From Ruminococcus sp. (GTDB lineage: Bacteria; Bacillota; Clostridia; Oscillospirales; Acutalibacteraceae), in assembly GCA_045654185.1 (NCBI GenBank), contig JAZOMY010000022.1, positions 4,891 through 68,890 of the forward strand: a stretch of DNA of 64,000 nucleotides. The letters are read 5' to 3'. The notes under the pieces were generated by a model. It made no database searches. It was given only the letters and a program-made list of their open reading frames with translations, and had not been told where the DNA came from. Positions 1 through 64,000 of this stretch are shown here, in pieces. The position numbers were made by a program, and so were the translations under genes. The first letter of the stretch is position 1, and each line of letters begins with the position of its first letter.

Positions 1-113
1 GCACATCACTCCCTTTCTTTGAGTTTCAGAAATCCTATGCAAAATCTGCATAATTTTAATCAGAAAAACACCTGAAAATCACACTTTACTTCTTATATTT
101 TCGGTGCATCGTA

Positions 114-143
114 ATTATATCCCAAAGATTAGCCAAGTGTCAA
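114..143 (-). promoter_or_regulatory. Sigma-A promoter (TTGACA-18-TATAAT) for a gene that starts near position 6 and runs off the window
   Basis: The reverse strand reads TTGACA (143-138) and TATAAT (119-114). GAAAGGGAG RBS and ATG lie at 18-4. Confidence 0.6.
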
Positions 144-513
144 ATCGCAAGAGGCTTTTTATTTGTGCACATTGCACAACATTCAGCACATAGCGAAAGT
201 GGATAAATATTGCATATTTCTCTTGCGGAATCATACGGCATAAAAACACTGACGATTTCAACAGAATTCAATTGTTACAGAAATGTAATAAAAAATGACA
301 ACGCTGTAACTGCAAGTTCCCAAAAATTATCCGATTTTTGACTATGTTCGTTTTTTGACAAATGGCTTTTCATCGGACTTCAGAGGCTCTGTGAGCATCT
401 GAAACGGGAGATTTTTTCACCCACCACAAGAGGCAAAAATCACAGGCTTGCGGATGCAATTCCACCCTCATTTCCCATACTTTTATAGCATTATGTCGCC
501 ATGGGATTCATCC

Positions 514-547
514 GAAAAAGAAACCGCAGAGGTTTCCCTCTGCGGTT
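514..547 (-). terminator. Intrinsic terminator of lexA
   Basis: 11-bp inverted repeat AACCGCAGAGG/CCTCTGCGGTT (522-547) followed by a U-tract on the minus strand. Confidence 0.8.
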
Positions 548-556
548 CACTGCATA

Positions 557-1150
557 TTAATTTTCAAAACTGCGGTAGAGTGCCACAACCTTGCCCAGGA
601 GTATAAGCTCCTCCACAATAATGGGCTCAAAGGCATCGTTCTCCGGCTGGAGACGGAAGTGCCCGTCCTCTTTGTAAAACCTCTTGACCGTTGCCTCGTC
701 TTCCATAAGCGCTACAACGATATCCCCATTGTCAGCAGAGGGTGTGCGGTGCACAATGACGGTATCACCATCGTAAATACCGGCGTTAATCATACTCTCA
801 CCCATAACTCTCAGAGCAAAAAGCTCTCTGCCGCGGCGGATATTCTCGGAGACCGGTATATATTCCTCAACATCCTCCACCGCAAGTATAGGCATACCCG
901 CAGTAACTCTGCCCAGCACAGGAATACGCACAGCCCTCTCCTCAGTACTCAGTCTGATGCAGCGGTTCATACCCTTATCCCTCTCAATGAGACCTCTCTC
1001 CTCAAGAGTTTTCAGGTGCAGATGGACTGTGGACGTGGAGCGAAGACCCGTTGCGGTACAGATTTCTCTCACCGAGGGAATTCTTGACTGCTCAATACAT
1101 TCTTTTATATAATCATAAACTTTCTGTTGGCTCTTCGTCAGCGGCTTCAT
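557..1150 (-). CDS. lexA: SOS repressor LexA
   Basis: N-terminal wHTH (PSVREIC..GLRSTSTVHLHL), VTAG cleavage site, GESM catalytic Ser and TVKR Lys. Start moved to the ATG at 1150. Confidence 0.95.
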   Translation of the reverse strand: MKPLTKSQQKVYDYIKECIEQSRIPSVREICTATGLRSTSTVHLHLKTLEERGLIERDKGMNRCIRLSTEERAVRIPVLGRVTAGMPILAVEDVEEYIPVSENIRRGRELFALRVMGESMINAGIYDGDTVIVHRTPSADNGDIVVALMEDEATVKRFYKEDGHFRLQPENDAFEPIIVEELILLGKVVALYRSFEN

Positions 1151-1207
1151 AGGCTTTGCCTCCTTTGGGATTTTTGCAAAAGCAGATTTAAACCTTCTTA
1201 TGCAAAT

Positions 1208-1246
1208 ATAATACCACAGTCTTTTGAAAAAATCAAACATTTGTTT
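1208..1246 (-). promoter_or_regulatory. lexA promoter (TTGATT-17-TGTGG-TATTAT) with an overlapping LexA-box-like palindrome AAAC-N4-GTTT
   Basis: -10 at 1213-1208, -35 at 1236-1231, palindrome at 1235-1246 resembling the Firmicutes GAAC-N4-GTTC box. Confidence 0.65.
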
Positions 1247-1360
1247 CTGTTTTTTCAAGACTTTTCGTTTTTCAGGGAGTTTTTATATGCCCGCACAAAA
1301 AATTAACCTGTTGTTCACACATCATTCATCATTCTTACACGACGCTATATATAATATAGT

Positions 1361-1494
1361 TGTACCGGGTAGCTCCGCAACTGCCCGGTTATCCGACAAA
1401 TGGTCGGATGTCTACCCTCCTCGCCGACGAATGTCGGCACCCCCTCATTTCTTTTGGCACCGACTTACCGCAAGGTCGGTGCCTCCTTTTTTTC
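1361..1494 (+). ncRNA. Putative small RNA (four hairpins, the last an intrinsic terminator)
   Basis: TATAAT at 1350-1355 (weak -35). Hairpins ACCGGG/CCCGGT, TCCGAC/GTCGGA, GCCGAC/GTCGGC, GGCACCGAC/GTCGGTGCC + T7. No credible ORF. Confidence 0.5.
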
Positions 1495-1513
1495 TGATTT
1501 AATGCGGTAAATA

Positions 1514-1542
1514 TTGCAAGCAATAAATTAATGTGGTATACT
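1514..1542 (+). promoter_or_regulatory. asnB promoter TTGCAA-17-TATACT with extended -10
   Basis: Read directly from the sequence; TGTGG precedes the -10. Confidence 0.7.
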
Positions 1543-1604
1543 ATATTTTAGATTATTGTGCCTCGGCACAGGATTAACTTCACATAAGAAAGGACACTGA
1601 GATT

Positions 1605-3653
1605 ATGTGCGGAATTTGCGGTTTTACCGGTCAGATTATTGACCGTGGCAACACCATAAGAAAAATGGCAGAGGTTATTACCCATCGCGGACCCGACTCC
1701 TCGGGTTTTTACGAGGATGACAGAATTGCTATGGGTTTTCGCCGACTCAGCATCATCGATGTTGATGCAGGCCACCAGCCTATATATAACGAAGACAAGT
1801 CCATGGTGCTCACCTTCAACGGCGAGATATACAACTACAAAGAGCTGAGAGAGAAGCTTATTGACTGCGGTCACTCCTTCTACACCAACACCGACAGCGA
1901 GGTGCTCATTCACGGCTTTGAGGAGTGGGGCGAGGGGATGCTTCCTATGCTCCGCGGTATGTTCGGCTTTGCAATTTACAACAAAAACGACGGCTCCGTA
2001 TTTATTGCCCGCGACTTCTTCGGCATCAAGCCCATGCACTACACCCTCATTGACGGGGAGCTTGTCTACGGCTCTGAAATCAAGAGCATCCTTGAGCATC
2101 CCAAATTCGAGAAGCGCTTCAATTACCGCGCTCTGGACACCTATCTTTCTTTCCAGTATGCAGTTCCTCCCGAGACCTTCTTTGAGGATTTGTACTGCCT
2201 GCTGCCCGGTCACTTCCTTATTTATAAGGATGGGGATATTCACATCGAGAGATATTTCGAGGCAAAGTTCAGACCCGACGAGAACCTCTCCGAGGCAGAT
2301 GCCGTGAACAAAATCGAGGAAGTTTTCGAGAATTCCGTAAACGCCCACAAAATTGCGGACGTTGAGGTTGGCTGCTTCCTCTCCTCAGGTGTTGATTCAA
2401 GCTACGTTTCCACCTACTTCGCAGACCAGAAAACCTTCACCGTAGGCTTTGACTTCGGCGAAAAGTATAACGAAATCAGCTGGGCAGAGCGACTTTCCGA
2501 GAAAATCGGCGTTGACCACTACACCAAGGTTATCACAAGCGACGAGTTCTGGGATGCAGTTCCCACTGTGCAGTATCATATGGACCAGCCTCTGGCTGAC
2601 CCCTCCTGCATTGCCCTCTACTTTGTATCAAAGCTTGCCAGCGAGCACGTTAAGGTTGTGCTTTCAGGCGAGGGTGCCGACGAACTTTTCGGCGGCTATC
2701 AGGTATACCGCAACCCCATGAATCACAAACTGTATCAGACGGTATTCCCCTATCCTGTGAGAAAACTCATAAGAAACATCGCGAAGCGTATGCCCGACAT
2801 CAAGGGTCGTGACTACCTTATCCGCGCCACCGACCCCCTGGAGGAGGATTTCATCGGAAACGCATTCCTCTATGACTACAAACAGAAGGCTGAACTTCTG
2901 AAAGACCCCTCCATCGCAACCCGTCCCCAGGACATCACCAAGAAATTCTACACAAGAGCAAGAAAATATGACGATGTCACCAAGATGCAGTATCTGGACA
3001 TCAACCTCTGGCTGGTGGGAGATATCCTGCTGAAAGCCGACAGAATGAGTATGGCAAACTCTCTGGAACTCCGTGTTCCCTTCCTTGACAAGGAAGTCTT
3101 CAAGGTTGCCTCCACCATCCCCTCTAAACTCCGCGTCAACCGCCACAACACCAAGTACGCTCTGAGAAAGGCCGCAGCCCGTCATCTGCCCATTGAAACC
3201 GCAGAGAAGGAAAAGCTGGGCTTCCCCGTACCCACAAGAGTGTGGCTGAAAGACGAGAAATTCTACAACATTGTCAAGAAGGAATTCCAGTCCCCCACAG
3301 CCCAGAAGTTCTTCAACATCGACATCATCATGGACTGGCTGGATGACCACTACGAGGGTCTGGCAGACACAAGCCGCAAGGTCTGGGCAGTTTACGTTTT
3401 CCTCATCTGGTACAAGCAGTACTTCGAAGAAGTTACCACCGCTGAAATCACCGAGGACACCATCGCTCAGGTTGAAACCATCGACGAAACAAACCTTGGT
3501 AATACAGGCACAGTAGGCACTACCGACCAGGAGCGCCTCAATGAGCTTTTCGGCCTTGTCTTTGATGACGAAGACGGCGCAGGAAGCGAAGAGACCGTTT
3601 CCGAGGAGACCTCAACAGAGGCTGCAACCCCCGAAACCGAGGTTCAGGAATAA
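1605..3653 (+). CDS. asnB: Asparagine synthase (glutamine-hydrolysing) family amidotransferase with an acidic C-terminal extension
   Basis: MCGICG Ntn-Cys, HRGPD, RRLSIID, NGEIYN, SSGVDSS and SGEGADELFGGY motifs. Confidence 0.92.
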   Translation: MCGICGFTGQIIDRGNTIRKMAEVITHRGPDSSGFYEDDRIAMGFRRLSIIDVDAGHQPIYNEDKSMVLTFNGEIYNYKELREKLIDCGHSFYTNTDSEVLIHGFEEWGEGMLPMLRGMFGFAIYNKNDGSVFIARDFFGIKPMHYTLIDGELVYGSEIKSILEHPKFEKRFNYRALDTYLSFQYAVPPETFFEDLYCLLPGHFLIYKDGDIHIERYFEAKFRPDENLSEADAVNKIEEVFENSVNAHKIADVEVGCFLSSGVDSSYVSTYFADQKTFTVGFDFGEKYNEISWAERLSEKIGVDHYTKVITSDEFWDAVPTVQYHMDQPLADPSCIALYFVSKLASEHVKVVLSGEGADELFGGYQVYRNPMNHKLYQTVFPYPVRKLIRNIAKRMPDIKGRDYLIRATDPLEEDFIGNAFLYDYKQKAELLKDPSIATRPQDITKKFYTRARKYDDVTKMQYLDINLWLVGDILLKADRMSMANSLELRVPFLDKEVFKVASTIPSKLRVNRHNTKYALRKAAARHLPIETAEKEKLGFPVPTRVWLKDEKFYNIVKKEFQSPTAQKFFNIDIIMDWLDDHYEGLADTSRKVWAVYVFLIWYKQYFEEVTTAEITEDTIAQVETIDETNLGNTGTVGTTDQERLNELFGLVFDDEDGAGSEETVSEETSTEAATPETEVQE

Positions 3654-3658
3654 TAAAT

Positions 3659-3689
3659 AAAAAGGCTTCTCACAGCGAGAAGCCTTTTA
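3659..3689 (+). terminator. asnB terminator
   Basis: AAAAGGCTTCTC/GAGAAGCCTTTT inverted repeat. Confidence 0.8.
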
Positions 3690-3723
3690 TTAGGATACCC
3701 TAAAGAAAAAAGGAGGCGGTAAA

Positions 3724-4617
3724 ATGCAGATACTCTCATACCCCGCGAAAATCGAAACACCCACAGCGGTGGCTCTGGGTTATTTTGACGGCGTACACAC
3801 CGCCCACAACCGGATTCTTACCGCCGCCGTGCAGAACCCCTCGGGATATACCCCTGCGGTTTTCACCTTCACTGAAATGGCGAAGTCCTCCGAAGGAAGA
3901 CTCACAACAAACGAGGAGAAGCACCGCCTTTTTGAAGATGCCGGTATAGAAATACTGGTAAGCGCGGATTTCAGCAGTCTTTGCTCCAAGTCCGCCGAGG
4001 AATTCGTCCACGAAGTCCTCAGCGAAAACCTCTGTGCAAAAGCCGTCTGCTGCGGCTACAACTACCGCTTCGGAAAGGGCGCCGAGGCTGATATCAACAC
4101 CCTGAAAGCCCTGTGCGAAAAAGAAGGGATACAGGTTTTTGTCACCAATGAGGTCACCTGCGAAAACACCGAGGTATCCTCATCATCTGTAAAAAAACTG
4201 CTCAAAAACGGAGCCGTCAGAGAGGCAGCCCTGCTCCTGGGCAGAAGCTACACCCTCTCGGGAGAGATTATTCACGGCAACGCTCTGGGCAGGACAATCT
4301 CCACACCCACCCTCAATATCCGCGTTGACGAAAGAAAACTCCTGCCCCGCTTCGGAGTTTATGCCGCACTTGTCAGAATGGGCGACAAAACTTTCAGGTC
4401 CGTAGCAAATATCGGGCTCAAACCCACCGTCGGTTCAGAAAAGCCCACTGTCGAGGCGTATCTCCTTAATGAAAGCGGCAATTTCTACGGAGAGAACGCA
4501 ACCCTTTCCCTCATAGATTTTATCAGGGATGAGAAAAAATTCCAGAACCTCGCAGAGCTTAAAGAGCAAATCCGAATTGATACGGAGAAAGCAGAGGAAA
4601 TCCTCGGCGGTTTTTAA
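3724..4617 (+). CDS. ribF: Bifunctional riboflavin kinase/FAD synthetase
   Basis: GYFDGVHTAH, VSSS, GRTISTPTLN, NIGLKPTV and EAYLL motifs. Confidence 0.92.
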   Translation: MQILSYPAKIETPTAVALGYFDGVHTAHNRILTAAVQNPSGYTPAVFTFTEMAKSSEGRLTTNEEKHRLFEDAGIEILVSADFSSLCSKSAEEFVHEVLSENLCAKAVCCGYNYRFGKGAEADINTLKALCEKEGIQVFVTNEVTCENTEVSSSSVKKLLKNGAVREAALLLGRSYTLSGEIIHGNALGRTISTPTLNIRVDERKLLPRFGVYAALVRMGDKTFRSVANIGLKPTVGSEKPTVEAYLLNESGNFYGENATLSLIDFIRDEKKFQNLAELKEQIRIDTEKAEEILGGF

Positions 4618-4643
4618 CAGCATCACCATAAAGAGATAAAAAT

Positions 4644-4675
4644 AAGTCGGCCAGTTTTCACTGACCGACTTTTTT
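4644..4675. terminator. Bidirectional terminator between ribF and the GtrA gene
   Basis: AGTCGG.CAG/CTG.CCGACT hairpin flanked by A- and T-tracts, between convergent genes. Confidence 0.7.
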
Positions 4676-4690
4676 GTATTTATAAAAATT

Positions 4691-5434
4691 TTACTGTGCA
4701 AATTTTGCGATTATATCACAGATAATTGTGTAGGCATAATATCCTGAAGAACCAAGGAAAACCACGGCACAAATCGCGGTGAGCACCCAGCCGATAACCT
4801 TATCCTTGCGGGTAATGGGCACTGCAACTACGGGTTTATCCTGATTTTCGGAAAAAGCATATCCCTTTTCCTCTGCTTCTTTTCTGGCTTTTTTGAGTTC
4901 TTTTTCCCTTTCCTTCTGCTGAGCTTTTCGGGAAGTGCGGTTTTTGAACACCACAAGTTTGCTGAAAATATAGTTTGCCACCAGCACAAAGATGCTGACA
5001 AGCATTGTTGCTATCATACTCTCGGAGCCGAAGAGGGGATAATTTATGCCCAGTTTGACAAGCAGGGGCACGCCTGCAAGTTCAAGTATGCTTGCTACTG
5101 CACGGGCAGCGATAAAGGACACAAACTCTGTGGCAATTATCTTGCCCTTGAAACTCTTGCTCTCAAAAACAAAAATCTTGTTGGGAGGGAAAGCAAAGAG
5201 AATTGTAACCGCCAGGGACAGAAATGTGGTAAAGAACGAGAGGGCAAAACTCTTAAACCCCAGAGGAGAGAGCAGTTCCTCAAAGAGGGGCGTGGTACCC
5301 CAACGCACCAGAGTTGTCATACCGCCCACTACGATGTAGTTGATAATTTCCCTGTACTTCTTATAAAGTCCAAGAAGCTTATTTTCTTTTTTCTCCCCTG
5401 CGGGAACAGTTGATACTTCCTTCTTCTCAGCCAT
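4691..5434 (-). CDS. GtrA-family lipid-sugar flippase with an extended C-terminus
   Basis: EIINYIVVGGMTT, FAFPPNKIFVF and ANYIFSKLVVF match the GtrA pattern; adjacent to a GT2 gene. Confidence 0.75.
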   Translation of the reverse strand: MAEKKEVSTVPAGEKKENKLLGLYKKYREIINYIVVGGMTTLVRWGTTPLFEELLSPLGFKSFALSFFTTFLSLAVTILFAFPPNKIFVFESKSFKGKIIATEFVSFIAARAVASILELAGVPLLVKLGINYPLFGSESMIATMLVSIFVLVANYIFSKLVVFKNRTSRKAQQKEREKELKKARKEAEEKGYAFSENQDKPVVAVPITRKDKVIGWVLTAICAVVFLGSSGYYAYTIICDIIAKFAQ

Positions 5435-6372
5435 TATTTCTCACCTTTTTTGATATTGGAAACCTTAGCTATATAGATGGGTCTCTGCTTGGCCTCAACG
5501 TAGACTCTGCCGATATACTCGCCCAGAATTCCCAGAGAAAGTTCCAGAATTCCGCCCACAAAGAGCACCGAACCCGAGAGTGCGAAGAAGGTGGCAAAAT
5601 GAGGAGCAAAGAAAATAAAGGGTATTGCCGCTATGCCAACAACCGCAGAAAGCAGGAACATCAGAACACTTACTATAAAGAGAAATCTAAGCGGTGTAAT
5701 GGAGAAAGCGGTAATGCCGTCAATGGCGTACTTGAAGAGACCCCAGAGGCTCCAGCTTGAGGTACCGATGGTACGCTCAACATTCTGGTAAGGAATCCAC
5801 TTGGTGTCAAAGCCTACCCAACAGAAAATACCCTTTGAAAAACGCTGAACCTCGCCCATGGAAAGGATGGCATCCACCATCTGTCTGGACATTACGCGGT
5901 AGTCAACGGCACCATAGGGCATCTTCACGGAAGACAGGGAATTCTGCAGAGCGAAGAACAGTTTTGAGAAGCCTGTACGCAGCACGCTCTCACCCTTGCG
6001 CTCCTTTCGGTAGAGAGCACAGCAGTCGTGACCCTCTTCGATTTCGCGGAGCATATCGGGGAACATTGCGGGGGGATGCTGCAAATCAGCGTCCATCACA
6101 AATACATAATCAGCGGTTGTATGCTCAAGACCTGCATACATAGCGGCTTCCTTGCCGAAATTTCTGGAGAAGGAGACGTACTTTACATTCTCAAATTCCT
6201 CTGCCAGTTTAATCATAGTCAGCAGGGTGTTGTCACGGCTGCCGTCGTTTACAAGAATATAGCGGAAACTGTACTGGGGAAGAGTTGCGATAACCTCGTT
6301 TGTAACCCTCACGAATTCAGGAAGAACTTCCTCTTCATTAAAACAAGGCACTACCAGGTCAACAGTTTTCAT
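5434..6372 (-). CDS. GT2 undecaprenyl-phosphate glycosyltransferase (GtrB/CsbB-like)
   Basis: VVPCFNEE, VNDGSRD, SRNFGKEAA, DADLQHPP and GEYIGRVY motifs, two C-terminal TM helices. Start at ATG 6372 behind a GAGGTG RBS. Confidence 0.88.
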   Translation of the reverse strand: MKTVDLVVPCFNEEEVLPEFVRVTNEVIATLPQYSFRYILVNDGSRDNTLLTMIKLAEEFENVKYVSFSRNFGKEAAMYAGLEHTTADYVFVMDADLQHPPAMFPDMLREIEEGHDCCALYRKERKGESVLRTGFSKLFFALQNSLSSVKMPYGAVDYRVMSRQMVDAILSMGEVQRFSKGIFCWVGFDTKWIPYQNVERTIGTSSWSLWGLFKYAIDGITAFSITPLRFLFIVSVLMFLLSAVVGIAAIPFIFFAPHFATFFALSGSVLFVGGILELSLGILGEYIGRVYVEAKQRPIYIAKVSNIKKGEK

Positions 6373-6493
6373 TAAAATCACCTCTGGGAAATTGCTCATA
6401 TTAAATCAGTATAATTATATCACCCGAAAATTAAAAAGTCCATACCATTAAATAATATTATCTTTATATATGCCGATAATTTTCCGAAAAAGG

Positions 6494-6522
6494 TTTACCT
6501 TGCAGTTTTTGTGTGGTATACT
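6494..6522 (+). promoter_or_regulatory. yfhO promoter TTTACC-17-TATACT with extended -10
   Basis: Read directly from the sequence. Confidence 0.55.
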
Positions 6523-6578
6523 TTATTATGTATTTCTATGCAAATATAAACCACAAAATATTCAAAAGGAGGTAAAAA

Positions 6579-9500
6579 ATGAAAAAAGCAAAACTTTTCT
6601 CCAAAGCACCCGACAGTAAGCTTCAGACACCTGCGGATGCCAAGGGTTCTTTTCTTGACAGAAACCCTGACCTTATTTATTTTGCTCTTGCATTTTTCGT
6701 ACCGTTTCTGCTGATGGGCCTCGCCTTTGCGGTGAAGGATATTGCTCCTTTCGGCATTTTCAGGACTATGTACGAGTCCGTCCTCTACCACATCGGAAAC
6801 CTCTTCCCCTCGCTGGGGATTTCGGTTATCCCCAACACTGCACAGCCCTTCGGCGACAGACAGATGCTGGTAGTTGACCTGTGGCATCAGTACTACCCCT
6901 TCCTCGTTGACCTCCACGAAAAGCTTCAGAGCGGCGGCTCTCTTTTCTGGACCTGGAGTGTGGGTATGGGCACCAACTTCGTTGCGCTGATGTCCTACTA
7001 TCTCCTGAGCCCCCTCAACTTCCTGTCTGTTATTATTCCCGACAGTTGGCTGGTGGAATATCTGGCTCTTGCAACAGTTATCAAAATTGCCTGTGCAGGT
7101 CTTTTCACTGCAATTTCCTTTAAAATCGTCACAGGAAAAGGCGGTCTGCCCCTGGTAATTGCCGGTACACTCTTTGCACTCTGCTCCTTCAATATGGGCT
7201 ATTATTGGTGCGTTATCTGGCTTGACTCCGTGGCTATGCTGCCGCTGGTTTTTGCCGGCACCATCTGTCTCCTCAGAGACGGCAAGTACAAGCTTTTCAC
7301 TATTTCGCTTGCCCTTGCGGTTATTTTCAACTACTACATCGGACTTTTCATCTGTGTTGCAGTATTCCTCACCTGTATAGGCTACACCGCAGCACGTTTC
7401 GTGTCCTTCAAGAAATCTTTCAAGGACCTGCTCCGTACAGTTGTCTGCTCCCTGACTGCGCTGATGATGACTGCACCTGTAACAATTCCTGCGTACCTTG
7501 CCCTGCAGAATTGCTACAAATCCCCCTCGGGCTTCCCAACAAAGTTTGATATCAATATCGGTGCCGACTCCGCCGAAGGTGTGTTTGATGCTGTCCACGT
7601 GATAATCTCAAACCTGATTTCGTTCATTGAGCCTACCTACAAGGAGGGTCTGCCCAACGTTGCCTGCGGTATATTCTGCATTGTACTTCTGGCAGTGTTC
7701 TTCTGCTCACGCAAAATCAAGCTGGGCGAGAAACTTGTCTCCCTCTTTATGGTACTCTTCTTCATCGCAAGCTTCATCTTCCGTCATCTGGACTATCTCT
7801 GGCATGGTATGCACTACCCCAATATGCTGCCCTACCGCTTCAGCTTCCTCTTAAGTTTCCTGCTGATATTTATGGCATTCAGAGCATACACCCTGCTGGA
7901 GAAGGGCGACTTCATAGACGTTCTCATCGGCGGACTTGTGTTTGCCCTTGTTGTCTTCGGCTACTTCCTCAGAGACGCTGATAAATTCTCCAAAGCCGCA
8001 GTTGTCGCAACTATCGTTGTGGGTGTGGCTATGATAATTCTCCTGCTTCTCTACACGCTGAAGATAACCCCCGCAAAACTCACATCCCTGCTTCTCTGTC
8101 TGCTGGTAATCGCCGAGATGGGTGCAGTTGCCATTATCGGTGTAAACACCGTTTCCTCCACAACAATGACCTCTTATCCCAAGAGCGAGGAACACGTTAC
8201 CAGAATGCTCCGTCACATCAACAGCCTTGACAGCAAAACTCCCGACATCGCAAGAACCGAAGTCGGCTCCACACAGACTCTCAACGACGGCGCTCTCAAC
8301 GGATACAAGGGAATTTCCGTTTTCAATTCTATGGCAAACGAGAGTATCACCCACTACGTTGAGTACTTCGGTCTCGGAGGCTGGCCTGCCGGTAACAGAT
8401 ATTCCTACTTCCAGACCTCTCCCGTTACCAATGTAATTATGAACCTCAAATATCTCATCGCCCGCGATGAAAATTGCTACGATGATGCTTATATGAAGGA
8501 AATCGACCGCAGCGGCGGCGTTGACCTCTACGAGAACCAGGCGTATGTACCCATGGGCTTTATGGTAAACCCCGCTCTGGAAACCATTAACGTTACGGTT
8601 AACTCCGGCAACCCCGGTACAGTTGATAATCCCTTCGAAAATCAGATTCGCTGGTGGCAGCTTGCAACAGGTATTCAGGAACCCGTCTACACCCAGCTTA
8701 CCGTCAAGGACCAGGGACACTCCCCTGACGAGGAACTGACCGTTAACAAGTACGAAGAAGGCAGATACTCTGCTTCTCCCAAGAGCAGCGGCTCCACCCA
8801 CGTCAAGTTCAACTACTATCTCCCCGAGGACGCCATTGTTCTGGGTTATCTCAAGGTTGGCAGCAACGAAGGTGACGGCTCTGTGCTTATCAACGACAGC
8901 AACCAGAGCTCCCGCAATGTAAAAACTGCTCACATTATGAATATCGGCACCTATCCTGCCGGTACCAAAGTCTCCCTCTACGGCACTATTGCCGCAGGCA
9001 CAAATTACAGCAACATCAGAAGTTACTGCTACACTCTCAATGAGGATGTCTTTGAGCGCGGTCTTGAGATTCTCCGCAAGAACACTCTCTCCGCCACCAA
9101 GGTTACAGACTCCTCTCTGAAAGGTACCATAAACACCGACACCGCAGGCATCCTCTACACCTCCATCCCCTACGAAAAGGGCTGGCACGCCGTAGTTGAC
9201 GGCAAAGAGGTTGACATCGTTGCCATCGGTGATGCAATGTGCAGTATTTACCTGCCCGCAGGTGAGCATACTGTTAAATTCTACTTTGTACCCCAGGGCT
9301 TTGTAATCGGCACTGCCGCTTTCCTTATAGCTCTTGCACTCTTCGTGATGATGTGCGTATTCACAGGCAGGAAGTACCGCGACAAGGAAAAGAGAAACTT
9401 CTTCCTGTGGCTCTTCGACCCCAAGGTAAAAACAAAGCAGAAACTCCTCCTTGACGAAAACGGCGAGGTTATTGAGGCTGAGCCCGAAGAGGGCGATGCC

Positions 9501-9659
9501 GCAGAAGACGAGAACGGCTTCGCATCACCCTATGATGCAGAAAATGCAGAAGACCTCTCCTCTGAAAACACCGCCCCGAAAGATGTCATCCCCGGTGCAA
9601 TGGAGCTCAGTGATGAGTTTATTCTGGAGGACACCCCCGCAGAAGACACCGAGGAGTAA
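6579..9659 (+). CDS. YfhO-family GT-C membrane glycosyltransferase
   Basis: DLWHQYYPF, WSVGMGTNF, YYLLSPLN, PYRFSF and SIPYEKGWHAVVDG motifs; many TM segments. Confidence 0.85.
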   Translation: MKKAKLFSKAPDSKLQTPADAKGSFLDRNPDLIYFALAFFVPFLLMGLAFAVKDIAPFGIFRTMYESVLYHIGNLFPSLGISVIPNTAQPFGDRQMLVVDLWHQYYPFLVDLHEKLQSGGSLFWTWSVGMGTNFVALMSYYLLSPLNFLSVIIPDSWLVEYLALATVIKIACAGLFTAISFKIVTGKGGLPLVIAGTLFALCSFNMGYYWCVIWLDSVAMLPLVFAGTICLLRDGKYKLFTISLALAVIFNYYIGLFICVAVFLTCIGYTAARFVSFKKSFKDLLRTVVCSLTALMMTAPVTIPAYLALQNCYKSPSGFPTKFDINIGADSAEGVFDAVHVIISNLISFIEPTYKEGLPNVACGIFCIVLLAVFFCSRKIKLGEKLVSLFMVLFFIASFIFRHLDYLWHGMHYPNMLPYRFSFLLSFLLIFMAFRAYTLLEKGDFIDVLIGGLVFALVVFGYFLRDADKFSKAAVVATIVVGVAMIILLLLYTLKITPAKLTSLLLCLLVIAEMGAVAIIGVNTVSSTTMTSYPKSEEHVTRMLRHINSLDSKTPDIARTEVGSTQTLNDGALNGYKGISVFNSMANESITHYVEYFGLGGWPAGNRYSYFQTSPVTNVIMNLKYLIARDENCYDDAYMKEIDRSGGVDLYENQAYVPMGFMVNPALETINVTVNSGNPGTVDNPFENQIRWWQLATGIQEPVYTQLTVKDQGHSPDEELTVNKYEEGRYSASPKSSGSTHVKFNYYLPEDAIVLGYLKVGSNEGDGSVLINDSNQSSRNVKTAHIMNIGTYPAGTKVSLYGTIAAGTNYSNIRSYCYTLNEDVFERGLEILRKNTLSATKVTDSSLKGTINTDTAGILYTSIPYEKGWHAVVDGKEVDIVAIGDAMCSIYLPAGEHTVKFYFVPQGFVIGTAAFLIALALFVMMCVFTGRKYRDKEKRNFFLWLFDPKVKTKQKLLLDENGEVIEAEPEEGDAAEDENGFASPYDAENAEDLSSENTAPKDVIPGAMELSDEFILEDTPAEDTEE

Positions 9660-9690
9660 TCCCGCAAAACGCAATACCGCTTCATAAATC

Positions 9691-9726
9691 AAAACGGACA
9701 GACCCAAAAGGGACTGTCCGTTTTTT
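9691..9726. terminator. Bidirectional terminator
   Basis: AAAACGGACAG/CTGTCCGTTTT inverted repeat between convergent genes. Confidence 0.8.
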
Positions 9727-9741
9727 CATACATATTAAAAT

Positions 9742-10347
9742 TTAAAGATAATCGTCCACATCAAAGACTCTGTCTTTGTAGTAAAAATCCCTCTCCTCGG
9801 GAGTAATCTGTCGATATACCCTGCAAGGGTTGCCGAAAGCAACTACATTTTCGGGGATATCCTTGGTCACAACACTGCCTGCACCGATAACAGAGCCTGC
9901 ACCGATGGTAACCCCGGGATTTATCACCGCACAGGCTCCTATCCAGACGTTGTCGCCTATGGTGACGGGTATGCCGTATTCGTATTTCTTTCTGGCATCG
10001 GGGTGAATGGGATGCCCTGCGGCTGATATGGTGACGTTGGGTGCTATCAGCACATTATCGCCGATTTTCACCGTGTTGCAGTCAAGCACCGTCAGGTTGT
10101 AGTTTGCATAGAAATTCTCGCCGACTTCTATATTACATCCGTAATCGCAATGAAAAGGTGCCTCGATGTAAAACCTCTCTCCTGTTTTGCCAAGAAGTTC
10201 TTTGAGTATCTCCTGCTTCCTCTCTGTTTTTGCAGGATGCAGATTATTGAATTCAAAGAGAAGCACTCGGCTTCTCATCATCTTCTCACGGGTCTCCTCA
10301 TCCGAATGATAGGGAAGCCCTGCCATCATTCGCTGAAACTGGGACAT
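9742..10347 (-). CDS. Sugar O-acetyltransferase (Maa/LacA hexapeptide family)
   Basis: EAPFHCDYGCNI, IGDNVWIG, IGAGSVVTKDIP and AFGNPCRV motifs. Start at ATG 10347 behind GGAGG. Confidence 0.88.
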   Translation of the reverse strand: MSQFQRMMAGLPYHSDEETREKMMRSRVLLFEFNNLHPAKTERKQEILKELLGKTGERFYIEAPFHCDYGCNIEVGENFYANYNLTVLDCNTVKIGDNVLIAPNVTISAAGHPIHPDARKKYEYGIPVTIGDNVWIGACAVINPGVTIGAGSVIGAGSVVTKDIPENVVAFGNPCRVYRQITPEERDFYYKDRVFDVDDYL

Positions 10348-10348
10348 C

Positions 10349-11041
10349 TTATGCCTCCTCCGCCTTGCGGTCAAGCTGCTTCATTCTCTTGTAGCGATAG
10401 AGGACATTCTGTGCCCACTCTCTGTCGATTTTTACAAAACCTGCAAGTTTGCGGTCTTTAATTGCCATTTCGCTGACGATGGTAACCGCCTTGCCGTAGA
10501 TTTCAAGTCGTGCCGACTGCACATAGGGCTCGTGCTCCTTGCCTACAAAGAAGGTGAATCCCATGGTATTCTTCTCTCTGTCATACATAGAAAGGTAGCC
10601 TTCCTCAACATGAGGAATACCGTATTTTTTGGCCACCATTTCGCTGATTACAAGCTTGGTAATCTCCACTGCCATATCGTCCAGTCCCGACTCGAAGATA
10701 AACACCTTCTCCTTGAAACTGTTGAAGTCGGAGGCAAGACGCTTTCTGACTCCCACAAGGCGCTCGTACTTCTGCTCAAGCTCCACATCTTCCAGCTGGA
10801 AACGGTCAACCTCGGGAATCAGGTATACCATAAAGCGGTTTTTCATATCATTGTAGAGCACCGGATATGTAAGCCTTGCCTCATATCCGCAGGCGGTGCA
10901 TCTGAAACGAAAGAGTTTCTCGTCCAGCACATCTCCTCTGAGAGTAGGCTCGTTGGTGGCATTGATGCTCATATAAAGCTTTGCCTCGGTGGACTCGCTG
11001 CACTTGGGGCAGGGTATTTTTTTGACTACAACATTTGCCAT
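10349..11041 (-). CDS. CpXC-domain protein
   Basis: CPKC ... FRCTACG ... YPVLYND pattern. Confidence 0.7.
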   Translation of the reverse strand: MANVVVKKIPCPKCSESTEAKLYMSINATNEPTLRGDVLDEKLFRFRCTACGYEARLTYPVLYNDMKNRFMVYLIPEVDRFQLEDVELEQKYERLVGVRKRLASDFNSFKEKVFIFESGLDDMAVEITKLVISEMVAKKYGIPHVEEGYLSMYDREKNTMGFTFFVGKEHEPYVQSARLEIYGKAVTIVSEMAIKDRKLAGFVKIDREWAQNVLYRYKRMKQLDRKAEEA

Positions 11042-11217
11042 ATCATAATCTCCTTATATCAAAAAACATACAGTTTCGCATTATATTCATACTTATTATA
11101 TCATAGAGGCATATTTAGACAAGCATTTTTTAGAAATTTTTATTGATTTTAGGGGAGATTAGTGCCATAATATAGATAGTTGATTTTGCTTACATTCTTT
11201 TAGAAGGAGTTTATGTT

Positions 11218-11973
11218 ATGAGTAATAAAAAAGTTGAAGCAGCCCCTCTGCGCGATATGTTTACAGATGCTGCAAAAGAGGTTATCGAGCGTGCCAGAAT
11301 CAAGGCACAGATGAACAAAATCCTTGAAATTGTTGACGCTGACTCCGCACGCCTGCGCAAGGCTTACTCCGAAATCGGCAAGATGTACTGCGAGGGTACT
11401 CTCGAGGCAAACGCTTCCAGAGTTGAGGTGCTCACAGGTCTTGTAAATCACCTCCAGGAGCGAATCAAGAGAGCAAAACTCAGATATGATGAACTGGAGA
11501 AGGTACACTCCGTTGATGAATGCACACAGGCTTTCAAGGCAGAGCTTCAGGTAAAAATCAAGAAGACCGCCGAGGACACCGCAGAGTTTGCCAAGGATTT
11601 TTCCGAAAAGGCAAAAGTGAAGGCACAGGAGATTTCCGCAAAATCCAAAGCAAAGAGCAAAAAAAGCGATAAGGCTGAACTCTCCAAAGAGCAGAACAAA
11701 AAGCTCATCTCCCTTATAAAGGAGCAGCTTGAGGACAGCGAGGATGCCGAGGAAACCGCCGAGACCACAGTGGAAAAAATCCAGAATCTGCTGGAATCCC
11801 TCTCCGTAGAGGAAGAAACCGAAGATGCTGTGGTAATTTCCGAGGAAGCCGCACCCGCAGAGGTAACCGAGGTTGTGGAGGCCATCGCCCGCGAAGCTAT
11901 GGAAGAAGTTGCCGCAGAAACAGATGCTCTCCCCGCCGAAGGCGCTGAGGTTGCAGAAGACTTCACATTCTGA
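11218..11973 (+). CDS. Hypothetical coiled-coil protein with an acidic C-terminal half
   Basis: Long ORF with an AGAAGGAG RBS, host-like codon usage and a downstream terminator. Confidence 0.75.
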   Translation: MSNKKVEAAPLRDMFTDAAKEVIERARIKAQMNKILEIVDADSARLRKAYSEIGKMYCEGTLEANASRVEVLTGLVNHLQERIKRAKLRYDELEKVHSVDECTQAFKAELQVKIKKTAEDTAEFAKDFSEKAKVKAQEISAKSKAKSKKSDKAELSKEQNKKLISLIKEQLEDSEDAEETAETTVEKIQNLLESLSVEEETEDAVVISEEAAPAEVTEVVEAIAREAMEEVAAETDALPAEGAEVAEDFTF

Positions 11974-11986
11974 TATAAATCTTCCG

Positions 11987-12014
11987 TCCGCATCCGCAAG
12001 GGTGCGGATTTTTT
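11987..12014 (+). terminator. Intrinsic terminator
   Basis: TCCGCATC/GGTGCGGA hairpin + T6. Confidence 0.75.
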
Positions 12015-12029
12015 ATTTCAAGAAAATAC

Positions 12030-12058
12030 TTGTAATTTTCCCTTGTACAGTATATAAT
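12030..12058 (+). promoter_or_regulatory. Promoter TTGTAA-17-TATAAT for the ECF S component
   Basis: Read directly from the sequence. Confidence 0.7.
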
Positions 12059-12120
12059 AGCCGAGACGGAAGCAGGGAAGATTGCGGCTAACCCAAAACC
12101 GCTTCCGAAGAGGTATTATT

Positions 12121-12666
12121 ATGAAAAGTAACACAAAAAACACTACGTTAAAAATTGTATTTACTGCACTGATGGCCGCCATTACCTGCGTGATGACTAT
12201 CGCCATACGCATTCCCTCTCCCACCGGAGGTTATCTCAATATGGGTGATGTGGCTGTGCTTACATCCGGCTGGCTTCTGGGGCCCCTCTGGGGAACTCTC
12301 GCCGCTGCTCTGGGTTCGGCTCTTGCGGATATCTTCAGCGGATATTTCCAGTACGCCCCCGCCACCTTCGTTATCAAGGGGCTTATGGCTCTCCTTGCCT
12401 GGTGTATCATATACTTTGTAGGAAAAGCAGGAAAAAACTCTTTTGTGACACTGGTTGGAAACCTTCTTGCTTTCATCCTTGCCGAAGCACTCATGGTTGG
12501 TCTTTACTTTGTCTTTGAAGCCACCATACTCGCCTATGGTATGGGTGCCGCCGCAGGAATCTTCGGCAACACGATGCAGGGCGTTGCAGGAATTGCGGGA
12601 GCTGTTATTATCATCGAGATTCTCCGACGCACAAAAATCAAAGAAAAATACATAGATGCTACTTAA
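12121..12666 (+). CDS. ECF transporter substrate-specific (S) component
   Basis: ALMAAITCV, RIPSPTGGYLNMGD, GSALADIFSGY and ATFVIKG motifs; about six TM helices. Confidence 0.82.
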   Translation: MKSNTKNTTLKIVFTALMAAITCVMTIAIRIPSPTGGYLNMGDVAVLTSGWLLGPLWGTLAAALGSALADIFSGYFQYAPATFVIKGLMALLAWCIIYFVGKAGKNSFVTLVGNLLAFILAEALMVGLYFVFEATILAYGMGAAAGIFGNTMQGVAGIAGAVIIIEILRRTKIKEKYIDAT

Positions 12667-12684
12667 ATTTTGCGGACACCTGTC

Positions 12685-12712
12685 GCCTCCTCGTACATCG
12701 GGGAGGCTTTTT
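12685..12712 (+). terminator. Intrinsic terminator
   Basis: GCCTCC/GGAGGC hairpin + T6. Confidence 0.75.
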
Positions 12713-12775
12713 TTGTATTTCTCCCCCGAATAACAAAAAAAGCTATGAAAAGTATGATAAAAATCCCTTAAACTC

Positions 12776-12804
12776 TTTAAATCAAAAAATCTTTGTGGTA
12801 TACT
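12776..12804 (+). promoter_or_regulatory. hisS-aspS promoter TTTAAA-17-TATACT with extended -10
   Basis: Read directly from the sequence. Confidence 0.55.
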
Positions 12805-12856
12805 TATGATGTATAAATATTTCAGTTTTCAGAAAAAGCCGAAAGGATGATAAAAA

Positions 12857-14158
12857 GTGGCTTTATTGGTTAAGAAAATCAAAGGCACGGAGGATATCCT
12901 CCCCCGCCAGAGCTATAAATGGCAGTTTATAGAGAAAGTTATGTCCGAAGAGGCAAAGGTTTACGGCTTCAAGGAAATCCGCACCCCTGTTTTTGAGCAG
13001 ACAGAGCTCTTCCGTCGCGGTGTGGGTGAAGGTACCGATGTGGTACAGAAGGAGATGTACACCTTCGAAACCAAAGGCGGCGAGTCCCTGACACTCCGTC
13101 CCGAGGGTACCGCAGGTGCCGCCAGAGCCCTCCTTGAGCACAATCTCATAAACGACGGTCTGCCCATTAAGGCATACTACTTCACCACCTGCTATCGCTA
13201 CGAAAAGCCTCAGGCAGGCAGACAGAGAGAGTTCCACCAGTTCGGTCTTGAGGTTTACGGTGCACAGGACGCTCTCTCCGACGCAGAACTTATCTGTGCC
13301 GCAAACTCAATTTTCGAAAGACTTCAACTGCGTAACATCCGTCTGGAAATCAACTCCATCGGTTGTCCCGAGTGCAGAAAAAATTATCACAAGGCGCTGA
13401 AGGAATACTTTGAAGGATACCGCGAAACCCTCTGCGGCACCTGCCTTACCCGTCTTGAAAAAAATCCTATGAGAATTCTTGACTGCAAGAGCCCCGTGTG
13501 CAAGGAAATTGCCGCTAATGCCCCCAAGATTCTCAATTACCTCTGCGACGACTGCAAAGAGCATTTCGACAAGGTGCAGAAATACCTCACCGCAGCAGAC
13601 ATCACCTTCACAGTCAACCCCTCCATCGTCCGCGGACTTGACTACTACACCAACACAGTATTCGAGTTTATTGCCGACGGCATCGGTGCCCAGTCCACAG
13701 TATGCGGCGGCGGAAGATACAACGGCCTCATTGAGGAGCTTGGAGGCAACCCCCTGCCCTCTCTGGGCTTTGCCATCGGTCTTGAGAGACTCCTTATGGT
13801 TATGGATGCCCAGAATATCGAGATAGCCGCTCCCGAAAGTCCTGCGCTCTATATTGCCGCTCTGGGAGATGCCGCACAGCAGGAAGCCTTCGTTATGGCA
13901 AAGACTCTCCGCGAGTCAGGTCTGGAGGCACAGTTTGACATTGTGGGCAGAGGTCTGAAGGCGCAGATGAAATATGCCGACAAAATCGGCGCAAAATTCA
14001 CCCTTGTGCTGGGAGACAACGAAATTTCGGAAAAGAAAGCCAAACTTAAGAATATGACAACTTCCGAGCAGAGAGAAATCTCTCTGGGAGAGAACTTTAT
14101 GCAGGAATTTTTTGCCGCACTCATTGAGAGCGAGACAAACCCTGCCCTTTCACTTTGA
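12857..14158 (+). CDS. hisS: Histidine--tRNA ligase
   Basis: LRPEGTAG, YEKPQAGRQREFHQFG, VRGLDYYT and GGGRYNGL motifs; GTG start. Confidence 0.97.
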   Translation: MALLVKKIKGTEDILPRQSYKWQFIEKVMSEEAKVYGFKEIRTPVFEQTELFRRGVGEGTDVVQKEMYTFETKGGESLTLRPEGTAGAARALLEHNLINDGLPIKAYYFTTCYRYEKPQAGRQREFHQFGLEVYGAQDALSDAELICAANSIFERLQLRNIRLEINSIGCPECRKNYHKALKEYFEGYRETLCGTCLTRLEKNPMRILDCKSPVCKEIAANAPKILNYLCDDCKEHFDKVQKYLTAADITFTVNPSIVRGLDYYTNTVFEFIADGIGAQSTVCGGGRYNGLIEELGGNPLPSLGFAIGLERLLMVMDAQNIEIAAPESPALYIAALGDAAQQEAFVMAKTLRESGLEAQFDIVGRGLKAQMKYADKIGAKFTLVLGDNEISEKKAKLKNMTTSEQREISLGENFMQEFFAALIESETNPALSL

Positions 14159-14176
14159 TAAAAGGAGATTACTGAT

Positions 14177-15964
14177 ATGGCAGAATTTATGACAGGACTA
14201 AAGAGAACAAATTACTGCGGCGAGCTGAGAGAAAGCCACGCAGGCGAGGAAGTTATCCTCTGCGGCTGGGTACAGAAACAGCGCGATTTAGGTCAGCTTG
14301 TGTTCGTTGACCTGAGAGACCGCACAGGTATTGTCCAGCTTGCTTTTGATGACAGCACTGACAGAGAGATTTTTGCAAAAGCACAGTCTCTTCGCAGTGA
14401 ATATGTTGTATGCGCCAAGGGTACAGTCCGCGAAAGAAGTGCAAAGAATAAGGAAATCCCCACAGGCGACGTGGAGCTTTTCGTCACTGACCTGAGACTT
14501 CTCTCCAAGGCAGAGACCACTCCCTTTGAAATCGTAGACGACCTCAACACCAACGAGGAGCTCCGTCTGCGCTACCGCTACCTTGATTTGAGACGCAGAC
14601 CCCTGCAGAATAATATTATGATGAGAAACGAGATTTCCAAGAGCGCCCGTGACTATTTCTACGAGAACGGCTTTATCGAAATCGAAACTCCCATGATGAT
14701 GAAATCCACTCCCGAGGGTGCGCGTGACTATCTGGTACCCTCCAGAATTCACAAGGGTTGCTTCTATGCACTTCCCCAGTCTCCCCAGATTTACAAGCAG
14801 CTCCTTATGCTCTCAGGCTTCGACCGCTACATTCAGCTTGCAAGATGCTTCAGAGATGAAGACCTCCGCGCTGACCGTCAGCCTGAATTCACCCAGATTG
14901 ATATGGAGCTCTCCTTTGTGGATGTGGACGATATCCTCACCCTCAACGAAGGTCTGATGAAGAGAATATGGAAGGATGTTCTGGGTGTGGAGCTTGAGAC
15001 TCCCTTTGAGCGTATGAGCTACAAAGAGGCAATGGAGCGCTTCGGCTCCGACAAACCCGATATCCGCTTCGGTATGGAGATTCAGAATATTTCCCACCTT
15101 GTGAAAGACTGCGACTTCGGTGTATTCACAGGTGCAATCAATGCAGGCGGCTCTGTCCGTGCAATTGTTGCAAAGGATGCCGCTGCTACCCTCACCAGAA
15201 AAGAGATAGACAAGCTCACCGAGTATGTCCGCGGCATCGGCGCCAAGGGCCTCGCCTTCGTAAGATGGGTAGAGGATGCTCCCTCCTGCTCTTTCGCAAA
15301 GTTTATGAAAGAGGGCGAGCTTGAGAATATCCTCTCCACTCTGGGCGCAGAAAAAGGCGACGTTGTGCTCTTTGTTGCTGACAAGGACAGCGTTACCCTC
15401 TCCACTCTGGGTGCACTCCGTCTCACCGTTGCCAAGAAACTCAATATCATCCCCGATATTTATAAATTCCTCTGGATTGTAGACTTCCCCTTCTTCGAGT
15501 ACGACGACGAAAAGGGCGAGTGGGTTGCAATGCACCACCCCTTCACAATGCCCCGCGAGGAGTGTCTGGAGTATCTGGACACCGACCCCTCCAAGGTTAT
15601 TGCCAAGGCATACGACCTTACCCTCAACGGCGTTGAACTCTCCTCGGGTTCTATCCGTATTTCCAACCCCGAGCTTCAGCAGAAGATGTTCAGAGCTCTG
15701 CATATGACCGACGAGGAGATAGATGCAAAGTTCGGCTTCCTTGTGGATGCTTACAAGTACGGTGCTCCTCCCCACGGCGGTATGGGCATCGGTCTCGACA
15801 GACTCACCATGATTCTCTGCGGTGCCGAGAGTCTCCGCGATGTTACCGCCTTCCCCAAGGTTCAGAACGCATCCGAGCTGATGAGCCAGTGTCCCGCCCC
15901 CGTTGAACAGGAAAACCTTGACGTGCTGGGACTTGCAATAGTTAAAGAAACAACTGCGGAGTAA
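14177..15964 (+). CDS. aspS: Aspartate--tRNA ligase
   Basis: FVDLRDRTG, STPEGARDYLVPSR, LPQSPQIYKQLLM, FRDEDLRADRQPEFTQ and PPHGGMGIGLDRL motifs. Confidence 0.97.
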   Translation: MAEFMTGLKRTNYCGELRESHAGEEVILCGWVQKQRDLGQLVFVDLRDRTGIVQLAFDDSTDREIFAKAQSLRSEYVVCAKGTVRERSAKNKEIPTGDVELFVTDLRLLSKAETTPFEIVDDLNTNEELRLRYRYLDLRRRPLQNNIMMRNEISKSARDYFYENGFIEIETPMMMKSTPEGARDYLVPSRIHKGCFYALPQSPQIYKQLLMLSGFDRYIQLARCFRDEDLRADRQPEFTQIDMELSFVDVDDILTLNEGLMKRIWKDVLGVELETPFERMSYKEAMERFGSDKPDIRFGMEIQNISHLVKDCDFGVFTGAINAGGSVRAIVAKDAAATLTRKEIDKLTEYVRGIGAKGLAFVRWVEDAPSCSFAKFMKEGELENILSTLGAEKGDVVLFVADKDSVTLSTLGALRLTVAKKLNIIPDIYKFLWIVDFPFFEYDDEKGEWVAMHHPFTMPREECLEYLDTDPSKVIAKAYDLTLNGVELSSGSIRISNPELQQKMFRALHMTDEEIDAKFGFLVDAYKYGAPPHGGMGIGLDRLTMILCGAESLRDVTAFPKVQNASELMSQCPAPVEQENLDVLGLAIVKETTAE

Positions 15965-15987
15965 TTTCCGACAAACTACGAACCTTT

Positions 15988-16021
15988 AAACTCCGTATTG
16001 CAAAAGTGATACGGAGTTTTT
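15988..16021 (+). terminator. aspS terminator
   Basis: AAACTCCGTAT/ATACGGAGTTT inverted repeat + T-tract. Confidence 0.8.
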
Positions 16022-16048
16022 ATTTTCCGAAAAGCGAGGTTTCCCAAA

Positions 16049-16918
16049 ATGAAACTGTCTGAAATTTTCTTATCCGATAAACCCACCCTCTCCTTTGAGG
16101 TTTTCCCTCCCAAAACAGGGGATATGTACCAGAAGGTAGAGGCCGCCGCCAGAGAAATTGCCGCACTTCACCCCGACTTCATGAGCGTTACCTACGGTGC
16201 AGGAGGAGGCGGCGGCAGATACACTCTGGATATTGCCGCAGATATCGAGAAGAACTTCTCCGTGCCTACCCTTGCACACCTCACCTGCGTTTCCGCATCC
16301 CGAGAGGATGTGAGAGAGATGCTCTCGTCCCTTCGCGAAAAAGGCATTGAGAACATCCTTGCTCTGCGCGGTGACTATCCCAAAGACGGCGAATATCCCG
16401 TAAAGAAAGACTTCCGCTATGCAAGCGAACTTATCAGCGAAATTGTTTCCTTCGGGGGATTTACCATCGGCGGCGCCTGCTATCCCGAGGGGCACACCGA
16501 AGCAGAAAGCCTTGAGGAAGACATTGTTAACATCGGCAAAAAGGTAGACGCAGGCTGCGAGTTTCTTACCACCCAGATGTTTTTTGACAACGACATTCTC
16601 TATTCATATATAGAAAAACTCCGCAAGAAGGGCATCTTTGTCCCCGTTGTGGCAGGTATTATGCCCATTACCAACGCCAGACAGATTTTCCGCAGTTGCG
16701 AGCTTTCGGGCACAGTGCTCCCCAAGCGCTTCATCCGAATTGCCGAGCGTTACGGCGACAACCCCGCCGCTATGAAACAGGCAGGCATCGCCTATGCCAC
16801 CGAGCAGATTATCGATCTGTATGCAAACGGAGTCAGAAACGTCCACGTCTACTCAATGAACAAACCCGACGTAGCAAAGGCAATTCAGGCAAACCTCAGT
16901 GAAATTATCAAGGCATAA
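16049..16918 (+). CDS. metF: 5,10-methylenetetrahydrofolate reductase
   Basis: SFEVFPPK, SVTYGAGG, AHLTCV, LALRGD, CYPEGH and TQMFFD motifs. Confidence 0.95.
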   Translation: MKLSEIFLSDKPTLSFEVFPPKTGDMYQKVEAAAREIAALHPDFMSVTYGAGGGGGRYTLDIAADIEKNFSVPTLAHLTCVSASREDVREMLSSLREKGIENILALRGDYPKDGEYPVKKDFRYASELISEIVSFGGFTIGGACYPEGHTEAESLEEDIVNIGKKVDAGCEFLTTQMFFDNDILYSYIEKLRKKGIFVPVVAGIMPITNARQIFRSCELSGTVLPKRFIRIAERYGDNPAAMKQAGIAYATEQIIDLYANGVRNVHVYSMNKPDVAKAIQANLSEIIKA

Positions 16919-16921
16919 ATT

Positions 16922-17512
16922 ATGAAAACTACTCTCATTACTCCCGACCCTGTGCTTATCTGTCAGGATACCGACCTCTGCGAGGCAATGCGCTACTCGG
17001 GATGCCGCACAGTTGAAGACGAAAAACTCCGCACCCTCTGTCAGGAATGCATAGAGGAGCTCTCGCAAAAAATCACCCCCAAAGCCGTCTGCACCACCGC
17101 AGAGGTAACTGTGGAGGGTGACACCATAGACTTCGGCTTTTTCTCCACCGAGAGCAGGTCTCTCAGGATTTTTCTGGGCGACAGACGTCGCGTGGGCATC
17201 TTTGCCGCTACTCTGGGGGTCGGTGCCGATATGCTGATTGCAAGATATTCCCGGATAAGCCCCAGCCGCGCGGTAATGCTTGACGGTGCCGCAGGGGCTA
17301 TGATAGAGTGCCTCTGCGACAAGGTCACCGCCGGGCACTTCGGCGCAAAGGCGCAGGAGCGATTCTCTCCCGGTTACGGCGATTTACCGCTGGAGCTTCA
17401 GAGCACTCTGCTCAATATGCTGGACGCCAACCTTAAGATAGGTCTGGCGCTCTCGGAGTCCCTGATGCTCCTTCCCACAAAGTCCGTCACCGCCATTGTG
17501 CCCTTGGAATAA
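16922..17512 (+). CDS. Stand-alone B12-dependent methionine synthase reactivation domain
   Basis: AATLG...D, RFSPGYGDLPL and PTKSVTA motifs; sits between metF and metH. Confidence 0.85.
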   Translation: MKTTLITPDPVLICQDTDLCEAMRYSGCRTVEDEKLRTLCQECIEELSQKITPKAVCTTAEVTVEGDTIDFGFFSTESRSLRIFLGDRRRVGIFAATLGVGADMLIARYSRISPSRAVMLDGAAGAMIECLCDKVTAGHFGAKAQERFSPGYGDLPLELQSTLLNMLDANLKIGLALSESLMLLPTKSVTAIVPLE

Positions 17513-17545
17513 CCGAGGCAACTCCCCCGAAAAGAAGGTATTTAT

Positions 17546-19930
17546 ATGGATATTTTATCGAAAATCAAATCCTCGCTTCTGTATTTTGACGGTGCCATGG
17601 GCACAGAGCTTCAGAAGCGCGGACTTAAAACAGGTGAGCTTCCCGAGGAGCTTTCCCTCACTTCCCCCGAAATTATCGAGGCGGTACACCTCTCATATCT
17701 TGAGGCAGGTTGCGACGTTATCAAGACCAACACCTTTGGAATCAACTCCCTGAAGTTTCCAAAGGAAAAACTCCCTCTCCTTGTGGATGCGGCGCTCAGC
17801 TGTGCCGAAAACGCCATCAAGAAAGCAGGGGGCAAAAAGCGCTACATTGCTCTGGATATGGGTCCGCTTGGCAAAATTCTCAAGCCCTTCGGCGACCTTC
17901 CCTTTGAGGAGGCGGTGGCTCTCTTTGCCGAGGTAATCCGCCTTGGAGAAAGCCGCGCAGACTGCATCCTCCTGGAGACTATGAACGATGCCTACGAGAC
18001 CAAAGCGGCAGTCCTTGCGGCAAAGGAAAATTCCTCTCTCCCCATATTCGTCACCAATGTCTACGACGAAAAAGAGAAGCTTATGACGGGTGCGGATGCG
18101 CTCTCTATGATAGCCCTTCTGGAGGGACTGGGCGTGGATGCTCTGGGCCTCAACTGCTCCCTGGGACCCGAGAAGATGAACAAGGTGCTGAAAACCTTTG
18201 CAAAATACAGTTCTCTCCCCCTGATTATCAGCCCCAATGCAGGTCTGCCCCGTACAGAAAACGGCAAAACCGTCTACGATATAACCCCCGAAGCCTTTGC
18301 CGCGGAAATGAAAAACGCGGTACTTATCGGCGCTCACGGTCTGGGCGGTTGTTGCGGCACAAACCCCGACTACATCCGCGCTCTTATAGAAGCCGTTTCC
18401 GATATGACACCCCAACCCATTTCCCCAAAAAGCCACTGTCTTGTCTCCTCCTACACCCACGCGGTTGAGTTCTCCGATTCCCCCGTAGTCATCGGCGAGC
18501 GCATCAACCCCACAGGCAAAAAGCGGGTTAAAGAAGCCCTCAAGGAAGGCGACCTTGCCTTTATTCTCCGTGAGGGTGTGTATCAGCAGCAGGCAGGCGC
18601 CGCTATTCTCGACGTCAACTGCGGTCTGCCCGAAATCTCGGAGAAAGACGTCCTCAGAAACGTCGTGGAAAATCTTCAGGCGGTTTGCGATGCACCCTTG
18701 CAGATTGACACAGGTGACAAAGAAGCCCTTGAAGCAGCACTGCGAATCTACAACGGCAAAGCGGTTATCAACTCCGTAAACGGCAAAGAGGAGTCTATGC
18801 ACTCCGTCTTCCCCCTTGTCAAAAAATACGGCGGCGTGGTGGTTGCCCTCACTCTGGACGAAAAAGGTATTCCCGAAACTGCCGTGGAAAGAGTGAAAAT
18901 TGCCGAGAAAATCATCGACACCGCCAAGAGTTACGGCATAGATAAGAAGGATATCATTGTTGATACCCTGACTATGGCTATAAGCACCAACATAAATTCC
19001 GCAGACATCACCCTGAAAGCCATTCGGATGCTTCACGAAAAAGGTATCCGCACTGTGCTGGGTGTTTCCAATATTTCCTTCGGACTGCCTCACCGCGACT
19101 GGGTAAACTCCAGATTTTTCGCGAAGGCTCTGGCAGAGGGTCTCTCCTCCGCCATTATGAATCCCCACTCCGTGAATATGAAAAACGCCCTCAGAAACTA
19201 CAAATCCGAGAGCATCTGCGACGAATATATAACCTTTGCCAAAGACCTCACCGACGAGGTTATGGCTATGGAGGGTATTGCCCCCGTCACCGCCGACAGT
19301 TCAGGAATAGACCTGAAAAGTGCGGTTGAAGCAGGTCTCTGCGAAGAAAGCGGTAAACTGGCAAAAGAACTCCTGACAGACACCCCTCCCCTCACCGTCA
19401 TAAACGATTATATCGTACCTGCTCTTGACAAAGTAGGTGCCGGTTTCGAGGCAGGCAAGGTTTATCTTCCCTCTCTGCTGATGAGCGCCGAAGCCGCAAA
19501 AGCCGCTTTTGACGCAGTAAAAGATACACTTTTATCCAGCGGAGAGAGCCACACTCCCAAGGACAAAATTGTTATCGCCACAGTCAAGGGCGATATCCAC
19601 GATATCGGCAAAAACATAGTAAAAATCCTTCTGGAAAACTACGGCTACAAGGTTGTGGACCTTGGCAAGGATGTCGCTCCCGAAATCATTCTGAACACCG
19701 CCAAAGAGGAAGGCGCCGAGCTTGTGGCACTTTCTGCTCTGATGACCACCACCGTCCCCGCTATGGAGGAAACCGTAAAGCTCATTCACGAAAACCTCCC
19801 CCACACAAAAGTTATGGTGGGCGGTGCAGTGCTGAGCCGTGAATATGCGGATATGATATCTGCCGACTTCTACTCCAAAGATGCTATGGGCGCGGTGCGA
19901 ATCGCAGAAAAACTCTTTGCATCCAATTAA
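17546..19930 (+). CDS. metH: Cobalamin-dependent methionine synthase (Hcy, folate and B12 domains; no activation domain)
   Basis: FDGAMGT, GLNCSLGP, GGCCGT, IGERINPTG and the B12-binding DIHDIGKNIV...LSALMTTT motif. Confidence 0.92.
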   Translation: MDILSKIKSSLLYFDGAMGTELQKRGLKTGELPEELSLTSPEIIEAVHLSYLEAGCDVIKTNTFGINSLKFPKEKLPLLVDAALSCAENAIKKAGGKKRYIALDMGPLGKILKPFGDLPFEEAVALFAEVIRLGESRADCILLETMNDAYETKAAVLAAKENSSLPIFVTNVYDEKEKLMTGADALSMIALLEGLGVDALGLNCSLGPEKMNKVLKTFAKYSSLPLIISPNAGLPRTENGKTVYDITPEAFAAEMKNAVLIGAHGLGGCCGTNPDYIRALIEAVSDMTPQPISPKSHCLVSSYTHAVEFSDSPVVIGERINPTGKKRVKEALKEGDLAFILREGVYQQQAGAAILDVNCGLPEISEKDVLRNVVENLQAVCDAPLQIDTGDKEALEAALRIYNGKAVINSVNGKEESMHSVFPLVKKYGGVVVALTLDEKGIPETAVERVKIAEKIIDTAKSYGIDKKDIIVDTLTMAISTNINSADITLKAIRMLHEKGIRTVLGVSNISFGLPHRDWVNSRFFAKALAEGLSSAIMNPHSVNMKNALRNYKSESICDEYITFAKDLTDEVMAMEGIAPVTADSSGIDLKSAVEAGLCEESGKLAKELLTDTPPLTVINDYIVPALDKVGAGFEAGKVYLPSLLMSAEAAKAAFDAVKDTLLSSGESHTPKDKIVIATVKGDIHDIGKNIVKILLENYGYKVVDLGKDVAPEIILNTAKEEGAELVALSALMTTTVPAMEETVKLIHENLPHTKVMVGGAVLSREYADMISADFYSKDAMGAVRIAEKLFASN

Positions 19931-19946
19931 ATAAACGGACACAGAA

Positions 19947-19978
19947 AAAGCCTTCGGCAACCAGATGCCGAAGGCTTT
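19947..19978. terminator. Bidirectional terminator
   Basis: AAAGCCTTCGGCA/TGCCGAAGGCTTT inverted repeat. Confidence 0.8.
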
Positions 19979-19995
19979 CTTATGCTTTTTATCCC

Positions 19996-20907
19996 TTATG
20001 TTGCCGCCGCAAGAAGGGTCAGGCGGGTGTTTGCGAAATCCACCGCGTCGTAAAAATCCCGACATATATGGGAAAAATCCGCATTTTCCTCCCTCACAAG
20101 TTCCACGCAGAGCCCCACTTTACCGAAACGGTGCCGAAACCAATTCTCAAATCCACCCGAGTACAGCCTTACGTCCCGACTCACCGCCTCCAGAGAGTAT
20201 CCGCACAGAAGGGAAAGCCTGCGGCTTATCTCCTCGTCGCAAGGAACCTCGCCGTTTTCCTCGTCGCGCCAATAGAGAGTACCGCCACGACAATGAAAAC
20301 TCAAAAGCATCTCAAAGGAATTCTCCTCGCAGAGTTGCATCAGGATTTTTGTCTCGGTTTCACTTGCCGCACTCTCGCCGCCTGCGCGGTCTTTTGCCAC
20401 GCTCTCCCACAAAAAAGGAAAATTTGCGTTAAGATTCACATTCCTTGAATTATTCTTGAAAAGTCCTGCCTCGCCTTTGTATTCATCGGGAGGGGTGTGC
20501 AGTCCGCGGGCAATGGTCATACCGTCGGGATTTGCAAGGGGCACGCAGTAAAATGTGTTATCCCTCAGGATTTTCCGCAGAGAAAATCCGCCGTACAGTC
20601 TGTTTTTGTCTGCTGCTTCGGCATATTCCTCCACGCACCTGGCAAGGTACCCTGTCGTCACGTATTCCCTGCCGTGCATACCTGCCACGGCAAGGATTTT
20701 CCTCTCACCGCACCCAAGGTTGATGAGGGGAATGGGATAACCGAGTGGGCTTATCCCAAGGATGCTCATTTTCACCAGAGCAGGGTATCTTTTGCAGATT
20801 TTCTCTGCATCCCTGACGAGTCTCTCGGGGGTATATGGCAAAGTCGGGTCTGTGACAAAACCTTTTTCCCTTGTCCTGGCAGGACAGAATATTTCTTTCA
20901 TAATCAA
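19996..20907 (-). CDS. M14-family zinc carboxypeptidase (gamma-D-Glu-mDAP peptidase-like)
   Basis: GMHGREY (HxxE), PLANPDG, VNLNANFP, LSFH and CVE motifs. Confidence 0.75.
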   Translation of the reverse strand: MIMKEIFCPARTREKGFVTDPTLPYTPERLVRDAEKICKRYPALVKMSILGISPLGYPIPLINLGCGERKILAVAGMHGREYVTTGYLARCVEEYAEAADKNRLYGGFSLRKILRDNTFYCVPLANPDGMTIARGLHTPPDEYKGEAGLFKNNSRNVNLNANFPFLWESVAKDRAGGESAASETETKILMQLCEENSFEMLLSFHCRGGTLYWRDEENGEVPCDEEISRRLSLLCGYSLEAVSRDVRLYSGGFENWFRHRFGKVGLCVELVREENADFSHICRDFYDAVDFANTRLTLLAAAT

Positions 20908-20967
20908 CGACAGCTCCTTTTTATACTTGTCTTTAATGATTATGAAAAATTCTCTGTGAAAATCCCT

Positions 20968-21429
20968 TTACTTTCTATTTCTCAGTTCATTTATATATTT
21001 CTCTGTGAGTTCTGCGCTGAGAGCCACAAGTTCGGCACAGGGGCGCTTCTTATAGTACTCCTCTGTCCTTGCCTCGGGAGCAGGTGCGGAGCACTTCTCT
21101 TGCAGAGACAGAAGTTCCCGACAGATTATACTGCCCGTCTCGCTCTCGTACATATCATAAAAAGCGCGGATTTCTTCATAAAGTTTCTTTTTTGAATCTG
21201 TACAGTCCGCATCGCTGTATCCTCGCTCCAGAGAAAGCACCATAGTGGCACCGCTTATTGCGCCGCAGACTTCGCGTCTTCTGGCAAAGCCTCCGCCGAA
21301 GCCGCCCGAGAGCATCATTCCCTGACTCAGGGAAATGCCGTAATCCTCACAAAAAGCTCCGAATACCGCCTGAGAGCAGTTATAGCCCGACAAGAATAAC
21401 TCTTTTGCAATTTCAGCCTTTGTTTTCAT
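20968..21429 (-). CDS. C-GCAxxG-C-C family protein
   Basis: YNCSQAV, CGAISG, IICRELL and RPC cysteine pattern. Confidence 0.85.
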   Translation of the reverse strand: MKTKAEIAKELFLSGYNCSQAVFGAFCEDYGISLSQGMMLSGGFGGGFARRREVCGAISGATMVLSLERGYSDADCTDSKKKLYEEIRAFYDMYESETGSIICRELLSLQEKCSAPAPEARTEEYYKKRPCAELVALSAELTEKYINELRNRK

Positions 21430-21515
21430 ATCAATCTCTCCGTATCTTTTTAATTCTACGGATAATTATATACCAAACAGGAAGGCCAGAGCAACCTTTT
21501 GCGGGATTTATTCTT

Positions 21516-22847
21516 TTACTTTTTCTCCCTTACATCTCTCACCGCAGGAGAAAACTCCACCTTGCCGCCGCAGGAAAACTGCGAGCCGTGACAAGGACAC
21601 TCCAGAGTTCCATCGTCGCGGTTGAGATGAAGTTTTGCTCCCAGATGGGTACACCGCTCCTCCCGCTTTGAAAACATACCTCGGCTTATCCCCACAACCG
21701 CGTGTGCCGCATCCTCAAAAAAAGGCACCGCCGCAGCCCTCAGATGGGTTCTGATGGGGGAATACAGCTTCTCATATTTATTTTCGCAACCGCAAATCAG
21801 GTCGGGGATGAGATTACTTGCCACCGCAGACAGGCTCATTCCCCATTTGTTGAAGCCCGTTGCCACAAACACTCTGGGGGAAAAGATGCTGTATCTGCCG
21901 ATGAAGGGAAGTCCGTCGTGAGTTATTACATCCTGATTTGACCAGCAGGTGATAACCTCTGACTTCGGATAATACCGTTTCGCAGTGGTGAGAAGATTCA
22001 TATAGCATCCGCCCTTTTGGTTATAGCCTGTGCGGTGCCCCATTCCCCCCACAATAACACCCCTGTCAAAACTGCGGATGCTCAAATTATCGTCAATGCC
22101 CAGATAGGCTCTCTCCGGCTTCGCATCTGTACCCAGTGCCAGAGCATAACTCCGGTACTGGTGCTGTCTGAGAAAATAAAAGCCGGGGATATTCATAAAA
22201 GGATAATGCGTGGCGCAAATAATATAATTTGTCCGCACCACCCCCTTAGCGGTTGTCACCTTGCCGTCCTCGATGGACACCACCGGACTTTTTTCATATA
22301 TTTTCAAATCTTTGCCCAGTGCGGATGCAAACTTCAGCGGATGAAACTCCGCCTGATTTTTCATTTCAACTGCACCTTTCACCTCAAAAGGCAGGTCCCG
22401 CGGGTGAATTATCTCCCCTTCTATCCTCAACTTCTCCAGCGCCCGCATTTCCTTAATAATTGCAGAAACATCACCTCTACCGTAGACCGCCGTGGAGATA
22501 TCGGAAAAGTCGCAGTCCATATCCCTCTCCCTCACAAGTCTGCGGATTTTCTCGACCCCCTCCCGATTACTGTCATAATACAGTCTTGCGGTCATGGGGC
22601 TGATTTTTTGGGATAGTTTGCTGTAAATAAGTCCGTGCTGGGCGGTGAGTTTCGCAGTTGTGCCGCGGGTAGCACCCGAGAGCATCCTGTCCGCCTCCAG
22701 CACTACCACACCGAAGCCCCGCTTCTCAAGCTCTGCGGCTATCATTATTCCCGCAAGTCCTCCGCCGATAACCGTACAGTCCGCTACCTCCGCACCTTTC
22801 AGCTTTTTACGCGGCGGAAGGTTTACATTTTCCCAGATTGTCGCCAT
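21516..22847 (-). CDS. FAD-dependent oxidoreductase with a C-terminal Rieske [2Fe-2S] domain (YhfW-like)
   Basis: VIGGGLAG, GTTAKLT, DGLPFIG, ATGFNKWGMS and CTHLG...CPCHGSQF motifs. Confidence 0.85.
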   Translation of the reverse strand: MATIWENVNLPPRKKLKGAEVADCTVIGGGLAGIMIAAELEKRGFGVVVLEADRMLSGATRGTTAKLTAQHGLIYSKLSQKISPMTARLYYDSNREGVEKIRRLVRERDMDCDFSDISTAVYGRGDVSAIIKEMRALEKLRIEGEIIHPRDLPFEVKGAVEMKNQAEFHPLKFASALGKDLKIYEKSPVVSIEDGKVTTAKGVVRTNYIICATHYPFMNIPGFYFLRQHQYRSYALALGTDAKPERAYLGIDDNLSIRSFDRGVIVGGMGHRTGYNQKGGCYMNLLTTAKRYYPKSEVITCWSNQDVITHDGLPFIGRYSIFSPRVFVATGFNKWGMSLSAVASNLIPDLICGCENKYEKLYSPIRTHLRAAAVPFFEDAAHAVVGISRGMFSKREERCTHLGAKLHLNRDDGTLECPCHGSQFSCGGKVEFSPAVRDVREKK

Positions 22848-23051
22848 TTTTATCACCTCTTTCCTTATTATCGGCAGTAAAGAGGTCTCCCATTCTAAAT
22901 TATCGAATAGTTTAATTCTTTTAACTTTTATTTTTCAAACTCTCAGCATTGACGATATCTTTACTTTTTCGTTATAATGTTTTATGAAATTTTATTGAAT
23001 TGAGAGGCAAGGGTTGGTATAATAAAACAAGAATGTTTTAGGGGGATTTTT

Positions 23052-26009
23052 ATGAAACGTTATTTATGCATACTGTTTACCTTCACTATAATTATCAGCC
23101 TTTGGGGTTGTACAAAAACAGACGATTTAGCAACCTGTTCAGAAGAAAACTATTCATCTTTTGGCGAGAATTTTACAGATGTTAAAATAATCGATAACGA
23201 ATCTGCACTTAAAGCCGTAAACTCAATCTCTTCCCAATTAGGTCTTGCAAATGCTACCGAAGAACTCAAGGTAACCTACTCTACGAATGTTGGTGAAACC
23301 ACCTACTATCGTATGCAACAATACTATCAAGGATTTCCTGTATATGGTAGAACCGTTGCCCTTTCAGCAAATGATTCCGGCAACGCAACAGCTCTTACCT
23401 CCAACATAATCGGAAGACCATATAACGTTTATGGCGAACCAAACATAAATGAGACAGAAGCATACAACAAACTCATAGATTTCTATCAGGAAATCTATGA
23501 TGCTCAAATGTATGAAATAGTTGTTATTGATATTAATGATATTAAACCTCAGTTAGCCTATAGATACCTTGTTTCGGGCACTTATGATGATGAATCTGTG
23601 TATGAAGAGTGTTTTATATCCGCGGTTGATGGAAAGGTACTTTTAACGAATTCTCTCGTTTCTGAATCTGACTATAACTACCGCACAAACGATAACTCAT
23701 ATACGTTATATGACGAAAGCAGAAATATAGTCATTCTAAATTCAAACAGAAACCGTGCTTGTATTGGTAAAAGAAACGGAATAACCATATGCGCGACTTC
23801 AACAACCCATTTAGACAATTCATATTTAACCTCTCCTTTGCCAGAAAATGTTCAACTCCAGGTGTATTCTCCTTTAACATATGTTACATCTGCAACAGCA
23901 GAGTGGGATACAGAAGCAGAAAATCTGATGAAAGGAATGGAAATAACATACGATTTTTATTATCAAATCCTCTCTAGAAAAGGTTTTGATAACAATAATA
24001 CTATTCTTCCTGCTTCGTATAACGACTATTTTAAGTATAAGGGAGACAATGCGATGTGCCTGAAAGAAATCGGCAGCACCGCAACCATACTGGTGTTTGG
24101 ATATCAAAAAGACTTGTCGTGTGTTGATCTCATCGCACACGAATATGCTCATGCCGTTGAAGACCAAATTTCCTCTATGATTTATTCGGGTGAATCCGGA
24201 GCATTGGCAGAAGCTTATTCAGACATATTTGGCGAACTTGTAGAAGACTATTCCAACGACAAGATATTAAACAACAACTGTTCATGGGAACACAATTATA
24301 TAAGAAATATTGCCGAACCTTCAAAAACAAAGAACCCTTCAGAATATCAGGGCAGGTATTGGGGAAACACCTCAAAAAAAACCGATAATGGTTATGTACA
24401 TAAAAACAGCACTGTAATTTCTCATGCCGCATACCTTATGGCACAAGGTGGCATCACTGGCAATGCAGAAAAAAAGATTGATACCGCAACACTGTCTAAG
24501 CTGTGGTATCGCTCGTTGTTCTTACTACAACCCGACGCAACTTTTGCTCAATGCGCAGATGCTGTTACAACTGTTGCATCACACATGAGACTCAGTGGCG
24601 AATTGACAAGCTCACAATGTATTGGTGTCCGTGAGGCTTTTACTGAAGTTGGAATCTCCTCTGAGCTTTTCGGCTACAGAACCGTTATTCGCGGTGCCGC
24701 CCTTAACGTTGTATCTGGAAGCACCAACGAAAACTATGACAACTACCATCTTGTAATCATAAAAGATAAAAACCAAAAAACTGTAGTCGAAGAGGATGTT
24801 AATTCTCCCAATAGTTATACACTTAATTTGAGTCCCGGAAATTATACTCTACTTGTCACCGACAACGCAACAAACGATGGAGACTCTGGCAACGCGTTTA
24901 TAACACATATAACAGTTTCAGATTCAAACAACGATGATGCCAATAAGGATGTATTCATCTTTACAGACTTTGGGGGAATTAATTATCAATCTGAATATTT
25001 AGAAATTTTACACAAGTTGGAGAATACCTATGGGTACAAATTGAACGGAAATATTTTTGAAAACAATCTAAACTATGCAAGACTAATCGACTTCAACAAA
25101 GATGGTATAGATGAACTTCTCGTCGAATACACGGATAATTCCACCCAGGCCTCAAATAATCAAAGAGGAAATCCTACCTTCAGATACGAAATATGGGGAG
25201 TCGTTGATAACCAAGTTATTTGCATTGACAATGGCACCGCGCTGTGTAACGGCGGCTCTGATCTCCTCATCCAAACTGCACATTTTAAAGATAAAGTATA
25301 TTTTATCACCGGTGTTCAAGGGTACAGTACATTTTTAGAATACCGCACCTTCAACGGACTATCTTTTGAAACTGAATTCAGTTATTCTGAAACAGCAGAC
25401 ACCGTAGGCGGTACAGTTAACGGAGCCCCTGTTTCAGAAAGAGCTTTAACATCAGCGAAAGAGGATTTCTTTAACGGATTAATAGAGCTTAAAGATGAAA
25501 ATCCTGACAACAAGGTTGTTCAATCTGTTACAGAAACAAAAATTGCACTGGGAGAAAACATAGAATACAATTTTGAAAACGCAAGCTATTATAAAAAATA
25601 TCTCGACATACATATGTCATATAAATGGACCGAGTTTTCCAGTATAACTACATTTTTCTTTGATGTGAATGACGATGGAATCCAGGAAATGTTTGTTGAG
25701 TGCAGCGACGGATCTGAACCTACCCGAAAAACTACCGTATATACATGCAATAACAATGACTGTATTTATGTTGGTGAGTTCAGCGCTTGGCACACACGAT
25801 ACTACTTCGATTCCTATCAATTAATCGCCTGTCAAATAAGTTCTCCGGAAAGTTTAAAGATGGTGTTCTCTTTAAACAACAATCAACTGTTACATTCTAA
25901 CGAACTTGTTAATACCGAAGTATGGTTATCGGAAGCTCAACGTTTGTCAACTCCGAAAATGCTGGATTATAGCGGTGTTATGAGTTATCTTGCACAAAAT
26001 GCATACTAA
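23052..26009 (+). CDS. M4 (thermolysin-like) metalloprotease lipoprotein with extra C-terminal domains
   Basis: Lipobox LWGC, FTP propeptide (YRMQQYYQGFPVYG), HEYAH, GALAEAYSDIFG and DNGYVHKNS motifs; visibly AT-rich. Confidence 0.85.
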   Translation: MKRYLCILFTFTIIISLWGCTKTDDLATCSEENYSSFGENFTDVKIIDNESALKAVNSISSQLGLANATEELKVTYSTNVGETTYYRMQQYYQGFPVYGRTVALSANDSGNATALTSNIIGRPYNVYGEPNINETEAYNKLIDFYQEIYDAQMYEIVVIDINDIKPQLAYRYLVSGTYDDESVYEECFISAVDGKVLLTNSLVSESDYNYRTNDNSYTLYDESRNIVILNSNRNRACIGKRNGITICATSTTHLDNSYLTSPLPENVQLQVYSPLTYVTSATAEWDTEAENLMKGMEITYDFYYQILSRKGFDNNNTILPASYNDYFKYKGDNAMCLKEIGSTATILVFGYQKDLSCVDLIAHEYAHAVEDQISSMIYSGESGALAEAYSDIFGELVEDYSNDKILNNNCSWEHNYIRNIAEPSKTKNPSEYQGRYWGNTSKKTDNGYVHKNSTVISHAAYLMAQGGITGNAEKKIDTATLSKLWYRSLFLLQPDATFAQCADAVTTVASHMRLSGELTSSQCIGVREAFTEVGISSELFGYRTVIRGAALNVVSGSTNENYDNYHLVIIKDKNQKTVVEEDVNSPNSYTLNLSPGNYTLLVTDNATNDGDSGNAFITHITVSDSNNDDANKDVFIFTDFGGINYQSEYLEILHKLENTYGYKLNGNIFENNLNYARLIDFNKDGIDELLVEYTDNSTQASNNQRGNPTFRYEIWGVVDNQVICIDNGTALCNGGSDLLIQTAHFKDKVYFITGVQGYSTFLEYRTFNGLSFETEFSYSETADTVGGTVNGAPVSERALTSAKEDFFNGLIELKDENPDNKVVQSVTETKIALGENIEYNFENASYYKKYLDIHMSYKWTEFSSITTFFFDVNDDGIQEMFVECSDGSEPTRKTTVYTCNNNDCIYVGEFSAWHTRYYFDSYQLIACQISSPESLKMVFSLNNNQLLHSNELVNTEVWLSEAQRLSTPKMLDYSGVMSYLAQNAY

Positions 26010-26086
26010 AGTAATGTTATGAAAGATTCTTGTTGTGCAGTCGATTTATCTATGTTATAATTAATTGTTAATTTGTTTAGGAAAAG

Positions 26087-27907
26087 GTGGTCTACTTGAA
26101 GTTCGAGCAGAATAAAATAAGAAATTTCAGCATTATCGCCCACATCGACCACGGCAAATCCACCCTTGCCGACAGAATTCTGGAGGAAACAAGCTCTGTT
26201 GCCAAGAGAGAGATGCAGGACCAGATTCTGGACGATATGGAGCTTGAGAAAGAGCGCGGAATCACCATCAAGGCAAGAGCCGTTACTCTTGTCTACAAGG
26301 CTGACGACGGCGAAGAATATCTCTTCAACCTCATCGACACCCCCGGCCACGTGGACTTCAACTATGAAGTTTCCCGTTCACTTGCCGCCTGCGAAGGCGC
26401 TGTGCTGGTAGTTGATGCCACTCAGGGTATTGAGGCGCAGACTCTCGCCAACACCTATCTTGCCGTTGATTCGGGACTTGAAATTGTCCCCGTTGTCAAC
26501 AAAATCGACCTTATCAGCGCTGACCCGAAGCGCATTAAAAACGAAATAGAGGATATTATCGGCATTCCCGCACAGGATGCACCCGAAATCTCTGCAAAGC
26601 AGGGCATCAACATCCACAGCGTTATGGAGAAAATCGTCTCCGACGTGCCTGCACCCACAGGTGATATTGATGCTCCTCTGAGAGCGATGATTTTCGACAG
26701 TTACTACGACAGCTACAAGGGCGTTATCATCTACGTCCGGGTAAAAGAGGGCAAAATCTCTGTTGGTGACGAGTTCAAGCTGATGCAGACAGGCTCCACC
26801 TTCTCGGTTGTGGAATGCGGCCACATGGGCGCCACCGCCCTCTCTCCCAGAGACACTCTCTATGCAGGTGAGGTTGGCTACATCACTGCCTCCATCAAAA
26901 CTCTGGGCGATGCCAAGGTAGGCGATACCGTAACCCTCACCTCAAATCCTGCGGAATTCCCCCTCCCCGGCTACCGTGAGATTCAGTCAATGGTATACTG
27001 CGGTGTTTATCCTGCTGACGGCGCACGTTACGGTGATCTCCGCGACGCTCTGGAGAAACTCAAACTCAACGACGCATCCCTTACCTACGAGCCCGAAACA
27101 TCCGTTGCTCTGGGCTTCGGCTTCCGTTGCGGTTTCCTTGGTCTGCTGCACATGGAGATTATTCAGGAACGACTGGAGAGAGAGTTCAACCTTGACCTTA
27201 TCACCACCGCACCCAGCGTCAGCTATCGCATCACCTTCTCCGACGGAGAGGTCAAGATGATAGACAACCCCACAAACTATCCCGACCCCTCCCTTATTGC
27301 CAGCGCCGAGGAACCCTTTACCGATGCCCATATTTACTCCCCCACAGAGTACGTTGGTAACATTATGGAGCTTTGTCAGGAAAGACGCGGTGTTTTCTGC
27401 GGAATGACCTACATTGACTCCGACCGAGTTGACATCCACTATGAGCTTCCCCTGGCGGAAATTGTCTACGACTTCTTTGACACTCTGAAGTCCAGAACAA
27501 GAGGCTACGCCTCCTTTGACTATGAACTCAAAGAATACCGCCAGAGCCAGCTTGTGAAGCTCGACATTATGCTCAACGGCGAAATCGTTGACGCCCTCTC
27601 CTTCATTATCCATGCAGAGAAGGCTTACCCCAGAGCCAGAAAAATGGCGGAAAAACTTAAGGATAAAATCCCCCGTCAGCTCTTCGAAGTACCCATTCAG
27701 GCTTGCATCGGCGGCAAGATTATTGCCCGAGAAACCGTAAAAGCCCTGAGAAAAGACGTTCTTGCCAAGTGCTACGGCGGTGACATTACCCGAAAGAAGA
27801 AACTTCTGGAGAAGCAGAAGGAAGGTAAAAAGCGTATGCGCCAGCTGGGTACTGTTGAGGTACCTCAGGAGGCATTCATGGCAGTGCTCAAACTGGATAC
27901 CGAGTAA
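26087..27907 (+). CDS. lepA: Elongation factor 4 (start may be TTG at 26096)
   Basis: [39 protein letters not shown] and [13 protein letters not shown] motifs. Confidence 0.97.
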
Positions 27908-27935
27908 ATTCTATAAAAATCAGACACACAAAAGC

Positions 27936-27977
27936 AAACTACCATCCTGCGGTACAAATCAGGATGGTAGTTTTTTT
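27936..27977 (+). terminator. lepA terminator
   Basis: AAACTACCATCCTG/CAGGATGGTAGTTT inverted repeat + T-tract. Confidence 0.8.
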
Positions 27978-28010
27978 ATTTCTTAAAATCCGCCGTAATT
28001 CCCTGATAAG

Positions 28011-28043
28011 AACAACAAAGCCGCCTCTCAGAAGAGAGGCGGC
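28011..28043 (-). terminator. opp operon terminator
   Basis: GCCGCCTCTC/GAGAGGCGGC hairpin. Confidence 0.7.
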
Positions 28044-28104
28044 AGCCGTTATCTTTTATTTATCTGGTTGTCCGGTAGTCGCTGAATTTTATATCAGACG
28101 ATTA

Positions 28105-29886
28105 TCAGCCTTTGATTGTTGCGTACATGAAGTACTTGAAACCGAGGGGGCTTGCGAATGCGCCTTCGATATCCTGAGAAATCATGAACTGATCAGTGTA
28201 GTAGTAGATGGGGCAGATAGCGCCTGTTGTCATAAGCATATCCTCTGCCTCGTGCATGAGAGCAAATCTCTCCTCTGCATCCTTGCTGGACTTAACCTTA
28301 GCAATGATTGCATCGTAAGACTCTGCCCATGTGAGGTCGCTCTTGCCGTCATAAGAGAAGCCCTTATAATCAGCGTGTGCACCCTTACCGAACTGGCAGT
28401 CGTTGTTACCGGAAGCAGAAATCCACATATCGAGGAAGGAGATGGGATCGTTGTAGTCGCCGAGCCAGCCGTTTCTTGCGATAGAGTAGTTACCTGCCTT
28501 ACGGGTGTCGAGGAATGTACCCCACTCCTGAACCTCGATCTTGATCTCGATGCCGTAGCCCTTGAGTGTATCCTGCATATATGCTGCAAGAGCCTCGTGG
28601 CCTGTGCCTTCGTTTGTGAGGTATGTGAGTACGGGGAAGCCTGTAACAGTACCGTTAGCTACTGTGAACTTGCCGGAAGACTTTGCAACACCCTCAAGAA
28701 GTGTGAGAGCTGTCTGGCAGTTTGTAGCATAATCCTCTTCCTTAACGCTGAAGTAGCCGTTGCCACCGTTTGCGTTAGCCATGAACTCTGTCTTGCCGTC
28801 TGCATCAGAGAGACCCATTGCAACGAAGGTGTTAGCGGGAACCTGACCTGCCTGACCGATAGCGTCAACAATGTAGTTTCTGTCCAGCATAAGGCCGAGA
28901 GCCTTTCTGATGTCAACTCTCTCTGCCTCTGTGAAGTCCTTGAGAGCCTCGTCATTTACGTTGAAGGAAATGTAGTATGTGCCAAGCTGGCCTGTTACCT
29001 TGTATTCCTCAGCATAGCGAGCAGAAATGCTGTCGATCTGATCGTTGGGAACGGAGTCGATGAAGTCATAAGAACCACTCTGGAAGTTTGCATAGAGAGC
29101 GTTGTCGTCCTCGTTGAAGGGCCAGATGATGTTCTTTGTCTTAACAGCCTCAGCGTTGTGATAGTACTCGTTCTTCTCCATAACGAGCTGAGCCTGTGTG
29201 AAGTCTGTTACCTTGTAGGGGCCGTTGCCGATGTAGCTGGCAGCCTTTGTTGCCCAGCCTTCGGGATCTGCATCTACAACGTCAGCCTTAACGGGCATGT
29301 AAGCGGGGAATGCGCAGAGCTCGTGGAAGTAGGGAACCTCTACGGTTACAACAACTTCAATAGCCTTACCGTCGTTAACGGACTTAACGTTGAGCTTTGC
29401 ATCGGGGTTAACGAAGTTACCCTCGTCGTCTGTCTCCCACATTGCTGCGTAGCCGTCGATAAGCTCGAACATGTAGCTGTAATCAGCTGCTGTTTCGGGG
29501 GAAGCTGCTCTGTTCCAAGCATAAACGAAGTCTTCTGCTGTAAGGTCAGAGCCGTCGCTCCACTTGAGGCCGTCCTTGAGCTCATAGGTATAGGAAACCA
29601 TACCGTTGTCAAGAGCTACTGCCTCAGGAAGAGCCTTTGCGCAGTCAGCAACGATTTCACAGTCAGCGTTGTAGCCTGTGAGACCTGCGAATGCGTGGAT
29701 GATGTAGGTTGCACCGTCAACTGCGGAGTTGAGTGCGGGGTCAATTGTGTCGGGATAGCCACCTGCGTTTACTGTCATAGTATCCTTGTAGGTAGCATCG
29801 CCGCTGCCGCCTGCACCGTTACAAGCAGCAAGGCCGAGAGAAAGAACCATAATTGCAGCAAGAATAAGTGCTAATGATTTTTTCAT
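28105..29886 (-). CDS. oppA: Oligopeptide ABC transporter substrate-binding lipoprotein
   Basis: Lipobox LAAC, TIDPAL, LKWSDGSDLTAEDFVYAW, GNGPY and GWLGDYNDP motifs. Confidence 0.9.
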   Translation of the reverse strand: MKKSLALILAAIMVLSLGLAACNGAGGSGDATYKDTMTVNAGGYPDTIDPALNSAVDGATYIIHAFAGLTGYNADCEIVADCAKALPEAVALDNGMVSYTYELKDGLKWSDGSDLTAEDFVYAWNRAASPETAADYSYMFELIDGYAAMWETDDEGNFVNPDAKLNVKSVNDGKAIEVVVTVEVPYFHELCAFPAYMPVKADVVDADPEGWATKAASYIGNGPYKVTDFTQAQLVMEKNEYYHNAEAVKTKNIIWPFNEDDNALYANFQSGSYDFIDSVPNDQIDSISARYAEEYKVTGQLGTYYISFNVNDEALKDFTEAERVDIRKALGLMLDRNYIVDAIGQAGQVPANTFVAMGLSDADGKTEFMANANGGNGYFSVKEEDYATNCQTALTLLEGVAKSSGKFTVANGTVTGFPVLTYLTNEGTGHEALAAYMQDTLKGYGIEIKIEVQEWGTFLDTRKAGNYSIARNGWLGDYNDPISFLDMWISASGNNDCQFGKGAHADYKGFSYDGKSDLTWAESYDAIIAKVKSSKDAEERFALMHEAEDMLMTTGAICPIYYYTDQFMISQDIEGAFASPLGFKYFMYATIKG

Positions 29887-29980
29887 TTGTTTTTCCTCCT
29901 AAATAATTAAATTATCTGCAACCAGATAAAAGCAGACATATATAAATCAATATAAATTGATTCCGGGAATTAAACATCCA

Positions 29981-30952
29981 TCACAGATGGATACAAGCAG
30001 CAAAGTGGTCAGGAGCCACTTCCTTCAGCTGAGGCATTGCTTCAGCACACTCTGCGGTTGCTCTGGGGCAACGGGTTCTGAAGGGACAGCCTGAAGGCAT
30101 ATTCAGAGGGGACGGTACATCGCCCTCAAGAACAATACGCTTGTGATTTCTTGCATAGTCGGGGTCGGGAACGGGAACCGCAGACAGAAGGGATATTGAG
30201 TAGGGGTGTGCAGGATGATTGTAAATCTCATTTGCGGGACCCATCTCAACAATGTGACCAAGGTACATAACTGCGATTCTGTCGGAGATATGCTTTACAA
30301 CCAGCAGGTCGTGAGCAATAAAGAGATAGGTAAGACCCATCTTCTCCTGAAGTTCCTCAAACATATTGATAATCTGTGCCTGAATGGAAACGTCCAGTGC
30401 AGATACAGGTTCATCACAAATAATACAGTTGGGATTAACCGCCAACGCTCTGGCGATACCGATACGCTGACGCTGGCCGCCGGAGAATTCGTGGGCGTAA
30501 CGTGTTGCGTGGTCGGAGGTAAGTCCTACTGTGTAGAGGAGCTCCTTGATTTTTTCCTGACGCTCAGCTTTGTTTGCATAGAGCTTGTGGATATCCAGCG
30601 GCTCACCTACGATATCAGCAACGGTCATACGGGGGTCAAGGGACGAATAAGGATCCTGGAACACCATCTGAACGTTCTTTCTGAAATTATTAACGGACTT
30701 TTTGTTGCTGATAAGGTCACCCTTGTAGTAGACCTCACCTGCGGTAGGCTTGTAAAGGTGCAGAATGCTTCTGCCGACGGTGGTCTTTCCGCAACCGGAC
30801 TCACCTACGAGACCCAGAGTCTCTCCTTCTTTGATAGCAAAGGAAACATCGTCAACAGCCTTGAGCTGTTTGCTGCCGAAGAGACCGTTGGGTATATTGA
30901 AATACTGCTTTAAGTTTTTGACTTCAAGCAAATAATCGTATTTATTACTCAT
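29981..30952 (-). CDS. oppF: Oligopeptide ABC transporter ATPase
   Basis: [27 protein letters not shown] and HPYSISLL motifs. Confidence 0.92.
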
Positions 30953-31967
30953 CGGCGTACATCTCCTCTATCTCTTTCATAGTAACCTTGCCTTCCTCGA
31001 TAAGACCCTTCACGTGGTTCCAGCAACGAACTTTGTGAGTATTGGTAACGTCCAGCAGCACGGGATTCATCTCAAGGCACACCTTCATAGCTGCATCGCA
31101 GCGGGGAGCAAAGGGACATCCGGGGGGCATATTGAGAAGGTCAACCGCAGAGCCGCCGATGGGCTGGAGTTTCTCGTGTTCATCGCTGACGGTAGGAATG
31201 GAACGCATAAGGCCCAGAGTGTACTCGTGCTTGGGACTGTAAAAAATCTCATCTGCGGTACCTCTCTCACAAACCTGTCCTGCATACATAACAATAATGT
31301 CATCGCACATCTCGGCAACAACGCCCAGGTCGTGAGTGATGAGGATAATTGCCATTCCAAGCTGCTTCTGGAGGTCTTTCATCAGGTCAAGAATCTGTGC
31401 CTGAATGGTAACGTCCAGAGCTGTTGTAGGCTCGTCTGCAATAAGAATATCAGGCTCACAGGCAAGTGCCATCGCAATCATAACTCTCTGGCGCATACCG
31501 CCGGAGAACTCGTGAGGATACTGAGTCAGACGCTTCTCGGGCTCATTCACACCAACGAGTTTGAGCATCTCAATGGCTCTTTCCTTTGCCTGGTTTTTAT
31601 TTCTGTCTGTATGAAGCATAATTGCTTCCATAAGCTGGTTTCCGATAGTGAAAACAGGGTTAAGGCTGGTCATGGGATCCTGGAAGATAATGGAAATCTT
31701 GTTTCCGCGGATCTTGTACATCTCGTTTTCCTTGAGAGTTACAAGGTCCTGTCCGTCAAAGTTGATGCTTCCGTCAACAACCTTACCTGCATCTGCAAGA
31801 ATCTGCAGAACAGAGTATGCGGACACGCTCTTACCGGAGCCTGACTCACCAACAATACCCAGAACCTTACCGCGCTCTACCTCGTAGGACACGCCGTTAA
31901 CGGCTTTGACTTCACCCAGGGGAGTAAAGAAGGAAGTTCTGAGGTTTTTTATTTCAAGCAAACTCAT
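30945..31967 (-). CDS. oppD: Oligopeptide ABC transporter ATPase
   Basis: [26 protein letters not shown] and DEPTTALD motifs. Confidence 0.92.
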
Positions 31968-31979
31968 TTCTGTTCCTCC

Positions 31980-33077
31980 TTACTTTTTCTGTTTGGGGTC
32001 AAATGCGTCTCTGAGGCCGTCACCCAGAAGGTTCAGTGAGAGAACGATAAGACAAATTACAAGTGCGGGCACCAGGAACATATAAACCTGGTCGGGAGTC
32101 CATACACAGCTCTTCATATCAGATGCCAGTGAACCCAGAGAGGGCATGGGAATCTTAACACCCAGACCCAGATAGCTCAGATAGCTCTCTGTGAAAATTG
32201 CGTTGGGAATCTGAAGCGCTGTGGAAATAACAATAACGCTGATACAGTTGGGCAGAAGGTGCTTTCTGATAATTCTTGCAGGGGAAGCACCCAGAGCCTT
32301 TGCTGTAAGTACGAACTCCTGCTGCTTGATGGTAAGAATCTGGCCTCTGATGAGACGAGCCATACTTACCCAGTAGAGAAGTGCGAATACAATAAAGATA
32401 CTGATCATACCGGTACCCAGTTTCGACAGCACCGTTCCCTCAATAACCGGGGTCAGGTACTCGTTTAAGAGCACCGAGAAAAGAATAATCATCAGCATAT
32501 CGGGCAGAGAATAGATAATATCAACTATTCTCATCATAACAAGGTCAACCTTGCCGCCGAAATAACCGGAAATTGAACCATAGAGAACACCGATAATCAG
32601 AACGATTATAGATGCGAAGAAACCAACGGAAAGAGAAATTCTTGTACCGTAGACCACGCGGATAAAGTAGTCGTAGCTGTCTTTATCGGTACCAAGGATA
32701 TGGGGGAATACAAATTCACCTGCATCGATTCGGGCCTGCTCTGTGTCGCTGTACTCGAAAGGCTTGAGGAGAATTGCTGACTTATCACGGGGAAGTCCGT
32801 TTCCTATGTTGGAAAGCTGCTGCTCATAGGAATAGGGATAAAACATAGGAACAAATATTGCCGTTGCAACGATAATGAGAACCAAAATTGCGGAAACAAG
32901 AGCAACCTTGTTCTTCAGGAAACGGCGCATACCGTCCTTGAAGAAGGTAACACTCTCTCGCTCCACTATCTGGAGCTCCTTTTCTTCAGCCGAAGCAGGC
33001 TCGAACTTGGAAAGGTTGAGCTGAAAGCTCAGGGGATTCTTCTTGGGAAACTCCCCGTTTACATTTTTCTTTTTCAT
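31980..33077 (-). CDS. oppC: Oligopeptide ABC transporter permease
   Basis: HILGTD, GTRISLSVG, AKALGAS and NLLGDGLRDAFDP motifs. Confidence 0.92.
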   Translation of the reverse strand: MKKKNVNGEFPKKNPLSFQLNLSKFEPASAEEKELQIVERESVTFFKDGMRRFLKNKVALVSAILVLIIVATAIFVPMFYPYSYEQQLSNIGNGLPRDKSAILLKPFEYSDTEQARIDAGEFVFPHILGTDKDSYDYFIRVVYGTRISLSVGFFASIIVLIIGVLYGSISGYFGGKVDLVMMRIVDIIYSLPDMLMIILFSVLLNEYLTPVIEGTVLSKLGTGMISIFIVFALLYWVSMARLIRGQILTIKQQEFVLTAKALGASPARIIRKHLLPNCISVIVISTALQIPNAIFTESYLSYLGLGVKIPMPSLGSLASDMKSCVWTPDQVYMFLVPALVICLIVLSLNLLGDGLRDAFDPKQKK

Positions 33078-33092
33078 CTGGGGCGCCTCCTT

Positions 33093-34019
33093 TTAAGAAA
33101 GATCTACTCTGGGGTCAACAAACTTGTAGAGAACATCCGAAATAAGCATCATAATTACAATGATGGTTGCAAGGAAAATAGTTGTACCCATAATCATAGT
33201 ATAGTCTCTGTCTCGGATACTGGTGAAAAAGAAGTCGCCCAGGCCGGGAACTGTGAAAATTCTCTCAACAACAAGAGAACCTGTGAGAATGAAAGCTATC
33301 ATAGGACCTGCATAGGTAATAACAGGAGTCACAGCATTCTTGAGCGCGTGTTTGAAAAGCACCTTGGAGGGGTGAACGCCCTTTGCCTTGGCTGTACGGA
33401 TGTAGTCCTGACCCAGAACGTCAAGCATACTTGAACGTGTGAGACGGATGGTATATGCCATAGGATAAAGTGCAAGGGCAATAATGGGCAGAATCAGACC
33501 GCCGCTTTCCATACCGTTTGCCGGCAGCCACTCGAGTTCCGCACAGAATATCCACAGCAGAAGCGTACCTACAATAAACGACGGCATGGCAACAAAGGCA
33601 GTGGACACCACCATTATCATACGGTCGATTAATTTATTGTGATACAGTGCCGCAATAGCGCCGAAAATCATACCCATGGCAAGAGCAAGTGCTGCTGCGA
33701 TAAAGCCAATCTTTGCACTGGACGCAAAACCCTCAAAGATAACATCGGTAACTTCTCGTCCGTCCATACGCATGGACATGCCGAAGTCAAGGGTAACAGC
33801 GTTACCCAGATATGTGAGATACTGCTTCCAGAGAGGGTCATTGAGTCCGTACTTCTCCATCAGAGCGGCTCTGACAGGTGCGGGAATTTCCTTTTCACTC
33901 TGGAAAGGGTCACCGGGGATAAGATGCATAAAGAAGAAAGTGATGGTAATTACCAGAAAAACTGTAACAATAGCCAGGAGCACTCTCTTGATTAGGTAAT
34001 AGAGAAATTTCTTGTCCAT
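33093..34019 (-). CDS. oppB: Oligopeptide ABC transporter permease
   Basis: HLIPGDPF, DYIRTAKAKG, KHALKNA and DPRV motifs. Confidence 0.92.
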   Translation of the reverse strand: MDKKFLYYLIKRVLLAIVTVFLVITITFFFMHLIPGDPFQSEKEIPAPVRAALMEKYGLNDPLWKQYLTYLGNAVTLDFGMSMRMDGREVTDVIFEGFASSAKIGFIAAALALAMGMIFGAIAALYHNKLIDRMIMVVSTAFVAMPSFIVGTLLLWIFCAELEWLPANGMESGGLILPIIALALYPMAYTIRLTRSSMLDVLGQDYIRTAKAKGVHPSKVLFKHALKNAVTPVITYAGPMIAFILTGSLVVERIFTVPGLGDFFFTSIRDRDYTMIMGTTIFLATIIVIMMLISDVLYKFVDPRVDLS

Positions 34020-34446
34020 ATCAATCGTTCCTTGTTATAAATTTATGACGGCGCATTATAAGCGCATTATTATTCCCCTATTATACAAGACCAGCTCCCT
34101 CAAAAGGCTTTTTAACGAGATAATCGTTTTGGAAACTAGATTTTTTCAAGCAATATTTCACAAAATTTCATCATATTCCCTGTATATATGCAAACAACTT
34201 GCAACATAAAAATCCAATTTTCAGCTATATTTAGTCCTCGCTCTCCTTTTTTGCCACGAGTTGTTGTGTTTTTTCAGATTTTGGCCGGCATTTTCGGGGG
34301 TTTTACTTCCGCTGTCTGTAATCTGCCCAAAAAACAGACTAATATCATCGACTCCTTTTTTAAGGCCTCATTTTCAGGCAGTATATTATATACATATATA
34401 TATAGTAACCGATGTGCGGTTTGTCTGACAGAAAAAATATTCCGAC

Positions 34447-34479
34447 AAAAGAAAAACCCCGACAATTTCTTGTCGGGGT
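34447..34479 (-). terminator. pnp terminator
   Basis: ACCCCGACAA/TTGTCGGGGT hairpin + U-tract on the minus strand. Confidence 0.8.
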
Positions 34480-34504
34480 GAAGTTTTACTTTACAAGCTT
34501 TTTA

Positions 34505-36718
34505 TCAGTTGCGTCTGGGGCGACGGTTGTCTCTGCCGCCTCTGCCGCCCTCTCTGCGGGGTCTGTCAGCAGCGGGGTCATTCTCGGGAGTGAGACCGTC
34601 AACCTCAATGAGAACATCGCGACGGCTGAGGTTGAGTCTGCCCTTGTCGTCGATTTCCATAACCTTTACGCGGATAACGTCGCCAACGTTTACAACGTCG
34701 GTAACCTTGTCTGTGCGCTTAACATCAAGCTGGCTGATGTGTACGAGACCTTCCTTGCCGGGAGCGATTTCAACGAATGCGCCGAAGTCCATAATGCGTG
34801 TTACCTTACCAAGGTACATTGCGCCGGGCTCGGGATCGATAGCAATAGTCTCAACAATTGCAAGTGCTCTCTTACAATTCTCAAGGTCAACGCCGGATAC
34901 GAATACCTGTCCGTGCTCGCCGTCCTCCTCAATGTCGATTTTAACTTCGCACTGAGCCTGAATTTCCTTGATAACCTTGCCGCCCTTACCGATAACCTCG
35001 GAAATCTTGTCAGCAGGGATAGTTGTTGTGAGCATCTTGGGAGCATACTTGGAAAGCTCTGCTCTGGGAGCCTCGATAGCCTTGAGCATAACCTCATCAA
35101 GGATGAAGAGTCTTGCCTCGTGAGTCTTCTCGAGAGCTTCCTTAACCATCTCAGGTGTAAGACCGGAGATCTTGAGGTCCATCTGGATAGCTGTGATACC
35201 GTCGTGTGTACCTGCTACCTTGAAGTCCATATCGCCGAAGAAGTCCTCAACGCCCTGAATATCAACCATAGTCATCCAGCGGTCACCCTCGGTGATAAGA
35301 CCGCAGGAGATACCTGCAACGGGAGCCTTGATGGGAACACCTGCGTCCATAAGAGCAAGTGTGCTTCCGCAGACGGAACCCTGAGAGGTAGAGCCGTTGG
35401 AGGAGAGAACCTCGGAAACGAGACGGATGGAATAGGGGAAGTCCTCAACGGAGGGAATTACGGGAACGAGAGCTCTCTCTGCAAGAGCACCGTGGCCGAT
35501 TTCACGTCTGCCGGGACCGCGGCTGGGACGTGTCTCACCAACTGAGTAGCTGGGGAAGTTGTAGTGATGCATATATCTCTTGAACTCTTCCTCATCGATA
35601 CCATCAATAATCTGACCCTCGGAAACAGGACCGAGAGTTGCAATTGTGAGAACCTGTGTCTGACCACGGGTAAAGAGACCTGAACCGTGAACGCGGGGGA
35701 GGAGAGAAACTTCGGAAGCAAGGGGTCTGATATCGTTCATACCTCTGCCGTCAACACGCTTCTGCTCGTCCAGGAGCCAACGACGAACAATGTACTTCTG
35801 AACCTTGTACATACACTCGTCGATTTTCTCTGCGCTGTCGGGATAAATCTCGTCGAACTTTGCGTGAACTGCCTCGTAGATGGGGAGGAGTCTTGCATCG
35901 CGGACAGTCTTGTCGTCGGTGTCCATAGCAACCTTGACATCCTCTTCTGCGAATGCCTTGATAGCCTCGAACATCTCTGTGTCAGGCTCGTTGGAGGGAT
36001 AGGAGAATTTCTCCTTGCCGATTTCAGCCTGAATGCCCTTGATGAACTCGATAATCTTCTGGTTAGCCTCGTGGCCTGCCATGATAGCGTTGTACATAAC
36101 CTCGTCGCTTACACAGTCAGCGCCTGCCTCAATCATAGCAATTCTGCTGTCGGTGGAAGCAACTGTTGTTGCCATCTTGGAAACCTCACGCTCTGCGGCT
36201 GTGGGGTTGATAACAAACTCGCCGTCAACGTAACCTACGGAAACAGCGGAGATAGGACCGTTCCAGGGAATGTCGGAAATGGTAAGAGCAATAGAGGTAC
36301 CTACCATAGCGGCAATCTCGGGCATACAGTCGGGGTCAACGGACATAACTGTGCAGACAACGGAAACGTCGTTTCTCATATCCTTGGGGAAGAGAGGACG
36401 GATGGGTCTGTCGATAACACGGCTTACGAGGATAGCCTTCTCGGAAGGTCTGCCCTCACGCTTCAAGAAGCTGCCGGGGATTTTGCCTACGGAATAGAGC
36501 TTCTCCTCAAAGTCAACGGAAAGAGGGAAGAAGTCGATGCCCTCACGGGGTTTTGCTGCGCCTGTAACTGCTACGTGAACAACTGTCTCACCGTAGCGGA
36601 CAAGACAAGCGCCGTTTGCAAGCTGAGTTGTCTTGCCTGTCTCGATAACGAGAGGTCTGCCTGCAAATTCGGTTTCAAAAGTTCTGAACTTGTCAAAAGT
36701 CATTGTACTGTTTGCCAT
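34505..36718 (-). CDS. pnp: Polyribonucleotide nucleotidyltransferase (PNPase)
   Basis: RVIDRPIRPLF, FTRGQTQ, GRREIGHG, SSNGSTSQ and GDMDFKVAG motifs; KH and S1 domains. Confidence 0.97.
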   Translation of the reverse strand: MANSTMTFDKFRTFETEFAGRPLVIETGKTTQLANGACLVRYGETVVHVAVTGAAKPREGIDFFPLSVDFEEKLYSVGKIPGSFLKREGRPSEKAILVSRVIDRPIRPLFPKDMRNDVSVVCTVMSVDPDCMPEIAAMVGTSIALTISDIPWNGPISAVSVGYVDGEFVINPTAAEREVSKMATTVASTDSRIAMIEAGADCVSDEVMYNAIMAGHEANQKIIEFIKGIQAEIGKEKFSYPSNEPDTEMFEAIKAFAEEDVKVAMDTDDKTVRDARLLPIYEAVHAKFDEIYPDSAEKIDECMYKVQKYIVRRWLLDEQKRVDGRGMNDIRPLASEVSLLPRVHGSGLFTRGQTQVLTIATLGPVSEGQIIDGIDEEEFKRYMHHYNFPSYSVGETRPSRGPGRREIGHGALAERALVPVIPSVEDFPYSIRLVSEVLSSNGSTSQGSVCGSTLALMDAGVPIKAPVAGISCGLITEGDRWMTMVDIQGVEDFFGDMDFKVAGTHDGITAIQMDLKISGLTPEMVKEALEKTHEARLFILDEVMLKAIEAPRAELSKYAPKMLTTTIPADKISEVIGKGGKVIKEIQAQCEVKIDIEEDGEHGQVFVSGVDLENCKRALAIVETIAIDPEPGAMYLGKVTRIMDFGAFVEIAPGKEGLVHISQLDVKRTDKVTDVVNVGDVIRVKVMEIDDKGRLNLSRRDVLIEVDGLTPENDPAADRPRREGGRGGRDNRRPRRN

Positions 36719-36749
36719 AATTTTTTCCTCCTGTAAATTTTATATTTTC

Positions 36750-36857
36750 ACAGGGTTTTTCGCTAATTTAGCAATAAAATCAACCGTCCCCGCCTGATAG
36801 GACTTGTGCTGCGAACGACTGATTTTACCGCTAAAAATAGCCTGAAAAAAACCCTGT
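36750..36857 (-). promoter_or_regulatory. Long stem-loop in the pnp leader (putative RNase III processing site)
   Basis: Outer 11-bp stem ACAGGGTTTTT/AAAAACCCTGT plus an inner ~21-bp helix with G-U pairs. Confidence 0.6.
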
Positions 36858-36914
36858 AATAAACGGAATACAGGGCAAACGGCAATAAGCCGTCTGCCCC
36901 ACTGTTTGTAAAGA

Positions 36915-37178
36915 TTATTTACGGATGCCGAGTCTTGCGATGATTGAACGGTATCTCTCGATGTCAATCTTGGTGAGATAGCTCAGAAGCGCACGTCTCT
37001 GACCAACCATCTTCAGAAGGCCGCGACGGCTGTGATGGTCTTTCTTGTGCTCCTTGAGGTGAGCGGTGAGGTCGTTGATTCTCTTTGTGAGAAGAGCGAT
37101 CTGTACCTCGGGAGAACCTGTGTCACCCTCGTGGAGTGCATACTCGTTAATAATTGCCTGCTTTTCGTCTTTAAGCAT
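36915..37178 (-). CDS. rpsO: 30S ribosomal protein S15
   Basis: [16 protein letters not shown] and [16 protein letters not shown] motifs. Start at ATG 37178. Confidence 0.97.
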
Positions 37179-37315
37179 TTTGGTTACCACCTTTTTTTAA
37201 TATTACCCGCAGACACAGACAAAGGACAGGTGAATCCGCTTCTGCGGCATACTCCAAAGTCCGTGAAAGGGGCCTAAGCAAATGACATTATAACACAATG
37301 TTTTCAAAAAGTAAA
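37179..37315 (-). promoter_or_regulatory. rpsO promoter (TTTACT-17-TG-TATAAT) and structured ~100-nt leader, probably the S15 autoregulatory element
   Basis: -10 at 37292-37287, -35 at 37315-37310; CCGCAGA/TCTGCGG stem (37207-37247). Function inferred from known S15 autoregulation. Confidence 0.5.
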
Positions 37316-37511
37316 GTATTTTTTACTGAAGAATTTTAATTTAGTATCCCCGCTGTCTTTATCGTTATGCGACTGTTATGTGGCGAGGCAGAAGGCAGGA
37401 AAAACCAAATCAGCTTATTAAAAGGTGCTTATTTTCTGCGAACGAGCAACTAAAAGCAGCATAAACATAGACAAAAAACATCAAAAGTAATATGTATCTG
37501 TATACGGTCTG

Positions 37512-38069
37512 TTATTTGTTGTCTTTCAAATGCTTTACGTACTCATTTTCATCAATATTAAAACAATTAAAGTATGCAACATCCTTCAGTGGATACACTC
37601 CTGTATCGTTAGCATGAAAGGAAACATACACGATTCGATAAGTTTCAGGATTGTAGATTATTTTTTCTATATCAGCATAGCCAACCGCTTGTTCTTCGTT
37701 GTTATCATTATCCAAAATGGAATACGAGTCTTGAAAAACAACTTCGTAGAATCCATCGGAGTAATAGCATTCCACACTATTACTCATAACTTCAGAAAGA
37801 AGCTCATCAAATTGACTTTCAGTTACAGTAATATCCAAGAAGATTTCGTGACAAACATCCATCCACGCCTCCAAATTATAGGCATACGCATTTACGGAAT
37901 AATCTTCAACAGAGTCCGGGAAAAACTCAGGTAATTCTATGTAATATTCAAGTTTTCCATATTGTTGAACATCAGTTACTCGCTTACTCCCGAAATCGCA
38001 AGCAGATAGTGAAAACATCATTGCAATGATAATTATAATCGATAGAACAAAACTGAGAATTCTTTTCAT
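37512..38069 (-). CDS. Hypothetical lipoprotein (accessory, AT-rich)
   Basis: MKR + hydrophobic stretch + lipobox LSAC. Start moved to ATG 38069. Confidence 0.75.
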   Translation of the reverse strand: MKRILSFVLSIIIIIAMMFSLSACDFGSKRVTDVQQYGKLEYYIELPEFFPDSVEDYSVNAYAYNLEAWMDVCHEIFLDITVTESQFDELLSEVMSNSVECYYSDGFYEVVFQDSYSILDNDNNEEQAVGYADIEKIIYNPETYRIVYVSFHANDTGVYPLKDVAYFNCFNIDENEYVKHLKDNK

Positions 38070-38250
38070 TATAGGTTCCCACCTTCCCATTATTATCGGT
38101 CCAGTACTTAATCCAGCGGATATAGTTGAGTTTATATTTAGTTTATCACAAAACCACAAGTTTTTCAATTAAACACAGGAAAAACCTATCTTGTCATGAT
38201 AGACAAAAGAGGCTTTTTTGTTGGCAAAGGGTAACCAAAAGTACACCAGG

Positions 38251-38385
38251 TTAAAGCTGTTTATATAGCAAGGAGATTTTCGACTTGAAATACTGTTCTT
38301 GGAAATGCGTTAATTCTGCAATCTCTTCCCGTGTGAAAGTCATACCTTCCGTTGCAACTACCCATTTATGCTCAATATCATTTTG
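38251..38385 (-). pseudogene. Frameshifted C-terminal remnant of a small inorganic-pyrophosphatase-like protein
   Basis: Reads NDIEHKWVVATEGMTFTREEIAE, then after a shift near 38310 HFQEQYFKSKISLLYKQL*. This resembles the tail of that Clostridial family as I recall it; no 5' part or start codon. Confidence 0.55.
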
Positions 38386-38731
38386 TATTCTCCTTTGCGG
38401 TGCGGCAGGATGCAATCAGAAGTCTGCGAATGTTACCACAAAGTTTTTCTGTATATTGATAAGTTTCAACATCTATTCTTTTGGTTTCATACATCAACTT
38501 CAACCAATAACTCGTTTCGTTGGATTCTTTGAGTGCAATTTCCAATTTTGCTACAAAGTCTTTCTTGCTCTGTGCGTACTGTGCTTCGTGGATATTAGCA
38601 CCAACCGATGTACCTGCTCTTGCGAGCTGATCGGTCATATAGGAACTTTTTGGTGCAGTTACACCGTCAACAAGATTCACAATCGCAACTGCAAATTCAA
38701 AAGATAAATCAAGTAATTTGTTTTCAGACAT
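38378..38731 (-). CDS. Four-helix-bundle protein (23S rRNA IVP / Avd-like family)
   Basis: LSFEFAVAIV, DQLARAGTSVGANIHEA, SKKDFVAKLEIALKESNETSYWL motifs. Start at ATG 38731. Confidence 0.88.
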   Translation of the reverse strand: MSENKLLDLSFEFAVAIVNLVDGVTAPKSSYMTDQLARAGTSVGANIHEAQYAQSKKDFVAKLEIALKESNETSYWLKLMYETKRIDVETYQYTEKLCGNIRRLLIASCRTAKENTK

Positions 38732-38753
38732 AAATGCACCTTCTTTCAATAAC

Positions 38754-38782
38754 ATTATACTATGAAATATTGCGTTTTTCAA
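38754..38782 (-). promoter_or_regulatory. Promoter TTGAAA-17-TATAAT for the four-helix-bundle gene
   Basis: Read directly from the sequence. Confidence 0.75.
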
Positions 38783-38950
38783 CGATATATCGTATGTGCG
38801 ATATGATATACGGCTGTCGCCGCATGATATACTTGCTTCGCAAGCATGATATAATATCCGTTCCTTCATATGCCGAAGGCATATATCATCCACCGAGGGT
38901 GGATATCATATCGAAGATATATCACCCGTTCCGACAGGAACGGATATCAT
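38782..38950. other. Multi-hairpin structured element (ncRNA or ssDNA), strand unknown
   Basis: Seven short hairpins/palindromes linked by recurring ATGATATA and ATATCA motifs, plus an 11-bp long-range pair (38854-38864 with 38937-38947). Confidence 0.7.
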
Positions 38951-38995
38951 TGAAAAAAGTCTCTTTTGTCCGGTAGACAAAAGAGACTTTTTTCA
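38951..38995. terminator. Bidirectional terminator abutting the tRNA CCA end
   Basis: Perfect 20-bp inverted repeat TGAAAAAAGTCTCTTTTGTC/GACAAAAGAGACTTTTTTCA. Confidence 0.85.
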
Positions 38996-39071
38996 TGGAG
39001 CTGGTGACGTGACTTGAACACGCGACCTGCTGATTACGAATCAGCTGCTCTACCGACTGAGCTACACCAGC
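38996..39071 (-). tRNA. tRNA-Thr(CGT)
   Basis: 76 nt, GCTGGTG acceptor stem, anticodon arm GCTGA-TTCGTAA-TCAGC, GTTCAA T-loop, encoded CCA. Confidence 0.97.
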
Positions 39072-39210
39072 GAATATTTTGCTGCGGGCTGCAAACACAG
39101 TCTCCTGAAAATCAATGTTTCAAAACAGGGAATAACTCAAAAACTCTCGGGAAATACTGCACTTGTCCAACCAAAAAACACGTCTGCTTACTATAAATCA
39201 ACTTTGGGTA

Positions 39211-39239
39211 ATTATATATCAGAATCGCGTATTTTTCAA
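39211..39239 (-). promoter_or_regulatory. Probable tRNA-Thr promoter TTGAAA-17-TATAAT (implies a ~135-nt leader)
   Basis: Read directly from the sequence. Confidence 0.6.
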
Positions 39240-39369
39240 GAGTCGCGACGATTTTTTGCTATGAATGTGCAAAATTTGTCATATTTCGTGAAACGTTTTC
39301 ACAAAATCAACAACTGTGCCCATTTTCGTTTAATAATATAATTATCAAATTATGTTCGGGGTGGAAAAT

Positions 39370-39777
39370 ATGTCAAAAGAACTGGGCAGAAAACTGGCTA
39401 TGCTGAGAAACAACAGCGAGCTGACACAAAAACACATTGCCGATGCTCTGCATCTGGACAGGTCTACCTATGCCTACTACGAGCGCGGAACAACAGAGCC
39501 CGACCTGAAGGCATTGGTAAAAATCGCTCGTATCCTCAATGTTGACCCCACAGAGCTTCTTCCCTCCAAGGACGGAGAAGATGCGGATGTTGCCGACGTT
39601 TCCGCCGAAAGCAGCAAGCCCCGAAGGAGAGGTAAATCCGATCCGCGTTCAAAGAACTCAAAAATTTACTCCCTCAGCAGAGAGGAAAAGAAACTTCTCT
39701 CCCTGTACAGATCCCTGGATGATGCCAAGCGCCGCGAGGTTGTGGATTTCACAGACGGACTCACCCACAAAACCTGA
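39370..39777 (+). CDS. XRE-family HTH transcriptional regulator
   Basis: LAMLRNNSELTQKHIADALHLDRSTYAYYERGTTEP HTH pattern. Confidence 0.88.
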   Translation: MSKELGRKLAMLRNNSELTQKHIADALHLDRSTYAYYERGTTEPDLKALVKIARILNVDPTELLPSKDGEDADVADVSAESSKPRRRGKSDPRSKNSKIYSLSREEKKLLSLYRSLDDAKRREVVDFTDGLTHKT

Positions 39778-39786
39778 TAAACTTTC

Positions 39787-39820
39787 AAAAGCACCCTGCA
39801 TAAGAGGGTGCTTTCTTTTT
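39787..39820. terminator. Bidirectional terminator
   Basis: AAAGCACCCT/AGGGTGCTTT inverted repeat. Confidence 0.75.
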
Positions 39821-39883
39821 GCACAAACAAAGCTTTCATCGGGACAAATATCAACGCCGCCACTCCGACCGAAGTGCTGCCGC

Positions 39884-40690
39884 TTATATTCCAAAAAGTC
39901 TCTCGGCGTTTTTGTGCATAATCTTCTCGTAGGTTTCAGCAGACACCGACTCTCTGAACTCCCCGAAATATTCCTGATAGAGGCTTCTCTCGCCAAAGCC
40001 GTTTTCCTTGTAGGTGTCCTTGCCGTCAATGGGATTATCCGAGCCGAAAAGCAGTCTGTCATCGCCGCATTTTCTGATAAATTCAAGTGCCGAGGCGGTG
40101 CTGACCCAGGTTGTGTCGCCGTAGAGGTTTGTGCATTCACTGCAAAGTTCAATCGCCTCTTTGTTGTCTGTGCCCAGCCCCAGATGCACCATTACAAAGT
40201 TTACCGTGGGGAATTCCTTTGCCATCTCATAAACCCGACGGGGAGAGTCATCCTCGCAGTTTCCTGTATGGGTAAGCACCGCAAGGGAATATTTCTCCGC
40301 AAGACGGATGTATTCACGGCATTCGGGTGAGGCAAAACTCACCCCCGAATGATAGGGATGGAATTTTATGGCTTTGACTATATCGGGATTTTCCGCAATG
40401 AGCCTTTCGAGCTCCGCGGACACCTGCTCCACCGAAGGTTTTACCCAGGCGGCAACATATATTCTTTGTGGATTTTCCTTGGCAAACTCTATACATCTTT
40501 CAAGGCACTCTGCCGCAGAAATCTGATATTTCTCGGGCAGGAGCACCCTGTCGTGGTCGTGGGATGCCGCCTCGCTGTTGGAGATAATCACCTTATCGAT
40601 ACCGTATTCCTTCATAGAATAGAGCACCTGTTCCTCCGTCATATTAAAATTCAGCGATGTGCCGATATGCACATGGGTATCAATAATCAT
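39884..40690 (-). CDS. Amidohydrolase-family (TIM-barrel metal-dependent) hydrolase
   Basis: IIDTHVH, KFHP, LTHTG, VMVHLG and LLFGSDNP motifs. Start at ATG 40690 behind GGAGG. Confidence 0.82.
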   Translation of the reverse strand: MIIDTHVHIGTSLNFNMTEEQVLYSMKEYGIDKVIISNSEAASHDHDRVLLPEKYQISAAECLERCIEFAKENPQRIYVAAWVKPSVEQVSAELERLIAENPDIVKAIKFHPYHSGVSFASPECREYIRLAEKYSLAVLTHTGNCEDDSPRRVYEMAKEFPTVNFVMVHLGLGTDNKEAIELCSECTNLYGDTTWVSTASALEFIRKCGDDRLLFGSDNPIDGKDTYKENGFGERSLYQEYFGEFRESVSAETYEKIMHKNAERLFGI

Positions 40691-40754
40691 AGCAAATCCT
40701 CCTGAAATCCGAATTTTCTGAATCCTATTCTGAATCCTATAATAAAAGTATAGC

Positions 40755-40802
40755 AAAACACCCGACCTGTGGCAACCGAAAATTGTCTGGTCGGGTGTTT
40801 TT
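40755..40802 (-). terminator. ABC operon terminator
   Basis: AAAACACCCGACC/GGTCGGGTGTTTT inverted repeat. Confidence 0.7.
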
Positions 40803-40818
40803 ATGAGGATAAAATTAA

Positions 40819-42231
40819 CTAAATATCAACAATACGGGTTGCGTATTTCTGAAGCTCCTCATCATTATGAGTTACCAGAAGTACCGCTTTGTCGGCGCTT
40901 TCTCTGAAAACATTTTGTGACACATTCTGCAAAAGCTCCTTGTCAAGACCCGTAAAGGGCTCATCCAGAAACAGGGTTTCGCCCTTTCCTGCAAGCGCTC
41001 TTGCAATGGCAAGTCGGCGCTTCATACCCCCCGACAGTTCCGAGGGATACTTGTCCTCCTCGCCCTGAAGGGATACAAGAGACAAAAGATACTCTGTGTC
41101 TGCACTTCGGTTTACGTAGAGGATGTTTTCCTTGGCCGTGAGCCAGGGGAGAAGTCGGTTTTCCTGATAGAGGTAATTTATTCCGCCTGTGCACTCAACG
41201 GTGCCGCTGTCGGCACTTGTAAGTCCAGAGAGAATGCGCAGCAGGGTGGTTTTTCCTGCACCCGAAACACCCCGAAGTCCTGTGACAGAGGCTTTTCCGA
41301 GGCTTAAGGAAACACCTTTCAGCACCGCTTTTTCTCCGAAAGTTTTGGATATATCTTCCGCGCGGAGAGTAACTTCGTCTGTGACCTCTGTATTAACGGA
41401 GGTTTTCTGTGACTTTTCTTTCAAGCGGATTCGCAGTGTGGATTTTTTCAGAAAATGCACCACCGCAAACTCAAAGATAAGGCTGAGGATTACCACCACC
41501 GCAGTCCAGGCAAATTTGCCCTCGCTGTCAAGATAAACCTTGGCGTCGTTGAGCTGTTGTCCCACGGAATTCTGTGTGGTACCCAGAATTTCTGCGGCTA
41601 TGCCCGACTTCCAGGCAAGTCCCAGTGCCGCTGAGACTCCCGTTATAAAATAGGGATATACCGAGGGGATATAGACATAGAGAAGGCGGGAGACCGGACC
41701 GACACCGTAGGTACGGGACATCTCCAGAAGTTTCTTGTCGGTTTCCTTTATACCCTCATAGGTGTTTCCCCAGATTATGGGGAATACCATAAGTCCCACG
41801 ATAACAAGGGGCACCTGCATATTAGTGACCCACATTATGATTATCAGCGTCAGGGAAGCAACGGGGGTTGCCCTTGCAATGCTTATGGCAGGTTTAAGGA
41901 GTGCATAGAGTACTTTCGACATACTTGTGGCTATTGCAAGCACTACTCCCAATACCACACCGATAACGTAGCCTGAAAAAATGCGTATCACCGAAGATGC
42001 CGTAATTCCCCAGAATTCTGCGGTTTTCAGAAGTTCTCCCAGTCGGATGGCGGTATTCAGGGGAGAGGGAATTACTATGTCCTTTCCCACAAGCATATAT
42101 ACTACCTGCCACACACCTATCCAGAAAGCCGTCACAGCCACTGCGACAAGAACTTTCTTCAGGATGTTTACGAAGGCGGCAGATGCTTTTTTATTGTTGC
42201 AGGTTGCTTTTTGGTCAGCCTGTGTATGCAT
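40819..42231 (-). CDS. NitT/TauT-type ABC transporter, fused permease + ATPase (start uncertain)
   Basis: N-half IPSP, RATPVAS, LAWKSGIAAE; C-half GVSGAGKTT, LSGGMKRR, FLDEPF. Confidence 0.85.
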   Translation of the reverse strand: MHTQADQKATCNNKKASAAFVNILKKVLVAVAVTAFWIGVWQVVYMLVGKDIVIPSPLNTAIRLGELLKTAEFWGITASSVIRIFSGYVIGVVLGVVLAIATSMSKVLYALLKPAISIARATPVASLTLIIIMWVTNMQVPLVIVGLMVFPIIWGNTYEGIKETDKKLLEMSRTYGVGPVSRLLYVYIPSVYPYFITGVSAALGLAWKSGIAAEILGTTQNSVGQQLNDAKVYLDSEGKFAWTAVVVILSLIFEFAVVHFLKKSTLRIRLKEKSQKTSVNTEVTDEVTLRAEDISKTFGEKAVLKGVSLSLGKASVTGLRGVSGAGKTTLLRILSGLTSADSGTVECTGGINYLYQENRLLPWLTAKENILYVNRSADTEYLLSLVSLQGEEDKYPSELSGGMKRRLAIARALAGKGETLFLDEPFTGLDKELLQNVSQNVFRESADKAVLLVTHNDEELQKYATRIVDI

Positions 42232-43246
42232 AGTAGAAATCATCTGCCGGAAGCTTACCGCCTACGGATTTGGAATTTGCATCAAAGAGCACCTGAAGGT
42301 TTTCCTGTGTGAGGCTCTTCATATCATCCCCTGCGATAAAGGTGATGTAGCTCTGGGGAATTGCTTTCTTTGCAACGGGAGCCTTGGGGATGATGCCTGC
42401 GGCAACTATCATCTGGGCTGCCTCGTCTGTGGCGGTGTTGATGAATTCAACGGACTCTGCGTAATTTCTGAGGAAATTGTCAACCTCTGCGGGGTACTTT
42501 GCAACAAAATCTGCTCTGCCGATTACACAACCCTGAACAAGCTGTTTGCCGTAGAGATTCTGCCACTCCTTTGTAAGGTCAAGAGCTACCTTTACATTCG
42601 GGCTCTGAAGGCTTACGGAAGTAACGTTGGGCTCGGGAAGGAGACCTATCTGTGCCTGACCGGATACTACCAGAGAAGCAACGTCTGCGTGCTCGGACTT
42701 ATACTCAACAAAAACATCCTTGCCGATTTCCATACCGCTGTCGGTGAGGAGCTTTGTGAGGATATACTCGGGAGTAGCGCCCTGACCTGCGGAGACAATG
42801 GTCTTGCCGCGAAGGTCCTCGATGGAATTGACCTCAACTCCGTTGGTAACGAGATAGGTAACACCCAGAGTGTTGAGAGCAAGGATTCTGACTCCGCCTG
42901 AAGTCTTGTTGTAGAGTACGGATGCCAGATTAACAGGACAGGCGGCGATATCTGCATCACCGTTGATAATAGCGGCGGTAATCTCATCGGGAGCGCCTGC
43001 TACGGTAAAGCTGAAGTCACCCTTATCTTTGTCTTCGTCAATAAGCTGTGCCATACCCATACCTGTGGGTCCCTTCAGGGTATAGACGCTGACACTCTCA
43101 CCCTCGGGAAGAGTTGCCTCCACAGTCTCGGTGGCGGGGGCTGTGCCTTCGGTGGAAGCGGTGTCTACCTGACTGCTGCAAGCGCCCAAAGAAAGCACCA
43201 TAAGAGAAGCCATAATAACGGCTAAAATTGCATTGATTTTTTTCAT
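42215..43246 (-). CDS. NitT/TauT-type ABC transporter substrate-binding lipoprotein
   Basis: Lipobox LGAC, LKGPTGMG, GQGATPEY and LPEP motifs. Start at ATG 43246. Confidence 0.85.
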   Translation of the reverse strand: MKKINAILAVIMASLMVLSLGACSSQVDTASTEGTAPATETVEATLPEGESVSVYTLKGPTGMGMAQLIDEDKDKGDFSFTVAGAPDEITAAIINGDADIAACPVNLASVLYNKTSGGVRILALNTLGVTYLVTNGVEVNSIEDLRGKTIVSAGQGATPEYILTKLLTDSGMEIGKDVFVEYKSEHADVASLVVSGQAQIGLLPEPNVTSVSLQSPNVKVALDLTKEWQNLYGKQLVQGCVIGRADFVAKYPAEVDNFLRNYAESVEFINTATDEAAQMIVAAGIIPKAPVAKKAIPQSYITFIAGDDMKSLTQENLQVLFDANSKSVGGKLPADDFYYAYTG

Positions 43247-43300
43247 TATAAAAACCTCCTGTTGATTTTTCATATATATTATAGTATATTGTTCACAGAG

Positions 43301-43324
43301 ATTTCGTTGCCATAGCAACGAAAT
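43301..43324. promoter_or_regulatory. Crp/Fnr-type operator palindrome ATTTCGTTGC-CATA-GCAACGAAAT
   Basis: Perfect 10-bp arms, centred about -41.5 relative to the TATAAT (43283-43278) of the ABC operon. Confidence 0.75.
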
Positions 43325-43345
43325 ACAGGATTAAGGGGTGCAGAT

Positions 43346-44029
43346 ATGGAACTTTATTACGAAATTCTCCGAAAAAGTGTTGCTTTCAATAATTTTACCG
43401 ACGAGGAGCTTGCCTCGGTGCTTACCTCTCTGGGAAGCAGTGCGGTCTCCTTCAGACGTGGAGAGGTTATCCTCAACCAGGGAGACAGAGTTACCCACTG
43501 CGGCGTTATCCTGCAGGGAAGCCTCACCGCAGAGAGCGTATCCTTTGGAGGAAACCGTCGGGTCATCTCGGTACTTTCCGCATCCCAGCTTTTCGGGGAT
43601 ATTCTTATGTCCACCGAAAAGCATTTAAGCCCTGTCAACGTAATCACCCGCGAGGATACGGTTGTGCTTTTTCTGAGTGTTCAGGACCTGTATGCAAACA
43701 GCGCAAATCCTCTGTGCGTACGGGTGCTGCTTAATCTTCTGAGCACCGTTTCCGAGAAATTCTGGGAGCTTAACCGCAAAATCGCCTATCTTTCCTCCAA
43801 CTCCCTGCGCCAGCGGGTGGCAATGTTTCTGCTGGACACTCACAAGCAGAAGGAGACCCTTACTTTCAACATTGATTATTCCAGAGAGGAGATGGCATCC
43901 CTGCTCTCTGTCAACCGAAGCGCCCTCTCCCGTGAGTTGTCCAGAATGGAAAAGGAGGGGCTGATAAGCTACTACCGGAGTTCTTTCAAAATTCTCGACC
44001 CCCACAAGCTCAAAATGTGCCTGCTCTGA
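43346..44029 (+). CDS. Crp/Fnr-family transcriptional regulator
   Basis: cNMP-like domain (GEVILNQGD..CGVILQG, LFGD) and HTH SREEMASLLSVNRSALSRELS. Confidence 0.9.
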   Translation: MELYYEILRKSVAFNNFTDEELASVLTSLGSSAVSFRRGEVILNQGDRVTHCGVILQGSLTAESVSFGGNRRVISVLSASQLFGDILMSTEKHLSPVNVITREDTVVLFLSVQDLYANSANPLCVRVLLNLLSTVSEKFWELNRKIAYLSSNSLRQRVAMFLLDTHKQKETLTFNIDYSREEMASLLSVNRSALSRELSRMEKEGLISYYRSSFKILDPHKLKMCLL

Positions 44030-44164
44030 CAGGAATTACCAACAAAAACAGGGTAATTATCTCGATTTCAACTGACTTTATTGCCGTTTTATATAATTTT
44101 TCTTTATCTCATTGCCGAGGGTTATGGTTTTCGGTAAAAATTTTGACCATAGCTTTCCCGTCTA

Positions 44165-44193
44165 TTGACATTCACAGGGCAAAAATATATAAT
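44165..44193 (+). promoter_or_regulatory. Perfect-consensus promoter TTGACA-17-TATAAT for the GH13 gene
   Basis: Read directly from the sequence. Confidence 0.85.
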
Positions 44194-44256
44194 AAAATGT
44201 ACGTATTTTTTTATACGCTTTTCTTTATTATGCGTAAAATTTCCGGAGGTTTAACT

Positions 44257-46152
44257 ATGTTTCCCCCTTTTGACTCGCGTAACAGCTTTTATCGTTCTCC
44301 TTTCGGCGCAGTTGAGGAAGGCACACCTATCCACATGAGGATTCTCCTGCCCCACGACCTGCGTTGCAGTAACGCTGAACTTGCTGTGAAATATGACTAT
44401 GATTATGACTGGGTTTTCGTCAATATGTACTGGCGCGGACCCTTCGAAAACGGCACCGATATCTGGGAGTGCGACTTCACTCCTGACAGAATCGGCCTTT
44501 ACTGGTACAGTTTCCGCATCCAGACCGCAGAGGGTCCCCGATTCATCGTGCCCTCCGACGTGGACAGAAAGAGCTCCATCGAGCGCTCCCCCGGCAGAAG
44601 CTGGCAGATTACTGCCTACAAAAAGGGTTTCAAGACTCCCGACTGGCCTGTTGGCGGCGTAATGTATCAGATTTTCCCCGACCGCTTCAACTTCAGCGGC
44701 GAGGAGAAGAAAATCACCCGTACCGACCTGGAAATCCAGAATGACTGGTATGCAATGCCCCGTTGGCAGCCCAACCACCATGGTGAGATTACCAACACCG
44801 ACTTCTTCAAGGGAGACCTTAAGGGCATTACCCAGAAGCTTCCTTATCTCAAGGAACTGGGTGTAAACTGCATCTACCTGAATCCTATCTTCGAGGCATA
44901 TTCCAACCACCGCTACGACACAGGCGACTACCTGAAAGTTGACCCGATGCTGGGTACCGACGAAGACTTCCGTGAACTTTGCAAAGAGGCAAAGAAACTT
45001 GACATCCACGTTATCAACGACGGTGTTTTCTCTCACACAGGCTCCGACAGTATCTACTTTAACCGCAGCGGCAAATACGGCGAGGGCGGTGCTTTCCGCG
45101 ATAAGAACTCTCCCTATGCAAGCTGGTATTACTTCCACCAGTGGCCTCACAGCTACAACTCCTGGTGGGGATTCTATACTCTTCCCGAGGTTAACGAAAC
45201 CGACGAAAACTACAACGAATTCATCAACGGCAAAGACGGAGTTGTGCGTCAGAGAATGCGTGACGGCAACAGCGGTTGGCGTCTGGACGTTGCCGATGAA
45301 CTCCCTGACCTCTTCCTTGAAAGACTGAGAAAAGCAGTCAAAGATGAAGACGAAGACGGACTCATTATCGGTGAAGTCTGGGAGGATGCATCCAACAAAG
45401 AGAGCTACGGCGCAAGACGTCGTTTCCTTCTGGGCGAACAGCTTGACTCCGTTATGAACTATGTTTTCCGCGGCGCTATCCTTGATTATGTCAGAGGTGC
45501 CGACAGTAAATATGTTATGGACTCCATTATGAACGTCTGCGAGAACTATCCCGCACCTGTGCTGAGAGTCCTGATGAACTCCCTCTCAACTCACGATACA
45601 GAGCGTGCTCTCACAGTTATGGCAGGCGAGCCTTTAAATGGCAGAGACCGCGCATGGCAGGCTCACCAGAAGCTTACCCCCGAACAGAGAAACCGCGGTA
45701 TCAAGCTGATGAAGCTTGCAAGCGGCATCCAGTTCACACTTCCCGGCTTCCCCTGTATCTATTACGGCGACGAAGCAGGTATGGAGGGTTACAGAGACCC
45801 CTTCAACCGCGCTTGCTATCCCTGGGGCAGAGAGAACACAGAGCTTATCGAGTGGCACAAGGAACTGGGCGAAATGAGAAAGAGCATCAGCGCCCTCTGG
45901 GACGGAAACCTTATTAATGTTTATTCTCAGGGCAGACTCCTCTCTTATATGAGAACAGCTGCCGATTCCTCTCTCTTCTGTGCTTTCAACTCCGGATTTA
46001 CAGATATGGTTATTGATATTCCCCCGGGATTCCTCTATAAGGGCGAACCCCTTATGGGCACAAGAATTCAGGACGGAAAAGTAGTTGTTCCCTCTCTGGG
46101 CACCGCTTTCATCGTCAAGAAAAGCGATAATCCCGACACCGCCAATTACTGA
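44257..46152 (+). CDS. Cytoplasmic GH13 alpha-glucan hydrolase (neopullulanase/amylopullulanase-like)
   Basis: MYQIFPDRF, YLNPIFEA, WRLDVADEL, IGEVWED, STHDTER and YYGDEAG motifs; no signal peptide. Start at ATG 44257. Confidence 0.9.
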   Translation: MFPPFDSRNSFYRSPFGAVEEGTPIHMRILLPHDLRCSNAELAVKYDYDYDWVFVNMYWRGPFENGTDIWECDFTPDRIGLYWYSFRIQTAEGPRFIVPSDVDRKSSIERSPGRSWQITAYKKGFKTPDWPVGGVMYQIFPDRFNFSGEEKKITRTDLEIQNDWYAMPRWQPNHHGEITNTDFFKGDLKGITQKLPYLKELGVNCIYLNPIFEAYSNHRYDTGDYLKVDPMLGTDEDFRELCKEAKKLDIHVINDGVFSHTGSDSIYFNRSGKYGEGGAFRDKNSPYASWYYFHQWPHSYNSWWGFYTLPEVNETDENYNEFINGKDGVVRQRMRDGNSGWRLDVADELPDLFLERLRKAVKDEDEDGLIIGEVWEDASNKESYGARRRFLLGEQLDSVMNYVFRGAILDYVRGADSKYVMDSIMNVCENYPAPVLRVLMNSLSTHDTERALTVMAGEPLNGRDRAWQAHQKLTPEQRNRGIKLMKLASGIQFTLPGFPCIYYGDEAGMEGYRDPFNRACYPWGRENTELIEWHKELGEMRKSISALWDGNLINVYSQGRLLSYMRTAADSSLFCAFNSGFTDMVIDIPPGFLYKGEPLMGTRIQDGKVVVPSLGTAFIVKKSDNPDTANY

Positions 46153-46165
46153 TAATATCTGAATA

Positions 46166-46201
46166 AAAAGCCTTTGGTATCCATTGATACCAAAGGCTTT
46201 T
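46166..46201. terminator. Bidirectional terminator
   Basis: 16-bp inverted repeat AAAAGCCTTTGGTATC/GATACCAAAGGCTTTT. Confidence 0.85.
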
Positions 46202-46222
46202 CTTATATCTTTATATTATTAA

Positions 46223-48124
46223 TCAGAAGAAGTTTTCGATTAACCCTGCCACTTTTTTCTGTATCAGAGTCGCATCCACTACATTCACTCCGCCCTTTGC
46301 ATTTACATCCGCACGGGCAAGTGCATCACTTTCAAGGGTGATAATTCCTGCGGCGTGCTTCTGCACCAGGGTTGCATCCACTACGGTTATTTTGCCGTCG
46401 CCGTTTACGTCACCCATAAGTCCGTCGCCCTTCACTCTGTATCTGTATGTTACGGTGGCGTAATCCTTCTCTGTGGCAGCGGTCCAACCGCTGGAAGTTG
46501 TATAGTTATGGTAGATTACAAGGGTCTTGTCCTGATACTGGGAGTTTTTGTACCAATAACAGGTGCGGTTGCCGTGAGAACCATAGGCTCCGTCACAGGA
46601 AACACCCGAGCTGCAATATGCATCACTGCCGTCGGACCATTTCAGATGATAATATCTGTATCTTGCATCATCGTAATCTGTGTTTGAACTGTATTCGTAG
46701 ACGTTGCCTGCGGGAATCCAGTCATAGTGGGGATATGCACTGTTAGAGGTGAAATTGGCGCTATTTCCGTTACCGCCTCCGCAGTAATGATAATAGTGAT
46801 AGCTGAGGAGTTCTCTTTCTGCTGAAGTGGGAAGTTCTATTGAAGACCAATAGGGCTCACCCTTATTCTCGTACACCTGTTTTGTTTTGTCGCCCTTGAT
46901 AAAGCCATTACCGGGAGCGGTGGCTGAAAATTCCTCGTAGGTGTAGTTATACTGGATTTCATAGTTGCCACCCGAGGGGAGCTTGTCGGAATAAATCCAG
47001 CCGTTGGAGTCGGTTGTTTCCGACACGGCAAATTGCAGTTTATCGGAAGCAACTCCTGTTCCGTTTGCAGGATAAGCCGTTACCACTGCGGTATAATTAC
47101 CCGCAGAAAGCACCAGCGAAAGGCTCTTTTTGTTTCCGCTCAGCTCTGTGGTTTTCTCAAAAGTTCCGTCACTTTTCTTTATCTCCACCACAAATTTATC
47201 TGTTTTACTGTCACCCGTCCAGTTGATGGTTGTGGTATTGGCAGAGTCACCCTTCCTGACACTCAACACAGGCTTTTCCACAGGGGGAGATACTGTGAAA
47301 GTCTTCTCCGCAGTGAGGCTGCCTTCGCCTGCCTGTGAGCCGATGGGAGTAGCGGAGACCCTTACCAGATACTGTCCGCTCTCTGTGGGGGTAAAATTGT
47401 AGCTTGTGCCCCCATTTATTCTCTGGCTGACCAGCTCTTTGCCTGCGGGCGAGGCGATATATATCCAGTAGTGAGATAGAACGGAATTTGCAGAGGAGGC
47501 TTTCCACGAAATGTTTACTGTCTCCGAAATGGTGTAGCTCTCTTTATTCAGAGTTATATCGGGAGTTGTCAGAGGTTCGTTGCCCTGAGTAACGCCCAGA
47601 TAAACGTATCCGAGGAAGTTTCCGCGCATACTGTCGTAAGCCTCTACCTCTGCCACCGTCTTGGTGGTAATGGAGCAATAGCTGTTGTAGGGGTATTTTC
47701 TGGCACCGCCCTCGCTGAGGGTTACGATGTTTCCGTCTACACGCTCAACAACTGCAATGTGATTATCATAACAGGCAAAAGCTTTTGCCCTTATCTGTGA
47801 ACCTCTTTGCAGACCGTAAGTTGCATACTGATTATTCCACCAGCTCCAGCCGCTCCAGATGGTGCCGCTGTAACCTGTGAGCTCCGCGTATCTTGCACAA
47901 GCAAACCATGAGCATCCCTGATTTCCGTATGCATACTGTCCCCAGTTGGGAATAGCCGCGAACTTGGTATAAGGATAAGCCATAATATCAATATAGATAC
48001 CGCTTGTTCCGTTTCCGTAAATAGCACCGTTTGGACTTTCGGCACCCACTGTGCCGCAGGTGAAGAAGACAGCACCTGTCAGCATAATCAGAGTCATTAT
48101 AATGGCGGTAAATCTCTTTGTCAT
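46223..48124 (-). CDS. Secreted CHAP-like domain + Ig/FN3-like domains + C-terminal dockerin protein
   Basis: Signal peptide; GNQGCSWF...HIAVVE (Cys/His); duplicated dockerin loops GDVNGDGKITVVDATLVQK and ADVNAKGGVNVVDATLIQK. Start at ATG 48124. Confidence 0.8.
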   Translation of the reverse strand: MTKRFTAIIMTLIMLTGAVFFTCGTVGAESPNGAIYGNGTSGIYIDIMAYPYTKFAAIPNWGQYAYGNQGCSWFACARYAELTGYSGTIWSGWSWWNNQYATYGLQRGSQIRAKAFACYDNHIAVVERVDGNIVTLSEGGARKYPYNSYCSITTKTVAEVEAYDSMRGNFLGYVYLGVTQGNEPLTTPDITLNKESYTISETVNISWKASSANSVLSHYWIYIASPAGKELVSQRINGGTSYNFTPTESGQYLVRVSATPIGSQAGEGSLTAEKTFTVSPPVEKPVLSVRKGDSANTTTINWTGDSKTDKFVVEIKKSDGTFEKTTELSGNKKSLSLVLSAGNYTAVVTAYPANGTGVASDKLQFAVSETTDSNGWIYSDKLPSGGNYEIQYNYTYEEFSATAPGNGFIKGDKTKQVYENKGEPYWSSIELPTSAERELLSYHYYHYCGGGNGNSANFTSNSAYPHYDWIPAGNVYEYSSNTDYDDARYRYYHLKWSDGSDAYCSSGVSCDGAYGSHGNRTCYWYKNSQYQDKTLVIYHNYTTSSGWTAATEKDYATVTYRYRVKGDGLMGDVNGDGKITVVDATLVQKHAAGIITLESDALARADVNAKGGVNVVDATLIQKKVAGLIENFF

Positions 48125-48157
48125 AAAAAGGACCTCCATAAAAAATTTTACAATATA

Positions 48158-48236
48158 ATTATAAAATCCACAGCCGGATAAATCAATATCCCAATGGATA
48201 TTTATTAAAAAATGCCCGAGGGTAAATCGGGCATTT
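48158..48236 (-). repeat. Terminator+promoter module, copy 2 (36-bp exact repeat at 48201-48236; TTGATT-17-TATAAT at 48186-48158)
   Basis: TTTATTAAAAAATGCCCGAGGGTAAATCGGGCATTT is identical to 49712-49747. Confidence 0.9.
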
Positions 48237-48243
48237 CTAAGGG

Positions 48244-49230
48244 TCAATTAATTCTTACATAACCCGTTTTTTCAATTAGCTCCTGACCTTCATCGGACAA
48301 AAGCCAATCCACTAAAACGGGGATGTTCTCGTTATCGTTATCCGCTCGATAGATAGCATAAAACTGTGCAACAATAGGATAACTGCGGTTTTGAATGTTT
48401 TCTGCGCTTGGATAAACACCATTTAAAGAAAGCATTTTAACGGACTCGTTTTCTACGATACCGTCCATATAGTAGCGAAAAGAAAATCCGATAGATGCAC
48501 CCGTAATTGCAAAGGGAGATTTTCGTCCGATTTCATAATCACCCATAAAGGCTTCGAAGGTTGTTTGGCTTCCACTGCCTTCAAGTCTGGTTACAGGATT
48601 AATAATCCGATTTACACCGCCAACCTCTGACCAATTTTTATACTCACAGGCATATATCTTTCGGATTTCCTCAACTGTGAGGTTGTCAACGGGATTATTC
48701 TCATTTACAAAAAACACAAAGCCCTCTAATCCAATAGGGACATAAACCAGTTCTACACCTTTTTCTTCAGCATACTGTTTCTGTTCCTCAGAGGGACCTG
48801 CACAAAACAAAATATCGGTTGTTCCGTCCACAATAGCCTGATATCCCCGAACTGTGTTTTTGTACTGCATAGCACTGTCTTCGGCAAAATTTTCTCCGTA
48901 AAAATTATCATCGGAGAACTTTCCGCCTTCATAGGTTACACAGCCTTCTGGATAAACGTTATCAATAACAGCGGCATAAACAGGAACTAATGCCGCCGCA
49001 CCGTCAAGCACAGGAAGGTTATCATGCAGTTTAAGTGTTGACTCTATCTTCGGAAGGTCGGAATCCTCTTCAAAGGGCAGATAACTTACCACATCTATCA
49101 TCTGTGCTTGTGTCGCATCGCTGAAATTATTGGAAAGTCTCTTTGTAAGCAGTTGATACATACTCAGATTAAATGATGCGAAAATTACCACAACCAATGT
49201 AATCGTGATAATTTGTTTTCCGAGTTTCAT
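48244..49230 (-). CDS. PstS-like (PBP2) substrate-binding protein
   Basis: LDGAAALVPVY, IGLEGFVFFVN, RLEGSGSQT, IGFSFRYY and LSDEGQELIEKTGY motifs; N-terminal anchor; AT-rich. Confidence 0.8.
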   Translation of the reverse strand: MKLGKQIITITLVVVIFASFNLSMYQLLTKRLSNNFSDATQAQMIDVVSYLPFEEDSDLPKIESTLKLHDNLPVLDGAAALVPVYAAVIDNVYPEGCVTYEGGKFSDDNFYGENFAEDSAMQYKNTVRGYQAIVDGTTDILFCAGPSEEQKQYAEEKGVELVYVPIGLEGFVFFVNENNPVDNLTVEEIRKIYACEYKNWSEVGGVNRIINPVTRLEGSGSQTTFEAFMGDYEIGRKSPFAITGASIGFSFRYYMDGIVENESVKMLSLNGVYPSAENIQNRSYPIVAQFYAIYRADNDNENIPVLVDWLLSDEGQELIEKTGYVRIN

Positions 49231-49374
49231 TTACCACCACAGCTCCTTTCCTATGAAATAGATTATGGAGCTGTGTTCATAAGCGTAAATTGCGTAAGCA
49301 AAGTGGGCTACAGTCAAAGCAAGGCACACTCCTATAACCGCAATAAGGATAATATAAAATGTGCGACTTTTCAT
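49231..49374 (-). CDS. 47-aa membrane protein (not in the ORF track)
   Basis: GAGGTG RBS; MKSRTFYIILIAVIGVCLALTVAHFAYAIYAYEHSSIIYFIGKELWW*; stop codon directly abuts the next ATG. Confidence 0.7.
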   Translation of the reverse strand: MKSRTFYIILIAVIGVCLALTVAHFAYAIYAYEHSSIIYFIGKELWW

Positions 49375-49382
49375 ATTTCACC

Positions 49383-49634
49383 TCACATATAGGCAACTGC
49401 CATATACATAAGACCTATGAATCCCAGCACTACTGCCACAAATATTCCTAATATAACAGACAAAACAATTAAAACAATACCTCTCGTCTTAATCTCTTTA
49501 TCGGAAAATTTACCGGGAGTAACTTTATTCTGTCTTTTTGCTGATAAATAACGAAACAGACTGATACCAAACAGAACAATAAATAATAAAGGTATTGCAA
49601 AAAATAAAACATTATATAAAATTATCCCAACCAT
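49383..49634 (-). CDS. Small two-TM membrane protein
   Basis: GGAGG RBS and two hydrophobic segments. Confidence 0.75.
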   Translation of the reverse strand: MVGIILYNVLFFAIPLLFIVLFGISLFRYLSAKRQNKVTPGKFSDKEIKTRGIVLIVLSVILGIFVAVVLGFIGLMYMAVAYM

Positions 49635-49665
49635 TGTGAACCTCCTGTATATTTACTATATTTTA

Positions 49666-49747
49666 ATTATAAAATCTCACTGTCCACAAATCAATAGAAA
49701 GAATATTAAGTTTTATTAAAAAATGCCCGAGGGTAAATCGGGCATTT
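49666..49747 (-). repeat. Terminator+promoter module, copy 1 (gyrA terminator at 49712-49747; TTGATT-17-TATAAT at 49694-49666)
   Basis: 36-bp exact identity with 48201-48236 and homologous promoter geometry. Confidence 0.9.
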
Positions 49748-49773
49748 TCTGTATTATTCGGTTATTGTATTAA

Positions 49774-52356
49774 TTATTCCTCTGCGTCGTCTGCGGGGAT
49801 TTCCTCGTCCTCTTCGATGATATCACCTGCAAGGTCTGCGGCTTCTTCCTCGGGGTTTATTGCTTCTGCCTCAAGTTTTTCTGCTTCTTCACTTTCATCG
49901 TGAGGAACACAGGCGGCGGCAACCAGCTTGTTGCCTTCCTTGATGCGCATTACTGTAACACCCTTTGAGGGACGTGCACAGACGCGGATGGTGCTTGCCA
50001 GAATACGGATGATAATTCCGTCGGCAGATACCAGAATAACATCGTCTGTCTCGGGACTTACAACCTTGATGGCGGCTACATCGCCGTACTTCTCGGTGTG
50101 GTAATTGATGATACCCTTACCGCCTCTGGACTGGAGACGATAGTTATCAGCAAGAGAGAGTCTGCCGAAGCCCTTTTCGGAGACAGTGAGAACGTGGCTG
50201 TTATCATCAACAATACACATACCCACAACCTCGTCGCCTTCGCGGAGTCTCAGCGCTCTGACGCCTCTTGCCTGTCTGCCCATACATCTGACGTCACGCT
50301 CGTCAAAGCGGATTGCAAAGCCCTTCTTGGTGGCGATAATAACCTTATCTTCACCCGAGGTCATATGTACCCATGCAAGGCTGTCGCCCTCATTCAGTTC
50401 AAGTGCAATAAGGCCGCCCTTGCGGTTTGTATTGTAAGCAGAAAGCTCAATTCTCTTGATGATACCCTGACGGGTTACCATAATGAGGTACTTGTCATCC
50501 TCCATGGAGGGTACGCGGATCATAGAGGTAATCTTCTCGTCCCCATTTACAGGCAGGAGGTTTGCAATATTGATACCCTTTGACTGACGGCTTCCCTCGG
50601 GAATCTCGTAGCACTTCATACGGTATACTCTGCCCTTGTCGGAGAAGAAGAGAATATGGTCGTGGCTGCCTGACATAAAGAGCTCTGTTGCCACGTCTTC
50701 CTCACGTCTTGACATACCGCTGACACCTCTGCCGCCACGGTTCTGAAGCTTGTAGGTATCGGTGGTCTGGCGCTTGATATATCCGAAGCGTGTGAAGGTT
50801 ACCACACACTCCTCCTCGGGAATAAGGTCCTCAATATCCACCTCGCCGCTGACAGAGCAGATTTCTGTTCTTCTCTCGTCGGCGTACTTGTTGCGGATTT
50901 CGATAGCCTCATCCTTGATAATCTGCATTCTTCTCTCTTTACTTGCAAGGATAGCCTTGAAGTCTTCGATTTTGATTGCAAGTTCCTTGATTTCGTCTTC
51001 GATTTTTTCTCTCTCAAGGCCTGTGAGCTGACGGAGTCTCATCTGGACAATGGCCTGTGCCTGAATATCGGTGAGGGCGAACTTCTCCATCAGTTTTGAA
51101 ACCGCCTCGGCGGTGTCCTTACTTGCACGGATAGTGGCAATAACCTCGTCGATATTGTCAAGAGCTATCTTGAGACCTTCCAGAATATGCATTCTCTCCT
51201 GTGCTTTGCCCAGGTCAAAAGAGGTACGTCTGGTGATGACTTCCTCCTGGAAGTCGATATAGTGAGTGAGCATCTCCTTAAGGTTGAGAATCTTGGGCTC
51301 ACCACCCACAATAGCCAGCATAATTACGCCGAAAGTGGACTGGAGCTGGGTGTAGGTAAAGAGCTGATTCAGCACAACCTGAGGGGAAGCATCGCGTTTA
51401 ACGTCGATTTCGATATGCATACCGTTTCTGTCGGAGTGGTCCTCGATATTGGAGATACCCTCCAGTTTCTTGTCATTGACAAGGTCTGCGATATGCTCGA
51501 TAAGTCTGGCTTTGTTTACCTGATAGGGAAGCTCGGAAACGATAATCTTGAATCTTCCGTTATTCTCCTCCACAATTTCAGTCTTTGCACGGACTGTAAT
51601 TTTGCCTCTGCCTGTCATATAGGCGGCGCGGATACCGCTTCTGCCCATAATGGTAGCACCTGTGGGGAAGTCGGGACCGGGGAGACACTCCATAAGTTCG
51701 GGAATCTCCACATCGGGATTATCGATTACAAGGCACATTGCATCAATAACCTCACCTAAATTATGGGGAGGAATATTTGTTGCCATACCAACTGCGATAC
51801 CGCCTGAGCCGTTTACCAGAAGGTTGGGGAAACGTGAGGGAAGAACTGTGGGCTCCTCCAGACGGTCGTCAAAGTTGGGCATAAAGTCAACTGTATCTTT
51901 CTCGATATCAGCCAGCATTTCCGTGGAAATCTTGCTCATTTTTGACTCTGTGTATCGGTATGCAGCAGGGGGGTCGCCGTCAACGGAACCGAAGTTACCG
52001 TGACCGTCAACCAGCATATATCTCATTGAGAAATCCTGTGCAAGTCGTACCATTGCATCGTAAACGGAAGCATCGCCGTGGGGATGGTATGAACCCAGAA
52101 CGGCACCGACGGTGTCGGCGCACTTTCTGTATGCTTTCTCGGGGGTGAGACCCTTTTCGTGCATTGTATAGAGAATTCTGCGGTGAACAGGCTTCAGACC
52201 GTCGCGTACATCAGGTAGTGCTCGGGATACGATAACGGACATTGAATAGTCGAGGAAGGACTGACGCATTTCGCGGTTTACGTCAACATCAATGATTTTT
52301 GTATTCTGAAATGCGCTTTCATCAACCATATAGGACTGGTCTTTCTTGATTGCCAT
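49774..52356 (-). CDS. gyrA: DNA gyrase subunit A
   Basis: [26 protein letters not shown], GyrA box QNRGGRG and an acidic tail. Confidence 0.97.
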
Positions 52357-52379
52357 AATAATATCTCCTTTCCCCGAAA

Positions 52380-54365
<1,986 letters not shown>

Positions 54366-54416
54366 TTACTATTCATTTAATTACAGTTTTGATTTTTTAA
54401 GTTATAAGAATTTATA

Positions 54417-55202
54417 TCAGAATTTTCTGTTTGCAGAGAAGTTTCCGCCTGTTCTGGCAGGTGCTTTTTTCTCTTCTTTTTCTTCTCTTACATAAACCTT
54501 TGCATCCTCTTCTTCTATCACTGTTCGTTGAGGCTCGTGATATATTCTCTTGAGAGGAGCATCACTTTTGTATGAATTTGAAACCGATGCAGGCTGTGAA
54601 TTTATATTAATCTTTTCGCTGACTGCCGACTGGTTAATGTCGCTGACGCTGAAGGCTCTTGTCTTATCCATTCCCGATGAAGAGGAAATATCCTCATATT
54701 CACCGCTGAAAACCCCTTCGTCGGCTTTCGGAATAACCCTTGTATTGGTCTCCGGTTTCGGATTACCAAGACTGGCAGTATTGTGAAGCTCGGTGGGAAT
54801 TCCAAGGTCGATGCTTGTGGTAGTCTCCACCATATATCTCTGCTGGGGAGTAAATGTCATAAACAAGGGAGAAAGAAAATAGAAAGCAACAAAGGGTAAA
54901 AGTTCCCACAAAAGCCACTTTATTTCCTTTGTTCCTCCAAAAAACAGGAACATCAAAATTTTAAATTTACCTTCTGCCTCATTTGCGGCTATAACACTCT
55001 CGCTGCAAGTAAAATACATCAGCATAATTGTAATAGCAAAAATTGCAGCAATTATGAGAATTCCCCATATTGAACCTTCCTGCCTGATGTTTGATTTTTT
55101 CTTGCAATGAGTGCATTCATGTTCACCCATATTGTGCTCGGTAAGTCTTGTGAAATATTTGATTTTTCTACCGCAATAGGGACACTGGAATTTTTCGTTC
55201 AT
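54417..55202 (-). CDS. Hypothetical membrane protein with an N-terminal CxxC-19-CxxC zinc ribbon
   Basis: CPYC...CTHC, two TM segments, low-complexity C-terminus. Confidence 0.7.
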   Translation of the reverse strand: MNEKFQCPYCGRKIKYFTRLTEHNMGEHECTHCKKKSNIRQEGSIWGILIIAAIFAITIMLMYFTCSESVIAANEAEGKFKILMFLFFGGTKEIKWLLWELLPFVAFYFLSPLFMTFTPQQRYMVETTTSIDLGIPTELHNTASLGNPKPETNTRVIPKADEGVFSGEYEDISSSSGMDKTRAFSVSDINQSAVSEKININSQPASVSNSYKSDAPLKRIYHEPQRTVIEEEDAKVYVREEKEEKKAPARTGGNFSANRKF

Positions 55203-55223
55203 ATTATCCTCCTTACATAAATT

Positions 55224-55493
55224 TTAAGTGATAATATTTTTCTGATTAAGTCTTCTTAAAAGAGTCTGACTGGAAAGAGGAGAAATAAATACTGTCTCTT
55301 TCTCATCATTTTTTTCTTTATATATAACAAAGGATTTCGGCAATTCGTATGATACCGTCACAACCCTGCCTTCTTTTTCTGCAAGGTTTAAATATTCCCT
55401 TGTCCATTTTGACACTGTGGAGGTATCAAGGTCGTATATTCCAACAATATTTTCGGTTTTAACCGTTGTCTCCTGTCCGAGATGCAGAAACAT
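55224..55493 (-). CDS. DUF370/RemB(YaaB)-like protein
   Basis: MFLHLG..IVGIYDLD...PKSFV..ISPLSSQTL pattern and position after recF. Confidence 0.8.
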   Translation of the reverse strand: MFLHLGQETTVKTENIVGIYDLDTSTVSKWTREYLNLAEKEGRVVTVSYELPKSFVIYKEKNDEKETVFISPLSSQTLLRRLNQKNIIT

Positions 55494-56588
55494 TTACCTG
55501 ACCTCTCCGTTTTCTATTAAAAATATCTTGTTTTCGTCGTTTTTTACTACGGGAGCATCACAGCCTGTTATGAAGGTCTGCGAGTCCCTGGTATTTGAAA
55601 GCAGAAATTCCTGACGGTTTCTGTCAATTTCCGACAGTACATCATCAAGAAGCACCACAGGAGGCTCCCCGAAATATTCTCTGAGGAGTTCACTCTCTGC
55701 AAGCTTTAAGGAAAGCACCACGCTTCTCTGCTGTCCCTGAGAACCGTAGGTTCTGGCTTTCAGACCGTTTATATAGAATTCAATATCATCTCTGTGAGGA
55801 CCTGCGGATGTACATCCCGTATAGATATCCTCTCTGCGGTTTTTCTCAAATTCTCTGTAAAGTTTATCTGTGACAGCCTGAAGGTTATCATCAATATTAA
55901 TGCCACCGCTTCCCAGATATTCCATTGTAAGTTCTTCTTTTCCCGAGGATATACCCTGATGAAAAGAAAAAGCCGACTTCTGAAGTTTTCTGAGATAATT
56001 AATTCTCTTTTCTATGATTTTAGCACCTGCGGCAATTATGGCATCATCCCAGACACAGAGGGTCTCTTTAAGTTCGGGGTGACGGGAAATATCCTTGAGC
56101 AGAGTGTTTCTCTGAAAAACAGTTCTCTGATATTTCGAAAGAAGCACAGCATACTTTATATCCTGCTGGCATATAGCTCCGTCAATGAATTTTCTTCTGA
56201 GTGACGGTCCGCCTTTTACAAGGGAAAGATGCTCGGGAGAAAACACAACAGCAGAAAAACACTGCGAAAGATAAGCAGAAGACGGCTTTTTGACTCCGTT
56301 GAGTTCTACTTCCTTCTTACTTTTCAGAAAACGGATGGAAGCCTCCTGCTCTCTTTCCTGACTGAAAAAATTCATTCTGAGAGATGAATTGTTTTCGCCT
56401 ATCCTGATAAGTTCGTTTTCCTTTGAACCACGGAATGAATGTCCGCCCGAAAAAAGCCACACCGCTTCCAAGAGATTAGTCTTGCCCTGAGCATTATCTC
56501 CCAAAATAATGTTAACTCCCTCAGAGGGAAATATTTTGTTGTTGCAGAGATTCCGAAACTGAGAAAACTCCAGGGCTCTTACTATCAA
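55494..56588 (-). CDS. recF: DNA replication/repair protein RecF
   Basis: GDNAQGKTNLLE, GPHRDD, SQGQQR and LLDDVLSE motifs. Confidence 0.95.
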   Translation of the reverse strand: MIVRALEFSQFRNLCNNKIFPSEGVNIILGDNAQGKTNLLEAVWLFSGGHSFRGSKENELIRIGENNSSLRMNFFSQEREQEASIRFLKSKKEVELNGVKKPSSAYLSQCFSAVVFSPEHLSLVKGGPSLRRKFIDGAICQQDIKYAVLLSKYQRTVFQRNTLLKDISRHPELKETLCVWDDAIIAAGAKIIEKRINYLRKLQKSAFSFHQGISSGKEELTMEYLGSGGINIDDNLQAVTDKLYREFEKNRREDIYTGCTSAGPHRDDIEFYINGLKARTYGSQGQQRSVVLSLKLAESELLREYFGEPPVVLLDDVLSEIDRNRQEFLLSNTRDSQTFITGCDAPVVKNDENKIFLIENGEVR

Positions 56589-56803
56589 ACCTGAGACACC
56601 TCAACTGTAAAATCATTATATGTGGCAACGTCGCCGTGGCGCATTTTCTTACCTCTCATGGTGCAGACCTCGCCGTTGACAAGCACATCACCCTGCTGGA
56701 TAACAACTTTTGCCTCACCGCCGGTGGCTACCATTCCTGAAAATTTCATCAGACTGTCAAGTCTGATGAATTCATCTTTTATTTCAATTACTTCAGACTT
56801 CAT
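56585..56803 (-). CDS. yaaA: S4-domain RNA-binding protein YaaA
   Basis: FIRLDSLMKFSGMVATGGEAK..RGKK motif and synteny. Confidence 0.9.
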   Translation of the reverse strand: MKSEVIEIKDEFIRLDSLMKFSGMVATGGEAKVVIQQGDVLVNGEVCTMRGKKMRHGDVATYNDFTVEVSQV

Positions 56804-57899
56804 CGTTTAACCTCATAGGAACTACAAGGAAGATGAACTCGTCACCCTCCAGGGGTTTGATAATCATAGGAGCAAGACTGCCGTTGAGTATAACGGTAAT
56901 CTCATCGCACTCTGTATTCTTGAGAGCATCAAGAAGATATTTGTTATTAAATCCGATTTCAACCTCGTCACCGACTGTGGAAACAGGAATATAGTCGCTG
57001 GCTCTGCCCATTGCGGTTTTGCAGGAAAGCTTGATGCTTTCTTTTAAAACTTTTACTCTGACAGGGCTCTGTACTCTCTCGCTGGTAAGCAGAGACATTC
57101 TGTCAACTGCATTAATCATTTCTCTTGTATTGACTCTGAGCTTTGTTGTTTCGGTCTTGGGCACGGTTGTGCGGTAGTCAAGGAAACTGCCTTCGATAAG
57201 TCTTGAATTCACACAGTAATTATCAACCTTGAAAATAACGTGTCTCTGACCAACGGAGATAAGAACCTCCTGCTCCTCGTCGCCGATGAGTTTGAGAATT
57301 TCGCTCTGCATCTTGCCGGGAACAATAAACTTTGTGTTTGCTTCAGAATCTGTTTTCTCACTTCTTATTGCCATACGGTAACCGTCAACGGAAATAATCT
57401 TCATTTCTCCGTCGGCAATATCAAAGAGAGAACCTGTATAGACAGGCTTTGCAAGATTATCGGAAACAGCATATATTGTCTGTTTTATCATATTCTTGAG
57501 AGTGCCTGCCTGAATTCTTATTTCATCATTTGCTTCAAAGGTGGGAATATCGGGATATTCAGCAGATGAAATACCTACAATCTGGTAATCAACGTTACCG
57601 CTCTTGATATAGATAATCATTCTTTCGTCAGTCTCGAAAGAAACAATTTCCTCGGGAAGTTTTCTGACGATATCTGCAAAGAGTTTTGCTCCCACTACAA
57701 TTTCACCCTGAACTTCTACGGATGCTTCAACGGTGGTAGTGATACCAAGCTCCAGGTCATAGCCTGAGAGAGTGAGTGTATTGTCGTATGCTTTTATGAG
57801 AATACCTTCAAGAGCAGGAAGTGTTGCTTTTGAAGAAACAGCTCTTGAAACATTCTGAACAGCCTGAACAATATCAGACTTCATAACATTGAATTTCAT
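56793..57899 (-). CDS. dnaN: DNA polymerase III beta clamp
   Basis: SGYDLELG, VDGYRMA, SRLIEG, GFNNKYLLD and LVVPMR motifs. Confidence 0.96.
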   Translation of the reverse strand: MKFNVMKSDIVQAVQNVSRAVSSKATLPALEGILIKAYDNTLTLSGYDLELGITTTVEASVEVQGEIVVGAKLFADIVRKLPEEIVSFETDERMIIYIKSGNVDYQIVGISSAEYPDIPTFEANDEIRIQAGTLKNMIKQTIYAVSDNLAKPVYTGSLFDIADGEMKIISVDGYRMAIRSEKTDSEANTKFIVPGKMQSEILKLIGDEEQEVLISVGQRHVIFKVDNYCVNSRLIEGSFLDYRTTVPKTETTKLRVNTREMINAVDRMSLLTSERVQSPVRVKVLKESIKLSCKTAMGRASDYIPVSTVGDEVEIGFNNKYLLDALKNTECDEITVILNGSLAPMIIKPLEGDEFIFLVVPMRLNDEV

Positions 57900-57939
57900 T
57901 TTTATGTATCCTTTCTTGAAATGAGTAAAAATTATCAGA

Positions 57940-58150
57940 TGATAATCAAATATATTAATTATTATAGTAGTACATAGTAGGGGGTGATAAAATGTTGAAA
58001 AGACGAAAAACCACAGAAAACAAGCGGAATTTTTTTCCTTGTGTGCATGAGGAAAAAACAGAGGTTATCAACACAGCATATTTTCAGTATTTTAAGCAGT
58101 GAAAAATGTTGAAAAAATGTTTGTTAATGTTTATGGAAATGTTGAAAACT
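57940..58150. other. Replication origin oriC: DnaA boxes, GC-rich spacer, DnaA-trios and AT-rich unwinding region
   Basis: The minus strand reads box TTTTCAACA (58001-57993), CCCCC, CTACTATGTACTACTA (57980-57965), then an AT tract. Further boxes at 58065, 58107 and 58140. Confidence 0.85.
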
Positions 58151-58188
58151 TTTCCTTTTAAAAAACTTGTTTTCAAAGTACAACATTT

Positions 58189-59505
58189 TTACCTGTCACG
58201 GATATTTTTGATAATATCCTCTACGGTTTCTTTGAGTTTGGTATTTGTCTGCATCTTCTTTTCCATCTGCTGGATGGTATAGACGATGGTGGAGTAGTGG
58301 CGGTTGCCGAAAGCTTCACCGATAGCAACCATAGAGAGGTCTGTAAGCTCTCTGGCAATATAGATAGCGATATGTCTGGGGTGATTGATGTTGGCGCGTC
58401 TGCTCTTCTGTGAGCGGATATCTTCAGCATCAACACCGAAGGTACGGGCAACTTCCTCCATAATTTTCTCAACTGTATGCTCGGGGGGAGCCTCGTTATT
58501 GAGAATATCGGAGATAACCTCAGCAATAACTATCTGATTGATTTTTTCGTTATTGAGGAGATATCTTGCGTTGAGTTTCTTGACTACGCCCTCAAGCTGA
58601 CGGACGTTGGACTTGATTTTGTTTGCTATGTATTCAGCCTGCTCATTGGTAAGAGGAAGTTCCAGAATATTTGCCTTTTTCTTGATGATGGCAATTCGGG
58701 TTTCAATATCCGGAGGCTGAAGGTCAGCGAGAAGTCCCCACTCAAATCTTGAGCGCAGACGGTCATCGAGAATTTTGATTTCCTTGGGAGGACGGTCAGA
58801 TGTAAGTACAATCTGCTTTCTTGCTTCGTAGAGAGTATTGAAGGTATGGAAGAATTCCTCCTGAGTTCTGTCTCTGCCTGCGATGAACTGAACGTCATCC
58901 ACCAGAAGAACATCCGCCTGTCTGTATTTCTGACGGAATTCCGCAGTGGTGTTGTTACCGATAGACTCGATAAGCTCGTTCATAAAGTCGTCGCCCTTGA
59001 CATACTGGATTTTTTTCTCGGGGTCGTTTTTCTTAATCTCATTGCCGATAGCATAGAGAAGGTGGGTTTTACCCAGACCGGAGCTTCCGTACATCATCAG
59101 AGGGTTGTAGGCGTTGGCGGGATTTGCAGCAACAGCCATAGCTGCTGCATGTGCAAAGGTATTTGATGAACCGACGATAAAGTTCTGGAAAGTGTATTCG
59201 TAAATTGATGTGGGAGTGTTATTTACTTTCTCTTCCTCTTTTTCTTCATCCTCATCGGGAAGAATCAGGCAAATCTCAAAGGTTGTGCCGAATACTGTGG
59301 AGAAAGCCTCGTTTAAAAGAGGCATATAACAACGCTCTAGAGTTTCTTTGTGAAATTCACTGGGAACAAGAAGCTTGGTCTGTCCCTTCTCAAAATCAAG
59401 GGAAACAGGCTCAATGCGGTTTATCCAGGTATCAAAAGCAACGTCTGTTATTTTATCTTTCAGATAGTTGCATATAATATTCCATGCTTCGTTAAAGGAA
59501 TTCAT
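58189..59505 (-). CDS. dnaA: Chromosomal replication initiator DnaA
   Basis: YNPLMMYGSSGLGKTHLL, LLVDDVQF, QEEFFHTFN and RLRSRFEWGL motifs. Start at ATG 59505 behind GGAGG. Confidence 0.97.
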   Translation of the reverse strand: MNSFNEAWNIICNYLKDKITDVAFDTWINRIEPVSLDFEKGQTKLLVPSEFHKETLERCYMPLLNEAFSTVFGTTFEICLILPDEDEEKEEEKVNNTPTSIYEYTFQNFIVGSSNTFAHAAAMAVAANPANAYNPLMMYGSSGLGKTHLLYAIGNEIKKNDPEKKIQYVKGDDFMNELIESIGNNTTAEFRQKYRQADVLLVDDVQFIAGRDRTQEEFFHTFNTLYEARKQIVLTSDRPPKEIKILDDRLRSRFEWGLLADLQPPDIETRIAIIKKKANILELPLTNEQAEYIANKIKSNVRQLEGVVKKLNARYLLNNEKINQIVIAEVISDILNNEAPPEHTVEKIMEEVARTFGVDAEDIRSQKSRRANINHPRHIAIYIARELTDLSMVAIGEAFGNRHYSTIVYTIQQMEKKMQTNTKLKETVEDIIKNIRDR

Positions 59506-59874
59506 TTTAATCCTCCTGTTAAGATTTTTGAACTTACATAGTCTGTTACTGACAAAATTCAGGATAACAACTTTCCTGTGAACAGACAAAACTACTTACT
59601 ATAACATTCTATCAAAAATTTAATAAAAAATCAATGCTTTGGATGTAATTTTTTTGCATTATTAAAGTATATATAACATTTTAATAATACCCCCTGTGGA
59701 AAGAATTTGCCGTACCTGTAATTTGTGTGGGATAAATGGCATAAATACAAGATATTGTGTATAAAATTTTAATTTTTTTAAATCATAATAATATTGAAAA
59801 TTTTTGTTGACTACGGCGCAAATTTGAGTTATAATGCTAACTTGTAAGGTTATGTATCCGAAAGGAGGATTAAT
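59506..59874. promoter_or_regulatory. Divergent dnaA/rpmH promoter region with DnaA-box-like sites
   Basis: TGTGGAAAG (59695), TGTGTATAA (59756) and TATAAT at 59830; AT-rich. Confidence 0.6.
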
Positions 59875-60009
59875 ATGCTCAGAACATATCAACCCAAGAA
59901 GCTCCACAGAAAGAAGGAGCACGGCTTCAGAAAAAGAATGTCCGACAAAAACGGACGCAAGGTTCTTGCCCGCAGAAGAGCAAAAGGCAGAAAGAGACTC
60001 TCTTATTAA
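59875..60009 (+). CDS. rpmH: 50S ribosomal protein L34 (not in the ORF track)
   Basis: [44 protein letters not shown]. Confidence 0.97.
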
Positions 60010-60089
60010 AAGTGAGGACCACTCTCAAAGGTGGTCTTTCTTTTTATGAGAAAAAAACTTTAGTCAGGCTGATAGATTCAGGTGGTTAG

Positions 60090-60428
60090 ATGAGTGAATT
60101 TGTCACTTTGAAAGAGAATCGGGAATTCAGACGTGCCTATACACGAGGCAGGTCCTTTGTTTCGTCCGATCTCGTTACATACGTTATCAAAAATAATACA
60201 AATAACCTTAGAATAGGCATAACTACCGGAAAGAAAATCGGCAAGGCATACGAGCGTAATCGCTCACGGCGAATCATCAGAGCAGCTCTCAGGGAAGTTT
60301 ATCCCGATATCAGGGGAAATTTTGACCTTGTATTTGTTGCAAGAGGAAAAACTCCCCACAGAAAGAGCAGCGACATTCTCAGAAGTATGAGAAAACACCT
60401 TAAAGAAGCAGGTCTTCTGGAGAAGTAA
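60090..60428 (+). CDS. rnpA: Ribonuclease P protein component
   Basis: [35 protein letters not shown] motifs. Confidence 0.95.
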
Positions 60429-60429
60429 A

Positions 60430-60669
60430 ATGAAGAAAATTCTGCTTTCAATGATTCGTTTTTATCAGAAGAATATATCTCCGCTTTTTCCCCCTGCCTG
60501 CAAGTATCATCCCACCTGTTCCCAATACGGATACGAGGCAGTGGAGCGCTTTGGAATTTTCAAAGGTTCGGCGCTTGCATTGTGGAGATTTCTCAGGTGT
60601 AATCCTTTCTCTAAGGGCGGATACGACCCTGTGCCTGAGAAAAAAGAAAAGAAAAAGAAGAAAGGTTAA
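60430..60669 (+). CDS. yidD: Membrane protein insertion efficiency factor
   Basis: [10 protein letters not shown] and [14 protein letters not shown] motifs. Confidence 0.95.
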
Positions 60670-60673
60670 GCTT

Positions 60674-61588
60674 ATGGAAATTGTCGGCAGTCTGTTTGGT
60701 TATGTGCTGTGGTTTGCATATGAGCTGGTGAACAGCTATCCTGTTGCTATTATCATTTTCACAATTCTTGCGAAAATAGTACTCTTTCCTCCTTCTGTAA
60801 AACAGCAGAAGTCGATGGCAGGTAACGCAAGACTTCAGAGAAAAATGACGGAGCTGCGCGAAAAATACGCAAATAACAGAGAAAAGCTTAACGAAGAAAC
60901 ACAGAAACTCTATGAACAAGAGGGTGCAAGTCCCTACGGCGGCTGTCTTACTTCTATCATTCCCATGATTATTATGCTGGGTGTTTTCTACGCAGTTGCC
61001 TATCCTCTGACAAATACTTTGCATATCGACAAAGAAATGTATGAGAATGCCAAGAATGTTCTGATTTCTATCCCCGGCCTTAACATCAGTTCTACTGCTA
61101 TGTACGGCGGCCAGATTGATATTCTCAGATATTTCAATTCCTTTGAGTGTATCAGAGCCTGCTTTGAGGGCGGAAGTCACAGCATTCAGGAAATCAGTGA
61201 ATTTTGTAGTTCATTTAACTTTACCGGTTTCAATCTTCTTGAAACTCCCAAAGATCACGGTTTCTCAATTTATCTCATTATCCCCGTACTCTGCTTTGCT
61301 ACATCTGTGGGTTCACAGTATTTTATGACAAAGCTCAACGGTACAGCTGCAAGTCAGCAGGGTTGTATGAAAGTTATGCTCTTCGGTCTTCCCCTTATTT
61401 CCGCATACTTTGCATTTACAGTGCCCTCCGCAGTAGGATTTTACTGGATTTGTTCCACAGTATTGGGATTTGTACAGTCACTTATTATGCACTATTTCTT
61501 CGGCCCCGATATGATGGTGGCACGTTCAGAGGCAGCCAGAATTGCAAGGCTCGAAAACGAAGAATCAAGAGTTGCACGTTTCAAGTAA
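60674..61588 (+). CDS. yidC: YidC/Oxa1 membrane protein insertase
   Basis: KQQKSM, QKLYEQEGASPYGGCL and PSAVGFYW motifs. Start at ATG 60674. Confidence 0.92.
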   Translation: MEIVGSLFGYVLWFAYELVNSYPVAIIIFTILAKIVLFPPSVKQQKSMAGNARLQRKMTELREKYANNREKLNEETQKLYEQEGASPYGGCLTSIIPMIIMLGVFYAVAYPLTNTLHIDKEMYENAKNVLISIPGLNISSTAMYGGQIDILRYFNSFECIRACFEGGSHSIQEISEFCSSFNFTGFNLLETPKDHGFSIYLIIPVLCFATSVGSQYFMTKLNGTAASQQGCMKVMLFGLPLISAYFAFTVPSAVGFYWICSTVLGFVQSLIMHYFFGPDMMVARSEAARIARLENEESRVARFK

Positions 61589-61657
61589 TTTAAACAGAAA
61601 ATTAACATTGACAGATTAAATCTGTTAACTTAAATGAATAAATAACATTACAAGAAG

Positions 61658-62458
61658 GTGAAATGTTTGATTAGAGAAGCTATCGGTATCGGTGATACCG
61701 AGGTAGAAGCTCAGGAGGATGCTTGCAGACAGCTTGGCGTTGAAACATACGAAGCTGAGTTTGAGATTATCCAGAGAGCTGAAAAGAAAATTCTCGGACT
61801 TTTCGGCGGCAGCCGTGCAAAGGTCCGTGCTTATATCAAGGCTACTCCCGCAGATGCTGCGGAGGATTTTGTAAGAAACGTTCTTACTGCTATGGGTCTT
61901 GAGAATATTAATCTCGATATCAAAGAAAATGAGGAAAGCGGCGTTGTTATTGACCTTTCCGGCGAGGATGTAGGTTATGTTATCGGCAGACGCGGTGAAA
62001 CTCTGGATGCTCTCCAGTATCTCACAGGTCTCGTTGCCAACCATGTTGATAATTCCTATTATAAAGTTACCATCAATACAGGTGACTTCAGAGAAAAGAG
62101 AGAAAAGACTCTGGAAATTCTCGGCAGAAAACTTGCTTTCAAGGCAGTCAAGACAGGTTACAAGACAAGCCTTGAGCCTATGAATCCTTACGAGAGACGT
62201 ATTATTCACACCGCTGTTCAGAAAGTTAACGGCGCTACCTCCTGGAGTGAGGGTGAGAATCTTAACCGTCACGTTGTTATCGGTCCCGACCCCAAGGCAC
62301 CCCGTGCACAGAGAGGTCGCGGCGGCAGAGGCAGAGGCGGCTACGACAGACGTCCCAAGAGAAACTTCGACAGTAAGGAAGCAGTAGATAACACACCTAA
62401 GCGCGCACCCATCAATGAGGGCGAAGGCACAGGTCTCTACGGCAGAATTGATAAATAA
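61658..62458 (+). CDS. jag: Jag/EloR RNA-binding protein (start may be TTG at 61667)
   Basis: KKILGLFG, KH motif IGRRGETLDALQYL, R3H motif MNPYERRIIH. Confidence 0.92.
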   Translation: MKCLIREAIGIGDTEVEAQEDACRQLGVETYEAEFEIIQRAEKKILGLFGGSRAKVRAYIKATPADAAEDFVRNVLTAMGLENINLDIKENEESGVVIDLSGEDVGYVIGRRGETLDALQYLTGLVANHVDNSYYKVTINTGDFREKREKTLEILGRKLAFKAVKTGYKTSLEPMNPYERRIIHTAVQKVNGATSWSEGENLNRHVVIGPDPKAPRAQRGRGGRGRGGYDRRPKRNFDSKEAVDNTPKRAPINEGEGTGLYGRIDK

Positions 62459-62523
62459 TTTCGGCGGATTTTGCCCGTCGGTTTATAGGGCGGCGGTAAG
62501 CTGCCCTATATTTTTTATTCAGT

Positions 62524-62555
62524 TTTTCAACATAATTTGAAATCAATGTTGAAAA
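62524..62555. promoter_or_regulatory. Inverted pair of TTTTCAACA DnaA-box-like sites upstream of mnmE
   Basis: TTTTCAACA (62524-62532) and TGTTGAAAA (62547-62555), the same 9-mer as in oriC. Confidence 0.6.
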
Positions 62556-62590
62556 CCACACAAACACTCTCAGAATATGAAGGTGAAGAT

Positions 62591-63958
62591 ATGACAGACA
62601 GAACAATAGCCGCAATAAGTACTGCACAGGGTGAAGGCGGTATCGGTATTATCAGAATTTCGGGAACTGAGGCAATAGCTGTTGCCGACAGGGTTTTCCG
62701 CTCTGTGGGAGAGAAACCCCTCTGTGCTCTGAAAGGTTACCGTGCATCCTATGGAAAAATTGTTTCACAGAATCAGATTATCGATGAGGCGGTAGCAATT
62801 GTATATCGTGCACCTCACAGTTATACAGGTGAGGATGTGGTTGAACTTTGCTGTCACGGCGGACTTTATGTTACCCGTCAGGTTCTGCGTACTGTCATTG
62901 ATGAGGGTGCCTCTCTGGCAGAGCCGGGAGAATTCACAAAGAGAGCCTTTATAAACGGAAAAATGGACCTTTGTGAAGCACAGTCGGTTATGGATATTAT
63001 CTCTGCCCAGAGCCGTCAGGCGGCAAGAGCCGCGGTGAGTGTCCGCCAGGGCGCTCTGTCTGTAAAAATCAATACAATGAAATCTAAACTTCTGAGCCTT
63101 GCGGCGCATCTTTCCGCATGGGCGGATTTTCCCGAGGAAGATATTCCCGAGGTTCAGGATACTGCGGTACTTTCTGACCTTCAGTTCTGCGAGAAAACCC
63201 TCGTGAAACTTCTTCAGGATTACGAAAAAGGCAAGGCTGTTACAAAAGGTGTGGATACGGTTATCGCAGGTAAACCCAATGTTGGTAAATCCACCCTGAT
63301 GAATCTTCTCTCCGGATTTGAAAAGAGCATAGTAACGGAAATTCCCGGCACCACCCGGGATGTTGTGGAGGAGTCGGTTATTGTGGGAGATGTTACACTG
63401 CGACTTTCAGACACAGCAGGAATAAGAGAAACCGATAATGAAGTAGAAAAAATCGGCGTACTCAGAGCTAAAGAAAAACTCAACTCCTCTGCACTTGTTC
63501 TGGCTGTTTTTGACGGCAGTCGGGAGTTTGACGAGGAAGATAAACACCTTATCAATAGTCTTGAGGGTATTCCCACAGTGGCTATTGTCAACAAAACCGA
63601 CCTTGAACTTAAATTTGATACTTCATATCTTAATGAAAAAATAGGAAAAATTGTTTATATAAGTGCCAAAGAGGGTGACGGCAAAGACGACCTTGAACAG
63701 GCTGTCACCGAGTTACTTGGTACAAAGGATTTTAATCCTTCCGAAGGTATACTTTCCACCGAGCGCCAGAGAGAAGCAACACAGAAAGCTCTCAACAGTG
63801 TAAGGGATGCAGTCAATACGCTGACTTTTGGCTATTCTCTGGATGCGGTAACGGTGTGTGTTGAGGATGCTATCGAAAGCCTCCTCTCTCTCACAGGCGA
63901 GAATTTAAGCGAAACGGTAGTTAATGAGGTATTCCACAACTTCTGTCTCGGAAAATAA
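62591..63958 (+). CDS. mnmE: tRNA modification GTPase MnmE
   Basis: IAAISTA, GKPNVGKSTL, GTTRD, DTAG, NKTD and C-terminal FCLGK motifs. Confidence 0.96.
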   Translation: MTDRTIAAISTAQGEGGIGIIRISGTEAIAVADRVFRSVGEKPLCALKGYRASYGKIVSQNQIIDEAVAIVYRAPHSYTGEDVVELCCHGGLYVTRQVLRTVIDEGASLAEPGEFTKRAFINGKMDLCEAQSVMDIISAQSRQAARAAVSVRQGALSVKINTMKSKLLSLAAHLSAWADFPEEDIPEVQDTAVLSDLQFCEKTLVKLLQDYEKGKAVTKGVDTVIAGKPNVGKSTLMNLLSGFEKSIVTEIPGTTRDVVEESVIVGDVTLRLSDTAGIRETDNEVEKIGVLRAKEKLNSSALVLAVFDGSREFDEEDKHLINSLEGIPTVAIVNKTDLELKFDTSYLNEKIGKIVYISAKEGDGKDDLEQAVTELLGTKDFNPSEGILSTERQREATQKALNSVRDAVNTLTFGYSLDAVTVCVEDAIESLLSLTGENLSETVVNEVFHNFCLGK

Positions 63959-64000
63959 CCTCTTTTATTTAATAAAACATTATCTAATATAAAGGATAGT

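Follow-up and report, generated by a model that had tools for sequence, protein, structure and literature searches.

Several described systems bring small DNA units to a fixed chromosomal site. In integrons, small cassettes are stacked one way at a fixed site, the newest beside that site, each with a hairpin element (attC), and their content and order vary; these cassettes are promoterless, share a common promoter (Pc), and dock at attI. Islands and prophages that target tRNA genes use the 3' end of a tRNA or tmRNA gene and leave the tRNA intact, but carry their own tyrosine integrase and are bounded by tRNA-end direct repeats of ~15-50 nt. A third group, the non-autonomous IS200/IS605 elements and the REP/BIME sequences with RAYT, comprises short, hairpin-rich, multi-copy intergenic elements that are moved in trans and lie without target duplication beside a short adjoining word. 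HUH enzymes of the IS200/IS605 kind cut 3' of a short word beside a hairpin and insert without target duplication. The Gut-1 motif (RF01706), in turn, was described as an orphan non-coding RNA from human gut sequence only (Weinberg et al. 2010, PMC2864571).

Here we analysed a window of 64,000 nt from a Ruminococcus sp., whose source is a 22-contig draft assembly, taken as deposited; the array under study lies on contig C22. Two junctions behind a tRNA-Thr(CGT) gene are, in our judgement probably, the starts of two promoter-bearing cassettes that were inserted site-specifically and docked in series. The initial annotation had termed the arrangement integron-like, which is apt for the outcome (variable content and order, entry on the tRNA-proximal side, small units stacked one way with a hairpin element each) but not for the parts, since the units have promoters of their own and none of the integron's defining components was found. 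No integrase gene adjoins the array; docking takes place at tRNA and tmRNA genes of any kind, at their 3' ends, instead of at attI; a head hairpin, a multi-hairpin array and a non-palindromic tail replace attC; and each cassette possesses its own promoter-like site and terminator, many also a four-helix gene. The cassettes share with tRNA-targeting islands the target and the intact tRNA, but show a repeat of merely 3 nt and no integrase. They share with IS200/IS605 and REP/BIME elements the traits listed above, yet they carry promoters and genes, have no hairpin at the right end and do not co-occur with Y1 transposases. Finally, as in the case of the 23S rRNA intervening-sequence proteins, a family member is encoded within an insert in or beside a stable-RNA gene, albeit not inside rRNA.

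Results

The features of the locus are as follows; L065 is a related metagenome contig, and L064 and L097 are further loci with cassette 2.

38996..39071, minus strand: tRNA-Thr(CGT) (ARAGORN; Rfam tRNA 71.2 bits), its 3' CCA (38996-38998) being the docking point
38222..38995, minus strand: cassette 1, 774 nt, the segment missing in L065; begins TG AAAAAAGTCTC directly 3' of the tRNA CCA and ends ...GGTTACCCTTTGCCA; the tail at 38222 reads ...TTTGCCA, the head at 38995 reads TGAAAAAAGTC...
38951..38995, minus strand: cassette 1 head hairpin, a perfect 20+20 palindrome (inverted repeat I2, 100% complementary) and bidirectional terminator, holding the proximal repeat copy (38974-38998)
38760..38952, minus strand: two-armed Gut-1 hairpin array (RF01706), the words that part its mini-hairpins are of the TGATAT type in the first half, ATATCA in the second
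38754..38782, minus strand: predicted sigma-70-like promoter of the four-helix gene, TTGAAA-17-TATAAT (consensus scan 11/12, a pattern match only; position conserved in homologues)
38378..38731, minus strand: four-helix-bundle gene, 117 aa, 23S rRNA intervening-sequence protein / Avd-like family (PF05635, E 2.8e-24)
38251..38381, minus strand: pyrophosphatase-like cargo remnant; its start ATG overlaps the four-helix stop (ATGA), and its frame is disrupted by an internal deletion
38222..38250, minus strand: cassette 1 tail, GTACTTTTGGTTACCCTTTGCCA, shortened by deletion relative to the ~65-nt tail consensus; its last three bases are the distal CCA (38222-38224)
37437..38221, minus strand: cassette 2, 785 nt, with head hairpin, promoter, lipoprotein gene and tail
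38178..38221, minus strand: cassette 2 head hairpin, which includes the distal repeat copy; a mismatch and two wobble pairs weaken the stem
38140..38168, minus strand: promoter-like site of the lipoprotein gene, TTGAAA-17-TAAACT with TG (consensus scan), conserved in L064 and L065
37512..38069, minus strand: lipoprotein gene, 185 aa (open reading frame, lipobox LSAC)
37437..37511, minus strand: cassette 2 tail, ending ...GCTCGTTCGCA, aligned with the tails of L064, L065 and L097; contains a third TAGACAAAA (37468)

The genes around the array, as given by open reading frames and profile search, are pnp, rpsO, an HTH gene and an amidohydrolase.

Evidence for insertion came from an empty site. 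L065 carries the identical 30 nt of the tRNA-Thr 3' end, followed by CCA AC AAAAAGCCTC... and the lipoprotein unit. In blastn, its nt 1-30 equal window 39025-38996 at 100%, and nt 28-828 equal window 38224-37420 at 89.1%; the window corresponds to L065 plus a 774-nt insert (38222-38995) that starts directly past the tRNA CCA and closes in a CCA of its own. At 89% identity L065 represents a related lineage rather than a sister strain. At all three diagnostic positions (AC; C of GCCTC) L065 agrees with the distal copy of the window and not with the proximal copy. Furthermore, in an independent contig from run X2, position 38139 is joined to 38976, beyond which the contig runs on into the 3' end of the tRNA. 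With the occupied and the empty site both at hand, the insertion can be placed within the shared 3-nt CCA (38996-38998), and we infer that it occurred in the window lineage rather than that the segment was lost in L065. The break points coincide with the repeats, as had been anticipated, and do so precisely at the CCA. The postulated stack of two separately acquired units is likewise largely borne out, both by the empty site and by the four contexts in which cassette 2 occurs: in the window, directly at tRNA-Thr (L065), at a duplicated tRNA-Arg end (L064) and behind another tail (L097). Content and order also vary between genomes as proposed, L065 being without cassette 1 and L064 having the reversed order, with the lipoprotein unit upstream of a four-helix unit.

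Two go-back joints from read mapping (38957 to 38200 and 38970 to 38201) were set aside as evidence, since the aligner may misplace a variant hairpin arm. Among public sequencing runs compared by word share the maximum was 0.11, and none holds the window strain. A scan of metagenomes with the tRNA-Thr 3' 26-mer returned eight contigs, probably of other species, all of which diverge right past the CCA and have plain terminators.

The repeat search of the window recovered the reported direct repeat in both sequence and position: 25 nt at 38200-38224 and 38974-38998, 22/25 (88%) identical at a spacing of 774, and in each copy two bases separate the CCA from the opening arm of a terminator hairpin. 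Its 20-mer occurs three times in the window with ≤3 mismatches, against 0.01 expected (100 shuffles), the third match being the other arm of the proximal hairpin itself. Of the further copies sought in the 2.03-Mb genome just one emerged (2 mismatches), in the terminator behind tRNA-Gly(TCC) on contig C5, and nothing beyond it. The repeated terminator arm did not arise through duplication on insertion: each cassette brings its own head hairpin, the arms are alike because the heads of the family are homologous, not duplicated, and the junction need share only CA/CCA. Both window copies indeed have CCA at the same offset, but the tails of other stacks end in GCA far more often than in CCA, which leaves a junction signal of only ~2 nt, too little for tRNA specificity. 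The distal arm was rightly called decayed, as its hairpin reaches -16.7 kcal/mol against -28.2 for the proximal hairpin and -25.0 for the L065 orthologue, yet this weaker stem remains able to fold and has a T run behind it. At 37468 a third TAGACAAAA is indeed present, but at chance level (3 matches against 0.8 expected; 4 of 100 shuffles reach 3), and neither the orthologous tails in L064 and L065 nor the aligned tail of L097 preserve it; it was rejected as a junction, and the true end of cassette 2 lies at ~37437.

The tRNA sequence repeated at both ends of the insert is CCA only, and a tRNA-end direct repeat of at least 15 nt is absent. Another small element in the same genomes leaves tRNA-end repeats of 18-31 nt, so that the two behaviours can be told apart. 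Insertion took place without target duplication and 3' of CA, with a hairpin at the left end and none at the right. The distal GTTACCCTTTGCCA was considered as a decayed tRNA-Thr 3' end and rejected: the GGTTACCCTTTG upstream of the distal CCA is homologous not to tRNA-Thr but to the tail that accompanies this cargo at the tRNA-Met of G017:C88, where it ends in GGCA.

Cassette 1 combines several conserved components. Its head stem covaries over 19 homologues, with ≤5 pair types per position, and the stems of the array hairpins covary among homologues too. One arm of this array (minus strand, 38878-38952) scores 61.9 bits for RF01706, above the gathering score of 50, whereas the mirrored arm (plus strand, 38760-38835) remains below it with 30.2 bits; unlike the Gut-1 RNA as described, the motif here forms half of a two-armed array heading a tRNA-docked cassette. 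Because the array reads on both strands and precedes the cassette promoter, there is no evident RNA role. The four-helix protein matches PF05635 with 85.8 bits (cut-off 33.8; profile positions 3-105 of 106) and TIGR02436 with 94.4 bits (cut-off 24). Its exact sequence has no record in public assemblies. All four PF05635 genes of the genome sit behind tRNAs, with a different array word at each. A reverse transcriptase match (RVT_1) was found nowhere in the genome, so that the protein is not the Avd of a diversity-generating retroelement; retro-mobility through a resident enzyme was discarded on the same result. The downstream remnant is no relic of a separate cassette but the internally deleted pyrophosphatase-like cargo of the four-helix cassette, of which the window retains only the C-terminal ~41 codons, the intact homologue in G017:C88 (L059) having 109 aa and a PF00719 match of 28.2 bits.

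In relatives, the head of cassette 2 has matches in the combined tRNA end and terminator of tRNA-Arg, tRNA-Ser and tRNA-Gly. Its lipoprotein has no family match in Pfam or NCBIfam; it has 44 homologues, of which those further removed (72-73% identity) are genes in ordinary operons. A large serine recombinase adjoins the L066 lipoprotein homologue, on the opposite strand.

Beyond the window, the cassette was found in 34 of 301 genomes of the family, its start always 2 nt past the CCA. At 47 of 57 head-motif loci the gene end that lies exactly one hairpin upstream belongs to a tRNA or tmRNA, with 23 anticodons and tmRNA represented. The cassette is 80-86% identical to copies in genera whose housekeeping genes pnp-rpsO are only 68-71% identical, and the head plus four-helix unit has been relocated to tRNA-Pro (G017) and tRNA-Leu (G012), accompanied by compensatory hairpin changes. 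Further stacks occur on contig C1 of the same genome, in G036:C53 and in G174, and in L064 a hybrid array fuses the start of one array family to the remainder of another. Homology between cassettes ends at the four-helix stop codon and is followed by variable cargo and then by the conserved, non-palindromic tail of ~65 nt, which forms no hairpin. Gut-1 arrays and PF05635 genes co-occur strongly (odds ratio 15.6, p = 7e-24; 301 genomes, counts ignoring shared ancestry). The literature searched on Gut-1, PF05635/TIGR02436 and tRNA-linked cassettes yielded just the 2010 motif paper and a review on diversity-generating retroelements, with no account of such a system, and the cassettes apparently constitute a widespread, undescribed mobile family of gut Clostridia.

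With respect to the mobilising enzyme, open reading frame and profile searches agree with the earlier placing of any recombinase away from the array: neither recombinase nor transposase was found within the cassettes or next to them, and the gene content of the two units (774 nt and 785 nt) is limited to the four-helix gene, the lipoprotein gene and the remnant. An IntI-type integrase next to the array is likewise missing, the five PF00589 matches of the genome residing on C3, C15, C10 and C5 and none on C22. Large serine recombinases, considered as candidates, are uninformative, being present in 242 of 301 genomes and missing from several array-bearing ones such as G139. The only protein consistently linked to the arrays is the four-helix-bundle protein.

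Discussion

How might such a stack arise? In the model that we favour, cassette 2, with its hairpin, promoter, lipoprotein gene and tail, would have been the first at the tRNA, and cassette 1 would then have been inserted exactly between the tRNA CCA and cassette 2, in the order hairpin terminator, Gut-1 array, promoter, four-helix gene, deleted pyrophosphatase-like cargo and CCA tail. Since cassette 1 entered between the tRNA and cassette 2, the newest unit adjoins the tRNA. A site- or structure-specific reaction, carried out by an enzyme acting in trans, would join each cassette 3' of the terminal CA of a tRNA or tmRNA gene or of an earlier tail. The intermediate is probably circular or single-stranded, with the tail end ...CA abutting the head hairpin. 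Once docked, a cassette would behave as an insulated expression unit, in which the head hairpin blocks read-through from the tRNA and the predicted promoter drives the cargo. The putative role of the four-helix protein is most likely to bind the repeated words of its own array. One may go further and suppose that the protein and its cognate array are themselves the docking machinery, a nucleoprotein complex for which the folded 3' end of a tRNA or tmRNA gene, or the terminator hairpins, serve as the recognition signal and which steers integration past the terminal CA, either without a classical recombinase or by recruiting a host enzyme; this extension is speculative, and we deem it unlikely.

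Homologous recombination after DNA uptake could in principle produce similar arrays without any dedicated insertion reaction, with homology provided by the tRNA gene at one flank and by conserved heads or tails at the opposite one, and with stacks growing by unequal exchange between heads. Conserved heads and tails could act as homology arms, tRNA genes are near-identical between species (the tRNA-Thr of G017 is 100% identical to that of the window), and the hybrid array of L064 resembles the product of recombination between arrays. However, the same cassette resides behind 23 different tRNAs whose common homology is only the CCA and the T arm, and the homology available on the right-hand side is merely ~25-40 nt. 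Moreover, the exchange that separates L065 from the window fell within or to the left of the 3-nt CCA despite the adjoining 19/20 repeat, while a chimeric head would be expected from exchange between the repeats. We therefore regard recombination as an improbable account.

Mobilisation of the cassettes as non-autonomous single strands by an HUH enzyme, that is, a Y1 transposase of the IS200/IS605 or REP-RAYT type, has points in its favour. Target duplication is missing, insertion always follows a CA, with the foot of a hairpin a few bases further on, target and right end of the element both finish in CA, comparable to the logic of IS608, the elements are rich in hairpins, and the genome does contain one Y1 gene. 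This gene, though, is an ordinary IS200-like copy with a frameshifted end, the cassette tail is not a hairpin, and Y1_Tnp is present in 33/102 Gut-1-positive as against 78/199 negative genomes (odds ratio 0.74, p = 0.26, shared ancestry ignored), with 69 of the 102 positive genomes having no Y1 transposase. For this lack of association Y1 was rejected as the mobiliser, and the HUH reading as a whole appears rather doubtful to us.

It is very hard to believe that the likeness of the hairpins reflects convergence or chance among ordinary A-tract/T-tract terminators belonging to a tRNA and three unrelated genes: although an A-run/stem/T-run hairpin stands behind nearly every tRNA of the genome, and the eight metagenome contigs bear plain terminators at the same tRNA-Thr end, the chance expectation is 0.01, the stem CTCTTTTGTC, which is not rich in GC, reappears specifically in cassette heads of other genomes, and both the empty site and the relocations (L065, L064) would be left unexplained.

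Conclusions

If serial, site-specific docking of cassettes is the correct reading, Acutalibacteraceae, Oscillospiraceae, Ruminococcus and relatives would use the 3' ends of their tRNAs as landing pads for self-expressing cassettes that move between genera, a route of gene flow like integrons in its outcome but built from different parts. It would also provide a testable context for two orphans, the Gut-1 "RNA" motif and the four-helix (23S intervening-sequence/Avd-like) family. Should the less likely proposal hold as well, in which the four-helix protein and its array are the docking machinery, this protein family would be the signature of a new class of mobile elements, which would explain its genes inside rRNA intervening sequences.

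Two cassettes between tRNA-Thr(CGT) and rpsO

On the minus strand of the window, tRNA-Thr(CGT) is followed by cassette 1 (774 nt, 38995-38222) and cassette 2 (38221-37437), each opening with a hairpin that, together with the array of mini-hairpins where present, forms its head, and closing with a tail. From the tRNA towards rpsO, the features are:

39071-38996, minus: tRNA-Thr(CGT)
38995-38951, minus: head hairpin of cassette 1, a perfect 20+20-nt palindrome flanked by A and T runs
38952-38760, minus: mini-hairpin cluster, 190 nt (Rfam Gut-1 match)
38782-38754, minus: promoter-like site TTGAAA-17-TATAAT (pattern match)
38731-38378, minus: four-helix-bundle protein gene, 117 aa (PF05635, TIGR02436)
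between the 117-aa gene and the second hairpin, minus: about 150 nt without intact gene
38221-38178, minus: second, weaker hairpin, head of cassette 2
38168-38140, minus: second promoter-like site (pattern match)
38069-37512, minus: lipoprotein gene, 185 aa
beyond the lipoprotein gene in minus-strand order: rpsO, pnp

The promoters and terminators of both cassettes were called by pattern match. The Gut-1 arm on the minus strand scores 61.9 bits and the mirrored arm on the plus strand 30.2 bits (Rfam; gathering score 50), and the 117-aa protein belongs to a four-helix-bundle family (PF05635, E 2.8e-24; TIGR02436, 94.4 bits).

The direct repeat that led the initial annotation to propose cassettes stacked by sequential insertion was confirmed (38200-38224 and 38974-38998; 25 nt, 22/25 identical, spacing 774). 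At up to three mismatches, its 20-mer matches three times in the window, with 0.01 matches expected in a shuffled window, the third match falling on the proximal palindrome's second arm, and the sole further near copy in the 2.03-Mb genome is the terminator behind tRNA-Gly(TCC). The distal hairpin is indeed the weaker one (-16.7 vs -28.2 kcal/mol), and the third TAGACAAAA noted at 37468 lies within chance (3 matches, 0.8 expected).

Occupied and empty site

Relatives of the lipoprotein were searched for and their contigs fetched for comparison. L065, a Logan assembly contig from a different sample, starts with the last 30 nt of the window's tRNA-Thr without a mismatch, then reads 'CCA AC AAAAAGCCTCTTTTGTC...GACAAGAGAGGC', and continues with the same promoter region and a lipoprotein gene 89% identical to that of the window. 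By blastn, its nt 1-30 correspond to window 39025-38996 and its nt 28-828 to 38224-37420 (89.1%); the window thus amounts to L065 with 774 nt added, and the two ends of the added stretch share CCA alone. Furthermore, the distal repeat copy carries the L065 base at each of the three positions that distinguish the window's two copies (AC, not TG; C, not T, in GCCTC), and the distal hairpin is therefore the original occupant's own head. As aligned, the exchange point is at or within CCA, outside the 19/20 repeat. Independently, a contig of public run X2 has the same join: it follows the 5' end of the lipoprotein gene at about 90% identity, then jumps to 38976 and extends 59 nt into the tRNA end. 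Both comparisons with an empty site favour the stacked-cassette reading, and the alignments show the tRNA-proximal cassette sitting at a site which is unoccupied in a related lineage, with the break at CCA. At 89% identity, L065 represents a related lineage rather than a sister strain, and it has other genes downstream; the direction of the event separating it from the window is one that we infer.

Distribution of the two cassettes

Cassette 2 was found in four contexts: in the window behind cassette 1, in L065 directly at tRNA-Thr, in contig L064 behind a duplicated tRNA-Arg(CCG) end with a four-helix cassette next, so that the order is reversed relative to the window, and in contig L097 behind another cassette's tail. 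Distant homologues of its lipoprotein (72-73% identical) are ordinary operon genes, and cassette 2 thus appears to have taken up a gene of chromosomal origin.

Cassette 1 is present in 34 of 301 family genomes, its start always two bases after a CCA. In G017, its head and four-helix gene stand behind tRNA-Pro(CGG) (81% identity), and in G012 behind tRNA-Leu(TAA) (74%); the hairpin stems there differ by compensatory substitutions, and the distance to the array start is unchanged. Scanning species-representative genomes yielded at least 502 loci matching the four-helix protein, the best 80 of which are 79-98% identical, come from ruminant and human guts, and lie in assemblies labelled Acutalibacteraceae, Faecousia, Oscillospiraceae, Ruminococcus and Clostridia. 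In 47 of the 57 loci that carry the head motif, a tRNA or tmRNA gene ends exactly one hairpin upstream, covering 23 anticodons plus tmRNA; most of the remainder have a repeated tRNA end or the tail of a further cassette. Copies in other genera are 80-86% identical to cassette 1, whereas their pnp-rpsO is only 68-71% identical to that of the window, which points to transfer of the cassette between genera. Taken across these loci, the comparisons show two independently distributed cassettes stacked behind tRNA-Thr.

Cargo, tails and arrays

Homology among cassette 1 copies ends at the four-helix stop codon, which a variable second gene overlaps (ATGA); this gene is followed by a conserved tail, about 65 nt long ('TACTTTTGGTC...CTACTTACGCTACTTTTAGTCGNTCTTTCGCA'), and the tail by a further head hairpin or array. 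The window's second gene is pyrophosphatase-like and internally deleted, an intact 109-aa version standing behind a like unit at tRNA-Met (G017:C88; PF00719, 28.2 bits), and the tail is a shortened form ending in GCCA. Across the stacks examined, tails end in CGCA, GGCA, TCCA, ACCA or GCCA, so only CA is conserved at the junction, and the CCA previously noted at the same offset in both junctions was partly luck: CA is shared by the tail ends, full CCA is not. In G036:C53, one gene lies between two near-identical heads. The window's own genome has another stack (C1:90629-91700), which runs from tRNA-Leu(CAA) through a hairpin, a GTGAAG-type array, a promoter and a 150-aa lipoprotein gene to '...GGTTTCCA AA', a hairpin and a second array of GATGATAT type. 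In L071 (G174:C78), no fewer than four complete heads lie in tandem at about 2200-3000 of the oriented copy, each a hairpin with an ATGATG-type or GTGAAG-type array; they directly follow a four-helix cassette and have no protein-coding cargo between them.

Among 19 aligned heads, as many as five Watson-Crick or wobble pair types are seen at a single position of the terminator stem, and three to four in the array hairpins, with linker words invariant; as far as covariation tells, head and array structure is under selection. First-half linker words are the reverse complement of second-half ones, and the pairs change together across array families (GTGAAG/CTTCAC, GTGATAT/ATATCAC, ATGATG/CATCAT), a pattern consistent with pairing between the halves or with a symmetric protein binding them. 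An array in L064 (4556-4810) starts as the GTGAAG type of the genome's own C15 and C1 (CGAACTAAGTGTGCCTTGCGGCACGATAAG), continues as the window's TGATAT type and directly abuts a cassette tail without hairpin terminator, which suggests recombination between arrays. Three GTGATAT-type arrays (own C15:126178-126351, C14:142461-142649 and C4:119613-119786) sit away from tRNAs, between protein genes in convergent or tandem arrangement, with ordinary terminator hairpins on either side; arrays thus also lodge at non-tRNA terminators.

Surroundings and other elements at tRNA ends

Gene order around the locus is fluid. In 16 of 17 same-genus relatives (L039-L055, compared with window 37200-39800), tRNA-Thr(CGT) points away from rpsO, opposite to the window, and contigs of runs X2 and X4 link about 37275 with about 39073, the two lying on opposite strands, which together imply an inversion or rearrangement of the tRNA-cassette segment in the window lineage. 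No cassette match was found in the tRNA-Thr-rpsO interval of any of the 17; two relatives examined, G017 and G022 (the only one with the window's orientation), carry an HTH gene there.

A separate element of about 190 nt ('GGGATTCGAACCCTGAGAGGGTGAG...AGTCCGGGG...'), without Rfam match, follows several tRNA genes (own C15:197500-197690; C5, about 8250 and 98800; C12, about 7800; C16, about 51900; C21, about 51850; L064:3650-3855). Where its far end was read, at the C15 tRNA-Arg and in L064, it ends in an 18-21-nt copy of the tRNA's 3' end, and at both it lies between tRNA and cassette head. By its repeats, this element behaves like a classical site-specific insert, whereas the cassettes do not. 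The same-genus relatives L040 (G013:C32) and L043 (G021:C11) carry a small insert about 170 nt after tRNA-Thr(CGT) that matches no Rfam family; the final 31 nt of the tRNA are directly repeated at its flanks (together with the terminator in L040); the insert's conserved motif GCGACCTGC..GGGGnCCCAAAA..GGGGAGAGGAGGAGC also occurs in L041, L042 and L048. At the end of own contig C21 (97360-97728), the 5' half of tRNA-Pro(CGG) (CGAGGTGTAGCGCAGTTTGGTAGCGCGCGACCTTCGGG) occurs three times with different sequence after each, which may reflect a disrupted or interrupted tRNA gene or an assembly problem.

Candidate enzymes and mechanism

No recombinase is encoded within the window, the genome's five tyrosine recombinases all lying on other contigs, and the genome holds no reverse transcriptase. 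Large serine recombinases are uninformative, being nearly universal yet missing in some array-bearing genomes. Gut-1 arrays occur in 102 of 301 family genomes and, ancestry ignored, are strongly associated with PF05635 genes (79/23/36/163 genomes; odds ratio 15.6, p = 7e-24); in the window's genome, all four PF05635 genes stand behind tRNAs, each with an array of a different word. This leaves the four-helix protein as the sole one linked to the system.

Homologous exchange, using the conserved heads and tails, is an unlikely source of the stacks, as it leaves unexplained both docking at 23 unrelated tRNAs and an exchange point inside 3 nt beside a 19/20 repeat. HUH-type single-strand transposition, which matches the lack of duplication, appears less probable still, being at odds with gene distribution: arrays and Y1 transposases are unassociated across the 301 genomes (33/69/78/121, odds ratio 0.74, p = 0.26, ancestry ignored). 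The genome's one IS200-like Y1 gene (C5:131148-131522) has its C-terminal part out of frame at an A run, with structured sequence on both sides. That the two hairpins are alike by chance or convergence is very improbable, given the shuffled-window expectation of 0.01, the relatives' matches and the L065 comparison.

We favour, instead, a dedicated trans-acting and probably structure-guided reaction that would join cassettes 3' of the terminal CA. Each cassette would constitute an insulated expression unit, and the four-helix protein probably binds its own array; the surveyed loci show the family docking behind many tRNAs and passing from genus to genus.

Follow-up and report, generated by a model that had tools for sequence, protein, structure and literature searches.

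We have analyzed a structured element that lies directly behind a tRNA gene in a Ruminococcus sp. genome (2.03 Mb in 22 contigs). All positions given here are those of the window, that is, the whole stretch of 64,000 nucleotides that was analyzed. The element begins immediately 3' of the final base of tRNA-Thr(CGU), and in the direction of the tRNA the order is CCA end, terminator hairpin, hairpin array, promoter and an ORF of 117 aa encoding a four-helix-bundle (4HB) protein. The features between 38,180 and 39,071 are as follows.

38996..39071, minus strand: tRNA-Thr gene, anticodon CGU, CCA encoded (ARAGORN; Rfam tRNA 71.2 bits)
38951-70/38976-95, minus strand: bidirectional intrinsic-terminator hairpin with perfect 20-bp arms, A-tract and T-tract, abutting tRNA-Thr
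38866..38950, minus strand: array A, the Gut-1 match (RF01706), with linkers AUGAUAU/GUGAUAU and hairpins hp1 to hp4
38926-43, minus strand: hp1 of array A, CCGTTCC/GGAACGG (CCGUUCC/GGAACGG as RNA), from sequence reading
38908-20, minus strand: hp2 of array A, ATATC/GATAT, from sequence reading
38888-904, minus strand: hp3 of array A, ATCCACC/GGTGGAT, from sequence reading
38868-84, minus strand: hp4 of array A, ATATGCC/GGCATAT, from sequence reading
38851..38865, minus strand: centre, GGAACGGAUAU(UAU), complementary to AUAUCCGUUCC at the array start (38936-38950)
38782..38850, minus strand: array B, with linkers UAUAUCAU that are the complement of the array A linkers and hairpins hp5 to hp7; weak plus-strand Gut-1 match
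38829-47, minus strand: hp5 of array B, containing CTTGC/GCAAG (38832-44)
38808-25, minus strand: hp6 of array B, containing CGGC/GCCG (38811-22)
38786-91/38798-803, minus strand: hp7 of array B, ATATCG/CGATAT
38782-38793: palindrome ACGATATATCGT, consisting of the last linker and hp7 stem
38754..38782, minus strand: promoter of the 4HB gene, TTGAAA-17-TATAAT, touching the array, its -35 fused to the last linker
38378..38731, minus strand: 4HB gene, 117 aa, PF05635/TIGR02436, 264 nt downstream of tRNA-Thr
38251..38382, minus strand: 3' remnant of a cargo gene, about 43 codons, out of frame with the coupling ATG
38180..38219, minus strand: decayed second terminator copy, preceded by CCA-AC; likely the 3' end of the cassette transcription unit

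A base-by-base reading of the region found the hairpins, the linkers (ATGATATA three times and ATATCA four times), the palindrome and the perfect 20-bp terminator touching the tRNA CCA all where a preliminary description had placed them, and the contact that it had reported between the element and the -35 of the 4HB promoter is borne out by TTGAAA-17-TATAAT at 38782-38754. Its palindrome at 38782-38793 does exist, but is really the last linker together with the stem of hp7, a hairpin that had been missed. The centre (38851-65) has 11-15 nt of complementarity with 38936-50. Folding of the sequence against 200 shuffles gave z = -8.8 for the minus strand and z = -7.7 for the plus strand. Chance hairpins are ruled out by these scores, by the E-value of the family match described below (1.3e-11) and by a generic scan of the genome for periodic words and hairpins, which returned 36 chains versus 1 in shuffled sequence. 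The fusion of promoter and last linker is also seen in related copies, with different spacer sequences. The 4HB gene ends in AAGGAGAATACAAAATGA, a Shine-Dalgarno sequence and an ATG overlapping the stop codon. This ATG opens only seven codons here; the remnant at 38251-38382 is 91% identical to the 3' end of an intact ORF in a relative of the same genus (G055, locus L118). In the decayed terminator copy (38180-38219) the 5' arm, AAAAAAGCCTCTTTTGTCTA, agrees at 19/20 positions and the 3' arm has degenerated. Within about 2.5 kb the locus is flanked by rpsO, pnp, an ORF of 218 aa, an HTH gene and an amidohydrolase gene.

The preliminary description could assign the element to no named family. 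The Rfam scan does assign its tRNA-proximal half: Gut-1 (RF01706) matches the minus strand at 38878-38952 with 61.9 bits against a gathering score of 50 (E = 1.3e-11), spanning model positions 1-77 of 77. A second, weaker match (30.2 bits, below the cut-off of 50) lies on the plus strand at 38760-38835. Since the two matches fall on opposite strands of the two halves, the element consists of two arrays facing each other. Bases 38782-38995 thus represent a single copy of a structured repeat, dispersed and about 215 bp long, that is made of a bidirectional terminator and an inverted pair of Gut-1 arrays. Weinberg et al. (2010) listed Gut-1 on the basis of 43 sequences from human-gut metagenomes, and the curators rated it as certainly RNA ('Y'), with no context or function given (PMC2864571). 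Its Rfam family type is 'Gene; sRNA'. Literature searches on Gut-1, PF05635 and tRNA-linked hairpin arrays returned nothing past the 2010 listing.

The resemblance to the published family is close: three covarying hairpins of free sequence are spaced by a conserved GUGAAAU-like word, which is AUGAUAU/GUGAUAU here. Published Gut-1 is a single array, whereas array A is one of two inverted arrays in an element that also has a conserved start-centre helix and its own terminator. Published Gut-1 is known only from human-gut metagenomes, while the copies described here come from ruminant-gut genomes, and their context, which was not given for the published sequences, is the 3' end of tRNA and tmRNA genes, often with a 4HB gene cassette following. 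Word variants such as AUGAUAU, GUGAAGU, AUGAUG and UGAUGAUAU are partly missed by the Gut-1 model. The composite form and genomic context of this Gut-1 member appear to be undescribed.

An alignment of 20 copies of the ATGATAT type, drawn from this genome and from MAGs of other species, shows that the seven local hairpins are conserved as pairings. In these copies 93% of cells are paired and 21 pairs have changed on both sides; none of 500 shuffles reaches any of the hairpin-pairing measures, and slid controls give 21-52% pairing. The covariation asked of the hairpins in the preliminary description is therefore present, with compensatory changes recorded in hp2-hp4 of array A and in hp5-hp7 of array B. 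The alternative pairing of 11 bp that it had proposed is also conserved. The array start and the centre (AUAUCCGUUCC/GGAACGGAUAU) are paired in 99.1% of cells in the 20 copies, against 93.6% for hp1, and the pair covaries between word types, differing on both sides (ATATCCGTTCC, GATGTTTGCC, GATGTGTTCCGC, TAAGTGTGCC, TTATATTCGC, CAAGCCGCAGG), so that the helix is made by at least 6 different sequence pairs across linker types. Of 60 loci, 48 have a start-centre match at p<=0.01 against shuffles; the mean match length is 10 nt, compared with 5.1 nt. The helix can either close array A into a loop or compete with hp1. One natural variant, L138, has lost exactly the stretch between two GGAACGG copies.

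The preliminary description had proposed a different overall fold, in which the linkers of the left and right sides pair in a nested manner to give a rod of stacked four-way junctions. The linkers of the two sides are indeed complementary in every word type, and the minimum-free-energy structure uses some linker pairs. As the linkers are invariant within a type, however, they provide no covariation evidence for this fold, which is incompatible with the conserved, covarying start-centre helix. A copy on another contig of this genome (C15:178k) has four left words GTTATATT and four right words AATATCAC, with a mismatch at the same position in each pair, and variants with unequal numbers of units persist (L138, L141, L158). 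The nested fold is almost certainly wrong.

Reading the element on either strand gives the same order, the half in Gut-1 sense and then its complement; one word type has the reversed order of halves. The spacing of the words is irregular (16-26 bp, sd 3.8), hence the words do not all face the same side of a duplex, and a fixed helical phasing is ruled out. On the tRNA-sense strand the loops of array A are of the T..C kind in 74% of cases, and those of array B are less regular (39% G..A). On the other strand the T..C loops would be of the G..A type, which is known for very stable DNA mini-hairpins. The stems on the tRNA-sense strand contain more G·T than A·C pairs (39:19 and 36:22), in copies that are related and not independent, and such ratios are too weak to serve as a test of the active strand. 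A folded lagging-strand template would give the same G·T excess. An RNA made from one strand would also fit this excess, as well as the greater regularity of array A.

There are 10 double arrays in the genome, each adjoining an intrinsic terminator, and 5 of the 10 are directly behind tRNAs. All are built alike: a terminator hairpin, 3-4 units, a centre, and 3-4 units with the complementary word, each unit comprising a hairpin of variable sequence and a conserved word of 7-8 nt. Over the 10 loci the word types are ATGATAT (the present locus), GTGATATT (five loci), GTGAAGT (two) and TGATGATAT (two). Hairpin sequences differ between the copies within the genome, so there is no sign of recent bursts of copying. 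A given hairpin can be found at different slots from one array copy to the next, and from their sequences the units look as if they had been shuffled between copies. A CRISPR array was considered and rejected, because the words are only 7-8 nt, the 'spacers' are palindromic and the best CRISPR-DR model scores 21.6 bits against a cut-off of 45. A MITE or insertion sequence was rejected too, given that there is no target-site duplication, that a second head is found in 8/64 loci only and that the copies are not near-identical. Among 41 related genomes, the number of Gut-1 matches ranges from 0 to 34 in a patchy distribution, and many genomes of the same genus have none.

The protein encoded beside the array is a clear member of its family, scoring 85.8 bits with Pfam PF05635 (cut-off 33.8) and 94.4 with TIGR02436 (cut-off 24), and it matches PDB 2RLD with E = 8e-26 (8.3e-26). 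All four PF05635 4HB genes of the genome are directly downstream of an array. Relatives were collected by using the four local 4HB proteins as queries against a single genome of each species, which gave 80 loci, most of them from ruminant-gut MAGs of Acutalibacteraceae, Faecousia and Oscillospiraceae. An array lies upstream in 65 of the 73 relatives with enough upstream DNA, and over the 41 genomes the counts of Gut-1 and 4HB are correlated (Spearman 0.55, p = 2e-4; presence, Fisher p = 0.012). When word types are placed on the 4HB tree, 15 label changes are needed, compared with 40 for shuffled labels; physical linkage alone suffices to explain this co-clustering of 4HB clade and word type. 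Neither the 4HB protein nor the 218-aa ORF matches a PADLOC defence-system model.

The preliminary description had treated element and 4HB protein as a unit. They do travel together (4/4 here and 65/73 of the relatives), but 6 of the 10 arrays in this genome have no adjacent 4HB gene. All 6 share their word type with a 4HB-linked array. The idea that every array type requires a cognate 4HB in the same genome accommodates these six and fails in two other genomes. G027 has at least 8 arrays of the ATGATAT type, behind tRNA-Val, Cys, Glu, Gly, Arg and Pro and a tmRNA, with no 4HB of that clade, and G026 has four orphan arrays of the GTGATATT type with no 4HB of that type. Most arrays in both genomes are without an adjacent 4HB gene, and orphan arrays are often without an adjacent promoter. 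In view of the orphans of G026 and G027, the array is to be taken as the primary element and the more numerous one, with the 4HB cassette as a frequent companion. An obligatory pairing is not supported; to judge by these genomes, 4HB appears unnecessary for the persistence of the array.

Two known settings of PF05635 proteins offer comparisons. The proteins of 23S intervening sequences belong to the same family, and there too the gene lies within a stable-RNA gene beside a long hairpin, but the 4HB gene described here is outside rRNA, with no rRNA match in 38200-39400. Avd of DGRs, also a PF05635 protein, is a nucleic-acid-binding accessory of a mobile genetic system. As to DGR hallmarks, there is no reverse transcriptase among the neighbours within about 2.5 kb and no long repeat of the template/variable type in a repeat scan of 38700-39000. 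To our knowledge, PF05635 proteins of the 23S intervening-sequence and Avd-like kinds have no known role outside DGRs.

Of the possibilities raised in the preliminary description, the one best supported by the relatives is that of the cis end of a tRNA-targeting cassette. Copies of the repeat in gut Oscillospirales follow the final base of a tRNA or tmRNA gene with no gap, or else follow another terminator. Of the 64 4HB relatives with enough upstream DNA, 46 have a tRNA or tmRNA of the same orientation upstream, ending a median of 262 nt before the ATG, and 15 kinds of tRNA are represented. Proteins at least 91% identical to the local 4HB lie behind tRNA-Arg, Gly, Lys, Val, Glu and Leu (Thr here), and one that is 86% identical lies behind a tmRNA. 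In other species, near-identical units of terminator, array, promoter and 4HB gene are found behind at least 8 different tRNAs or tmRNA. The DNA homology between copies (77-92%) extends from the last base of the tRNA, or from the array, to the 4HB stop codon, with unrelated flanks; in five relatives (L016, L020, L030, L033 and L034) homology to the local unit begins at the tRNA end. The terminator frame CCA-TGMAAAAG...CTTTTTYCA recurs behind different tRNAs while its stem varies with compensation, which indicates that the terminator belongs to the unit. The terminator apex is TTTGTC-N-GACAA in 28 of 72 heads. By these comparisons, the unit has been transferred from one tRNA flank to another and from species to species.

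The downstream part of the unit is also organised in a recurrent manner. The 4HB ORF of 42 out of 76 relatives closes with AAGGAGAAnnnnAAATGA, which combines a Shine-Dalgarno sequence with an ATG overlapping the stop codon (ATGA), and in 32 of these 42 a cargo ORF of at least 60 aa starts at the ATGA. Among the cargo are GNAT acetyltransferases, a nucleotidyltransferase, NUDIX, MazG, a methyltransferase and a kinase-like P-loop protein. The local element is the non-coding head of such a promoter-4HB-SD/ATG transcription unit, with its cargo reduced to a remnant. A second head copy is present downstream in 8 of 64 loci, about 4 of them convincing. A cassette that is always bracketed by two terminator/head copies, as is the case at the present locus, was therefore rejected as a general rule.

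Comparison with the same chromosomal region in the genus gave the following results. In most relatives of the genus, tRNA-Thr is inverted relative to rpsO. The sole co-linear relative, G049, has entirely different DNA between tRNA-Thr and rpsO (3.4 kb of other genes versus 1.6 kb here), and homology breaks 5 nt past the tRNA. It is too diverged (76-95% identity), with other genes in the interval, to be taken as an empty site. A search for a filled and empty site pair within the species found none, and exact look-ups of the HTH, S15 and 4HB proteins were without record. Neither a target site nor the tRNA 3' end is duplicated at the locus. The element has no linked recombinase or transposase, and there is no integrase-sized ORF beside the locus. 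A classical tRNA-site island, for which a repeat of the tRNA end and an integrase were sought beside the locus, was thus rejected. The Y1 (HUH) transposase PF01797 correlates weakly with array number and is absent from two of the genomes rich in Gut-1 (G027, with 34 matches, and G036, with 29), which rejects REP sequences driven by IS200/RAYT as the general driver.

The placement of the array bears on whether it acts as RNA or DNA. It starts 2 nt past the perfect 20-bp terminator and ends at the -35 of the 4HB promoter, and no antisense promoter able to feed it was found at the locus. Related arrays do occur in metatranscriptome assemblies, at a depth of 2-8 versus thousands for the tRNA, in contigs of other organisms and with no strand information. 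In run X5 the ratio of array to gene depth was the same as in DNA runs. Carry-over of DNA could be the source of the array depth in the RNA assemblies. Because the array is boxed between a terminator and a promoter, a folded-DNA site is favoured over RNA, and judging from this position the array probably functions as DNA and not as an abundant RNA. The identical order of halves on either strand and the irregular word spacing point the same way. The position speaks against expression as a non-coding RNA, the type under which Gut-1 is filed in Rfam.

Several known systems resemble the element in part. Like attC sites of integrons, it is an imperfect palindrome of free sequence with a conserved fold and short core words, a resemblance of design and not of homology. 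Integrons also share the small cassettes with miscellaneous cargo (GNAT, nucleotidyltransferase, NUDIX) and an ORF giving translational coupling, as ORF-11 does in attI1. Unlike in integrons, no IntI integrase, attI or Pc platform is seen beside the locus, the structured site opens the unit at its 5' end instead of closing it at the 3' end, and the unit has its own TTGAAA-17-TATAAT promoter whereas integron cassettes are promoterless. The target would also differ, candidate recombination taking place in the 3' flank of tRNA/tmRNA genes. With REP/BIME sequences and RAYTs the element shares multi-copy extragenic palindromes, both orientations, motifs between units and a location usually just past terminators. 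Here, however, it is the spacers that are conserved and the palindromes that vary, opposite to REP, and there is linkage to a protein-coding cassette. Class C group II introns are mobile elements whose landing place is set by a terminator hairpin, with insertion after intrinsic terminators. No intron RNA structure or reverse transcriptase is present in our case, and the terminator appears to be part of the element and not only its target.

As an explanation of the whole we give about even chances to the element being the head of a small, horizontally moving gene cassette of tRNA flanks, whose DNA folds at the array into a site that is used in trans. Opening of the duplex by replication or supercoiling would let the hairpins fold out. 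The folded array would then present the conserved words and the start-centre clamp as a structured site, much as attC does in integrons, and through it a trans-acting factor could insert the cassette, or exchange it, at terminator hairpins that follow stable-RNA genes. Candidate crossover points would be the CCA|TG junction, the centre past the GGAACGG word and the ATGA at the end of the 4HB gene. The 4HB protein, usually the first gene of the cassette, may be a nucleic-acid-binding accessory comparable to Avd in DGRs. A more specific version may be put forward tentatively, although we consider it rather doubtful: the double Gut-1 array would be the folded-DNA recombination site of an undescribed, trans-mobilised cassette system, its cassettes lacking an integrase of their own, that loads small accessory genes behind the tRNA/tmRNA genes of gut Clostridia, with 4HB as its type-specific nucleic-acid chaperone.

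Other explanations must be weighed against the mobile cassette. The Rfam view, a structured ncRNA, is possible but on balance improbable. Transcription running past the tRNA terminator could yield array A, or a transcript of the opposite strand, ended at the bidirectional terminator, could cover the whole element; the hairpins would display single-stranded RUGAWAU words to a protein, possibly 4HB, as a sponge or scaffold, and the start-centre helix would be a switch. The Gut-1 match above the cut-off with its curators' rating of 'Y', the strong covariation of the hairpins, the G·T excess over A·C on the tRNA-sense strand, the greater regularity of array A (tRNA-sense) and alternative pairings typical of RNA switches are all what such an RNA would show, and related arrays occur in metatranscriptome contigs. 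Yet no promoter feeds an array set 2 nt past a terminator and ending at a -35, the depth of 2-8 in RNA assemblies against thousands for the tRNA could be explained by DNA carry-over, and any single transcript would have half of the element antisense to the motif. If the words instead served in duplex DNA as an operator array, as candidate sites by which 4HB or another regulator controls the adjacent promoter, one would expect the last word to be fused to the -35 in fixed register, as it is. The word type follows the 4HB clade (15 label changes versus 40), and the genome has four word types and four 4HB genes, with 6/6 orphans sharing a 4HB-linked type. This co-clustering is nevertheless explained by physical linkage alone, G027 and G026 hold at least 8 ATGATAT-type and 4 GTGATATT-type orphan arrays, respectively, with no matching 4HB, orphan arrays often lack an adjacent promoter, word spacing varies over 16-26 bp, and duplex binding does not need selected hairpin pairing. 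We regard an operator as very unlikely.

A housekeeping repeat similar to REP/BIME, insulating the neighbours of stable-RNA genes through back-up termination, absorption of supercoils or binding of gyrase or nucleoid proteins, would play no part in mobility and would be carried along passively with the DNA on either side. It accounts well for a repeat that is always beside terminators, mostly those of tRNA/tmRNA genes, and upstream of the next promoter, that is multi-copy with an abundance specific to the species, that has palindromic units in two orientations with conserved words between them as in BIMEs, and that in many copies is without a 4HB gene. It accounts less well for palindromes whose sequences, unlike those of REP units, are not conserved, or for the absence of RAYT from G027 and G036. 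The element is also dispensable, being absent from many genomes of the same genus, and the sharply bounded array-4HB unit, 77-92% identical behind different tRNAs across species, argues for transfer. An insulating repeat of this kind is in our estimation unlikely.

Gut-1 has been in Rfam since 2010 without a context or function, and this locus and its relatives tie it to PF05635 proteins. They do so within a shared genomic grammar: tRNA CCA, terminator, array A, centre clamp, array B, promoter, 4HB, SD/ATGA and cargo. If the arrays are insulators behind tRNA genes, they would be a Clostridial counterpart of BIMEs. If the reading as recombination site and chaperone is true, it would give one function to Gut-1, to the proteins of 23S intervening sequences and to Avd-like proteins outside DGRs. 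And if the cassettes are mobile, they would be an abundant means, overlooked so far, for gut Clostridia to gain small accessory genes, among them acetyltransferases, nucleotidyltransferases and NUDIX/MazG hydrolases.

Most members of the genus have the tRNA-Thr(CGU) gene near rpsO in divergent orientation to it, with the HTH gene next in order; the tRNA gene is co-oriented with rpsO and pnp only in the window genome and one relative, G049 (window 38996-39352 compared with loci L108-L121). Because the tRNA has the opposite direction in most of the genus, its segment has been inverted in the lineage of the window genome. The tRNA is separated from rpsO by 1.6 kb of lineage-specific DNA. Two features of this region are as follows.

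37512-38168, minus strand: ORF of 218 aa whose N-terminus (LSACDFGS) is lipoprotein-like
38251-38382, minus strand: 3' gene remnant, out of frame; the gene is intact in the relative G055 (locus L118), with 91% DNA identity

The 218-aa ORF lies within the lineage-specific 1.6 kb; it belongs to no family in Pfam, NCBIfam or PADLOC, and its DNA has no match elsewhere in the genus. The breakpoint of the remnant falls at AATGATAT, which is also the word of the array type at this locus; the agreement may reflect microhomology or chance.

Many ORFs for the PF05635 four-helix-bundle (4HB) protein, across different clades, have AAGGAGAAnnnnAAATGA as their 3' end (L016-L095). This end supplies whichever gene comes next with both a ribosome-binding site and a start codon from within the 4HB ORF, and the cargo genes that follow such ORFs are mutually unrelated.

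Genome G027 (L122-L145) carries at least eight arrays of the ATGATAT type, the type found in the window, behind various tRNAs and a tmRNA; no 4HB gene of the clade matching these arrays was found in this genome, which is 98% complete. With some other word types (L144 and L145, also in G027), the 4HB gene is located between the A-type and B-type arrays rather than 3' of both. Elsewhere, at C5:10263 of genome G000, a terminator that carries the cassette-type apex CACTTTTGTCTACTGACAAGAGTG stands alone, with no adjoining array, and may be a cassette remnant. The periodic-word detector also caught ACGGGAGCAGTTGT repeats in G000 (C9:1745-2250, outside the window); these resemble a coding linker repeat and have no relation to the arrays.

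Natural variants of the arrays were found at three loci. Array A, the tRNA-proximal one, is deleted between two direct copies of GGAACGG at L138 (G027:C16), the distal array B is truncated at L141 (G027:C20), and at L158 (G026:C6) a stretch of about 125 bp that spans the 4HB 3' end and array A is perfectly duplicated in tandem. This deletion, truncation and duplication point to recombination inside the arrays.

What the first reader, a model, noticed from the sequence alone, without database searches (positions are those of the whole stretch)
57940..58400. DnaA with a rewired recognition helix and an origin built from TTWTCAACA boxes
Seen: domain IV reads SMVAIGEAFGNRHYSTIV where E. coli has [18 protein letters not shown]. 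The equivalents of the base-contacting residues P423, D433 and H434 are V, H and Y. I found no exact TTATCCACA in either origin-flanking intergenic region. Instead TTWTCAACA occurs four times in dnaA-dnaN (57993, 58065, 58107, 58140) and twice before mnmE, including beside an otherwise B. subtilis-like GC spacer/DnaA-trio/AT unwinding module. Known: DnaA-box co-variation has precedent (e.g. Thermotoga). Inference: a lineage-specific DnaA/box code. Caveat: TGTGTATAA at 59756 fits the standard consensus.
Basis: partly seen in the sequence, partly recalled or inferred. Interest (0 to 1): 0.65.

Follow-up and report, generated by a model that had tools for sequence, protein, structure and literature searches.

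The report
Replication origin with CAACA-type DnaA boxes

Summary
The only DnaA of this 2.03-Mb genome reads SMVAIGEAFGNRHYSTIVYT where E. coli has [20 protein letters not shown]. Of the six known base-contacting residues, only R399 is kept. The dnaA-dnaN spacer holds four TTWTCAACA boxes and no TTWTCCACA. One box sits exactly where the essential DnaA-box of a B. subtilis-type unwinding module belongs: AT-rich stretch, TAG trios, GGGG, degenerate box, TTTTCAACA.

- A sister genus (23 species) with the canonical RDH dyad has the same TGTTGAAAA boxes at the same place.
- A sibling species with an identical helix carries TGTGGAAAA at three orthologous boxes.
- An unrelated lineage with the HY dyad uses perfect TTATCCACA.
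- On a DnaA tree, the HY clade is nested inside at least four RDH clades, most of which already prefer CAACA.

A family-wide preference for A at box position 6 is real: about 7-13-fold enrichment, against about 27-fold for CCACA in canonical relatives. Which residues set it is unresolved; loss of P423 or D433 associates only weakly. The consensus TT(A/T)TC(C/A)ACA is already published for Mollicutes. The finding is a new variant of a known kind and of moderate interest.

The parts
58189..59505 (-). dnaA, 438 aa, the single copy in the genome
   Evidence: Pfam DnaA_N/Bac_DnaA/Bac_DnaA_C. It is the only PF08299 match in the genome. The ATG start was chosen by alignment with relatives.
58276..58335 (-). 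Codons for the helix-turn-helix SMVAIGEAFGNRHYSTIVYT; the recognition helix RHYSTIVYT is 58276-58302
   Evidence: Relative to E. coli: P423V, D433H, H434Y, T435S, H439Y.
58372..58413 (-). Codons for the basic loop SQKSRRANINHPRH, which holds the conserved R399 equivalent
   Evidence: HMMER alignment to 1J1V; coordinates.
57921..57964 (.). AT-rich stretch (86% A+T), the likely DNA unwinding element
   Evidence: Its position beside the trios matches B. subtilis and C. difficile oriC2 (PMC8287927, PMC7561715).
57965..57980 (+). DnaA-trios TAGTAGTAC-A-TAGTAG (5'-TAG = 3'-GAT-5'), interrupted by one base
   Evidence: The same interrupted form occurs in L002, L003 and L095. More distant relatives have (TAG)3-6.
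57981..57984 (.). GGGG spacer
   Evidence: GGGG, GGGC or similar stands at this place in most relatives.
57985..57992 (-). Degenerate trio-proximal box (TGATAAAA), the equivalent of B. subtilis DnaA-box 7
   Evidence: Relatives have TGTTAAAA, TGTTAATT or TGTGGATT here.
57993..58001 (-). TTTTCAACA box, the equivalent of the essential B. subtilis DnaA-box 6, 12 bp from the trios
   Evidence: The spacer of 10-13 bp is typical of the unwinding module (PMC8287927).
58065..58073 (+). TTATCAACA box in the opposite orientation
   Evidence: The orthologous site is TTTTCAACA in L002 and TTATTAACA in L003 and L095.
58107..58115 (-). TTTTCAACA(T) box
   Evidence: The orthologous box is TGTTGAAAA in L003 and TGTGGAAAA in L095.
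58140..58148 (-). TTTTCAACA(T) box
   Evidence: It is conserved in L002 and L003, and is TGTGGAAAA in L095.
59509..59874 (.). rpmH-dnaA spacer. It has no box cluster, only TTATACACA (59756) and the near-boxes CTTTCCACA (59695) and TGTGGGATAA (59725), plus the rpmH promoter TTGACT-17-TATAAT.
   Evidence: Enrichment of boxes upstream of dnaA is weak in this whole clade.
62524..62555 (.). Inverted pair TTTTCAACAT-N12-ATGTTGAAAA, 36 bp upstream of the mnmE start (62591) and just after the jag terminator (62485-62516)
   Evidence: The closest relative L182 keeps it as TTATCAACA-N14-TGTTGATAA in otherwise diverged sequence. It is absent in more distant relatives. B. subtilis has a DnaA site at jag-thdF (PMC2533591).

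Best explanation
The region is the chromosomal origin of an uncultured Oscillospirales (Acutalibacteraceae-like, 'Ruminococcus sp.') gut bacterium. It is built like the B. subtilis and C. difficile dnaA-dnaN origin.

Proposed mechanism (inferred):
1. DnaA binds the TTTTCAACA box at 57993 and the degenerate box next to it.
2. It oligomerises across the GGGG spacer onto the TAG trios.
3. It opens the 86% A+T stretch at 57921-57964.
4. The three further boxes at 58065, 58107 and 58140 feed or stabilise the complex.
5. An inverted box pair before mnmE is a lineage-specific extra DnaA site.

The A at box position 6 is a preference of the whole family and its nearest outgroups. It arose while DnaA still had the canonical Asp433-His434 dyad. 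The His-Tyr dyad of this genus came later and did not change which boxes are used. This DnaA most likely accepts both C and A at position 6, reading roughly TTWT[C/T][A/C]ACA.

Shown here: the anatomy, the enrichments, and the distribution of helix types and box types among relatives. Inferred: binding itself, the relaxed specificity, and the order of events (by parsimony).
For: Origin:
- Cumulative GC skew has its minimum at about 58 kb.
- Gene order is rpmH / dnaA-dnaN-yaaA-recF-gyrB, with a single dnaA.

Boxes:
- 4 TTWTCAACA in 289 bp, against 127 in 2.03 Mb; this is the only such cluster in the genome.
- 5 of the 18 genomic TTTTCAACAT lie in the two origin-proximal spacers.
- The 57993 box is 12 bp from the trios, as in the unwinding module defined in PMC8287927.

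Clade-wide preference, as observed/expected counts of TGTGNAWA versus TGTTNAWA in dnaA-dnaN spacers:
- Canonical D-H-T-H helices: 26.8x versus 2.8x.
- RDH..S..Y relatives: 8.1x versus 13.2x.
- RHY..S..Y (window type): 3.9x versus 7.4x.

Separation of helix type from box type:
- 23 species with GGRDHSTIVYAL have GGGC-TGTTAATT-TGTTGAAAA next to the trios.
- L003 and L095 have identical helices but TGTTGAAAA x3 versus TGTGGAAAA x3.
- L206 (GGKHYTTVLHAC) has TGTGGATTA-TGTGGATAA next to the trios and further TTATCCACA.

Tree: the HY clade is nested within at least four successive DH sister clades. Their C6/A6 counts are 22/107, 4/4, 1/5 and 0/4.

Precedent: the Mollicutes consensus TT(A/T)TC(C/A)ACA (PMC3322544), and a TGTTGATAA box next to TGTGGATAA in the Thermoanaerobacter tengcongensis oriC probe (PMC1888806).
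Against: - No binding data exist, and the organism is uncultured.
- Box typing rests on a loose 8-mer pattern in A+T-rich spacers. Enrichment for CCACA-type words is also above chance in this clade (3.9-8.1x), so 'preference' may be only relaxation.
- The three parallel T-to-G changes between L003 and L095 with an identical helix are unexplained. They could mean that specificity is set elsewhere in DnaA.
- At the level of lineages, loss of D433 does associate with A-type boxes: D433 is kept in 6/17 A-type units against 16/19 C-type units. Residue 433 may therefore matter in other lineages.
- HY-type spacers have more T at box position 5 and at the base after the box than RDH-type spacers. The dyad may not be fully neutral.
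- FastTree supports on the relevant nodes are 68-100.
Confidence: 0.75

Rival explanations
1. One reading: P423V, D433H and H434Y rewire the recognition helix so that this DnaA specifically reads CAACA instead of CCACA, a matched protein/site code.
For: - Five of the six base-contacting residues differ, and the helix 434-451 reads TnCACA (PMC5742627).
- There is no TTWTCCACA in the origin spacers.
- The HY dyad is rare: 3 of 401 sampled Clostridia genomes.
- At lineage level, non-Asp at 433 is commoner with A-type boxes.
Against: - The same CAACA boxes are used by RDH relatives.
- The identical helix goes with CCACA boxes in L095.
- The HY dyad goes with perfect TTATCCACA in L206.
- Window-type (HY) and RDH..S..Y groups have similar box spectra.
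- In the independent-pairs test for HY versus DH, box type is unchanged in 1.5 of 2 pairs.
Confidence: 0.07
2. Co-evolution is real but sits at other residues. Loss of Pro423 (V or E here), and in other lineages Asp433-to-Asn, shifts the preference at position 6 from C to A. The HY dyad is a later, functionally equivalent replacement of DH.
For: Among 36 lineage units with a clear preference:
- P423 is kept in 3/17 A-type against 14/19 C-type (p 0.001).
- N433 occurs in 6/17 against 0/19 (p 0.006).
- D433 is kept in 6/17 against 16/19 (p 0.005).

V or E at 423 is shared by the window's DnaA and its CAACA-using RDH relatives. KNH helices have 0 TGTG against 20 TGTT words. Asn-adenine versus Asp-cytosine is a common recognition pattern (general knowledge).
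Against: - The p-values are uncorrected for about 200 tests and for shared ancestry.
- The independent-pairs test gives no support for P423 (0.8 pairs go the same way, 2.0 the other way) and too few pairs for N433.
- L122 (P423, KNH) is A-type.
- L227 (V423, RDHTT..Y) is C-type.
- The interim idea that S435+Y439 suffice was refuted by outside lineages: L226 has 15 C6 against 1 A6, and f43 has 20 against 5. M. tuberculosis also argues against it (RDHTTVMY with CCACA boxes, PMC5043019).
Confidence: 0.3
3. No protein change is involved. CAACA is a tolerated one-mismatch box for any DnaA, and A+T mutational pressure in these spacers drives C to A.
For: - L032, with a fully canonical helix ([17 protein letters not shown]), has TGTTGAAAA at the box-6 place.
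- T. tengcongensis oriC holds TGTTGATAA.
- A-type spacers are more A+T-rich: 0.72 against 0.59.
- A+T-rich Mollicutes show the same C/A variability.
Against: - Lineages with spacers of 0.70-0.78 A+T keep CCACA: L226 (0.78; 15 against 1), and L229-L232 (0.69-0.72; 31 against 3).
- Canonical helices show 26.8x against 2.8x enrichment, which is strong discrimination.
- The essential box-6 equivalent is [T/A]GTTGAA in all 23 listed sister-genus species, which argues for selection and not decay.
Confidence: 0.15
4. The TGTTGAA repeats are Spo0A (0A-box, TGTCGAA-like) sites and not DnaA boxes.
For: The genome encodes Spo0A (PF08769, 158 bits). TGTTGAA differs from TGTCGAA by one base. That 0A boxes overlap DnaA boxes in B. 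subtilis oriC is my own recollection, not checked here.
Against: - The origin would then have no DnaA box at the place the unwinding module requires.
- The T is invariant where the 0A box needs C.
- The same positions hold TGTGGAAAA in L095 and in canonical relatives.
Confidence: 0.03

Closest known systems
B. subtilis oriC incC basal unwinding system (DnaA-boxes 6/7, GC spacer, DnaA-trios, AT-rich region) and C. difficile oriC2
   Same: Same locus (dnaA-dnaN). Same order of elements and same strand logic: the minus strand reads box-CCCC-CTACTA..., like C. difficile's CACCTACTACTATTACTACTA (PMC7561715). The better box lies 12 bp from the trios, with a tandem weaker box between (PMC8287927, PMC6669920).
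   Different: The essential box is TTTTCAACA, not the consensus TTATCCACA. The trios are interrupted by one base. There is no clear box cluster upstream of dnaA. DnaA differs at 5 of 6 base-contacting residues that PMC7561715 calls conserved among all Firmicutes.
Mollicutes DnaA-box consensus TT(A/T)TC(C/A)ACA, and Acholeplasma laidlawii TT(T/A)T(C/T)(C/A)ACA (PMC3322544)
   Same: The same variable position 6 (C/A), and in A. laidlawii also position 5 (C/T), matching the spectrum seen here.
   Different: A different class (Bacilli-related, against Clostridia). The consensus there came from annotation and oriC-plasmid work. The domain IV residues of those DnaAs were not examined here.
Thermotoga maritima DnaA and its 12-mer box AAACCTACCACC
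   Same: Precedent for substitutions in domain IV going with a changed box (PMC6669920, PMC7561715).
   Different: There the box is entirely different and the link was shown biochemically. Here one position shifts, and the proposed causal residues are not supported.
Epsilonproteobacterial DnaA (variation at 435, 438-439; boxes with obligatory T at position 5)
   Same: Variation at Ser435 and at position 439 (K/H/Y), with a lineage-specific box position (PMC5043019).
   Different: That paper calls the 433-434 dyad highly conserved. Here it is replaced by His-Tyr, and the affected box position is 6.

Membership tests
DnaA initiator | Domains DnaA_N, AAA+ Bac_DnaA and C-terminal Bac_DnaA_C | tested here: met
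   E-values 8.5e-12, 4.3e-70 and 1.1e-22, all above the Pfam cut-offs. Best solved relatives are 8BTG, 1J1V and 3PVP.
DnaA initiator | Single chromosomal copy at rpmH-dnaA-dnaN beside the GC-skew switch | tested here: met
DnaA initiator | Canonical base-contacting residues R399, P423, D433, H434, T435, H439 | tested here: not met
   Only R399 is kept. The others are V, H, Y, S, Y. This does not affect membership of the protein family, only the expectation of canonical specificity.
Basal unwinding system (BUS) origin | A DnaA-box 0-16 bp (typically 10-13 bp) from at least 3 NAN trios, with GAT (5'-TAG) preferred near the box | tested here: met
   The box at 57993 is 12 bp from TAGTAG. The trios are TAGTAGTAC-A-TAGTAG. 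Caveat: only two uninterrupted trios lie next to the spacer.
Basal unwinding system (BUS) origin | AT-rich unwinding region beyond the trios | tested here: met
   57921-57964 is 86% A+T.
Basal unwinding system (BUS) origin | DnaA-dependent strand opening at this site | not testable with these tools
   Needs P1 nuclease or KMnO4 footprinting with purified protein.
Canonical DnaA-box TTWTNCACA | C at position 6 | tested here: not met
   All six intergenic boxes have A at position 6. The only perfect canonical match in the three spacers is TTATACACA at 59756.
Mollicutes-type DnaA-box TT(A/T)TC(C/A)ACA | Match to the published consensus | tested here: met
   TTTTCAACA and TTATCAACA fit it. Shared ancestry of the trait was not tested.
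Matched DnaA/box specificity switch (Thermotoga-like) | The box change tracks the helix change across relatives | tested here: not met
   For the HY dyad. For other residues the result is inconclusive.

The most novel reading that the evidence does not exclude
Oscillospirales DnaA proteins form a natural series of recognition-helix variants (RDH, RHH, RHY, KNH, MHH, ... with P, V or E at 423 and T, S or A at 435) whose origins shift between CCACA and CAACA boxes. In this reading the family-wide C-to-A shift at box position 6 is a true co-evolved change of specificity, set by residues outside the classical dyad (for example loss of Pro423). The His-Tyr dyad would be a previously unrecognised functional equivalent of the near-invariant Asp-His dyad.
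Probability: 0.3. Interest if true: 0.55.

Novelty: new variant of a known kind. Interest (0 to 1): 0.35.

Why it matters
Origin-finding tools and much of the literature assume the TTATCCACA box and the RDHTT helix for Firmicutes. [quoted passage not shown] In this abundant gut family both assumptions fail: the essential box is TTTTCAACA, and the Asp-His dyad can be replaced by His-Tyr. Origin prediction for these MAGs should therefore allow A at position 6. The order offers many natural helix variants, each with its own origin, as a data set for working out how DnaA reads positions 5-6. The negative result is also useful: changes in contact residues cannot be read directly as a changed box code.

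Tried and rejected
1. My interim hypothesis was that T435S plus H439Y cause the A6 preference (group counts). I rejected it. Independent lineages outside the order with RDHST..Y or KDHST..Y keep CCACA (L226 15/1; f43 20/5). M. tuberculosis (RDHTTVMY) uses CCACA (PMC5043019).
2. I ran a phylogenetically independent pairs test on a DnaA tree built from domains I-III. There are too few independent transitions for any residue to reach significance. HY versus DH has 2 changes, and Y439 versus H439 has 10 changes with 2.7 pairs going the same way against 0.3 the other way.
3. Column-by-column Fisher tests gave suggestive hits only (S396, P423, D433). These are not corrected for multiple tests or for ancestry.
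4. Conservation of the mnmE-upstream pair: it is found only in the closest relative.
5. Absence of Spo0A as a way to dismiss 0A boxes: Spo0A is present.
6. The Fujikawa 2003 structure paper (PMC153737) is not held. I therefore could not cite which residue touches which base, and no coordinates were available to compute contacts.
8. Earlier notes of this scan hold nothing on this region.

Full report
LAYOUT. The finding lies in the classical origin neighbourhood. On the minus strand are gyrB, recF, yaaA, dnaN (56793-57899) and dnaA (58189-59505). On the plus strand are rpmH (from about 59875), rnpA, yidD, yidC, jag and mnmE (62591-63958). Cumulative GC skew reaches its minimum at about 58 kb of the window. 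The genome (2.03 Mb, 22 contigs, 44.5% G+C) has a single DnaA. Named relatives are uncultured 'Ruminococcus sp.', Oscillospiraceae or Acutalibacteraceae MAGs from ruminant and human gut.

OBSERVATION. HMMER alignments to the solved E. coli (1J1V) and B. subtilis (8BTG) proteins put GNRHYSTIVYT on [11 protein letters not shown] / [11 protein letters not shown]. Of the six residues reported to make base-specific contacts (R399, P423, D433, H434, T435, H439; PMC2533591 and PMC7561715), only R399 is kept. The others are V, H, Y, S and Y. TTWTCAACA occurs 8 times in the window against 1.9 expected. Four copies lie in the 289-bp dnaA-dnaN spacer, which is the only cluster of 3 or more per 400 bp in the genome. 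Two more form an inverted pair before mnmE. TTWTCCACA is absent from all three spacers. Five of the six boxes extend to TTTTCAACAT. Of the 18 genomic copies of that 10-mer, five lie in these two spacers.

ANATOMY. Read on the plus strand, the spacer runs as follows:
- dnaN ribosome-binding site;
- a 44-bp stretch of 86% A+T (57921-57964);
- TAGTAGTAC-A-TAGTAG (57965-57980);
- GGGG;
- TGATAAAA;
- TGTTGAAAA (57993-58001);
- three further boxes.
This is the basal unwinding system described for B. subtilis and predicted widely: a tandem box pair with the better box distal, a spacer of typically 10-13 bp, 3'-GAT-5' trios and AT-rich DNA (PMC8287927, PMC6669920). Here the better box is 12 bp from the trios. 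Relatives show the same structure with (TAG)3-6. The CAACA box therefore occupies the place of the one box that is essential in B. subtilis. This is the strongest argument that it is a DnaA box. The GC-rich element beside the mnmE boxes is the jag terminator hairpin.

TEST OF THE INTERPRETATION. I collected dnaA loci from about 170 distinct species of the order and class. Four results separate the His-Tyr dyad from the CAACA box.
1. A sister genus of 23 species with GGRDHSTIVYAL has, next to its trios, GGGC-TGTTAATT-TGTTGAAAA.
2. L003 and L095 are sibling species with 92% identical DnaA and an identical helix-turn-helix. They carry TGTTGAAAA and TGTGGAAAA respectively at three orthologous boxes.
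3. The HY dyad is rare, found in 3 of 401 sampled Clostridia genomes. In another order, L206 (GGKHYTTVLHAC) has TGTGGATTA-TGTGGATAA at its trios and further perfect TTATCCACA boxes.
4. On a tree of DnaA domains I-III, the HY clade holds 36 HY, one RHH and five RDH sequences. It is nested in at least four successive RDH sister clades with C6/A6 word counts of 22/107, 4/4, 1/5 and 0/4. The A6 preference therefore predates the dyad change.

WHAT IS REAL ABOUT THE LINEAGE EFFECT. Observed/expected counts against mononucleotide shuffles are:
- 26.8x for CCACA-type and 2.8x for CAACA-type words in fully canonical helices (19 species);
- 8.1x and 13.2x in RDH..S..Y relatives (31 species);
- 3.9x and 7.4x in the window's RHY..S..Y type (35 species).
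Trio-anchored boxes give the same picture: the box-6 equivalent is G in 8/8 canonical, T in 22/25 RDH..S..Y and T in 12/16 RHY..S..Y. The family thus prefers, or at least tolerates, A at position 6. It still uses some CCACA boxes.

WHICH RESIDUES ARE RESPONSIBLE. This remains open.
- S435+Y439 looked promising. Independent lineages outside the order refute it, as does M. tuberculosis.
- Among 36 lineage units with a clear preference, retention of P423 (3/17 against 14/19) and of D433 (6/17 against 16/19; N433 in 6/17 against 0/19) associate with box type. These values are uncorrected, and the independent-pairs test has no power.
- A+T pressure alone does not explain the shift, because lineages with spacers of 70-78% A+T keep CCACA.

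COMPARISON WITH WHAT IS KNOWN. The architecture is that of B. subtilis incC and C. difficile oriC2. A DnaA-box consensus with C/A at position 6, TT(A/T)TC(C/A)ACA, is already published for Mollicutes, and TT(T/A)T(C/T)(C/A)ACA for Acholeplasma (PMC3322544). TGTTGATAA stands beside TGTGGATAA in the T. tengcongensis origin probe (PMC1888806). Box/helix co-variation has precedents in Thermotoga and in Epsilonproteobacteria, where 435 and 438-439 vary but the 433-434 dyad is called highly conserved (PMC5043019). New here:
- the extension of the CAACA preference to a Clostridia family;
- the replacement of the dyad by His-Tyr, with an RHH form (L004) that may be an intermediate;
- the evidence that this replacement is not what changes the box.

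RIVALS. A Spo0A-box reading is unlikely, although Spo0A is encoded. The sites fill the DnaA-box slots of the unwinding module and alternate with TGTGGAAAA in relatives.

VERDICT. The lineage box preference holds; causation by the HY dyad does not. This is a new variant of a known kind, of moderate interest.

Noticed in passing
L003 (G014:C44) and L095 (JAZQAF010000015.1), dnaA-dnaN spacers: These sibling species have an identical DnaA helix-turn-helix but differ by the same T/G change at three orthologous boxes (TGTTGAAAA x3 against TGTGGAAAA x3). The trio-proximal TGTTAATAA and the reverse TTATTAACA are unchanged. A concerted switch with no helix change is unexplained.
   Followed up: partly
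L004 (G017:C53; JAUNJO010000017.1): This DnaA has the helix GNRHHSTIVYT (D433H only, H434 kept) and sits inside the HY clade. It may be an intermediate between the DH and HY dyads.
   Followed up: no
window 62524-62555: A perfect inverted pair TTTTCAACAT-N12-ATGTTGAAAA lies 36 bp before mnmE. The closest relative (L182) has TTATCAACA-N14-TGTTGATAA in otherwise diverged sequence, and more distant relatives lack it. This parallels the jag-thdF DnaA site of B. subtilis.
   Followed up: partly
own genome C4:145983-146003 (outside the window): An intergenic tandem TTTTCCACA-tag-TTTTCAACA has one CCACA and one CAACA box 3 bp apart, the spacing of the two-box probe of T. tengcongensis. It may be a DnaA site outside the origin.
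   Followed up: no
window 59509-59874: The rpmH-dnaA spacer has no DnaA-box cluster, only TTATACACA at 59756 and two near-boxes. Upstream enrichment is weak in the whole clade, so the origin may be effectively one-part, unlike B. subtilis and C. difficile.
   Followed up: partly
window 57965-57980: The DnaA-trios are interrupted by one base (TAGTAGTAC-A/G-TAGTAG). This form is conserved in the four closest species, while other relatives have uninterrupted (TAG)3-6.
   Followed up: no
L033 and L145 (family f11): A second HY-dyad lineage within the same order (GDRHYSTVNYAI) has neither CCACA nor CAACA words next to its trios. It has repeated TTATGAAA instead, possibly yet another box type.
   Followed up: no
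order-wide sample: The recognition helix of DnaA is unusually variable across this order (RDH, RHY, RHH, KNH, RNH, KDH, MHH, QHH, RKH, LDH ...). KNH/RNH helices go almost only with TGTT-type words (0 against 20 in four species).
   Followed up: partly
window 58189-59589: The longest ORF starts at a TTG 28 codons upstream of the ATG (59505) that aligns with all relatives. The upstream extension is probably not translated.
   Followed up: partly
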